Virus record (IMG/VR): IMGVR_UViG_2778261512_000020
Coordinates: 1-7,315 of that record
DNA length: 7,315 nucleotides
From: a virus
Taxonomy: Duplodnaviria > Heunggongvirae > Uroviricota > Caudoviricetes
Direction: 5' to 3' (one strand)
Shown: positions 1-7,315 of the stretch, one piece after another
How the letters are laid out: every line of letters begins with the position of its first letter
How positions within the stretch are numbered: the stretch's first letter is position 1
Notes under the pieces: model-generated
The model's database searches: none
Told to the model about the DNA's origin: nothing
The model's input: only the letters and a program-made list of their open reading frames with translations
Translations under genes and position numbers: made by a program

Positions 1-132
1 ATGATTTACGCAATCGCGGGAGGCGCTCGCATGGGTGCCTTCCAATTAAATGAATCTTTACTTGAACGAATCACCCGTAAATTACGTGACGGATGGAAAA
101 GAGTTGAGGTCTTATTATGCGCAATGAAATAG
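1..132 (+). CDS. cIII: CIII-like protease (FtsH/HflB) inhibitor, 43 aa
   Basis: Translation from the ATG at 1 is MIYAIAGGARMGAFQLNESLLERITRKLRDGWKRVEVLLCAMK, stop TAG 130-132. The core ESLLERITRKLRDGWKR matches the conserved amphipathic helix of lambda CIII as I recall it. Too short for the ORF track. The start coincides with the window edge, so the true start and RBS cannot be checked. Confidence 0.75.
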   Translation: MIYAIAGGARMGAFQLNESLLERITRKLRDGWKRVEVLLCAMK

Positions 133-269
133 CCATCAATCACCAGATGCTTCGTGCAGCACAGAACAAAGCAGTAATAGCCAGATTTATTGGTGATTCA
201 AAAATGTGGATTGAAGCAAATAAAGCGATGAAATCAGCTATCAACCTTCCGTGGTATCGCAGGAAATGA
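117..269 (+). CDS. kil: Kil-like small protein (putative host cell-division inhibitor), 50 aa
   Basis: ATG 117 lies inside the 3' end of cIII in another frame, as kil does in lambda. Translation is MRNEIAINHQMLRAAQNKAVIARFIGDSKMWIEANKAMKSAINLPWYRRK, stop TGA 267-269. The IA-FIGD-KM segment resembles what I remember of lambda Kil; the call rests mainly on synteny and size. Confidence 0.45.
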   Translation: MRNEIAINHQMLRAAQNKAVIARFIGDSKMWIEANKAMKSAINLPWYRRK

Positions 270-424
270 GTTTTACAGATAACTGGTCAGACGAAGAATT
301 CATTCGTCAGATGAAAGAATTAATCGGTAACGAAGGAGATATTCATGTCACTTGCAACCACAGTGAAGGAGAGCAAGTTACAGAGACGCATGTACACGCA
401 GAAAGCTCTCTGGTATCGCCATAA
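266..424 (+). CDS. Hypothetical small protein, 52 aa, at the position where lambda has gam and P22 has arf
   Basis: ATG 266-268 overlaps the kil stop (ATGA, TGA 267-269), with AGGA at 261-264. Translation is MSFTDNWSDEEFIRQMKELIGNEGDIHVTCNHSEGEQVTETHVHAESSLVSP, stop TAA 422-424. It is the only open frame in this interval. Confidence 0.4.
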   Translation: MSFTDNWSDEEFIRQMKELIGNEGDIHVTCNHSEGEQVTETHVHAESSLVSP

Positions 425-525
425 TGGCGACCGCGAAGGAATGCGGGTATGCCTTAATTTGTCCCGAGTCGAAGTATTAAATCAGCGTTATTTCCTTGGG
501 CCGTGTCCATTCTGAGATCAAACAT

Positions 526-1131
526 ATGAGCAAAGAATTTTATGCAAGGCTGGCAGCCATTCAGGAGAATCTGAACGCGCCAAAGAATCAGTACAACTCA
601 TTCGGTAAATATAAATACAGAAGCTGCGAAGACATTCTTGAAGGCGTTAAGCCGTTACTGAATGGTCTGTTTTTATCAATCAGCGATGAAGTTGTGTTGA
701 TTGGTGATCGGTATTACGTGAAAGCCACGGCAACTATTACCGATGGCGAAAACAGTCATACGGCAACCGCTCTTGCACGAGAGGAAGAAAGCAAGAAAGG
801 AATGGATTCTGCACAAGTTACGGGAGCTACAAGCTCTTATGCACGCAAGTATTGCCTCAATGGTTTGTTCGGCATTGATGATGCGAAAGATGCAGATACC
901 GACGAGCATAAACATCAGCAGAACGCAGCAGCAAAGCAATCAAAACCATCACCTACACCTGAACAGGTTCTAAAAGCATTCACTGACGCAGCATTGCAGA
1001 AAAACACCGTGGAAGAGCTTAAACAGGCGTTCGCCAAAGCGTGGAAGATGCTCGAAGGCACACCGGAGCAGCACAAAGCGCAGGACGTTTACAACATCAG
1101 ACGAGACGAATTAGAAGGAGCAGCTGCTTAA
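526..1131 (+). CDS. erf: Erf-family single-strand annealing protein (essential recombination function, P22 Erf-like)
   Basis: 201-aa translation begins MSKEFYARLAAIQENLNAPKNQYNSFGKYKYRSCEDILEGVKPLL, which I recognise as the Erf N-terminal annealing domain, followed by a low-complexity linker and C-terminal domain. The ORF track starts at TTG 496, but the ATG at 526 matches the family N-terminus. Stop TAA 1129-1131. Confidence 0.85.
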   Translation: MSKEFYARLAAIQENLNAPKNQYNSFGKYKYRSCEDILEGVKPLLNGLFLSISDEVVLIGDRYYVKATATITDGENSHTATALAREEESKKGMDSAQVTGATSSYARKYCLNGLFGIDDAKDADTDEHKHQQNAAAKQSKPSPTPEQVLKAFTDAALQKNTVEELKQAFAKAWKMLEGTPEQHKAQDVYNIRRDELEGAAA

Positions 1132-1514
1132 TGGCACATTCGATTACTGTAAGACTAAACAAGCCCGCAAGAGAGTTTCAGGCCGGGGAAAATATCGGAT
1201 TCAACATCCGTGCTGGCGTTCAGTATTACGATCGCCAGACAAAAAAGAAAGAATGGACAAACTACAGCGCCGTTGTATTTGCCAAGCCGGGAGCGCAAGC
1301 GGATTACTACCGTAGTGTTCTTGTTGAAGGTGGCATTGTGGAAATTACCGGAGAAAACATCAGGGTTGATGTTTATCAGGGGCAAAATGGTCAATCAATC
1401 ACTCTTGAATTACTGAATGCAAAGATTGGATTTGCAGCTTCAGGAAATGGCCCGCAGCAGCAAAGTAGTAACCAGCAGAACACTCCTGTATACGACGATT
1501 CCATCCCATTCTGA
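1131..1514 (+). CDS. Phage SSB-like single-stranded DNA-binding protein, 127 aa, with canonical acidic C-terminal tip
   Basis: ATG 1131-1133 overlaps the erf stop (TAATG), with GGAG at 1116-1119. Translation is MAHSITVRLNKPAREF...NAKIGFAASGNGPQQQSSNQQNTPVYDDSIPF. The DDSIPF ending matches the bacterial SSB tail (DDDIPF), the preceding Gln/Gly-rich linker and the N-terminal 100 aa are consistent with an OB fold. The track ORF from 1041 is an in-frame upstream extension inside erf. Confidence 0.7.
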   Translation: MAHSITVRLNKPAREFQAGENIGFNIRAGVQYYDRQTKKKEWTNYSAVVFAKPGAQADYYRSVLVEGGIVEITGENIRVDVYQGQNGQSITLELLNAKIGFAASGNGPQQQSSNQQNTPVYDDSIPF

Positions 1515-1537
1515 TTTAGAACAATAAGGATTTAATT

Positions 1538-1834
1538 ATGCCAGCGCCTCTGTATGGTGCGGATGACGCGCGCCGCTGTTCCGGCAATTCCGTATCGGAG
1601 GTGCTGGATAAATTCAGGAAAAACTACGACCTGATAATGTCGCTACCTCAGGAAACGAAAGAGGAAAAGGAATTTCGCCATTGTATATGGCTTGCAGAGA
1701 AAGAAGAACGAGAGCGAATTTACCAGACATCAATCCGACCATTCCGCAAAGCCACATATACCCACTTCCCTGAATATATCGACCCGCGCCTGCGTAATTA
1801 CCGCTCACGCTATGGCGCTATCAGTAATGACTGA
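1538..1834 (+). CDS. Hypothetical protein, 98 aa, basic/charged
   Basis: ATG 1538 is preceded by AAGGA (1526-1530) with a 7-nt spacer; stop TGA 1832-1834. Translation [63 protein letters not shown]... has no family I can recognise. Confidence 0.55.
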
Positions 1835-1844
1835 GGAATTTACA

Positions 1845-2009
1845 ATGAGAGGACTTGCATACAATCCCGGCATTCTTCCGGCAGAAATGATTATTCGCCA
1901 ACGCGTAAAGCCAATGCCATCGAGAGAGGAATTGCTTAAGAGAAATTCTTTTCCATCAGTGAATCAAAACAAATATCTGAATGCGATGTGGCGGAGTGGG
2001 AAGAAATGA
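1845..2009 (+). CDS. Hypothetical small protein, 54 aa
   Basis: ATG 1845 is preceded by GAGG (1833-1836) with an 8-nt spacer. Translation is [54 protein letters not shown]. Its stop TGA 2007-2009 overlaps the next start (ATGA). The track ORF 1692-2009 is an upstream extension overlapping the previous gene. Confidence 0.45.
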
Positions 2010-2572
2010 AACAAATGTCACTAATTGAGATGGATGGTTTTCTGAAAGGTAAATGCATCCCAAGTGATTTAAAGGTTAACGAAACAAACGCTGAATATCT
2101 GGTGCGTAAATTTGCTGAAGCGGAGGCCAAGATTTCCGCGCTGTCAGAAGACCAGCAGAGAGCGATTGAGTCAATTAAGCAGGCTGATGCGGCTGTTAAG
2201 TTGGCACACGAGAAGTTTTCAGCGCTGGCTGCGGAGAATGCGGTGATGAAAGCGTTTGGCGACAAGCTATACAGCATGTATAAAGGCCTTGAGGCCTCTG
2301 GTGGTGGATTCCATGACGAACAGTCAATTCCCTATCAGCAAGCGGCTCTCGATGCGGCAATATCGGAGTTCGAGAAAATCAAAACCCCGGCGACCGATGC
2401 GTTCCTGGCTGAATTGCTGGCGCATGGTGTGGAGTTGTTTGCTGAAAGCCAGAATGAATACGTCAGAAAAAACCGCAACGAATTGGATTCCATGACTCGC
2501 GCCGCCTATTGCGGAAGCGCTGTTGATGCTGAGAGATTCGCCGCCCAGCTTCGCAAAGGAGTGCAGTCATGA
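2006..2572 (+). CDS. Hypothetical protein, 188 aa, Ala/Glu-rich and probably helical or coiled-coil
   Basis: ATG 2006 has GGAAG 5 nt upstream and an ATGA overlap with the preceding ORF; the track start GTG 1988 is also possible. Translation [71 protein letters not shown]... Stop TGA 2570-2572. Confidence 0.6.
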
Positions 2573-2802
2573 GCAACCTACTACCATGTCCATTCTGTGG
2601 CGGCGCAGCGCACGTTGCCAGTGAAGCAGATCACCCTGAATATGGCTCTGGAGGTAGATTCTATTTCGTTCGATGCGGTACGTGTCGCGCTCAATCTGGT
2701 AGCAAATATGCAGCGCCTGGAAATGACTGCGCGATTTTTTATTCAGAGGTTAGAGCTGAGTGGAATCAGCGAGCAAAGGAGGCAACCAGTGAGCGAAATT
2801 AA
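2569..2802 (+). CDS. lar: Lar-family restriction-alleviation protein (zinc-ribbon, Rac prophage Lar/RalR-like), 77 aa
   Basis: ATG 2569 overlaps the preceding stop (ATGA), with AAGGAG at 2556-2561. Translation [44 protein letters not shown]...AEWNQRAKE has the CPFCGG ... CGTC zinc-ribbon arrangement I associate with Lar-family proteins. Stop TAA 2800-2802. Confidence 0.65.
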   Translation: MSNLLPCPFCGGAAHVASEADHPEYGSGGRFYFVRCGTCRAQSGSKYAAPGNDCAIFYSEVRAEWNQRAKEATSERN

Positions 2803-3241
2803 TTACCAGGCACTGCGTGCTAAGGCAGAAAAAGCAACGTGTGGCGAGTGGTCGCTCGAATATGGAGATGGCCGATTTGATGGTGATGATGCGCTAATTC
2901 ATCGCGAGGCTGCTGGATATATTCCCATTTGCAGAATTGAAGGCGCGCATCCAGAAAGCGGTTTCGATGAAGATTTCCAAATGGAACAGCAGGCCAATGC
3001 TGAATTCATCGCCGCAGCCAATCCAGCTACCGTGCTGGCGCTGCTGGATGAGCTGGAAGCCAAAGACAAGCGGATTGCTGACATGGAGGCGCGGGAGGTT
3101 GTACTGCCGCGTGCGCACGATGTTCACCCATTAGGGCCGCAGTCGGCGAAAATTTTTTGTGAGTTTCACCGGAGTATCGTGAACAGATGCGCCGATGAGA
3201 TTCGCAAGGTTGGCGTCAAAGTCAGCATCAAGGGGAATTAG
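2789..3241 (+). CDS. Ead/Ea22-like family protein, 150 aa
   Basis: GTG 2789 is preceded by a strong AAGGAGG (2776-2782) with a 6-nt spacer. Translation VSEINYQALRAKAEKATCGEWSLEYGDGRFDGDD...ANAEFIAAANPATVLALLDELEAKDKRIADMEAR carries the GEW and FIAAA...LLDELEAKDKRIA motifs I recognise from Ead/Ea22-like prophage proteins. The track ORF from 2597 is an extension running through the lar gene in another frame. Confidence 0.55.
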   Translation: MSEINYQALRAKAEKATCGEWSLEYGDGRFDGDDALIHREAAGYIPICRIEGAHPESGFDEDFQMEQQANAEFIAAANPATVLALLDELEAKDKRIADMEAREVVLPRAHDVHPLGPQSAKIFCEFHRSIVNRCADEIRKVGVKVSIKGN

Positions 3242-3245
3242 GGAT

Positions 3246-3647
3246 ATGGCTGAACTAACCAAAGAATGGCTGAAGCAAACTATCGCTGAATACGAAGCCA
3301 ATCGTGATGAATTACCGTTTGGACTGGATACCAACAGTGCCATTGAGCTTCAGGCGTTCAAGTTGGCGCTGGCATCGCTGGAAGCAGATCCAGTTGCTTA
3401 TATTTTCAAACATCCGGCCGGGAAATTATTCTTGGCTTTAACGGATGAAAGCAATAAAGATCAATCGGACGTTATTCCTGTTTATGCCGCCCCTCCAGTA
3501 CCAGTAGTACCTGCTGCATTACCTGAGAACGACGATGAGGACTGGCATGACATTGATTATCTTGAGCCATCTGAAGTTTACTCGCTTGGGCGAACAGCTG
3601 GCTGGAACGCCTGCCGTGCTGCCATGCTTAAGGGAGATAAATCATGA
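3246..3647 (+). CDS. Hypothetical prophage protein, 133 aa
   Basis: ATG 3246 follows the previous stop TAG 3239-3241, with AGGGG at 3231-3235. Translation MAELTKEWLKQTIAEYEANRDELPFGL...VAYIFKHPAGKLF...PVYAAPP...GWNACRAAMLKGDKS has typical coding codon usage. The track start at 3195 would overlap the previous gene. Confidence 0.6.
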   Translation: MAELTKEWLKQTIAEYEANRDELPFGLDTNSAIELQAFKLALASLEADPVAYIFKHPAGKLFLALTDESNKDQSDVIPVYAAPPVPVVPAALPENDDEDWHDIDYLEPSEVYSLGRTAGWNACRAAMLKGDKS

Positions 3648-4060
3648 TTAATCGCACCAAGCTGGAGCACATCCTCGAATATGCCAGACAGCAGAGGCGC
3701 TTTGGTCAGCATTGCAAAATTCCGCCAGGAGATATGGTTGAAATCGTGGAGATTGCCATGCGCAAGGCTGGCAACTCTCCGGTAACTCCGGATGGTTGGA
3801 TAAGCTGTAGTGATCGAATGCCTGTAATTGGTGAGCTAAATTGGAGAACTAGTTTTCCTTTGCTGATTACGTGTGAGATTGGCGTTATACCAGCTTATTA
3901 CGGCTTTGTGAGCATTAATGGGGATAGGCATTATGGCTTTATGGAGAGTCTTAAATACGGAGACGATAGCGGCGGCCATCCTCAAACTAATGAATATGAT
4001 CTGATTAGCAATGTAACCCACTGGATGCCGCTACCAGAACCGCCTCAGGAGGCAAAATGA
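3644..4060 (+). CDS. DUF551-like prophage protein, 138 aa
   Basis: ATG 3644 overlaps the preceding stop (ATGA), with AGGGAG at 3632-3637. The C-terminus ...NVTHWMPLPEPPQEAK and the internal W-x-S-x-DR-x-P segment match my recollection of DUF551 proteins found near xis/int in enterobacterial prophages. Confidence 0.55.
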   Translation: MINRTKLEHILEYARQQRRFGQHCKIPPGDMVEIVEIAMRKAGNSPVTPDGWISCSDRMPVIGELNWRTSFPLLITCEIGVIPAYYGFVSINGDRHYGFMESLKYGDDSGGHPQTNEYDLISNVTHWMPLPEPPQEAK

Positions 4061-4316
4061 TGGATGTAAAAGAGAAGGTTTTGCAGGTGATGCGTTCCCG
4101 GGCGCCCTGCAAGATAAAGCTCTCGGCGGGGAATATCCATTCAGGATGGCAACCTGGAATCTGCGGTTGGCAATGGAGAAGGAATTTCCTGATGAAGAAT
4201 GGCGTTCGGCAGATTTGCGCAAAATTCTTATGGAGCTGGCTAAAGACGGAGCAGTATCCAAAGATACCTATGCCAGCCGGATTGGTCAGACGGTATGGAG
4301 ACTGGAGGTGAGGTAA
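4057..4316 (+). CDS. Hypothetical small protein with ambiguous reading frame (possible frameshifted gene)
   Basis: A strong AGGAGG (4046-4051) and ATG 4057/4060 with an ATGA overlap indicate initiation in the track frame (4057-4311). Downstream, that frame is rich in Trp and rare Arg/Ile codons (AGG, AGA, ATA, CGG), whereas the -1 frame reads protein-like (MATWNLRLAMEKEFPDEEWRSADLRKILMELAKDGAVSKDTYASRIGQTVWRLEVR, ATG 4146 to TAA 4314-4316). Confidence 0.3.
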
Positions 4317-4423
4317 TGGCTAACCTGCAACTTGCCGTCAAATGTGAATAACAATCCTCGCATTCGCGGGGATTTCTTTTATCTGAACTCGCTACGGCGA
4401 GTTTTGTTTTATGGAGATGATAA

Positions 4424-4591
4424 ATGCACTTCCGAGTCACAGGTGAATGGAATGGAGAACCATTCAACAGAGTTATCGAAGCAGAGAACATCAATGACTG
4501 CTATGACCACTGGATGATATGGGCGCAGATAGCACATGCAGACATAACCAATATTCGAATTGAAGAACTGAAAGAACACCAAGCCGCCTGA
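4424..4591 (+). CDS. Hypothetical protein, 55 aa, directly upstream of xis (same size and spacing as the small ORF upstream of xis in lambda)
   Basis: ATG 4424 is preceded by GGAG (4413-4416) with a 7-nt spacer. Translation is MHFRVTGEWNGEPFNRVIEAENINDCYDHWMIWAQIAHADITNIRIEELKEHQAA, stop TGA 4589-4591. It is 168 nt long and 39 nt from the xis start, which is what I recall for lambda. The track missed it (under 60 aa). Confidence 0.55.
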   Translation: MHFRVTGEWNGEPFNRVIEAENINDCYDHWMIWAQIAHADITNIRIEELKEHQAA

Positions 4592-4606
4592 TGGCGGCTT
4601 TTTCTT
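4581..4606 (+). terminator. Rho-independent terminator-like hairpin
   Basis: Perfect 8-bp stem AAGCCGCC (4581-4588) / GGCGGCTT (4593-4600) with loop TGAT, followed by a T-run (4599-4603, TTTTTCTT). The stop codon of the 55-aa ORF lies in the loop. Confidence 0.6.
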
Positions 4607-4650
4607 GCGTGTAATTGCGGAGACTTTGCGATGTACTTGACACTTCAGGA
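4600..4650 (+). promoter_or_regulatory. pI (int) promoter region with cII-binding tetrad repeat TTGC-N6-TTGC
   Basis: TTGCgtgtaaTTGC at 4605-4618 is the direct-repeat architecture of cII-activated promoters (pRE, pI, paQ). It sits just upstream of and overlapping the xis start (4631), as in lambda, where the pI transcript starts inside xis so Int is made without Xis. Confidence 0.65.
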
Positions 4651-4849
4651 GTGGAACGCACGCCAGCGACGCCCAAGAAGCCTTGAAACAGTTCGTCGAT
4701 GGGTGCGCGAATGCAGGATATTCCCTCCTCCGGTTAAGGATGGAAGAGAGTATCTGTTCCACGAATCAGCGGTAAAGGTTGACTTAAATCGACCAGTAAC
4801 AGGTAGCCTTTTGAAGAGGATCAGAAATGGGAAGAAGGCGAAGTCATGA
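4631..4849 (+). CDS. xis: Excisionase Xis, 72 aa
   Basis: Translation MYLTLQEWNARQRRPRSLETVRRWVRECRIFPPPVKDGREYLFHESAVKVDLNRPVTGSLLKRIRNGKKAKS matches lambda Xis as I recall it. The 3' end overlaps the int start by 23 nt, as in lambda. Confidence 0.95.
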   Translation: MYLTLQEWNARQRRPRSLETVRRWVRECRIFPPPVKDGREYLFHESAVKVDLNRPVTGSLLKRIRNGKKAKS

Positions 4850-5897
4850 GCGCCGGGATTTACCCCCTAACCTTTATATAAGAAACAATGGATATTACTG
4901 CTACAGGGACCCAAGGACGGGTAAAGAGTTTGGTTTAGGCCGAGACAGGAGGATAGCAATCACTGAAGCAATACAGGCCAATATTGAGTTATTTTCAGGA
5001 CACAAACACAAGCCTCTGACAGCGAGAATCAACAGTGATAATTCTGTTACGTTACATTCATGGCTTGATCGCTACGAAAAAATCCTCGCCAGCAGAGGAA
5101 TCAAGCAGAAGACACTCATAAATTACATGAGCAAAATTAAAGCAATAAGGAGGGGGCTGCCTGATGCTCCACTTGAAGACATCACCACAAAAGAAATTGC
5201 GGCAATGCTCAATGGATACATAGACGAGGGCAAGGCGGCGTCAGCCAAGTTAATCAGATCAACACTGAGCGATGCATTCCGAGAGGCAATAGCTGAAGGC
5301 CATATAACAACAAACCCGGTCGCTGCCACTCGCGCAGCAAAATCAGAGGTAAGGAGATCAAGACTTACGGCTGACGAATACCTGAAAATTTATCAAGCAG
5401 CAGAATCATCACCATGTTGGCTCAGACTTGCAATGGAACTGGCTGTTGTTACCGGGCAGCGAGTTGGTGATTTATGCGAAATGAAGTGGTCTGATATCGT
5501 AGATGGATATCTTTATGTCGAACAAAGCAAAACAGGCGTAAAAATTGCCATCCCTACAACATTGCATGTTGATGCTCTCGGGATATCAATGAAGGAAACA
5601 CTTGATAAATGCAAAGAGATTCTTGGCGGAGAAACCATAATTGCATCTACTCGTCGTGAACCGCTTTCATCCGGCACAGTATCAAGGTATTTTATGCGCG
5701 CACGAAAAGCATCAGGTCTTTCCTTCGAAGGGGATCCGCCTACCTTTCACGAGTTGCGCAGTTTGTCTGCAAGACTCTATGAGAAGCAGATAAGCGATAA
5801 GTTTGCTCAACATCTTCTCGGACATAAGTCGGACACCATGGCATCACAGTATCGTGATGACAGAGGCAGGGAGTGGGACAAAATTGAAATCAAATAA
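4827..5897 (+). CDS. int: Tyrosine site-specific integrase Int (lambda-type), 356 aa
   Basis: Translation begins MGRRRSHERRDLPPNLYIRNNGYYCYRDPRTGKEFGLGRDRRIAITEA and ends SQYRDDRGREWDKIEIK, with the catalytic R...HxxR...Y residues (HELRSL, HLLGHKSD, ASQYRDD). It matches lambda Int as I recall it. Stop TAA 5895-5897. Confidence 0.97.
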   Translation: MGRRRSHERRDLPPNLYIRNNGYYCYRDPRTGKEFGLGRDRRIAITEAIQANIELFSGHKHKPLTARINSDNSVTLHSWLDRYEKILASRGIKQKTLINYMSKIKAIRRGLPDAPLEDITTKEIAAMLNGYIDEGKAASAKLIRSTLSDAFREAIAEGHITTNPVAATRAAKSEVRRSRLTADEYLKIYQAAESSPCWLRLAMELAVVTGQRVGDLCEMKWSDIVDGYLYVEQSKTGVKIAIPTTLHVDALGISMKETLDKCKEILGGETIIASTRREPLSSGTVSRYFMRARKASGLSFEGDPPTFHELRSLSARLYEKQISDKFAQHLLGHKSDTMASQYRDDRGREWDKIEIK

Positions 5898-5925
5898 TGA
5901 TTTTATTTTGACTGATAGTGACCTG
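5893..5925. promoter_or_regulatory. Int arm-type binding sites P'3-P'2-P'1 in the P' arm
   Basis: AATAATGATTTTATTTTGACTGATAGTGACCTG is the reverse complement of the lambda P' arm segment CAGGTCACTATCAGTCAAAATAAAATCATTATT. P'3 overlaps the int stop codon. Confidence 0.75.
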
Positions 5926-5932
5926 TTCGTTG

Positions 5933-5945
5933 CAACAAATTGATA
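5933..5945. promoter_or_regulatory. IHF binding site H' in the P' arm
   Basis: CAACAAATTGATA is the reverse complement of TATCAATTTGTTG, which fits the IHF consensus WATCAANNNNTTR. It lies between the arm-type sites and the core, as in lambda attP. Confidence 0.65.
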
Positions 5946-6031
5946 AGCAATGTTTTTTTATAATGCCAACTTAGTATAAAAAAGCAGGCTTCAACGGATT
6001 CATTTTTCTATTTCATAGCCCGGAGCAACCT

Positions 6032-7315
6032 GTGAACACATTTTCAGTTTCCCGTCTGGCGCTGGCATTGGCTTTTGGCGTGACGCTGACCGCCTGTAGC
6101 TCAACACCACCCGATCAACGTCCTTCTGATCAAACCGCGCCTGGTACCTCTTCTCGCCCGATTCTGTCGGCAAAAGAAGCGCAGAATTTCGATGCTCAAC
6201 ACTATTTTGCATCCCTGACACCAGGTGCTGCAGCGTGGAATCCTTCCCCGATTACCCTGCCTGCGCAACCTGACTTTGTTGTCGGCCCGGCGGGTACTCA
6301 AGGTGTAACGCATACCACGATTCAGGCGGCGGTAGATGCGGCAATTATCAAGCGCACTAACAAGCGCCAGTATATTGCCGTGATGCCTGGTGAGTATCAG
6401 GGAACGGTGTATGTCCCTGCTGCTCCGGGTGGAATTACTCTGTACGGTACAGGTGAAAAACCGATTGATGTGAAGATTGGGCTTTCCCTTGATGGGGGCA
6501 TGAGCCCTGCCGACTGGCGTCACGACGTCAACCCGCGCGGCAAATATATGCCAGGTAAACCAGCGTGGTATATGTACGATAGCTGCCAGAGCAAACGCAG
6601 CGACAGTATCGGTGTTCTCTGCTCTGCGGTCTTCTGGTCACAAAACAATGGCCTGCAACTGCAAAATCTGACCATCGAAAACACGCTGGGCGATAGCGTA
6701 GATGCAGGTAACCATCCGGCGGTGGCACTGCGTACTGATGGTGACCAGGTACAGATTAACAACGTTAACATTCTCGGTCGTCAGAACACCTTCTTTGTCA
6801 CCAACAGCGGTGTGCAGAACCGTCTGGAAACCAACCGTCAGCCGCGTACGCTGGTGACCAACAGCTACATTGAAGGGGATGTGGATATCGTTTCTGGTCG
6901 CGGCGCAGTGGTGTTCGATAACACCGAATTCCGCGTGGTGAACTCACGTACTCAGCAAGAAGCGTATGTGTTTGCACCGGCTACGCTGTCCAACATTTAC
7001 TACGGTTTCCTCGCCGTAAACAGCCGTTTCAATGCTTTCGGTGATGGTGTGGCGCAACTGGGCCGCTCGCTGGATGTTGATGCCAATACCAACGGTCAGG
7101 TGGTGATCCGTGATAGCGCCATCAACGAAGGTTTTAACACGGCTAAACCGTGGGCCGATGCGGTGATCTCTAATCGTCCGTTTGCGGGTAATACCGGCAG
7201 CGTAGATGATAACGACGAAATACAGCGCAATCTGAATGACACTAACTACAACCGCATGTGGGAATACAATAACCGCGGCGTGGGTAGTAAAGTGGTTGCA
7301 GAGGCGAAGAAGTAA
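6032..7315 (+). CDS. ybhC: Host outer-membrane lipoprotein YbhC (pectinesterase-fold acyl-CoA thioesterase family), 427 aa
   Basis: GTG 6032 is preceded by GGAG (6022-6025). The N-terminus MNTFSVSRLALALAFGVTLTAC has a lipoprotein signal peptide with lipobox LTAC, and the body has pectinesterase/beta-helix-like repeats. ybhC flanks attB-lambda in E. coli K-12. Stop TAA 7313-7315. Confidence 0.9.
   Translation: MNTFSVSRLALALAFGVTLTACSSTPPDQRPSDQTAPGTSSRPILSAKEAQNFDAQHYFASLTPGAAAWNPSPITLPAQPDFVVGPAGTQGVTHTTIQAAVDAAIIKRTNKRQYIAVMPGEYQGTVYVPAAPGGITLYGTGEKPIDVKIGLSLDGGMSPADWRHDVNPRGKYMPGKPAWYMYDSCQSKRSDSIGVLCSAVFWSQNNGLQLQNLTIENTLGDSVDAGNHPAVALRTDGDQVQINNVNILGRQNTFFVTNSGVQNRLETNRQPRTLVTNSYIEGDVDIVSGRGAVVFDNTEFRVVNSRTQQEAYVFAPATLSNIYYGFLAVNSRFNAFGDGVAQLGRSLDVDANTNGQVVIRDSAINEGFNTAKPWADAVISNRPFAGNTGSVDDNDEIQRNLNDTNYNRMWEYNNRGVGSKVVAEAKK

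Follow-up and report, generated by a model that had tools for sequence, protein, structure and literature searches.

The Rec modules of lambdoid phages combine genes for SAP, SSB, nuclease and anti-RecBCD functions, which are often shuffled, and the HK97 gp40 product is a predicted SSB, termed SSB-1b (PMC12315714). The Escherichia phages HK97 and HK106 (Hendrixvirinae) are annotated with the order cIII-kil-erf-gp40-abc2 ... xis-int-att and an att core 'identical to lambda'. The corresponding genes of P22 run c3-kil-arf-erf-abc1-abc2, and lambda has gam-bet-exo (Red), with the attP P' arm, int, xis and orf55 lying at 27.7-29.4 kb. The Rac prophage of Escherichia coli K-12 carries recET and a restriction-alleviation gene, lar (ralR). 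The window analysed here is the whole stretch of 7,315 nucleotides. Its positions 1-5985 are very probably the early-left (PL) operon and attL of a lambdoid prophage, that is, the int-proximal end, and the + strand of the window is the direction of PL transcription. From its sequence, this prophage is in all likelihood integrated at the lambda attachment site of E. coli, between ybhC and ybhB.

Overall organization

A module map with identities was drawn against lambda, HK97, HK106, P22, HF4s, ST104 and four E. coli prophages, and protein families were assigned by Pfam and PHROG (phrog) profiles (Table 1). The family matches of the listed genes point to strong homology, and chance is excluded as their source. 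All of the elements named in the original prediction (cIII, kil, erf, SSB-like and Lar-like genes, a 55-aa ORF, xis, int and attL) were found about where they had been placed. In a comparison with 50,697 phage records, the best-covering record accounts for no more than 54% of the window, and a coverage of at least 80% was seen in only two of 5,426 E. coli genomes, where it is split into 5-9 pieces. The predicted mosaic character therefore stands, because no single phage was found to be collinear with the window at a uniform identity. The prophage end very likely comprises four modules: a chimeric cIII, an HK97/HK106 block, a set of shuffled 'ea' genes, and a lambda/HK97-type orf55-xis-int-P'-core end. 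Judging from the alignments, each constituent block is common in E. coli and already known from HK97, HK106 and lambda; the prophage end is a textbook example of phage mosaicism, with nothing new in it.

Table 1. Features of the window, with their positions and the profile or identity on which each assignment is based
Feature	Position	Strand	Evidence
cIII (43 aa), FtsH-inhibitor lysogeny factor, chimeric allele	1..132	+	Pfam Lambda_CIII, 56 bits
kil (50 aa), HK97-type host division inhibitor	117..269	+	Pfam Lambda_Kil, 69 bits
Small ORF (52 aa), HK97 gp42 / Sf6 gene 30 family	266..424	+	phrog_2123, E 9e-42
Overlapping small ORF (56 aa), HK97 gp41 / Sf6 gene 29 family	345..515	+	phrog_1723, E 9e-36
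erf (201 aa), Erf-family single-strand annealing protein	526..1131	+	Pfam ERF, 151.6 bits (cut-off 25)
Divergent SSB (127 aa; HK97 gp40 type, 'SSB-1b')	1131..1514	+	phrog_44 'single strand DNA binding protein', E 2.9e-27
abc2 (98 aa), anti-RecBCD protein	1538..1834	+	Pfam Anti-RecBCD_p2, 206.9 bits over 1-98
DUF2737 gene (54 aa), right edge of swappable recombination module	1845..2009	+	Pfam DUF2737, 107.7 bits
EaE-like ORF (up to 194 aa), conserved ends, rare middle	1988..2572	+	phrog_614, E 3e-53
Lar-family restriction-alleviation-like gene (77 aa)	2569..2802	+	Pfam Lar_restr_allev (PF14354), 38.5 bits (cut-off 28.6)
Ead/Ea22-like gene (150 aa, GTG start inferred)	2789..3241	+	Pfam Ead_Ea22, 80.1 bits
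ORF (133 aa), no assigned function	3246..3647	+	phrog_5117, E 1.7e-23; no Pfam match
DUF551 gene (138 aa)	3644..4060	+	Pfam DUF551, 47.9 bits
eaa homologue, frameshifted (pseudogene or sequencing error)	4057..4316	+	phrog_2814
55-aa ORF (lambda orf55 / lambdap35)	4424..4591	+	54/55 identical to lambda
xis, excisionase	4631..4849	+	71/72 identical to lambda Xis; Pfam Exc, 139 bits
int, lambda-type tyrosine integrase	4827..5897	+	353/356 identical to lambda Int; Pfam Phage_integrase and Arm-DNA-bind_1
attL: P' arm (5898-5970) and 15-bp core TTAGTATAAAAAAGC (5971-5985)	5898..5985	.	One mismatch to lambda
Host gene ybhC, outside the prophage; gal-side flank of attλ	6032..7315	+	99.2% nt identity to K-12 ybhC

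cIII, kil and the recombination module

The nucleotide match of cIII to lambda is limited to 48 nt (52-99), which are 100% identical and encode the central amphipathic helix motif of lambda CIII, ESLLERITRKLRDGWKR, without an amino acid change; positions 1-99 are 77.8% identical to P22 c3. Outside the central helix the protein differs from lambda CIII (24 of 35 residues identical in the BLASTP-aligned 35 aa, 61% in a multiple alignment) and it is 11 aa shorter than its 54-aa lambda counterpart, so that a whole-gene lambda cIII allele was not found here. Its C-terminal LCAMK is common to HK97 CIII in the multiple alignment, and the whole protein is identical to the WP_000638547-type CIII of E. 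coli GB089. Nucleotide homology to HK97 and HK106 begins at 115, and both phages differ from the prophage in the first 114 nt of cIII. Kil shares 98% of its residues with HK97 Kil and 47% with lambda Kil. The cIII end had been described as lambda-like, and this holds for the helix motif and its 48 nt, but the C-terminus and kil are HK97 alleles.

From kil through the DUF2737 gene (115-2118), the DNA is 96.5-97.1% identical to that of HK97 and HK106, which share with it the order and alleles of kil, two small ORFs, erf, gp40, abc2 and the DUF2737 gene. By the classification of PMC12315714, the module is SAP(Erf) + SSB-1b + Abc2 without a nuclease, as for HK97, and no difference from that scheme was detected at the module level. 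The replacement of gam-bet-exo by erf and an SSB-like gene was thus correctly foreseen, since an Erf/SSB/Abc2 module is present and gam-bet-exo is absent; DNA of lambda ea8.5, orf60a/61/63 and ea22 is also absent from the window. Within the first small ORF, the phrog_2123 match begins at residue 6 of the reading frame 251-424, and an island of about 50 nt (266-319) is 98% conserved in prophages with a RecT module. The second small ORF sits at the position of P22 arf yet appears unrelated to Arf, with which BLASTP gives no alignment.

The erf gene is 96-100% identical to those of HK97 and HK106 in nucleotides, and its product is predicted from homologues to anneal ssDNA. P22 has an Erf-family gene and abc2 in the same order and at the same operon position. 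However, the nucleotide match of erf to P22 covers only the N-terminal domain (526-986, 79.5%), and the C-terminal 45 or so residues of the protein diverge from P22 Erf, so the label 'P22-type' had to be given up for an HK97/HK106 origin of the block. P22 arf and abc1 lack counterparts in the prophage, which has two unrelated small ORFs and the SSB gene instead, and the int, xis and att of P22 are unrelated to those found here. Abc2, whose activity is likewise predicted from homologues, is 93% identical to P22 Abc2 (84.6% in nucleotides).

The erf-SSB-abc2 block occurs in 556 of 5,426 complete E. coli genomes. In prophages that share the attL cassette or the ea genes, a RecT module replaces 320-1832, and homology to the RecT-module prophages 88-3493 and TST3 resumes at 1845 and 1833, respectively. 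Beside the same int-attL, this slot holds RecT in strain 88-3493 and Red in lambda, which bears out the module exchange that had been proposed for it.

The SSB-like gene

The SSB-like protein has an OB-fold core, a Q-rich linker and an acidic tip, DDSIPF, at its C-terminus (...QQQSSNQQNTPVYDDSIPF), and it is 94% identical to HK97 gp40, the record of which ends in DDSNPI. Its tip aligns with DDDIPF, the C-terminal tip of E. coli SSB. In an alignment of 26 homologues, a core of about 100 aa is conserved, the length of the Q/P-rich linker is variable, and D-D-x-I-P-F is the terminus of most of the proteins. The protein matched no Pfam family at E <= 0.01, and hence not the SSB model (PF00436), and a phmmer search with it retrieved no solved SSB. 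An AlphaFold2 model reached a pLDDT of 83.7 (>90 for residues 1-80), and its best 50 Foldseek matches in the PDB were all SSB or PriB (E 4e-5 to 9e-4), a similarity to solved SSBs that is consistent but modest (TM 0.4-0.55). The protein is a divergent branch that is recognizable only by PHROG clustering and fold, and its SSB function is predicted from homologues.

The accessory region

The 'ea' set (the EaE-like ORF, Lar-family and Ea22-like genes, the 133-aa ORF, the DUF551 gene and a frameshifted eaa) is heavily shuffled, and the region 2118-4370 differs from HK97 and HK106 except for short islands and, in HK106, the Lar gene (2545-2855, 93%). Homology to both phages stops at 2118, inside the EaE-like ORF, which has internal mosaic junctions near 2118-2131, 2253 and 2545. 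Its middle (2240-2560) was found in only eight of 5,426 E. coli genomes, and the end of P22 eaE matches its final 39 nt at 97.5% identity.

The Lar-family gene (also phrog_599, E 1.4e-12) is 93-97% identical in nucleotides to HK106, HF4s and 88-3493, and no nucleotide match to the Rac region was found. Rac Lar (RalR) belongs to the same Pfam family, and both proteins have the N-terminal motif CPFCG...C..C, but the two are 26% identical over 42 aa (E 8e-5, in a single comparison) and the recET neighbourhood of Rac is different. What had been called a Lar-like gene as in Rac is, from these comparisons, kin to Rac Lar only at the family level; it bears a zinc-ribbon-like signature and has a putative role in restriction alleviation.

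Further downstream, 2788-3397 is 95.6% identical to 88-3493, and two conserved islands in the area of the DUF551 gene (3765-3822 and 4013-4064) are common to many otherwise different phages. Compared with eaa of strain 88-3493, which is intact and encodes 86 aa, the eaa homologue lacks one nucleotide after 4103, and positions 1-25 of phrog_2814 match the frame of 4057 and positions 31-86 that of 4146. The frameshift may reflect decay or may be an artefact of sequencing.

The integrase end and the host flank

Homology to lambda begins at 4348, which lies 13 nt past the stop of lambda ea8.5, and extends through orf55, xis, int and the P' arm to 5985 with 97.8% nucleotide identity. HK97 matches 4583-5985 (98.6%) and HK106 matches 4370-5985 (97.9%); HK97 is without orf55, whereas the prophage carries it. 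The 15-bp core is identical to that of lambda, the single attL mismatch being a C to T change at 5952, and together with the near-identity of Int, Xis and the 55-aa ORF (Table 1) this agrees with the lambda-type xis-int-attL end originally predicted. The core, GCTTTTTTATACTAA, has the P' arm on its phage side and the B arm beside ybhC on its host side. Since lambda identity ends at 5985, directly after the core, and 5967-7315 matches the unoccupied attB/ybhC region of E. coli K-12 at 99.2% identity, position 5985 is exactly the junction of phage and host. ybhC is annotated in all of the best E. coli matches, and the same int-attL-ybhC junction was found in 1,913 of 5,426 complete E. coli genomes.

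By analogy with characterized homologues, induction would start PL transcription and yield CIII, which would inhibit FtsH, and Kil, which would block division. The recombination module would follow, with Erf annealing single strands and its cognate SSB assisting; Abc2 would modify RecBCD, whereas Gam blocks it. Xis and Int would then recombine attL with attR and so excise the prophage.

Origin of the mosaic

The mosaic very probably arose when lambdoid phages and prophages resident in the same cell exchanged cassettes of about the size of a gene; its junctions coincide with gene boundaries or lie close to them, and the variable cassettes are bordered by short conserved islands. A more specific history, in which a recent three-way hybrid joined lambda ends, a P22 erf module and the lar of Rac, so that the lambda/P22 junctions would be peculiar to this prophage, could draw on the 75% amino acid identity of Erf and the close similarity of Abc2 to P22, on the lambda-like int end, and on the Lar-family match above the curated cut-off. 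The identity map, however, points to the HK97/HK106 block, P22 being only 79.5-84.6% identical and over parts alone, with no partners for its abc1 and arf. The lambda match at the cIII end is confined to 48 nt, and Rac is related only through a short protein alignment. The same arrangement, with lambda-type int and att, already exists in HK97 and HK106. The hybrid was rejected in these specifics and is highly improbable. The lambda/erf junctions are inherited rather than specific to this prophage, because HK97 and HK106 already have the combination.

It is also rather unlikely that the patchwork is partly the product of deletions and pseudogenization after integration, in a decaying, defective remnant. 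The frameshifted eaa would fit such decay, as would the pseudogenes and inserted IS elements that related attλ prophages of other strains show in this region: GB089 has four partial CDSs here, and other strains carry IS600/IS3. However, each of the 17 other ORFs in 1-5985, int, xis, erf, SSB and abc2 among them, is intact and has the full length of its homologues, attL is intact except for one base, and one frameshift in an accessory gene is compatible with a viable phage. Nothing that contradicts a patchwork prophage was encountered, the activities of its Erf, SSB and Abc2 being those predicted from homologues. For this patchwork prophage, the comparisons place the junctions specific to it at 114/115 and within 2118-4370.

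Gene organization of the prophage end

The gene map of the window, built here from family searches, consists of one long same-strand run of genes at 1-5897, an intergenic junction, and then a host gene.

Genes and open-reading frames (ORFs) assigned in the window
Feature	Coordinates	Remark
cIII	1-132	
kil	117-269	
Two small overlapping ORFs	266-424 and 345-515	HK97 gp42/gp41 families
erf	526-1131	
127-aa protein	1131-1514	PHROG SSB family
abc2	1538-1834	
DUF2737 gene	1845-2009	
EaE-like ORF	1988-2572	
Lar-family gene	2569-2802	
Ead/Ea22-like gene	2789-3241	
ORF	3246-3647	No assigned function
DUF551 gene	3644-4060	
eaa homologue	4057-4316	Frameshifted
55-aa ORF	4424-4591	
xis	4631-4849	
int	4827-5897	
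ybhC	6032-7315	Host gene

The two small ORFs after kil, which belong also to the Sf6 gene 30/29 families, are labeled "recombinase" in PHROGs and RefSeq on a basis that is not evident. The eaa homologue is split into two frames by a 1-nt deletion after 4103, as compared with the 86-aa eaa that is intact in E. coli 88-3493, and is either a pseudogene or a sequencing error. A scan of the whole window with Rfam at gathering thresholds found no structured RNAs. Chi sites are absent from both strands of the window; this fits an Abc2-encoding phage, 7 kb being too short for the absence to carry weight.

Judging from characterized homologues, transcription from PL on induction would yield CIII (an FtsH inhibitor) and Kil (a division inhibitor). 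Erf and its SSB would anneal single strands while Abc2 would modify RecBCD, the accessory ea genes, mostly without an assigned role, would come next in the operon, and Xis and Int would then recombine attL with attR.

The attachment junction and the lambda-type sequences

The 15-bp lambda core, TTAGTATAAAAAAGC on this strand, is located at 5971-5985. To its left the lambda P' arm is matched except for a single C-to-T change at 5952, whereas to its right the identity to lambda ends at once, and 5967-7315 is 99.2% identical to E. coli K-12 across its unoccupied attB/ybhC region. With the P' arm on one side and the K-12 attB/ybhC sequence on the other, the junction is therefore an attL (B-O-P'), and the prophage occupies the classical lambda site. 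The original prediction was exact in ending the prophage at 5985. By the lambda att map, the change at 5952 (read on this strand) would lengthen the A-tract that adjoins the IHF H' site.

Only two strong matches to lambda exist in the window, namely 52-99 (100%) and 4348-5985 (97.8%), besides a weak one of 64 nt (2788-2851, 76.6%) inside the Ea22-like gene. The att-proximal cassette is also close to lambda in its proteins (353/356 residues identical for Int, 71/72 for Xis and 54/55 for orf55), and is matched by HK97 from 4583 (98.6%) and by HK106 from 4370 (97.9%). At the opposite end, the 48 nt that are identical to lambda code for the central helix of cIII; outside them no nucleotide alignment to lambda is obtained, and the 3' end of the gene is HK97-like and overlaps an HK97-type kil. 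By its sequence, then, cIII is a chimera with a mosaic junction inside a gene of only 132 nt, and the left end, which had been taken as lambda-type, is not so beyond the central helix.

Mosaicism and the source of the modules

The region 1-5985 had been predicted to be mosaic, and this survived a comparison for collinearity with a single phage at uniform identity: no single collinear phage relative was found, any one phage record covering at most 54% of the window. Only two of the 5,426 complete E. coli genomes, ETEC4091 and CUVET21-PYO5, cover 80% of it, and they do so in five to nine pieces. The first 114 nt are 99% identical to phage HF4s and the GB089 prophage and have no match in HK97, and 115-2118 is 96.5% identical to HK97 and 97.1% to HK106. 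The region 2118-4370 is a patchwork, whose pieces are 89-99% identical to HF4s, ST104, HK106 and the prophages of 88-3493, ETEC4091, GB089 and TST3, with identity breaks near 2118-2131, 2253, 2545, 2800-2855, 3365-3397, 3633, 3765, 3822, 4013 and 4316. No single record covers at least 80% of the interior, 2100-4400.

The donors of the interior had been named as P22, for an erf module, and the Rac prophage, for a Lar-like gene, and neither attribution holds, the erf block being that of HK97 and HK106. The erf family is indeed present, but the P22 match within erf is limited to the N-terminal domain (526-986, 79.5%), with a further match of 84.6% over abc2-DUF2737. The C-terminal ~45 residues of Erf (987-1131) diverge from P22 Erf, the N-terminal annealing domain being conserved, and may represent a swap of a partner-interaction domain. 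P22 differs also in gene content, since the window has unrelated small ORFs at the arf position and SSB at the abc1 position. As counterparts of P22 Arf and Abc1, the protein encoded at 345-515 and the SSB-like protein were rejected, BLASTP giving no alignment for either pair. The divergence of the Erf C-terminus coincides with a downstream neighbor that is SSB instead of abc1. The Lar gene scores above the Pfam threshold for its family, so that its membership stands; its resemblance to Rac RalR/Lar, however, is 26% identity over only 42 aa. Rac was rejected as a DNA donor because a blastn comparison of the window with 13 kb of K-12 Rac (intR to ydaV) yielded nothing at E ≤ 1e-6.

The HK97 and HK106 records have the same order as the window, cIII-kil-erf-SSB-abc2 ... 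xis-int-att (lambda core). Lambda ends around a P22 module are therefore a known feature of this lineage and not a new junction, and erf together with a lambda int is the HK97 pattern rather than a new hybrid. In short, the prophage end is real, correctly located and ordinary: known lambdoid modules in a new combination, at the most classical attachment site, the feature as a whole being already known.

The SSB-like protein

An SSB assignment from Pfam and phmmer alone failed, as a Pfam search and a phmmer search against PDB sequences both gave no match; what supports it is the PHROG match, the C-terminal tip and the modelled fold. The protein matches PHROG 44 (single strand DNA binding protein) with an E-value of 2.9e-27 and is 94% identical to HK97 gp40. 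In an alignment of 26 homologues, a core of ~100 aa is conserved, a Q/P-rich linker varies in length, and most sequences end in D-D-x-I-P-F. AlphaFold2 models the protein with confidence (pLDDT 83.7), and each of the 50 PDB entries that match the model best is a bacterial or mitochondrial SSB or a PriB. The predicted fold independently confirms the HK97 gp40-type protein as a divergent SSB, one whose acidic tip is canonical. From predicted structure, HK97 gp40 had already been classed as "SSB-1b" in a 2025 survey covering 325 lambdoid phages (PMC12315714). The window protein ends in the canonical DDSIPF (1494-1514), whereas the HK97 gp40 record ends in DDSNPI and is 2 aa longer, and the HK97 reference may therefore have a variant or damaged tip.

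Module exchange and candidate linker islands

In the 2025 survey, Rec modules are described as annealing-protein, SSB, nuclease and anti-RecBCD genes in shuffled combinations (PMC12315714). The prophage of E. coli 88-3493 has the same orf55-xis-int-attL-ybhC end as the window and shares its Lar, Ea22, DUF551 and eaa genes, but carries RecT and a Gp157-family gene in place of erf-SSB-abc2. The TST3 prophage has the DUF2737, EaE-like and Lar genes, RecT again, and a different integrase. Its Gp157 gene is broken by an IS4-like element. On the left, homology of both prophages to the window is confined to an island of ~50 nt (266-319) and restarts at 1833-1845, which makes ~320-1832 the swapped unit, with gene ends as its bounds.

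Islands of this kind, 35-60 nt long and 91-100% conserved among otherwise unrelated neighbors, occur at 52-99 (cIII), 266-319 (after kil), 2534-2577, 3765-3822, 4013-4064 and 4317-4350. All but the one in cIII lie at or near gene ends, and these are 91-98% conserved with phages and prophages in which the adjacent DNA is unrelated. The islands might serve Erf/RecT/Red-type recombinases as homology linkers for the swapping of cassettes, a reading that we put forward tentatively and consider somewhat improbable. As candidate linkers they agree with an old idea, in which cassette exchange is steered by short conserved sequences (modular theory; relaxed homologous recombination, PMC2327257). If the linker reading is true, the islands would mark, to the base, where the Rec module (~320-1832) and each of the ea genes are exchanged; new in this would be only the catalogue of specific junctions. 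Importance beyond annotation is small. The practical value lies in a base-resolved map of genes and junctions, which places attL at 5971-5985, the unit of Rec-module swapping at ~320-1832 and the reshuffled ea genes at 2118-4370, the window being a clean, correctly bounded case of lambdoid mosaicism at attλ.

A third of E. coli genomes have this attachment site occupied: a 401-nt int-attL-ybhC probe detected the junction, at a coverage of at least 80%, in 1,913 of 5,426 complete genomes, and 556 of the 5,426 contain the erf-SSB-abc2 block. The one rare part is the middle of the EaE-like ORF (194 aa), 2240-2560, which is found in eight of the 5,426 genomes, with a full match (99.7%) in two, TST3 and TBE6. 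The GC content of 2119-2544 is 52.6%, as compared with 44.5% in the flanking phage DNA.

Follow-up and report, generated by a model that had tools for sequence, protein, structure and literature searches.

What lies between kil and erf in the early-left (PL) operon of a lambdoid prophage, and what do the small genes at the head of its recombination module contribute? For P22 arf, HK620 hkaM and HK97 gp42/42.1 the molecular role of such genes has been a question since 1991. The window examined here, the whole 7,315-nt stretch of DNA, carries a PL operon of this type on the plus strand. It begins with cIII (1-132) and kil (117-269; Pfam Lambda_Kil, E 1.9e-19), continues through erf, encoding a single-strand annealing protein (526-1131; Pfam ERF, E 2.1e-44), an SSB-like gene (1131-1514), assigned from its translation and from sharing the position of the SSB genes of HK75 and Sf6, and abc2, encoding anti-RecBCD protein 2 (1538-1834; PF11043, E 4e-62), and then passes through Lar-like, Ead/Ea22-like and DUF551 genes to xis (4631-4849) and int (4827-5897). 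A first-pass annotation had placed one 52-aa ORF after kil and, behind it, an untranslated gap of 100 bp at 425-525. Positions 266-515 hold instead two overlapping small genes, termed here ORF A and ORF B, which head the recombination module; the arrangement is not that of a gene and a gap. The locus is otherwise an ordinary and already known one, to which a few unreported details are added, and does not represent a new kind of system.

ORF A comprises 52 codons from ATG 266 to TAA 424, as first described, and its start overlaps the kil TGA stop (267-269) in the sequence ATGA at 266-269. An overlap of the form [AG]TGA between the start and the upstream stop is kept in six divergent loci, no matter whether kil, a cIII-like gene or some other gene stands upstream. 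No Shine-Dalgarno sequence is present at a useful distance, the nearest candidate being an AGGA 1 nt before the ATG, and translation of ORF A would be coupled, by way of the ATGA overlap, to that of kil. The product is acidic (net charge -9, pI 4.4), matches phrog_2123 over residues 1-52 of 52 (E 6.6e-42), is 100% identical to Sf6 gp30 and shares 48 of 52 residues (92%) with HK75 Gp33 (HK75_33). Its family is conserved in 94 phage records, and the locus occurs in 1114 of 5426 complete E. coli genomes (about 20%), a frequency that gives its correct annotation some practical value. ORF A is a real, already catalogued gene of lambdoid phages.

Annotation of the pair is uneven. PGAP often leaves ORF A out, and ORF B was absent in the one PGAP-annotated region that was opened. 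Both ORFs are annotated in Sf6 (gp30 and gp29) and CUS-3, and HK97 has a fused form (gp42.1, gp42). Annotation derived from PHROGs labels both as 'recombinase' in the RefSeq records of Sf6, HK97, HK106 and others (phrog_2123, phrog_1723); for proteins of 52-56 aa this looks like guilt by association, and recombinase activity has no support in the present analysis. Searches of Pfam, NCBIfam and PDB sequences returned nothing meaningful for ORF A or ORF B, and literature searches on gp42.1, HK97 gp42, the phrog identifiers and WP_000010966 found nothing further.

Conservation of ORF A is confined to its first 20-25 residues or so, a module (MSFTDNWSDEEFIRQMKELIGNEGD, 266-340) that is delimited by alignment, DNA variants, an excess of pS over pN and AlphaFold2 (AF2) prediction. 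Divergent loci recovered by protein search (an Enterobacter phage, Pseudocitrobacter, Salmonella phage BIS08P22 and HK140) keep the motif MS[FI][TA]D.W[ST][DE][DEK][EA]F[IV]R.M at only 60-73% nucleotide identity, and synonymous change exceeds non-synonymous change at this N-terminus (pS>pN) in most of the comparisons, those with the most divergent loci included. W7, F12 and M16 are invariant in every locus examined and I13 and R14 nearly so; the motif-based DNA scan itself fixes several codons, which makes the invariance of D5, W7, F12 and M16 there partly circular, and these four positions were therefore judged from the loci found by tblastn (L005, L095, L098 and L099). Across codons 2-17 of 28 distinct DNA versions, variable columns number 13, 9 and 3 at codon positions 3, 1 and 2, respectively, a count that is also partly circular since part of the sample was retrieved by the motif pattern. 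AF2 predicts a single helix at residues 9-19 and, at low confidence, disorder elsewhere. It is this N-terminal helix of about 20 residues that is probably the active part of Gp33-type proteins.

The remainder of ORF A, a variable acidic tail (341-421) with an AF2 pLDDT of about 50, extends over the beginning of ORF B, which is read in a different frame. Within the overlap amino-acid identity is 0.16-0.32 in the A frame, with pS below pN, vs 0.42-0.73 in the B frame. When B was resampled synonymously in four lineages, an open A frame of the observed length was expected by chance with P 0.4-0.65, and selection keeping a long A frame open across the overlap was rejected on this result. The Glu-Gly codons 23-25 of ORF A (..GNEGD..; GSEGG in the Enterobacter phage) read GAAGGAG, the Shine-Dalgarno sequence of ORF B, so that part of the apparent conservation of ORF A at this point reflects the translation signal of B.

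Two variants of the ORF A region may be mentioned in passing. A Salmonella Chester allele (P0036, seven contigs) encodes a 66-aa ORF A in which EFIRQMK stands three times in tandem (MSFTDNWSDEEFIRQMKEFIRQMKEFIRQMKELIG...), by a 21-nt tandem triplication within the conserved helix at the equivalent of about 296-316 in the window. In Erwinia phage 59 a 49-aa gene before the ORF B homologue (L004 2355-2504) ends ..DFDFIRALYEM.., which resembles the ORF A core DEEFIRQMKEL and lies about as far from the start of B; judged by this likeness, the gene may be a remote relative of ORF A.

ORF B (345-515) has 56 codons, is shifted by +1 in frame against ORF A, overlaps it by 80 nt and is 100% identical to Sf6 gp29 (= HK97 gp42, phrog_1723). 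Its initiation signal is a perfect AAGGAG at 333-338, 6 nt before the ATG at 345, and its TGA stop (513-515) is separated from the erf ATG at 526 by 10 nt (516-525; the whole junction spans 513-528). The supposed gap at 425-525 is thus mostly the 3' two-thirds of ORF B. Comparison with the Enterobacter phage (L099) and a Pseudocitrobacter prophage (L095) gave, over 425-515, an amino-acid identity of 0.73-0.80 in the B frame vs 0.28-0.55 in the two remaining frames, and in the B frame the divergent loci show far more synonymous than non-synonymous differences. These selection tests are based on independently found divergent loci, B being 100% identical in the 80 loci of the first viral-contig scan; a scan of genome contigs with the B alignment used a narrow pattern and yielded eight. 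These substitution patterns show ORF B to be under purifying selection; together with its start and junction layout, its free-standing relatives and the HkaM profile match described below, they identify it as a real gene. An SD-like sequence precedes the ORF B start in 9 of 9 loci compared, and the spacer from ORF B to the annealing-protein gene, whether of Erf or Sak4 type, is 7-10 nt in 7 of the 9 tabulated. In Pseudocitrobacter, which carries a further distant homologue, the listed start of the annealing protein overlaps B; reassigned by eye, it gives a spacer of about 11 nt.

Relatives matching ORF B over its full length are found in Erwinia phage 59 (48% identity), in Yersinia similis (52%) and in HK629, in each case as a separate gene directly in front of one for an annealing protein. 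The family is narrow, with 22 matches among 1.84 billion representative proteins in an exhaustive HMM search. Profile-profile comparison of ORF B-type with HK620/HK629 HkaM-type sequences (hhalign 99.15%, E 3.9e-19, 55 columns) places ORF B in the HK620 HkaM family. HkaM (NP_112046; HK629 gp41) shares with ORF B its length class, a basic hairpin, the C-terminal PF and the position before an annealing gene, at an identity of about 35%; it differs in preceding Sak4 and in following kil directly, with no ORF A between, whereas ORF B here precedes erf. HkaM was called an orphan of unknown function by Hutinet et al., who found it dispensable for Sak4/SSB oligo recombineering (PMC5928155).

ORF B is basic (+5.6, pI 10) and is predicted by AlphaFold2, at pLDDT 91, to form a helical hairpin (helices 7-27 and 30-51) followed by a free C-terminal tail ...FLGPCPF; a Foldseek search of this model against the PDB returned generic helical hairpins only (E > 1). 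Within the C-terminal motif ..E..N...FLG..PF, E43, F50, P55 and F56 do not vary among 22 sequences, the most distant of which have 34% identity. ORF B and its 21 aligned relatives end, after a flexible segment, in a Pro-Phe carboxyl terminus like the tip of SSB proteins (..DDDIPF; ..NDYPPF in the HK620 SSB), and the module's own SSB-like protein likewise ends in PF (..DDSIPF). Unlike SSB, ORF B lacks both an OB fold and an acidic stretch leading up to the PF, and the likeness amounts to two residues; it is only a lead for mimicry. Sak4 has been shown to need the SSB tip from its own SSB (PMC5928155).

The company kept by ORF A was surveyed in 120 viral contigs carrying its N-terminal motif. 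About 67 of them have a 52- or 56-aa ORF A, an overlapping ORF B and an Erf gene. In 50 the ORF A form is of 35 aa, ORF B is missing, and the genes that come next encode an acidic protein of 103 aa and a RecT-type protein; in six, ORF A is 51 aa long and its ORF B is of HkaM type. Linkage to Sak4 was seen in L005 and in the Pseudocitrobacter (L095) and Enterobacter phage (L099) loci. ORF A thus travels with three unrelated recombinase types (Erf, Sak4 and RecT), which points to a host target rather than to a particular recombinase. The 35-aa ORF A of HK140-type phages consists of the motif and an acidic tail. Neither Abc2 nor Gam was found within 2.6 kb of the RecT-type modules on those contigs with enough flanking DNA. 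In the HK140 record (L098) the 35-aa homologue at 1201-1308 is unannotated, and the 103-aa acidic protein at 1286-1597, which has no Pfam match, is followed by RecT.

The position of ORF A is the one at which lambda has gam and P22 has arf, as the first-pass annotation had pointed out, and ORF A is the positional counterpart of both. The same annotation saw no likeness to Gam, and none was found here: the gam slot in lambda also follows kil, but ORF A has no Pfam match to lambda Gam and an hhalign probability against it of 0.3%. Identity with Gam was accordingly rejected for want of sequence or profile similarity. T7 gp5.9 is, like ORF A, an acidic protein of about 50 aa. ORF A differs from Gam and gp5.9 in that only one short helix is predicted for it.

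Functional information comes from the homologue in HK75. A July 2026 preprint reported that HK75 Gp33 alone triggers toxicity of P2 OLD as strongly as the whole recombination locus, that OLD defence senses the loss of RecBCD, and that the RecBCD inhibitors Gam and gp5.9 also trigger it; its authors' hypothesis is that Gp33 represents a new inhibitor, or manipulator, of RecBCD (bioRxiv 10.64898/2026.07.10.737580). Measurements of OLD triggering cover the Gp33 proteins of HK75 and HK446 (10.64898/2026.07.10.737580). These proteins (= Sf6 gp30, CUS-3 ECRS218_0052 and the N-terminal part of HK97 gp42.1) are encoded, like ORF A, with ATGA coupling to kil, and the HK75 locus has, like the window, an overlapping downstream ORF. 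According to the published primers, the OLD-triggering gp33 clone is exactly the ORF A CDS and cuts HK75 ORF B after 30 codons; since ORF B is truncated in it, the OLD trigger is ORF A. HK75 Gp33 and ORF A differ in their last eight or so residues (AESSLVSP in the window, AAGVNVSPEGRS in HK75) because the overlapping ORF B differs in HK75.

The HK75 record (L097 1580-1750) contains no annotation of ORF B, so the 'rec locus' construct of the preprint holds an extra gene and its 'gp33' construct a truncated one. More generally, as ORF B overlaps the OLD trigger and is mostly unannotated, constructs and deletions made in this region affect two proteins at once.

By triggering OLD as Gam and gp5.9 do, Gp33 makes an anti-nuclease role for ORF A plausible by analogy. 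The earlier suggestion of an accessory recombination or anti-nuclease function agrees in this respect with the Gp33 result; the specific connection to Arf that went with it is weak, as set out below. The explanation favoured here, and considered fairly probable as a whole, is that the locus holds two overlapping genes, of which ORF A disturbs RecBCD-related DNA-end processing and ORF B is a hairpin protein of the HkaM family. The functional part of ORF A would be its N-terminal 20-25 residues, forming an amphipathic helix around W7, F12, I13, R14 and M16, with a disordered acidic tail behind it. From the Gp33 experiment it is inferred that ORF A would interfere with the way the host processes DNA ends, and the likeliest means would be binding to RecBCD or imitation of DNA there. 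It would thereby protect phage DNA ends and recombination intermediates, and the disturbance would be what OLD-type defences sense. ORF B, for its part, would use the strong ribosome-binding site that it has within ORF A and would pass ribosomes on to erf, 10 nt downstream. Against this explanation it can be said that the module already carries Abc2, a known modifier of RecBCD, that ORF A of the window differs from HK75 Gp33 in the last residues, and that HkaM could be dispensed with in Sak4/SSB oligo recombineering.

A different role would be that of an accessory factor specific to Erf, an equivalent of Arf which stimulates annealing by Erf rather than acting on a host nuclease. P22 Arf resembles ORF A in being small (47 vs 52 aa) and very acidic (-11 vs -9) and in heading an Erf module in the PL operon, the two occupying the same operon position, and it reads FSDEEFI where ORF A, at the same N-terminal position, reads WSDEEFI, giving a shared motif [FW]SDEEFI. 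A weak match was obtained between the PHROG of Arf and ORF A (E 0.037), and a protein 90% identical to ORF A (P0049) is named 'accessory recombination function protein' by one database source. Against these likenesses, no homology is detectable beyond about 10 residues. All relatives of P22 Arf carry PF17585, which ORF A does not match at E<=1, nor do any of 10 members of its family at E<=10. The Arf core ..EEVEQQINLAAERQN..W.EF.G, present in 16 of 16 Arf sequences, is absent from the ORF A family, and comparison of the two profiles gave an hhalign probability of 2.7% (P 0.017) over 18 columns around SDEEFI. P22 arf, moreover, overlaps erf directly, whereas in the window ORF B separates ORF A from erf.

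ORF A is not demonstrably a member of the Arf family, since PF17585 and the Arf core are lacking and the profile-profile comparison is not significant; so far as sequence can tell, ORF A appears to be a positional, and perhaps functional, analogue of Arf. For Arf itself, mimicry of DNA has been proposed (PMC9836394; PMC12315714). The occurrence of the same N-terminal module before recombinases of RecT and Sak4 type argues against a cofactor specific to Erf, and HK75 Gp33 triggers OLD without Erf. An Erf-accessory role is for these reasons judged unlikely.

Rather than acting separately, A and B could be parts of one device, in which acidic A would block or re-programme RecBCD. The basic hairpin B would dock, by its invariant SSB-like Pro-Phe tip, in SSB-tail-reading pockets of either the phage annealing protein or repair enzymes of the host, and A and B would act as a complex. 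Such a complex would explain why natural fusions of 82-83 aa keep the conserved part of each. In the HK97 record (L001 1795-1803) an added C after 393 and an added G after 399 fuse A to B, giving gp42.1 of 83 aa; this two-nucleotide insertion, found in 1 of the 86 loci with this DNA, could be either a sequencing artefact of the 1990s or a genuine allele. The allele P0021, which lacks A396 and has G398T, likewise yields an 82-aa fusion (L100 1501-1749, E. coli GCA_040214815.1 and further contigs); it is indexed in 36 database blocks, and 24 NCBI contigs with it were read. Positions 393-399 are thus the site of two independent fusing alleles, both of which retain residues 1-43 of A together with the conserved C-terminal part of B, beginning at about residue 18-20. 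Several other 82-aa fusions, with different junctions and most of them confined to between one and three contigs apiece, may have arisen as errors of assembly. The natural fusions indicate that fusion is tolerated, and hint at a functional link between A and B. The single device is nevertheless given a small chance.

It might also be held that ORF A has no protein function and serves as a relay frame, carrying ribosomes from kil to ORF B and erf. This would suit the want of a usefully placed SD (the AGGA lies too close to the ATG), a tail that is unconstrained and no longer or shorter than chance gives, and the frequent omission of ORF A by PGAP. It does not suit the N-terminal amino acids kept through synonymous changes at 60-73% nucleotide identity, nor the persistence of the 35-aa ORF A where B is absent, nor the phenotype given by the ORF A CDS alone, as HK75 Gp33, under a foreign promoter and SD. 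A mere relay is consequently regarded as improbable to a marked degree.

That A and B are a single gene, with the 82-83-aa fusion its real product, made by +1 frameshifting in the overlap or lost by a mutation that split the frame, is a suggestion invited by the HK97 record, by the one-nucleotide deletion in P0021 at the same spot and by the further 82-aa fusions in databases; the shift from A to B is, in addition, always +1 in four divergent lineages. The split arrangement, however, is found in 85 of the 86 loci, and most fusions other than these two are confined to the few contigs already noted. B has a strong SD and an ATG of its own and stands alone in HK629, Yersinia and Erwinia phage 59, just as A stands alone in HK140-type phages; that each has a start of its own and is found apart from the other counts against programmed frameshifting being the usual mode. 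The A frame is unconserved in the overlap, where simple inspection showed no slippery site or stimulator, and RNA folding of 300-440 gave nothing above background (z = -1.0). A single gene is accordingly very improbable.

Finally, the proposal of the first-pass annotation that 425-525 might hold a regulatory element, whether a promoter, a terminator or a structured RNA, deserves next to no credence, having had nothing in its favour beyond the missing ORF in the frame followed by that first reading: ORF B, which is under purifying selection, occupies the stretch, and scans of it found no promoter-like or terminator-like site, no Rfam match and no unusual RNA folding energy (z = +0.68).

Some further features of the module and of the window's end can be added. 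The SSB-like protein (127 aa) has at its C-terminal end ..YDDSIPF, the signature tip of SSB proteins; it gave no match in a Pfam search and weak NCBIfam SSB matches only (E about 0.05-0.07). Residues 146-200 of Erf (961-1128) match, at 51% identity (E 1e-15), the C-terminal end of a Sak4-like ATPase encoded by Erwinia phage 59 (L004 3376-3540), so that an unrelated recombinase core bears the same tail domain. By eye this C-terminal domain of 55 residues is also present in the Erf proteins of P22, HK75 and Yersinia and absent from Sak4 of HK620 type. After int, a gap of about 130 nt (5898-6031) is followed by an ORF with a lipoprotein-type signal sequence (6032-7315) that runs off the end of the window. 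The ORF at 4827-5897 looks like lambda Int and that at 6032-7315 like E. coli ybhC, the neighbour of the lambda attachment site; given the adjoining ybhC-like ORF, the end of the prophage and its attachment site would probably lie within 5898-6031.

Follow-up and report, generated by a model that had tools for sequence, protein, structure and literature searches.

The region at 526-1514 corresponds to the recombination module of a lambdoid prophage of the HK97 type, and the window, that is, the whole stretch of 7,315 nucleotides analysed here (positions 1 to 7,315 of the IMG/VR Caudoviricetes record IMGVR_UViG_2778261512_000020), is its left-operon end at attλ (Table 1). Positions 400-1900 share 97% nucleotide identity with HK97, with the gene order unchanged, and the region is 97-98% nucleotide-identical to HK97, HK106 and Stx phages. 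Specifically, the 127-aa protein encoded directly after erf is the counterpart of HK97 gp40, whose gene lies in the identical order gp42, erf, 40, abc2 with nothing substantive different, and copies of the same gene are carried by HK022, HK106, Sf101, CUS-3 and Stx1a/Stx2a prophages. Homologs of the gp40 protein are 94-100% identical, reaching 100% in some Stx1a phages, and an IMG/VR scan with the SSB-like family returned only 97-100% identical copies. The erf, gene 40 and abc2 module of HK97-like prophages is thus real but ordinary, and has been described before. The small open reading frame upstream of erf corresponds to HK97 gp42/gp42.1 and to HK620 HkaM; its nucleotide identity to HK97 is 96%, with two 1-base deletions that disrupt the long gp42.1 frame, and its homologs end in LPF, CPF or EPF.

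Table 1 Features of the recombination module (window coordinates).
Feature	Position	Strand	Basis
Small ORF, 56 aa, directly 5' of erf, C-terminus ...FLGPCPF	345..515	+	PHROG 1723, E = 9e-36
erf, single-strand annealing protein, 201 aa; ATG 526, TAA 1129-1131	526..1131	+	Pfam PF04404, PHROG 155
Erf C-terminal module, residues 145-201, predicted three-helix bundle	958..1128	+	Predicted structure and shared motif
Shine-Dalgarno-like AAGGAG, 11 bases 5' of the SSB-like ATG, within the end of erf	1114..1119	+	Sequence reading
TAATG, erf stop and SSB-like start, one-base overlap	1129..1133	+	Sequence reading
SSB-like gene, 127 aa; ATG 1131-1133, TGA 1512-1514	1131..1514	+	ORF list and sequence reading
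SSB-like OB-fold domain, residues 1-103 (HK97 gp40 / 'SSB-1b' family)	1131..1439	+	
Short disordered linker rich in Q/N/S/P, residues 104-120	1440..1490	+	Low pLDDT, hypervariable across the family
C-terminal tip YDDSIPF, residues 121-127, plus stop codon	1491..1514	+	Sequence reading
abc2, anti-RecBCD (RecBCD-modifying) protein, completing the recombination module	1538..1834	+	Pfam PF11043, E = 4e-62; 93% identical to P22 Abc2

An earlier note, made from the sequence alone, had described a TAATG shared by the erf stop and the start of the 127-aa frame, and the junction reads as described. No promoter-like or terminator-like site is apparent between the two genes. Their translation may be coupled. 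The overlap is unremarkable in itself, because four other gene junctions in the window overlap (cIII/kil, 2569-2572, 3644-3647 and xis/int), as does P22 erf/abc1 by a single base. The same one-base overlap was present at every inspected locus that pairs a tail of the window's type with gp40 (a class of 71 loci), and TAATG-type junctions recur in distant relatives regardless of the upstream gene.

The upstream protein was correctly identified in the earlier note as Erf: the Pfam ERF family matches residues 5-143 with E = 2e-44 (151.6 bits; cut-off 25) and PHROG 155 matches with E = 2e-57. The core annealing domain occupies residues 1 to about 144. Identity to P22 Erf is 75% overall, with 90% across the first 145 residues and 31% in the last ~45. 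The P22 arrangement (erf, abc1, abc2) resembles that of the window in its Erf core (90% identical), its Abc2 (93%) and the one-base overlap at the end of erf, but its middle gene encodes Abc1, a protein with no relationship to the SSB-like product. The possibility that gp40 is a diverged Abc1 was considered and rejected, as BLASTP gave no alignment between them at E <= 100.

The 127-aa product is supported as a homolog of bacterial SSB that has diverged strongly. Its AlphaFold2 model is an OB fold (pLDDT 92-96), and the top 50 Foldseek matches of this model in the PDB are SSB, mitochondrial SSB or PriB throughout. Comparison of the OB domain of the gp40 family with canonical SSB OB domains by hhalign, in which the canonical profile comprised ten phage SSB OB domains only, with linker and tip removed, gave a probability of 93.6% (E = 2e-7) over 88 columns. 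The same alignment places Y32, F50 and Y82 of the 127-aa protein opposite W40, F60 and W88 of E. coli SSB, which stack on ssDNA. Among 46 members of the gp40 family, 45 have an aromatic residue at F50, 37 at Y82 and 26 at Y32. PHROG 44, annotated 'SSB', also matches the protein (E = 3e-27). The divergence is nonetheless considerable, with only about 10-18% identity to bacterial SSBs, that of E. coli included, and the protein falls short of the curated sequence threshold for bacterial-type SSBs while presenting the OB fold, the homology and the linker with tip. Specifically, the Pfam scan yielded zero matches even at E = 10, SSB PF00436 included, TIGR00621 scored below threshold (E = 0.069; 13.5 bits, where the cut-off is 53.95), and sequence searches of the PDB, whether with the single sequence or the family profile, returned noise only. 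PF00436 reached 7 of 33 relatives of the protein, below threshold in each case (best E = 0.0038). The proposal in the earlier note that the protein is SSB-like, for which the lack of a predicted OB fold had been named as counter-evidence, therefore survives, with OB fold, disordered linker and host-type tip all found. Such a protein would bind ssDNA and may share the oligomeric state of SSB.

The C-terminal region adds to the likeness with E. coli SSB, which shares the OB fold, the disordered linker, the acidic IPF tip and the aligned aromatic residues. The protein ends in ...GNGPQQQSSNQQNTPVYDDSIPF, the last residues being YDDSIPF, so the DDSIPF tip reported earlier is indeed present; the linker had been called Gln/Gly-rich, which is no more than approximate, the composition being Q/N/S/P-rich over ~17 residues. 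Model confidence drops to pLDDT < 50 over about residues 107-127, that is, linker and tip. The host counterpart has a linker of about 60 residues and ends in DFDDDIPF, with Ser in the phage protein replacing the third Asp of the host. Across the gp40 family the linker is hypervariable in both length and sequence, yet a terminal [I/P]P[F/Y] was found in 80 of 109 full-length cluster representatives, which places conservation of the tip above chance. Most of the more distant representatives at 50% identity end in D-[D/E]-x-IPF.

These features also bear on the nature of the OB fold. PriB (1woc, 2ccz) resembles the 127-aa protein in fold, and one could picture a PriB-like accessory factor of the primosome or of replication restart, or else a binder of RNA or oligonucleotides, in place of a general ssDNA-coating SSB. 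PriB is not known to have a disordered linker or an IPF tip, whereas the 127-aa family carries both, matches SSB OB domains in the profile-profile comparison and occupies a genomic slot within a recombination module. We consider such a role very improbable.

The gp40 family is small and self-contained (219 clusters at 50% identity), and a scan of genome contigs recovered 11 loci. Relatives of the 127-aa protein are encoded directly 3' of Erf, Rad52-type, Sak4-type or RecT/YqaJ genes, and at some loci of the family no annealing protein is found nearby (L084; L088, where the gene adjoins a dUTPase gene; and L083). The family is therefore not Erf-specific, and the 127-aa protein is a swappable SSB of recombination modules. 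The suggestion in the earlier note of a cognate SSB for Erf is too narrow for the family, which follows other annealing proteins as well. The SSB assignment is not new in itself, since HK97 gp40 has already been named 'SSB-1b' on the basis of its AlphaFold 3 predicted fold (Genome Research 2025; PMC12315714); the main text of that article is silent on the IPF tip, on the tail of Erf and on remote homology in sequence.

Two characterized systems indicate what the tip might do. In phage HK620, the SSB (HkaK, 'SSB-2') binds ssDNA, and its NDYPPF tail (the last six residues) is required to stimulate Sak4 (PMC5928155). This protein occupies the same slot, in the interval between the annealing protein and abc2, and has a similar tail, but is longer (195 aa) and belongs to another family (PHROG 743, compared with PHROG 44 here). 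By analogy, HK620 SSB offers the best guide to the function of the 127-aa protein. In λ, the C-terminal three-helix bundle of Redβ binds the nine residues at the SSB C-terminus, with the terminal Phe required (PMC6393309). The last 7 residues of SSB likewise determine compatibility with RecT.

The tail of the window's Erf is predicted to resemble, in general layout, that of Redβ, in which a three-helix bundle of ~60-67 residues is joined by a flexible hinge to a Rad52-like core. Its AlphaFold2 model (pLDDT 93.5; helices at 5-18, 22-35 and 41-59 of the segment at window:946-1128) drew its alignment depth from the full-length Erf search, in which the matches listed were all at least 82% identical; as in the C-terminal domain of Redβ and λ Orf, the predicted outcome for residues 145-201 is a C-terminal three-helix bundle. 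At the sequence level, hmmsearch and hhalign detected no match between the tail and λ Redβ, HK620 Sak4, HK620 SSB or HkaM, and a homology search with the 61-aa tail alone returned short Erf fragments only. HK620 Sak4 depends on the SSB tail yet does not possess the three-helix tail of the window's Erf.

The tail motif is portable, occurring also on Rad52_Rad22 and AAA_24/Sak4-like cores, and hence on three different annealing cores, and five loci (L115-L119) combine a P22-like Erf core with a tail of the window's type and gp40. Residues L153, F156, A160, L169 and L180 of the module are invariant. The tail and the gene that follows it are inherited together. Of 14 lineages with the tail, 12 encode a protein with an IPF/PPF tip immediately afterwards, and these neighbours belong to at least three families (gp40-type and canonical SSBs, and a 105-aa PHROG 24909 protein). 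Conversely, each of the tip-less SSBs examined follows a tail-less Erf, although this clade without tips may stem from just one evolutionary event. This portable module of ~57 residues and its link to the downstream gene go beyond the literature searched. The link is correlative, and because the tail physically adjoins the downstream gene, co-inheritance of tail and tip would be expected from linkage alone. A strict two-way correlation was rejected, as tip-bearing SSBs also follow tail-less Erf (L197 and L198) and RecT (L086), and no SSB is encoded next to the tail-bearing proteins of P22 and of Erwinia phage vB_EhrS_59. We suggest that the Erf C-terminal module serves as a docking site for the SSB tip.

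The same exceptions could be taken to mean that the module docks some other partner, such as RecBCD as modified by Abc2, Abc1, the product of the small ORF upstream of erf, or a host factor, and that co-inheritance with the SSB gene reflects linkage, with mosaic joints falling in the flexible hinge of erf. This is consistent with P22, where a diverged module is retained but followed by Abc1, an SSB being absent, with the Erwinia phage, with the occurrence of tip-bearing SSBs beside tail-less Erf and RecT, and with the fold search conducted with the tail, which was non-specific. However, abc2 and abc1 are missing from most tail-bearing loci (L087, L094-L098, L202, L203 and L206), the sole recurrent neighbour is a tip-bearing protein drawn from three different families, and for P22 and the Erwinia phage the same tip is still available from host SSB. 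We therefore regard another partner as rather unlikely, though a contender. The narrower proposal that the tail is an Abc2-binding element was rejected, since most tail-bearing loci do not carry abc2.

Taken together, the module is probably a unit transcribed from pL (small ORF, erf, ssb and abc2) in which the SSB coats DNA and its tip docks on the Erf tail. Under this model, Abc2 would turn RecBCD into a resection enzyme, and the exposed single strand would be coated by the phage SSB, whose synthesis would keep pace with that of Erf because the two share a transcript and overlapping stop and start codons. The IPF tip would then dock on the C-terminal three-helix module, recruiting Erf to anneal the SSB-coated DNA, and the same tip could in addition contact those host proteins that recognize the SSB tail. 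A tip-tail contact of this kind, stimulation of Erf or some other effect of the 127-aa protein on recombination, and a contest with host SSB for its partners are inferred.

Carried to its extreme, engagement of host proteins could be the main job of the protein and service to Erf a secondary one. An excess of IPF tips, whether or not bound to ssDNA, would in that case act as a decoy that titrates or redirects RecO, RecQ, ExoI, PriA, the chi subunit and Ung, biasing repair and replication towards the phage. A tip nearly identical to that of the host and conserved across the family, the minimal linker and the family members without a nearby annealing protein (L084, L088 and L083), which imply uses independent of a single-strand annealing protein, are all compatible with such a takeover. 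By contrast, the intact and strongly conserved OB domain with its conserved aromatic residues argues for genuine DNA binding, the gene most often sits immediately behind that of an annealing protein, and in the HK620 precedent the tail acts on the phage's own annealing protein. Host takeover as the principal function thus appears improbable, and we favour the model in which the tip acts primarily on Erf.

A more general scheme, which we advance only tentatively and judge somewhat less probable than not, treats the three-helix module as a socket found on Erf, Rad52/Sak-type and RecA-like Sak4-type cores that are otherwise unrelated, and the (I/P)PF tip as the plug, supplied either by the next-encoded ssDNA-binding protein (gp40-type SSB, canonical SSB or the 105-aa PHROG 24909 protein) or, in phages without such a gene, by the host SSB; socket and plug would be exchanged as one cassette, with the joints in the erf hinge. 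If correct, this plug-and-socket arrangement would explain the free mixing of lambdoid recombination modules and offer a transplantable handle for a chosen SSB. If the Erf module is truly a receptor for the SSB tip, it would provide a structural logic for the free shuffling of annealing cores and SSBs, and tail swapping could re-target annealing proteins to the host SSB. Erf-family proteins are under-used in recombineering, where the matching of annealing protein and SSB limits portability across species, and the compact natural cassette of Erf, the 127-aa SSB and Abc2 is an obvious unit for recombineering tests.

The gene is also widespread. A homolog of HK97 gp40 is present in ~1,380 of 5,426 complete E. 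coli genomes, or roughly a quarter, as well as in many Stx-converting phages, and is still mostly annotated as 'hypothetical'; the RefSeq/PGAP label is 'hypothetical protein'. A firm SSB assignment closes this annotation gap.

The window holds the promoter-distal portion of a lambdoid prophage's early-left (pL) operon and, because an exact λ attachment core lies between int and a host gene, which we take to be ybhC of the E. coli map, it covers the int-proximal prophage end at the λ attachment site.

Features of the window and their coordinates
Feature	Position	Strand	Remarks
cIII	1-132	+	Pfam Lambda_CIII
kil	117-269	+	
Arf-like N-terminal ORF, 57 aa	251-424		left by 1-base deletions
small ORF, 56 aa	345-515	+	PHROG 1723, labelled 'recombinase'
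erf	526-1131	+	ATG 526, TAA 1129-1131
SSB-like ORF, 127 aa	1131-1514	+	ATG 1131-1133, TGA 1512-1514
abc2	1538-1834	+	
accessory genes	between abc2 and xis		include Lar-like protein and DUF551 protein
xis, λ-type	4631-4849		
int, λ-type	4827-5897		
λ attachment core, exact, GCTTTTTTATACTAA	5971-5985	-	between int and host gene
pectinesterase-family host gene	6032 to window end		

Over nucleotides 400-1900, identity to HK97, HK106, Sf101, CUS-3 and Stx1a-converting phages is 97-98%; among 5,426 complete genomes of E. coli, 1,380 contain the region. The gene order in HK97 is erf, gene 40, abc2; gene 40 carries the RefSeq/PGAP label 'hypothetical protein', and its HK75 equivalent is still 'uncharacterized' in a 2026 preprint. 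Lambdoid recombination modules were the subject of a 2025 Genome Research paper, which named HK97 gp40, the homologue of the 127-aa product, 'SSB-1b' on the basis of an AlphaFold 3 fold like that of bacterial SSB at ≤15% sequence identity, and described proteins of this type as lacking experimental study (PMC12315714). The module is thus a known one and the SSB assignment is already published as a fold-based prediction, so we class the finding as already known. Our contribution is a profile-level homology test, family-wide conservation of the C-terminal tip, evidence against Erf-specificity of the SSB family, and the lead that a portable tail of annealing proteins may be the receptor for the tip.

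The 127-aa protein has no Pfam match, even at E = 10, reaches only E = 0.07 with TIGR00621, and found nothing among PDB sequences, either as a single sequence or as a family profile; its alignment with E. coli SSB is restricted to the last residues. A match was obtained to PHROG 44 ('single strand DNA binding protein'), with E = 3e-27. Among 318 homologues collected (the gp40 family), none carries a precomputed Pfam domain (0/318), and their alignment delineates a conserved domain of ~100 residues and a Q/P-rich linker that is hypervariable, with [F/W/Y]-D-[D/E]-x-IPF at the end. The AlphaFold2 model (pLDDT 92-96 across residues 1-100) has OB topology, with three strands, a helix at 55-63 and more strands; from residue 104 on, the tail is disordered. 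The best 50 Foldseek matches in the PDB are all bacterial SSB, mitochondrial SSB or PriB (probability 1.0, E 4e-5 to 9e-4, TM 0.4-0.56, identity 10-18%).

Because homology had to be told apart from fold resemblance, OB-only profiles were compared, one of the widened gp40 family and one of ten diverse phage SSBs, with linker and tip removed before hhalign. The two align with 93.6% probability (E = 2e-7, 88 columns), placing Y32, F50 and Y82 opposite W40, F60 and W88 of E. coli SSB, which stack on ssDNA; these positions are aromatic in 26/46, 45/46 and 37/46 family members, respectively. Sub-threshold Pfam SSB matches occur in 7 of 33 relatives. The family is small, with only 219 clusters at 50% identity reached at E <= 0.001 among 1.84 billion representatives, so its profile stays apart from the large canonical SSB family. 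Together, the predicted structure and the profile comparison settle the question in favour of an SSB, as judged from model and sequence. The modelled OB topology, the Foldseek and hhalign matches and PHROG 44 bear out the identity proposed in the earlier note. Tyr45 is invariant in 46/46 diverse members and lies opposite E. coli SSB H55 in the hhalign pairing, in a register uncertain by one or two residues; the classic temperature-sensitive ssb-1 mutation is H55Y, which weakens the SSB tetramer.

The host-type tip was also read correctly: the 127 codons end in ...QQNTPVYDDSIPF. An [I/P]P[F/Y] C-terminus is found in 80 of 109 full-length cluster representatives, and the more distant ones mostly end in D-[D/E]-x-IPF, many in FDDDIPF like bacterial SSB. 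Conservation of these last residues beside a hypervariable linker indicates that the tip is under selection. With a linker of ~17 residues, the window's protein is one of the shortest in the family. In some SSBs (proteins P0104 and P0118; locus L203, 1981-2529), IPF is followed by extra residues (...DDDIPFNQGGR; ...DDDIPFAPIGLQYGRNLLHVI), so that the usually terminal Phe carboxylate becomes internal; such ends might be natural variation or might stem from an error of sequencing or annotation.

As the earlier note stated, the erf stop and the next start share TAATG. An AAGGAG lies within erf, 11 bases 5' of the SSB-like gene's ATG, and no promoter-like or terminator-like site was found between the two genes. 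The overlap as such is not unusual, with four overlapping junctions elsewhere in the window and a one-base overlap also at P22 erf/abc1. A one-base overlap is nonetheless present in all inspected loci combining the window-type Erf tail with gp40 (a class of 71), and TAATG-type junctions recur in distant relatives regardless of the upstream gene; translational coupling is therefore plausible.

To call the protein the cognate SSB for Erf would be too narrow. Relatives directly follow Erf in several loci (L085, L087, L092, L094 and L095), but the same family also directly follows a Rad52_Rad22 protein (Yersinia, L096 and L097), a Sak4-like AAA_24 protein (Leminorella, L098), RecT plus YqaJ exonuclease (Vibrio phage, L086), a PolB-exo-like nuclease (L099) and a DksA-like protein (L083), and occurs without any annealing protein in L084 and, adjoining dUTPase, in L088; about 330 Vibrio phage records contain a relative. 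The gp40-type protein is therefore a swappable recombination-module SSB, not an Erf-specific one, in agreement with the combinatorial picture in PMC12315714. Among experimental models HK620 comes closest: the gene between its Sak4 and abc2 occupies this slot and encodes an SSB, though of another family (PHROG 743). In P22 the slot holds Abc1, which is unrelated to the SSB-like protein.

The Erf proteins of the window and P22 share 90% identity over the first 145 residues and 31% over the last 45, while Abc2, downstream of the diverged tail, is 93% identical. Sorting 80 IMG/VR loci by tail and downstream gene gave 71 with the window-type tail and gp40-type SSB, six with this tail and a canonical SSB ending DFDDDIPF, and three with the P22-type tail and Abc1. 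Five loci (L115-L119) have a core 98-99% identical to P22 Erf, yet the window-type tail and gp40; this places the recombination joint within erf, the tail travelling with the next gene. The tail motif (~57 residues, ..FT..A....ELK.AF..AW..L......KA..VY.IR..EL) is also C-terminal on Erf proteins with other cores, Yersinia Rad52-type proteins, and Leminorella and Erwinia phage Sak4-like proteins. Tails of L206 (Erf core) and L096 (Rad52 core) are 68% identical, whereas BLASTP of the cores gave no significant similarity. A model of the tail by itself gives a confident three-helix bundle (pLDDT 93.5). In the literature searched we came across no account of this module, and PMC12315714 explicitly places 'shuffling of partner interaction domains' out of its scope.

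In 12 of 14 lineages whose annealing protein bears the tail, the next gene product has an IPF/PPF tip, and these neighbours belong to at least three families (gp40-type SSB, canonical SSB and a 105-aa PHROG 24909 protein ending EDSIPF). One of the 12 is Vibrio phage 1.042.O, whose gp40-type gene is unannotated. In the two exceptions, P22 (Abc1) and Erwinia phage vB_EhrS_59, the host SSB would supply the tip instead. Each of the four tip-less gp40-type SSBs examined follows a short Erf without the tail. The relation is one-way, as SSBs with the tip are also encoded after Erf lacking the tail (L197, L198) and after RecT (L086). Redβ has a C-terminal three-helix bundle that binds the C-tail of SSB and requires its terminal Phe (PMC6393309), and by this analogy we infer that the Erf tail may be the docking site for the tip. 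The evidence is correlative: the tail adjoins the next gene, so linkage by itself predicts co-inheritance, the tip-less clade may reflect a single evolutionary event, and HK620 Sak4 lacks the Erf-type tail.

Several loci add detail on tips and tails. In Vibrio phage 1.108.O (MG592482.1; L202, 1976-2293), the PHROG 24909 protein, of unknown function and ending ...DDFQEDSIPF, directly follows a tail-bearing Erf; it gave no match to the OB profile of either gp40-type or canonical SSBs, and may represent a further, third type of small ssDNA-binding protein with a tip. The gp40-family gene of 1.042.O (MG592425.1; L205, ~1974-2432; E = 4e-45, NNEPPF end) lies right after erf; GenBank instead annotates an opposite-strand hypothetical gene at 2245-2556. 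Serratia/Rahnella-group relatives (P0058-P0081, L094, L095) end in (A/E/S/T)PPF rather than IPF (compare HK620 NDYPPF) and accompany the most diverged Erf-borne tails, which could be tail-tip co-variation. Erf proteins without the three-helix tail (L192, L194, L195, L197, L198) share a short C-terminal motif, ..W I. A V .. D .. V L. Q I ... Y K. F I K. N A G I, and three of the five precede SSBs whose tip is replaced by ...NF(N/Q)QP(Q)R; the motif points to a putative second, alternative partner module.

Upstream of erf, two 1-base deletions near 393-400 relative to HK97 gp42.1 disrupt a long 83-aa frame. The 56-aa ORF has a new N-terminus, its C-terminal 38 residues being as in gp42.1, and going by its position upstream of erf its product probably corresponds to HK75 Gp33, reported in a 2026 preprint as a trigger of P2 OLD defence. 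It ends in ...FLGPCPF, and other small proteins encoded just upstream of an annealing gene likewise have a hydrophobic-Pro-Phe C-terminus resembling the SSB IPF tip: ...PSELPF (HK620 hkaM, L199, 5754-5942), ...FLGKLPF (L201, ORF ending at 1099) and ...DGKEPF (L098, ORF ending at 681). These proteins could share the docking site of SSB tails; the C-terminus of P22 Arf is not of this type. The stretch upstream of xis contains three terminator-like hairpins (4353-4404, 4581-4600), that at 4581-4600 being terminator-like on both strands, and the window has 12 terminator-like sites against 6.5 expected from shuffles.

What the first reader, a model, noticed from the sequence alone, without database searches (positions are those of the whole stretch)
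1538..2572. Three uncharacterised genes between the erf/ssb module and lar are candidate anti-defence cargo
Three co-directional genes (98 aa basic, 54 aa, 188 aa Ala/Glu-rich helical) sit where lambdoid phages keep rapidly exchanging accessory genes: lambda has orf61/orf63/orf60a/ea22 and P22 has the anti-RecBCD genes abc1/abc2 right after erf. The second and third are coupled by an ATGA overlap (2006-2009) and the third to lar by another (2569-2572), so they are co-translated with a known anti-restriction gene. I recognise none of them. Given their small size they are more likely host-takeover or anti-defence proteins (for example RecBCD inhibition, which an Erf phage lacking Gam would need) than a defence system.
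Basis: inference. Interest (0 to 1): 0.6.

Follow-up and report, generated by a model that had tools for sequence, protein, structure and literature searches.

The report
Abc2, DUF2737 and an Oad2/EaE-family gene
The three "unknown" prophage genes are the known P22-type trio abc2–orf56–eaE: a solved RecBCD-hijacking protein, a small conserved protein of unknown function, and a rare new mosaic version of a helical protein family in which one member was recently shown to block the P2 OLD defence nuclease.

Summary
Three co-directional genes lie at 1538-1834, 1845-2009 and 2006-2572, with ATGA overlaps at 2006-2009 and 2569-2572. "Uncharacterised" does not hold.

- **Gene 1 is Abc2.** Pfam PF11043 matches at 4e-62. 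It is 93% identical to P22 Abc2, whose RecBCD complex is solved (PDB 8b1t), and Pro68 is kept.
- **Gene 2 is DUF2737.** It corresponds to P22 orf56 and HK97 gp38. It is a real gene under purifying selection (dN/dS about 0.06), and its function is unknown.
- **Gene 3 is an EaE-family protein.** It sits in the same position as HK446 gp27 (Oad2) and is 41% identical to it. A July 2026 preprint reports Oad2 as a direct inhibitor of the P2 OLD nuclease. The identity lies almost entirely in constant modules. The variable modules, which separate active Oad2 from the inactive HK75 homologue, are unrelated here, so the target is unknown.

The order abc2, DUF2737, then a variable cassette recurs in P22, ES18, HK97-like and Stx phages, whichever annealing protein they carry. 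ATGA coupling is the standard cassette junction throughout this region, so it is not evidence of a partnership.

This is a new member of known kinds, of modest interest.

The parts
117..269 (+). kil (context: start of the early-left recombination locus)
   Evidence: 98% identical to HK446 Kil; phrog_2055 at 3.6e-35
266..424 (+). Homologue of HK446/HK75 gp33, reported as sufficient to trigger P2 OLD toxicity
   Evidence: 88% identity over 52 aa to HK446 gp33; phrog_2123; trigger role from the preprint 10.64898/2026.07.10.737580
526..1131 (+). erf, single-strand annealing protein
   Evidence: Pfam ERF 2.5e-44; 99.5% identical to HK446 Erf; 75% to P22 Erf
1131..1514 (+). SSB-like protein (HK97 gp40 type, 'SSB-1b')
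   Evidence: 94% identical to HK97 gp40 and 99% to HK106 gp36; phrog_44 SSB; called SSB-1b in PMC12315714
1538..1834 (+). Gene 1 = abc2, anti-RecBCD protein 2 (binds RecC and reprograms RecBCD)
   Evidence: PF11043 4e-62, full length; phrog_656; 93% identical to P22 Abc2; PDB 8b1t/8b1u at 2.3e-56; Pro68 retained (sequence)
1845..2009 (+). Gene 2 = DUF2737 small protein (P22 orf56, HK97 gp38); function unknown
   Evidence: PF10930 2.6e-31; 75% identical to P22 orf56 and 94% to HK97 gp38; dN/dS 0.06; low-confidence AF2 model with three short helices
2006..2572 (+). Gene 3 = EaE/Oad2-family modular helical protein, a rare mosaic allele
   Evidence: phrog_614 1.9e-51; 41% identity, E 2e-38, full length to HK446 gp27 = Oad2; C-terminus similar to P22 EaE; AF2 pLDDT 84.7 with a long helix at 26-97 and a three-helix bundle at 105-184; full-length allele in only 2 of 5426 complete E. 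coli genomes
2006..2009 (+). ATGA stop/start overlap between gene 2 and gene 3
   Evidence: Sequence; kept in 78 of 80 related loci
2545..2572 (+). Standard cassette junction: CGCAAAGGAGTGCAGTCATGA encodes the C-terminal LRKGVQS*, the Shine-Dalgarno sequence and the start of lar
   Evidence: The same junction follows the EaE homologue in Citrobacter (L086) and the DUF2737 variant in L091
2569..2802 (+). lar-like restriction-alleviation gene (four-Cys zinc ribbon)
   Evidence: Pfam PF14354 38.5 bits, above the 28.6 cut-off; NCBIfam TIGR03655 29.4 bits, below the 39.6 cut-off; RefSeq names the orthologue as Lar family
2789..3241 (+). Ead/Ea22-like gene (GTG start), the next accessory cassette
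   Evidence: PF13935 3.1e-22; N-terminus matches lambda Ea22

Best explanation
The interval holds the distal end of an HK97/HK446-type early-left (PL) recombination locus and the first cassette of the variable 'ea' accessory region. The element is a lambdoid prophage integrated at attB-lambda next to ybhC. The three genes correspond to P22 abc2-orf56-eaE.

- Gene 1 (Abc2). [quoted passage not shown] Pro68 engages host PpiB. It does not block RecBCD; it makes the enzyme Chi-blind and recombinogenic for the phage annealing protein (here Erf plus an SSB-like protein).
- Gene 3. It is a modular all-helical protein built from a constant about 37-residue N-terminal module, a coiled coil with LAAENA, a variable middle, [10 protein letters not shown], a variable helical bundle, and a QLRKG tail that also encodes the ribosome-binding site of the next gene. 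It belongs to the family whose member HK446 gp27 (Oad2) binds the P2 OLD tetramer and prevents its activation. I infer that gene 3 is likewise a binder and inhibitor of a host or prophage immune protein. Its variable modules differ from those of Oad2, so its target is probably a different one: another OLD-family or other recombination-guard system.
- Gene 2 (DUF2737). It is a conserved peptide of about 54 residues, probably disordered when alone. I infer that it binds a conserved host factor. Its function is unknown.

All three are transcribed from PL and translated through SD-plus-ATGA junctions, which are the generic cassette joints of this region.
For: Identity of gene 1. Its mechanism: PMC9836394. 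Within the modelled residues 3-66, only positions 11 and 65 differ from P22, and Pro68 is kept.

Synteny with P22, HK97, HK106, HK446, HK75, ES18 and UAB_Phi20.

Gene 3 against Oad2: 41% identity, E 2e-38, same position after DUF2737 with an ATGA overlap. Oad2 function and its stated relation to P22 EaE come from the preprint.

Module analysis against Oad2: N-constant 33/37 identical and [10 protein letters not shown] 10/12, but variable middle 14/45 and variable C-terminal module 9/41. Oad2 and the inactive HK75 gp28 are identical over about the first 60 residues, with only scattered substitutions up to the LAAENA motif at about residue 72, and diverge strongly only in the variable modules.

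Hypervariability suggestive of an arms race: at least 7991 clusters at 90% identity for EaE, against 139 for DUF2737.

The locus also encodes the reported OLD trigger gp33, so an anti-guard gene here makes sense.

Coding status of DUF2737: dN/dS 0.06.

Single transcription unit. Generic junctions.
Against: No experiment exists on this allele. The only functional datum for the EaE family is a preprint on a 41%-identical protein, and a 54%-identical homologue was inactive against OLD. Family membership therefore does not predict the target, or even activity.

Fold searches gave no informative match: best PDB E-value 0.84, and the best BFVD hits are uncharacterised proteins.

For DUF2737 nothing functional is known. 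The AF2 model is low confidence (pLDDT 65).

In the preprint's assays, the OLD trigger was gp33 and not Abc2.
Confidence: 0.75

Rival explanations
1. Gene 3 is a functional orthologue of Oad2. It binds the P2-type OLD tetramer and blocks its tRNase activation, protecting this phage, which carries the gp33 OLD trigger, from P2 lysogens.
For: Same position, same constant modules, 41% full-length identity to Oad2. The window encodes a gp33 homologue that is 88% identical to the reported OLD trigger.
Against: The HK75 homologue is closer to Oad2 (54%) and still does not inhibit OLD. Oad2 and HK75 gp28 diverge strongly only in the variable modules, and those modules in gene 3 match neither protein (14/45 and 9/41 identical to Oad2).
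Confidence: 0.12
2. DUF2737 (gene 2) is a cofactor of Abc2 in the RecBCD hijack. It would stabilise Abc2, or recruit Erf/SSB, and take the role that Abc1 plays in P22.
For: Abc2 lies directly upstream in 79 of the 79 viral loci that extend far enough. The phage database holds 225 full-length Abc2 records and 223 full-length DUF2737 records, with matching organism breakdowns. The pairing persists with Erf-type or Rad52-type annealing proteins and with Abc2 variants only 62-75% identical. Both proteins are unusually conserved.
Against: P22 has both Abc1 and orf56, so DUF2737 does not replace Abc1. The RecBCD-Abc2(-PpiB) complex forms and was solved without it. The conserved C-terminal core of DUF2737 occurs in about 480 virulent Guernseyvirinae genomes, and the two regions inspected there (about 3.5 kb on the upstream side; about 1 and 2 kb downstream) show no Abc2 or recombination genes nearby. 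Another gene is sometimes inserted between abc2 and DUF2737.
Confidence: 0.2
3. Gene 3 is an Ea22-like developmental regulator that biases the lysis-lysogeny decision, and is not an anti-defence protein.
For: It lies in the region equivalent to lambda exo-xis, where ea22 favours lysogeny (PMC7093339, PMC10834534). Some relatives are annotated 'ead/Ea22-like' and are fused to Ead modules. It shares a coiled-coil architecture.
Against: There is no significant similarity to lambda Ea22 (E 2.5). The true Ea22-like gene is the next-but-one cassette at 2789-3241. The only tested family member acts on OLD.
Confidence: 0.08
4. One reading: three wholly uncharacterised, novel anti-defence cargo genes, with the 54-aa and 188-aa proteins acting as a translationally coupled pair.
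For: The location in a hypervariable accessory region, the ATGA overlaps, and the absence of housekeeping homology.
Against: Gene 1 is Abc2, and the trio is already annotated in P22 and HK97. The coupling design is generic to the region. DUF2737 is followed by non-EaE genes in its commonest variant. The EaE effector modules occur without DUF2737 in Citrobacter and Enterobacter nin regions.
Confidence: 0.05

Closest known systems
P22 Abc2 (anti-RecBCD protein 2; Pfam PF11043; PDB 8b1t/8b1u)
   Same: Gene 1 is 93% identical over the full length. Pro68 and 62 of the 64 residues in the modelled RecC-binding segment are kept. It sits downstream of the annealing protein in the PL operon.
   Different: It has a one-residue insertion (PEYIDPR against IEIDPR) and a few substitutions in the disordered C-terminus. 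An SSB-like gene, not abc1, lies between erf and abc2.
P22 orf56 / HK97 gp38 / HK446 gp28 (Pfam DUF2737, PF10930)
   Same: Gene 2 is 75%, 94% and 96% identical to these respectively. It has the same length and the same position directly after abc2.
   Different: Nothing functional is known for any member. The last few residues vary with the cassette that follows (RSGKK against RKGGNQ).
HK446 gp27 = Oad2 (OLD anti-defence 2; bioRxiv 10.64898/2026.07.10.737580)
   Same: Gene 3 has the same genomic slot, the same constant N-terminal module (33/37 identical), and the [16 protein letters not shown] and QLRKG motifs. Overall identity is 41%.
   Different: The variable middle and C-terminal modules are unrelated. 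These are the only parts that separate active Oad2 from inactive HK75 gp28. OLD inhibition is therefore not expected by default.
P22 EaE / HK97 gp37 / HF4s 'EaE'
   Same: All share the [10 protein letters not shown] motif, a helical C-terminal domain and an LRKG(V/G)(Q/N)(S/Q) tail. Identity to HF4s EaE is 67% over residues 1-139, and to HK97 gp37 it is 43%.
   Different: P22 EaE has a different N-terminus. Each protein is a different mosaic of modules. The exact allele here is rare: the best database hit is 82% identical, and it occurs in 2 of 5426 E. coli genomes.
lambda Ea22 (pro-lysogenic exo-xis protein)
   Same: Same genomic region, and coiled-coil content.
   Different: No significant sequence similarity to gene 3 (E 2.5). 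The neighbouring gene at 2789-3241 is the Ea22-like one.

Membership tests
Abc2 (PF11043, anti-RecBCD protein 2) | Full-length profile match above the curated cut-off | tested here: met
   206.9 bits against a cut-off of 25, residues 1-98 on profile 1-97; phrog_656
Abc2 (PF11043, anti-RecBCD protein 2) | Conservation of the RecC-binding helices (residues 3-66 modelled in 8b1t) and of Pro68, which enters the PpiB active site | tested here: met
   The alignment to 8b1t_A shows only A11 and S65 differing within residues 3-66, and P68 is present (role of P68 from PMC9836394)
Abc2 (PF11043, anti-RecBCD protein 2) | Location in the PL operon downstream of a single-strand annealing protein | tested here: met
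   The order is erf, SSB-like, abc2, as in HK97, HK446 and P22
Abc2 (PF11043, anti-RecBCD protein 2) | Binds RecC and abolishes the Chi response of RecBCD | not testable with these tools
   Needs biochemistry or genetics
DUF2737 (PF10930; P22 orf56) | Profile match above the curated cut-off, and a protein of about 50-60 aa | tested here: met
   107.7 bits against a cut-off of 25; phrog_1117 at 4e-38
DUF2737 (PF10930; P22 orf56) | Core motif [15 protein letters not shown]..N.NKYL | tested here: met
   Alignments
EaE/Oad2 family (phrog_614; HK446 gp27) | Full-length sequence similarity to Oad2 and EaE, and the family motifs [16 protein letters not shown] and QLRKG | tested here: met
   E 2e-38 and 41% identity to Oad2; phrog_614 at 1.9e-51; invariant T130, D131 and A132 in the family alignment
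EaE/Oad2 family (phrog_614; HK446 gp27) | Genomic slot directly after DUF2737, with a stop/start overlap | tested here: met
Oad2 in the functional sense (inhibitor of P2 OLD) | Similarity in the variable modules that separate active Oad2 from the inactive HK75 homologue | tested here: not met
   Variable middle 14/45 and variable C-terminal module 9/41 identical to Oad2. Oad2 and HK75 gp28 are identical over about the first 60 residues, with only scattered substitutions up to about residue 72
Oad2 in the functional sense (inhibitor of P2 OLD) | Direct binding to the OLD tetramer and rescue of OLD toxicity in a recB deletion strain | not testable with these tools
   Assays are described in the preprint
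Lar restriction-alleviation family (neighbouring gene) | Profile match above the curated cut-off, and a four-Cys zinc ribbon | tested here: inconclusive
   Pfam PF14354 scores 38.5, above 28.6, but NCBIfam TIGR03655 scores 29.4, below 39.6. CPFC and CGTC are present
lambda Ea22 / Ead family (for gene 3) | Sequence similarity to lambda Ea22 or a PF13935 match | tested here: not met
   No Pfam hit for gene 3; BLASTP E 2.5 against lambda Ea22
Known anti-phage defence systems (PADLOC) | Any component model matched | tested here: not met
   Only a 16-bit coiled-coil match of gene 3 to ZorA, far below any meaningful score

The most novel reading that the evidence does not exclude
Two readings remain open. 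(a) The EaE/Oad2 family could be a combinatorial library: constant scaffold modules carrying exchangeable variable modules, each specific for a different OLD-family or other recombination-guard immune protein. Gene 3 would then specify a target not yet identified. (b) DUF2737 could be a stand-alone host-binding peptide of about 30 conserved residues, shared by temperate Abc2 phages and about 480 virulent Guernseyvirinae. It would neutralise a conserved enterobacterial factor. It might be a second, unrecognised component of the RecBCD or guard-system conflict.
Probability: 0.25. Interest if true: 0.55.

Novelty: new member of a known kind. Interest (0 to 1): 0.27.

Why it matters
The result corrects the annotation. 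One of the three "unknowns" is a structurally solved RecBCD modulator, and another belongs to a family that has just gained its first assigned function. The locus shows the layered conflict in compact form: a reported OLD trigger (gp33), a RecBCD hijacker (Abc2), an Oad2-family protein and Lar all sit on one early transcript. The module analysis points to where target specificity probably lies in Oad2-like proteins, which gives direct module-swap experiments. The contrast between an almost invariant DUF2737 and a hypervariable neighbour marks DUF2737 as a small, tractable unknown with a presumably conserved target.

Tried and rejected
- **Abc1 versus the SSB-like gene.** I tested whether P22 Abc1 is a truncated relative of the SSB-like gene that occupies its slot. 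BLASTP found no similarity. The 94-aa 'ssb' of HF4s is a frameshifted gp40 homologue.
- **Solved structures by sequence.** PDB sequence searches for genes 2 and 3 found nothing at E <= 1.
- **Fold searches of the gene 3 model.** The best PDB E-value was 0.84, all generic helical proteins. The best BFVD E-value was 6e-3, to uncharacterised proteins. Neither was informative.
- **AF2 model of DUF2737.** pLDDT was 65, too low for a fold search.
- **Defence and NCBIfam libraries.** Only spurious coiled-coil hits to ZorA and PcsB appeared.
- **Natural fusions of DUF2737.** The profile search of 1.84 billion representative proteins found 105 small proteins. The few long hits are deletion products (Erf-DUF2737, DUF2737-EaE, DUF2737-DUF551) and not informative domain fusions.
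- **Chi sites.** None occur in the window.
- **Literature.** Searches for DUF2737 and orf56 function found nothing.
Full report
**Observation.** The window is the left (PL) arm and attachment end of a lambdoid prophage at attB-lambda. xis (4631-4849), int (4827-5897) and the host gene ybhC (6032 onward) follow the accessory genes.

| Gene | Coordinates | Length |
|---|---|---|
| 1 | 1538-1834 | 98 aa |
| 2 | 1845-2009 | 54 aa |
| 3 | 2006-2572 | 188 aa |

ATGA stop/start overlaps lie at 2006-2009 and 2569-2572, and a Lar-like gene follows at 2569-2802. Each gene has a Shine-Dalgarno motif upstream. No promoter-like or + strand terminator-like site lies between erf and the Ead-like gene, and the strong + strand terminator hairpins begin at about 4350. 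This fits one N-antiterminated early-left transcript.

**Gene 1 is Abc2.**
- Pfam PF11043 (Anti-RecBCD_p2) matches end to end at 4e-62, and PHROG 656 at 3e-56.
- The protein is 93% identical to P22 Abc2 and 95-98% identical to the Abc2 of HK97, HK106 and HF4s.
- It matches PDB 8b1t/8b1u, the RecBCD-Abc2(-PpiB) complexes, at 2e-56.
- Within residues 3-66, the part modelled on RecC, only positions 11 and 65 differ. Pro68, which enters the PpiB active site, is retained.
[quoted passage not shown] It does not inhibit unwinding. It is thought to turn RecBCD into a Chi-independent recombinogenic enzyme that serves the phage recombinase Erf.

**Gene 2 is DUF2737.**
- PF10930 matches at 2.6e-31. The protein is 75% identical to P22 orf56, 94% to HK97 gp38 and 96% to HK446 gp28.
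- Against P22, dN/dS is 0.06 with saturated synonymous divergence, so it is a translated gene under strong purifying selection.
- The family is small and narrow. There are 139 clusters at 90% identity, all at least about 74% identical to the query, from Escherichia, Salmonella and Shigella. A profile search of 1.84 billion representatives returned only 105 proteins, essentially all of 50-60 residues. The few long hits are deletion fusions.
- AF2 gives a low-confidence model of three short helices (pLDDT 65), as expected for a peptide that folds on a partner.
- No literature on its function was found.

**Gene 3 is an EaE/Oad2-family protein.**
- It has no Pfam domain. PHROG 614 matches at 1.9e-51, and several related PHROGs also match.
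- The N-terminal 37 residues are nearly identical to HK97 gp37 and HK446 gp27. The C-terminal part ([10 protein letters not shown] ... [10 protein letters not shown]) resembles P22 EaE.
- A preprint of July 2026 (10.64898/2026.07.10.737580) reports that HK446 gp27, named Oad2, is sufficient to suppress P2 OLD toxicity and defence. It binds OLD directly and inhibits the tetramer. The authors describe it as related to P22 EaE.
- In HK446, gp27 sits in exactly this slot, after DUF2737 with a 4-nt overlap. Gene 3 is 41% identical to it over the full length (E 2e-38).
- The preprint also reports that the HK75 homologue, 54% identical to Oad2, does not inhibit OLD.
- My alignment shows that Oad2 and HK75 gp28 are identical over about the first 60 residues, with only scattered substitutions up to the LAAENA motif at about residue 72. 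They diverge strongly only in two variable modules.
- Gene 3 shares the constant modules with Oad2 but not the variable ones:

| Module | Identical to Oad2 |
|---|---|
| N-terminal constant | 33/37 |
| LAAENA | 6/8 |
| [10 protein letters not shown] | 10/12 |
| Variable middle | 14/45 |
| Variable C-terminal | 9/41 |

- Family membership is therefore met. Functional equivalence to Oad2 is not supported.
- The AF2 model is confident (pLDDT 84.7). It shows a short helix, a 72-residue helix (26-97) and a three-helix bundle (105-184). Fold searches found nothing informative.
- Gene 3 is not significantly similar to lambda Ea22. The Ea22-like gene is the one at 2789-3241.

**Evolutionary context.**
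- The order abc2, DUF2737, then a variable cassette holds in P22, HK97, HK106, HK446, HK75, ES18 and UAB_Phi20. It also holds in prophages that use a Rad52-type annealing protein instead of Erf.
- In 80 viral loci, abc2 lies directly upstream of DUF2737 in all 79 that extend far enough. In 78, an ATGA overlap leads into the next gene.
- About 75 of these downstream genes start with the same 37-residue module. They then diverge completely in length (92-301 aa) and in their C-termini, which are of EaE type, Ea22 type or DUF551 type.
- The EaE family has at least 7991 clusters at 90% identity. The best match to gene 3 is 82% identical. The full allele occurs in only 2 of 5426 complete E. coli genomes, there also between DUF2737 and Lar.
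- The effector two-thirds of gene 3 (residues 74-188) is 86-89% identical to proteins in Citrobacter and Enterobacter prophages. There it has other N-termini and lies in the nin region after the replication genes, with no Abc2 or DUF2737 nearby.
- The commonest DUF2737 variant is followed by an unrelated 214-aa gene.
- The 54-aa and 188-aa genes are therefore not an obligate pair.
- The overlap design is generic. The C-terminal LRKG(G/V)(N/Q)(Q/S)* of one cassette encodes AAAGGAG plus ATGA for the next. The same or a similar junction recurs at 2569, 2789 (as GTGA), 3644 and 4057, and in unrelated loci. The junction at 3246 is the exception, with a 4-nt gap and no overlap.

**DUF2737 beyond Abc2 phages.**
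- tblastn finds 225 full-length Abc2 records and 223 full-length DUF2737 records among phage genomes, with matching organism breakdowns.
- DUF2737 also has about 480 partial matches, over residues 23-54, in virulent Guernseyvirinae (Jerseyvirus and Kagunavirus).
- In SETP7 and SZH-1, the homologue ([22 protein letters not shown]) sits in an array of small early genes. The inspected flanks are about 3.5 kb on the upstream side and about 1 kb (SETP7) or 2 kb (SZH-1) downstream, and they show no Abc2 or recombination genes.
- This argues for an autonomous function on a conserved host factor and weakens the idea that DUF2737 is a dedicated Abc2 cofactor. Even so, the linkage to Abc2 in temperate phages is striking.

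**Mechanistic picture.**
- What is shown: gene identities, synteny, conservation patterns and the predicted architecture.
- What follows from published work on orthologues: Abc2 reprograms RecBCD through RecC. A family member of gene 3 inhibits OLD by direct binding. The window's gp33 homologue (266-424, 88% identical) belongs to the protein type reported as sufficient to trigger OLD.
- What I infer: gene 3 is a binder and inhibitor of some immune protein that guards recombination or RecBCD status. Its specificity is set by the two variable modules and probably differs from that of Oad2. Gene 2 binds a conserved host target.
- Nothing suggests a defence system.

**Verdict.** Gene 1 is already known. 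Gene 2 is a known family with no known function. Gene 3 is a rare new mosaic member of a family that has just gained its first functional assignment. Interest is modest. The parts worth following are the specificity modules of the Oad2/EaE family and the unknown role of DUF2737.

Noticed in passing
window 2569-2802 and 2597-3241; L003:3846-4076; L001:3929-4159: lar is 100% identical in phage HK106 and 96% identical in HF4s, but it is not annotated in either record. Both records instead annotate a long GTG-initiated ORF in another frame (HK106 gp32, HF4s 'EaD'), which equals window ORF 2597-3241. The true Ead/Ea22-like start is probably the GTG at 2789, behind an AAAGGAGG motif.
   Followed up: partly
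window 266-424: This 52-aa gene is 88% identical to HK446/HK75 gp33. The 2026 preprint reports gp33 as sufficient to trigger P2 OLD toxicity and as a possible new RecBCD manipulator. PHROGs labels the family 'recombinase'.
   Followed up: partly
window 2545-2572, 2772-2792, 3620-3647, 4035-4060; L091:3135-3168; L086:4462-4495: There is a standardised cassette junction. The C-terminal codons ([25 protein letters not shown]) contain the Shine-Dalgarno sequence, and an ATGA (or GTGA) overlap starts the next gene. Conserved protein 'tails' are therefore partly a nucleotide-level constraint, and probably serve as recombination joints for cassette shuffling. Some DUF2737 variants end in RKGGNQ for the same reason.
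   Followed up: partly
L088:3441-3596 (SETP7 gp64); L089:3441-3599 (SZH-1): The C-terminal 32-residue core of DUF2737 is conserved at 59-72% identity in about 480 virulent Guernseyvirinae genomes (Jerseyvirus and Kagunavirus). In the two genomes inspected, it sits in an array of small early genes with no Abc2 in the region examined.
   Followed up: partly
L086:4001-4495 (Citrobacter koseri); L087:4001-4516 (Enterobacter roggenkampii): Residues 74-188 of gene 3 recur at 86-89% identity in other genera, but in the nin region (PR operon, after the replication genes) and with different N-terminal modules. The same effector cassette therefore moves between the two accessory regions of lambdoid phages.
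   Followed up: partly
window 4057-4316: PHROG 2814 (86 aa) is split across two frames. ORF 4057-4311 matches profile positions 1-25, and ORF 4146-4316 matches positions 31-86. This suggests a frameshifted (pseudo)gene just before the terminators at 4353-4404.
   Followed up: no
L001:2501-2896 (HF4s): The annotated 94-aa 'ssb' of phage HF4s matches the HK97 gp40-type SSB-like protein only over its first 40 residues and then diverges. It looks like a frameshift in that record, or a sequencing error.
   Followed up: no
window 1131-1514: The gene occupying the slot of P22 abc1 is an SSB-like protein of the HK97 gp40 type ('SSB-1b' in PMC12315714). It has no Pfam hit and no similarity to Abc1. Its C-terminus ends in DDSIPF, like the acidic tail of bacterial SSB.
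   Followed up: partly
P0243, P0245, P0247 (database proteins): Prophage deletion products fuse Erf to DUF2737, DUF2737 to an EaE C-terminus, and DUF2737 to a DUF551 protein. These show frequent illegitimate or junction-mediated deletions across this region.
   Followed up: no

Follow-up and report, generated by a model that had tools for sequence, protein, structure and literature searches.

A Lar-family gene overlapping an Ead/Ea22-like gene in the early-left arm of a lambdoid prophage

The 77-aa ORF that overlaps the start of an Ead/Ea22-like gene in a lambdoid prophage is a genuine gene, and its product very probably belongs to the broad Pfam Lar family. The gene lies in a stretch of 7,315 nucleotides, all of which was analysed and which is called the window below. 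It is an ordinary gene that has already been catalogued, and an identical protein is found in public databases under the Lar family name. The function is less settled than the name. The "anti-restriction" label is carried over from a single distant founder, whose own role is disputed. Counts of "anti-restriction genes" in prophages that are taken from such annotations are counts of an inference.

Gene model and reading frame

As shown in Table 1, the Lar-like gene is framed by two overlapping junctions, and it shares 14 nt with the Ead/Ea22-like gene. A separate Lar ORF followed by a GTG-start Ea22-like gene had already been proposed in the sequence-only reading. The coordinates given there for the ORF, the knuckles, the ATGA overlap, and the overlap of 2776-2802 with the ribosome-binding site and start of the Ea22-like gene were all correct. 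This gene model agrees with PGAP, and it is to be preferred over four GenBank phage annotations. The PGAP geometry at the Lar/Ea22 junction of a close relative is the same as that in the window. By RNA folding, the initiation region at 2530-2600 has less structure than shuffled controls (z = +2.34).

Table 1. Features of the Lar-like gene and its junctions. Coordinates are window positions, except for the last row, where they refer to the listed loci.
Feature	Coordinates	Strand	Evidence or remark
Lar-family zinc-ribbon protein gene (predicted), 77 aa	2569-2802	+	ATG 2569-2571, TAA 2800-2802; ORF list
Shine-Dalgarno AAGGAG of the Lar-like gene	2556-2561	+	7 nt before ATG; within the 3' end of the upstream gene
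ATGA start/stop overlap with the upstream gene	2569-2572	+	upstream TGA at 2570-2572
Upstream gene, phrog_614, function unknown	2006/1988-2572	+	PHROG match
First zinc knuckle (predicted), C7-P-F-C10	2587-2598	+	invariant in alignments A1, A2, A3
Second zinc knuckle (predicted), C36-G-T-C39	2674-2685	+	invariant in A1, A2, A3
Fifth cysteine, C54	2728-2730	+	invariant in the Lar-like subfamily (A1, A2, A3)
C-terminal helix, residues 55-76, motif EVRxEW65N66xR68	2731-2796	+	AlphaFold model, alignment A3
Shine-Dalgarno AAGGAGG of the Ead/Ea22-like gene	2776-2782	+	inside the last codons of the Lar-like gene
Ead/Ea22-like gene, GTG start 2789-2791	2789-3241	+	GTG 6 nt past AAGGAGG
CDS starting inside the Lar-like ORF	L001 4029-5039; L002 3029-3841; L141 974-1765; L142 974-1855		GenBank records

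A different gene model has been used for this segment, in which the 77-aa ORF is no gene and 2597-2788 is instead coding in the +1 frame, where it lengthens the Ead/Ea22-like protein at its N-terminus. No stop interrupts the +1 frame between GTG 2597 and the Ea22-like gene, either in the window or in its near-identical copies, and the GenBank records of phages HK106, HF4s, ST104, and UAB_Phi20 annotate such a long Ea22. However, diverged homologues keep the Lar frame together with its substitution pattern, which identifies the 77-aa ORF as the gene. In three homologues (L005 from Kluyvera, L070, and L071), whose proteins are 89-93% identical, nothing interrupts the Lar frame, whereas the +1 frame contains 2-3 stop codons there. 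Counted as synonymous/non-synonymous, the codon changes in these three were 28/6, 22/5, and 19/6 when read in the Lar frame; the +1 frame gave 2/31, 3/22, and 4/21. Among eight sequences, the variable columns were distributed as 7/4/40 over codon positions 1/2/3 of the Lar frame. The Lar frame also carries significant profile matches (Pfam E-value 1.4e-9, above chance), the protein that starts at GTG 2789 matches Pfam Ead_Ea22 from its residue 2 onwards, and PGAP annotates two genes. The long Ea22 model was rejected on the stop codons and the mostly non-synonymous changes in the diverged homologues; that it should be correct after all is hardly credible.

The long Ea22 CDS in the four phage records is thus an annotation error. 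In these records of cultured phages, the 77-aa ORF is left without annotation, and the Ead/Ea22-like CDS begins inside it in another frame (Table 1, last row). Over-extended Ead/Ea22-like CDSs in reference phage records let the error spread through similarity-based annotation.

Near-identical junction sequences flank the Lar-like gene, gcaaaggagTGCAGTCatgagc at 2553-2574 and gcaaaggagGCAACCAgtgagc at 2773-2794. Each of them consists of a ribosome-binding site, a spacer of 6-7 nt, and a start codon, which is then followed by AGC. The shared sequence could be a module boundary that aids cassette exchange in the accessory regions of lambdoid phages.

Family membership and sequence features

The window protein matched the Pfam family PF14354 (Lar_restr_allev) with 38.5 bits against a gathering score of 28.6, and residues 3-69 covered profile positions 2-58 of 58. 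Rac Lar scored 53.5 bits on the same profile. A match to phrog_599, "Lar-like restriction alleviation protein", was also found (E = 1.4e-12). The narrower NCBIfam profile TIGR03655 (anti_R_Lar) gave 29.4 bits, which is below its cut-off of 39.6, with 55.3 bits for Rac Lar. Two relatives of the same subfamily pass this profile (P0033, 44.0 bits; P0128, 40.3 bits), while P0010, P0014, and P0067 fail it. Since two of its members pass, the subfamily is continuous with Lar and lies at its edge. The RalR equivalog NF007260 (cut-off 113 bits) did not match the window protein at E <= 0.1; RalR itself scored 166 bits. The Lar/RalR assignment of the sequence-only reading was borne out by PF14354 and phrog_599, but not by TIGR03655 or NF007260.

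The protein of 77 aa has a mass of 8.4 kDa and is near-neutral, with a pI of 6.7. Two CxxC knuckles and a helix with a conserved Trp were found. The four cysteines of the zinc-ribbon layout CPFCGG ... CGTC, which had been noticed from the sequence, are present as C7, C10, C36, and C39, where CPFCGG corresponds to residues 7-12. These four cysteines and W65 are invariant in alignments A1, A2, and A3. The subfamily also has a conserved insert, SGSKYAxxGNDCxxFY (also written RAQSGSKYA...CPxFY), which contains a fifth invariant Cys. A Cys between the second CxxC and the Trp was found in 126 of 158 relatives.

An exhaustive profile search retrieved 1,470 representative clusters at E <= 1e-3; of these, 185 reached E <= 1e-10. 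The homologues come from many bacterial phyla and from viral contigs, and the Lar-like domain in these clusters is often N-terminal in longer proteins. All of the 57 longer relatives that were scanned match PF14354. Almost no known domains were detected in their C-terminal extensions, with DUF551 in two of them. Relatives of 150-357 aa (among P0017-P0161) have an N-terminal Lar-like domain followed by an extension with no Pfam match. The DUF551 domain that is fused to the Lar-like domain in two relatives also occurs as a separate gene in the window (3644-4060).

Predicted structure

The AlphaFold model of the window protein (mean pLDDT 82.7) contains three strands and a helix (residues 55-76). 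The four cysteines of the two knuckles would hold a three-stranded β-ribbon around a predicted zinc site, and we infer zinc binding from this arrangement. A search of BFVD, which contains predicted structures of viral proteins, gave best matches that nearly all carry a Lar annotation (top TMq 0.82, E = 4.9e-6). For the Lar family, no solved structure or complex was found, and no nuclease fold was detected in the fold comparisons of the window protein.

Operon context

In the window, which covers the early-left (pL) arm of a lambdoid prophage, every phage gene is on the + strand. The 77-aa ORF is preceded by a kil-like ORF, erf (PF04404), an ssb-like gene, abc2 (PF11043), a short DUF2737-type ORF, and the phrog_614 gene. 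It is followed by the Ead/Ea22-like gene (PF13935), a gene of unknown function, the DUF551 gene, xis, a lambda-type int, and the chromosomal gene ybhC. This layout is that of the HK106 pL arm. From about 300 to 4350, a consensus scan detected neither promoter-like nor terminator-like sites. As no such site lies between the Lar-like and Ea22-like genes, the two are co-transcribed, and the segment fits one long early transcript. Three terminator-like hairpins are located upstream of xis, at 4353-4374, 4385-4404, and 4581-4600.

The overlap at the 3' end of the Lar-like gene had been taken to imply obligatory co-expression with the Ea22-like gene. Co-transcription of the two is supported, but an obligatory coupling is not, as the Ea22-like start has its own strong and unsequestered ribosome-binding site. 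No significant signal of a structure that hides this site was obtained by RNA folding at the junction (z = -0.2 and -0.4). Overlapping junctions are the norm, both in this segment and across the family. Within 1845-4311, ATGA start/stop overlaps occur at 2006, 2569, 3644, and 4057, and the 14-nt overlap at 2789. When 99 neighbours on the same strand as a family member were compared, the 4-nt ATGA overlap was the commonest upstream junction.

The genes next to family members, on both sides, were scanned at about 125-129 loci, with crude ORF calling (the longest ORF nearest the family gene was taken), by which rare associations may be missed. No recurrent partner of the methyltransferase, nuclease, or antitoxin type was found at these loci. 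Nor was there any enrichment of methyltransferase or restriction genes, with one Dam in 129 upstream neighbours. Recurrence was confined to a second Lar paralogue, at 10 loci, and to Ea22, at 3 loci that are all close relatives. A functional pairing of Lar with Ea22 is not supported, as the arrangement is conserved neither in other E. coli prophages, where a different gene lies between Lar and Ea22, nor across the family. Tandem duplication is the sole recurrent neighbourhood feature of the Lar family. The adjoining paralogue is present in about 10 of about 130 loci, upstream in 7 and downstream in 3 (e.g. L009, L011, L014; L005-L138).

Two further observations concern the neighbouring genes. 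The profile PHROG 368 (239 positions) aligns twice in this segment: positions 1-88 with the first 100 residues of the Ea22-like protein, and positions 86-238 with residues 44-193 of the gene upstream of Lar (1988-2572). From this split match, the two genes that flank Lar correspond to the halves of a protein that is single in other phages, which points to domain shuffling here. The next ORF downstream of the Ea22-like gene (to 3647) could start at ATG 3195, with a 47-nt overlap with Ea22, or at ATG 3246, past the Ea22 stop and after aaggggaa. PHROG profiles align only from residue 16-18 of the long form onwards, which favours the start at 3246.

Comparison with Rac Lar and lambda Ral

Rac Lar/RalR (b1348 of the E. 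coli K-12 Rac prophage, 64 aa) is the founder of both PF14354 and TIGR03655. The sequence-only reading had called the window protein "Lar/RalR-type", which names one protein twice rather than two relatives. Rac Lar and the window protein both pass PF14354, and they share the (K/L)PCPFCG knuckle in the N-terminal part, the second CxxC, and W-N-x-R at the end of the C-terminal helix; the EVRxEWNxR motif of the window protein corresponds to ALERWNKR in Rac Lar. Like the window gene, Rac Lar lies in an early-left operon, downstream of recombination genes (recE-recT in Rac) and upstream of xis-int. However, the two proteins share 26% identity over 42 residues (E = 8e-5 in a single comparison), mostly at the Cys knuckles. 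The loop that separates the knuckles is longer in the window protein. In Rac Lar, the position of C54 is not a Cys and the SKYAxxGNDCxxFY insert is missing, and RalR is basic (pI 9.1 versus 6.7).

Lambda Ral, a small protein of the early pL operon, is a functional analogue of Lar, and its likeness to the window protein is one of role and location only. It comes from a different family and is no Cys-rich zinc ribbon. Ral alleviates type IA restriction by enhancing modification (PMC12707154; 10.1101/2023.04.06.535777). [quoted passage not shown]

Possible functions of the window protein

Two accounts of the Rac protein have been published. According to King & Murray (1995), as cited in PMC10286901 and PMC11482910, Rac Lar alleviates EcoKI restriction and enhances modification. 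However, Guo et al. (2014) described the same protein as a non-specific DNase toxin, and stated that restriction-modification is not inhibited by it (PMC4041452). In phage Bas63, the importance of a Lar homologue varied with the host strain; the homologue mattered in strains without intact type I systems, and a type IV restriction target was suggested by the authors (PMC11482910). Since the authors could not ascribe this host-dependence to type I systems, the target may differ between the branches of Lar. Beyond Rac Lar/RalR, the literature on PF14354 members gave only annotation-level mentions and this note of conditional essentiality.

The gene is one cassette in the mosaic "ea" accessory segment, between erf/ssb-like/abc2 and xis-int, of an HK106/HK97-like lambdoid prophage that is integrated next to ybhC. 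It would be transcribed early from pL in one long anti-terminated message, and translated from its own Shine-Dalgarno sequence. As the likeliest mechanism, the product would be a host-takeover factor that binds a host protein and has no catalytic role. If Rac Lar and the functionally similar lambda Ral are a guide, it would act on the type IA restriction-modification complex (HsdM/HsdS). Once bound, the complex would methylate unmodified phage DNA faster, and restriction would thereby be alleviated. Homology and operon position make restriction alleviation a plausible function. The family membership, the Lar-like fold matches, the early-operon accessory context, the alleviation reported for Rac Lar, and the host-dependent importance of the Bas63 homologue argue for it, and the breadth of the family, with its 1,470 clusters across phyla, fits a target as common as restriction-modification systems. 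On the other side are the 26% identity to Rac Lar, the TIGR03655 score below the cut-off, the longer loop, and the five-Cys insert. The role of the founder has also been contradicted (PMC4041452), and the neighbourhoods show no enrichment of methyltransferase or restriction genes. Alleviation through binding of the type IA complex, with both target and effect taken from the analogy, is thus possible, at somewhat less than an even chance.

The window protein may instead be a Lar-fold zinc ribbon with a different job. It might act on another host defence, such as type IV restriction or another immune system, or on another process; it could also be a small regulator that binds DNA or RNA polymerase, and "restriction alleviation" would then be a name only. 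The subfamily is distinct from Rac Lar in its fifth invariant Cys, its insert, its pI, and the TIGR03655 score, and the Bas63 homologue mattered in the absence of intact type I systems (PMC11482910). The frequent fusion of the domain to varied, unannotated C-terminal extensions suggests an adaptor module. Weak similarities to the zinc ribbons of Ogr/Delta, TFIIS-like proteins, the NrdR N-terminus, and Elf1 were also seen, although all of them are generic and below curated thresholds. However, there is no positive evidence for any specific alternative target, and type I restriction alleviation is the sole experimentally supported phenotype of the family besides the RalR report. A different job is accordingly a real prospect, one that falls a little short of even. 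The five-Cys, insert-bearing clade comprises hundreds of clusters across many bacterial phyla, in which the domain is often fused to unannotated C-terminal modules. We suggest, tentatively and with rather more doubt than belief, that this clade might be a functionally separate branch of the Lar fold with a target other than type IA restriction-modification, and that the label would then be a systematic mislabel. The function of the five-Cys subfamily would validate or correct the label on well over a thousand protein clusters.

The DNase activity reported for RalR raises the question of whether the window protein is a DNase type I toxin that damages DNA on expression. Rac RalR belongs to the same Pfam family. 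[quoted passage not shown] Changes at positions 14, 37, 39, 49, 51, and 52 reduce the toxicity of RalR, and K52Q abolishes the DNase activity (PMC4041452). Only N51 is kept among these six positions in the window protein. K52 aligns with Q67, and K is found there in only 6 of 158 relatives. NF007260 did not match at E <= 0.1, no nuclease fold was detected, and the protein is near-neutral rather than basic. In contrast to RalR/RalA, an Rfam scan of the window detected neither a RalA-like antisense RNA nor any other RNA, although a lineage-specific uncatalogued RNA is possible. Antisense ORFs and an antitoxin arrangement are also absent, and overlaps on both sides fix the gene within a phage operon that runs in one direction. 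These differences make a RalR-like toxin very unlikely.

Near-identical copies

Phage HK106 encodes an identical protein (100%), and other near-identical copies have 96% amino acid identity. Identical or near-identical ORFs are found in the P22-like Salmonella phages ST104, UAB_Phi20, and HF4s, and copies in E. coli prophages include WP_071532516.1 and WP_072019243.1. In total, 47 of 5,426 complete E. coli genomes carry copies that are 95-99% identical at the DNA level (96-98% is also given), and PGAP names the copies of all 47 genomes "Lar family restriction alleviation protein". In HK106-type copies, as in the window, a phrog_614-type gene precedes the Lar-like gene and an Ead/Ea22-like gene follows, again overlapping it by 14 nt. 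Other near-identical copies differ from the window in their surroundings: RecT/Gp157 replaces Erf/Abc2, a hypothetical or DUF7739 gene is inserted before Ea22, and a YfdS-family gene lies upstream.

Follow-up and report, generated by a model that had tools for sequence, protein, structure and literature searches.

The conflict between reading frames in the small gene behind the DUF551 gene of the window (the whole stretch of 7,315 nucleotides analyzed here) is very probably explained by one T missing from eaa, a small conserved prophage gene; the window would thus hold either a frameshifted copy of eaa or a one-base sequence error. In lambdoid phages, eaa belongs to the accessory genes of the early-left (int-proximal) region; it is conserved and encodes 86 aa. 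The ORF at 4057-4311 and the frame ending at TAA 4314-4316 read as two halves of this one gene. The frame conflict had been noticed before, from the letters of the DNA, and it proved to be real, all the elements described being present in the sequence. The explanation then put first, a single-base indel joining the N-terminal frame to the -1 frame, agrees with our alignments, which show exactly one gap. As a frameshift of one base in a prophage gene that is known and conserved, the case is an ordinary one, and no new biological mechanism is involved.

Layout of the interval and its prophage context

A lambdoid prophage has integrated at the lambda attachment site, and the window covers its int-proximal, early-left end. 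Reading along the + strand, an ERF-family recombinase gene, an ssb-position ORF, an anti-RecBCD homologue, a gene for a Lar-like protein and an Ea22-like ORF are followed by the DUF551 gene; 3' of the eaa interval lie a 55-aa ORF, a lambda-type xis, int, the att core and the host gene ybhC. The exact lambda att core (GCTTTTTTATACTAA, 5971-5985, - strand) is located between int (which ends at 5897) and ybhC (which starts at 6032) and shows where prophage and host DNA join, at the lambda attachment site. Like known eaa genes, the interval is found in the early-left region between the recombination genes and xis/int, directly downstream of a DUF551 gene and overlapping it by ATGA. Around DUF551-eaa, the gene order of relatives is the same as that of the window. 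In Klebsiella prophages (L084, L085 3001-3267), the eaa homologue is found in the nin region, before NinB/NinE/NinG and the antiterminator Q, not beside int. The Lar restriction-alleviation match (PF14354, E 1.4e-9; TIGR03655 below cut-off) falls on a 77-aa Cys-rich ORF at 2569-2802 (+), and in phage Louie a longer Lar-like gene lies directly upstream of eaa.

The DUF551-domain gene (3644-4060, + strand; 138 aa; Pfam PF04448 DUF551, E 2.6e-12) overlaps eaa in such a way that its TGA stop (4058-4060) lies over the ATG of eaa (4057-4059). A second ATG is present at 4060. A Shine-Dalgarno-like AGGAGG (4047-4052, + strand) is located 4 nt 5' of ATG 4057 and 7 nt 5' of ATG 4060, and the motif (as GGAGG) is kept in 73 of 83 relatives. 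Of the initiation signals listed in the original prediction, ATG 4057/4060 and the ATGA coupling are as described, and AGGAGG is at 4047-4052 rather than at 4046-4051.

Two frames run through the interval on the + strand. From ATG 4057, an 84-aa ORF extends to TGA 4309-4311 (4057-4311) and is composed of 16 native and 68 out-of-frame residues. The second frame, which ends at TAA 4314-4316, is open from 4017, and the first start codon in it is ATG 4146, from which a 56-aa ORF (4146-4316) can be read; in the terms of the intact protein, this ATG is the internal Met31. Downstream of 4104, the 84-aa frame contains 6 Trp, 3 Cys and 9 AGG/AGA/ATA/CGG/CGA/CTA codons per 68 codons, compared with 3 Trp, 0 Cys and 5 such codons per 70 codons in the other frame downstream of the break. 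The shift to Trp and rare codons that had been read from about 4090 onwards is therefore seen in the composition, but it begins after 4104.

The eaa stop is overlapped (TAATG) by an 11-codon mini-ORF (MANLQLAVKCE*, 4316-4351, + strand). From the same start, most relatives read on as ...AVKGEYF... into a full gene, and ASCH-domain proteins are annotated under the match in H43 and H44. The mini-ORF is therefore probably what is left of an ASCH gene (in the ea8.5 position) that was deleted or replaced, a stump at a mosaic junction near 4341-4346. The stump is common to 12 of 83 loci and the three closest genomes. Between eaa and xis there are terminator-like hairpins with T tails on the + strand (4353-4374, 4385-4404 and 4581-4600), two of them after the ASCH stump and the third right after the 55-aa ORF; in the region 3900-4700, five terminator-like sites were found versus 0.8 expected. 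In two E. coli genomes, PigCaeca_1 and LR-06 (L090, L091 3312-4294), the DUF551 gene upstream of an intact eaa has been annotated as a partial pseudogene too, showing that decay and mosaicism are frequent in the DUF551-eaa region.

Comparison of eaa with intact alleles

Employing megablast with positions 3950-4430 of the window as the query against phage records and complete E. coli genomes, we found this region in 304 phage records and in 2,633 of the 5,426 complete E. coli genomes. In the annotated relatives E. coli HCM-26C-1, phage Lyz12581Vzw and phage Louie, a DUF551-containing or Lar-like gene comes first, and one 261-nt ORF, which overlaps it by ATGA as in the window, comes next; this ORF is labeled "eaa protein" or hypothetical protein and encodes an 86-aa protein (MMDVKEK...RSRAALQDKALGGEYPF...WRLEVR). 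DNA alignment of the window with four relatives showed a single gap column, and the same was seen again in the alignment with the three closest relatives. Where the relatives have GGGCTGCCC, the window has GGGC^GCCC; the T of codon 16 is gone (GCT -> GC-). Alignments to relatives and base counts placed the deletion between 4103 (C) and 4104 (G) on the + strand. The original prediction was correct in proposing a single-base indel, but its interval for the site, 4080-4095, lies about 10-20 nt too far upstream.

The eaa gene is 261 nt long in all 83 loci that we fetched and aligns without gaps to the window gene repaired by one base. At the missing position, 80 of these relatives have T and 3 have A. 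The deletion sets the window apart from every relative that covers the site (61/61), and over 5,439 covered window bases no other indel distinguishes the window from all covering relatives.

The closest alleles, found with a 51-mer around 4290-A, are those of the complete E. coli genomes PigCaeca_1, LR-06 and EEC_W5, each of which has an annotated intact eaa protein, WP_094304642.1. Apart from the missing T, these three sequences agree with the window at every base from 4047 to past 4380. In a comparison with the eaa proteins that lambdoid and Stx-converting prophages encode (phrog_2814; e.g., WP_094304642.1, and YP_009907843.1 from Escherichia phage Lyz12581Vzw), all 260 eaa bases present in the window (4057-4316) match the WP_094304642.1 alleles (260/260); with T gone from codon 16, the window has no single ORF for the protein. 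The first part, codons 1-15 plus GC of codon 16 (4057-4103, + strand; MMDVKEKVLQVMRSR-A), is in the native frame and identical to intact eaa alleles. The second part, codons 17-86 plus TAA (4104-4316, + strand; ALQDKALGGEYPFRMATWNL...GQTVWRLEVR*), is displaced to the -1 frame and is 100% identical to WP_094304642.1 in the three complete genomes. The window protein repaired by one base is an exact match to WP_094304642.1. Hence, the window carries the WP_094304642.1 allele minus one T, without any other change.

The A at position 4290 of the window (Thr79) occurs in none of the 83 fetched loci, yet it is common to PigCaeca_1, LR-06 and EEC_W5. Decay after inactivation was considered as the origin of Ala79Thr and rejected, since three complete genomes with intact eaa carry the same change.

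The deleted junction itself was searched for as a 49-mer, with no match in the 5,426 complete E. coli genomes, and as a 24-mer, which was absent from genome_contigs (185,579 species-representative genomes), IMG/VR (viral_contigs) and JGI metagenomes (metagenome_contigs). A 27-mer with 4290-A had no match in genome_contigs, viral_contigs or metagenome_contigs. The exact 84-aa product was not present among the approximately 15 billion proteins of a sequence collection. For the exact 56-aa product, Thr79 included, there is a record, WP_244571626.1 ("hypothetical protein [Escherichia coli]" in RefSeq), an N-terminally truncated call found by exact-sequence look-up; a look-up for contigs encoding this product returned none on record. 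WP_244571626.1 is presumably the call of the NCBI pipeline on the same genome as the window.

Because the allele is otherwise identical to intact ones and the deletion is unshared, the missing T would be either a very recent mutation or a one-base assembly error. We consider a real, very recent mutation the somewhat more probable of the two. If the T was instead lost in sequencing or assembly, a sub-case of the one-base explanation that is less probable but to be taken seriously, the organism has the intact 86-aa WP_094304642.1. An error would be consistent with an allele that otherwise agrees at every base with intact ones from three complete genomes and with a deletion that is a singleton, found in no collection searched. 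The site is also GC-rich, and loss of the T creates a perfect palindrome, GGGCGCCC; GC-rich palindromic contexts can yield compression or coverage artefacts. Moreover, another frameshifted allele, P0104 (in L088), has two one-base insertions at short C runs that look like read errors. Against an error, the lost base is outside any homopolymer, and no window-private indel is seen in the other 5,439 bases that could be compared. The other genes of the window are at their expected lengths (int, 356 aa; xis, 72 aa; the 55-aa ORF; DUF551); therefore, the assembly is not error-rich. The presence of the exact 56-aa truncated product in RefSeq further indicates that the deposited sequence really does read with the deletion. 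The lack of further decay, with zero other differences from intact alleles, fits a young mutation and a sequencing error equally.

Coding frame of the interval and alternative readings

The repaired protein matched the profile of phrog_2814 over positions 1-86 of 86 (E 3e-51), whereas the 84-aa ORF matched it with residues 1-25 alone (E 6e-4); a full-length match was obtained only once one base was restored. Members of phrog_2814 are encoded by a single uninterrupted ORF of about 85-88 codons, and the window needs 4057-4103 plus 4104-4316 to make up the same protein. Relative to intact orthologues there is a single indel, and both halves are still homologous to them, as in a frameshift pseudogene. 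By these comparisons, the locus reads as a disrupted member of phrog_2814, be it a pseudogene or a sequence error.

By database search, we obtained 90 homologues, mostly of 85-88 aa, from Escherichia, Salmonella, Klebsiella, Raoultella and Enterobacter. Their identity ranges down to about 57%, that of most full-length ones being at least 62%. The 65 full-length homologues that were aligned (down to 62% identity) run through the break point without a change of frame, and on either side of it many columns are invariant or nearly so. Alignment with relatives, which had been proposed as a check, thus showed that the -1 frame is conserved after the break and that a one-base indel is present.

Among closely related E. 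coli alleles, pN/pS separated the two frames poorly (0.40 versus 0.46), because a few common allele-group differences dominate; we therefore used the eaa homologues of Klebsiella and Salmonella (63% and 71% nucleotide identity), and the discrimination between frames rests on these divergent homologues. Compared with them, pN/pS was 0.18-0.38 in the eaa frame (0.18-0.36 for the part at 4104-4316) and about 1.1-1.3 in the 84-aa frame, and the 84-aa frame contains stop codons in both the Klebsiella and the Salmonella homologues. Among close alleles, 28 of 49 variable sites fall on the third position of the eaa frame, which is the second position of the 84-aa frame. By these values, the eaa frame is under purifying selection and the 84-aa frame is not. 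The earlier remark that the -1 frame reads like a normal protein is in line with its low pN/pS and with the full-length phrog_2814 match after repair. Two observations that would have spoken for the other frame were looked for: no homologue matching the 84-aa frame over its full length was found, and the -1 frame, with its low pN/pS, gave no sign of being free from purifying selection.

We also considered the 84-aa ORF as a genuine, independent gene, be it overprinted or new. Its start context is excellent and internal stops are absent, and in intact E. coli alleles, too, this alternative frame runs for 73 codons without a stop. By synonymous-codon resampling, however, a stop-free run of 73 codons in the wrong frame has P of about 0.06 and is within chance; the exact protein is absent from the approximately 15 billion sequences searched; and 21 of 36 variable sites fall on codon position 2 of the 84-aa frame. 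Taken with the interruption of this frame by stops in Klebsiella and Salmonella and with its pN/pS above 1, these results leave such a gene with hardly any probability, and an overlapping gene in the 84-aa frame was rejected on the stops in divergent homologues, pN/pS and the chance length of the open run.

In having two overlapping frames on one strand, of which a -1 shift gives a sensible product, the locus resembles the -1 frameshift sites of lambda G/GT, dnaX and IS3-family transposases. A -1 shift at codon 16/17, by programmed frameshifting or transcriptional slippage, would rebuild the conserved protein and restore full-length Eaa, and a CCCGGGC heptamer is present right at the break (4097-4103). 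This heptamer is in the wrong register for the frame beginning at ATG 4057, and a scan of 4057-4311 for X XXY YYZ heptamers, shifty motifs and homopolymers found only this one, out of register. No homopolymer in the gene is longer than 4 nt, which argues against transcriptional slippage. Unlike the layout of the known sites, that of the window is not conserved: two frames are used neither in the 83 close loci nor in the 65 full-length homologues that were aligned; therefore, a recoding signal would have to stem from one private deletion. Programmed frameshifting or slippage was rejected on these grounds (no in-register slippery heptamer, runs of at most 4 nt and single-frame relatives) and is extremely improbable. 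The original prediction likewise held programmed frameshifting to be unsupported; the only heptamer is out of register and the relatives are single-frame.

Another alternative takes the 56-aa ORF from ATG 4146 as the real gene, coding for a shorter functional Eaa, and the 84-aa ORF as spuriously called. The 56-aa ORF does lie in the conserved frame and retains strand 1, helices 2-3 and the wing of the predicted domain described below, and its exact product was annotated by the NCBI pipeline. In the 65 aligned full-length homologues, however, the protein reaches about 30 residues further upstream, and upstream positions are conserved, K7 and V11 being invariant and V4, K5 and A16 nearly so. The internal Met31 is Ile (ATA) in phages Lyz12581Vzw and Louie. 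No AGGAGG-type Shine-Dalgarno sequence precedes 4146; GGGGAA is 13 nt away and an AGG abuts the ATG, whereas AGGAGG and the ATGA coupling serve ATG 4057/4060 instead, and ribosomes from 4057 would run straight through 4146. Helix 1 of the predicted domain would be missing. A gene starting at 4146 is thus very improbable, and the suggestion of a true start at this ATG was not upheld: the codon is an internal Met, replaced by Ile in Lyz12581Vzw and Louie, and not the native start.

Predicted fold of Eaa and consequences of the frameshift

An AlphaFold2 model was built on P0002 (98% identical to the repaired protein) with the 65-sequence alignment and had a pLDDT of 93.7 and a pTM of 0.83. The model has the topology H(4-23)-E(30-32)-H(33-43)-H(51-63)-E(67-69)-E(80-83), with a wing at 67-83. 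This corresponds to the H1-S1-H2-H3-S2-wing-S3 order of winged-helix (wHTH) domains, and solved winged-helix domains matched the model in structure. The prediction for intact Eaa, made with high confidence, is a small compact winged-helix protein. Eaa has no family in Pfam or NCBIfam scans, a profile search of PDB sequences gave nothing meaningful, and a literature search on Eaa function found nothing relevant. The predicted fold is shared with the small winged-helix proteins STIV F93 (2co5), PapI/PefI (2htj, 2jt1) and RosR (6ez1) and with the winged-helix N-terminal domains of Fur/PerR/ArsR, all without detectable sequence similarity to Eaa. The predicted domain of Eaa may bind DNA, but many winged-helix domains make protein contacts instead.

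Ribosomes from the conserved, coupled ATG 4057/4060 would make 16 native residues and then continue in the +1 frame of the original gene. As it happens, this frame is open for a further 68 codons, to TGA 4309-4311, which gives the odd Trp- and Cys-rich, rare-codon 84-aa ORF; the coding information for residues 17-86 sits in the other frame, which ends at TAA 4314-4316. Since the break sits inside helix 1 of the predicted domain, the fold would be lost entirely, and the 84-aa product would keep none of it. A product from ATG 4146 would be without helix 1 and would have a weak ribosome-binding site. From the model, we infer that the copy as written is non-functional, a frameshift pseudogene. There is a slight chance that the deletion is real and the allele still active: a helix-1-less 56-aa fragment, made by low-level initiation at ATG 4146, might have altered or dominant-negative activity, or the 84-aa chimera, well expressed, might be a newborn protein open to selection. 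If the latter were true, the stop-free +1 frame of eaa would let frameshift alleles keep making full-length polypeptides.

Other broken copies of eaa are found in public assemblies. Like the window, the frameshifted alleles P0104 (HTY54_28995, E. coli; locus L088 3001-3258, GCA_019431125.1), P0076 and P0098 have an N-terminus in the eaa frame and a tail in the alternative frame, ending with ...PAGLVRRYGDWR; the tails of all three share the ...GDWR end. Their ORFs, of 84-85 aa, were accepted by gene callers. Unlike the window, in which the break is after residue 16, they have independent breaks after about residue 33, 53 or 65, and P0104 has two one-base insertions (in short C runs) rather than one deletion. 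The disrupted alleles P0104, P0076, P0098 and P0007 enter the same stop-free frame or are called from internal Met codons; therefore, several spurious eaa-derived proteins are present in databases. WP_244588056.1 is a truncated eaa call of 47 aa.

The locus should be recorded as a frameshifted eaa (to be corrected if the T proves to be present), not as an 84-aa protein or as the 56-aa hypothetical protein WP_244571626.1. Because the +1 frame of eaa has no stop over 73 codons, an ORF of plausible length still results when a copy is frameshifted, and several products of frameshifted eaa are already in public protein databases. Only mildly new is the confident prediction of a minimal winged-helix domain for intact Eaa, a prophage protein that is widespread.
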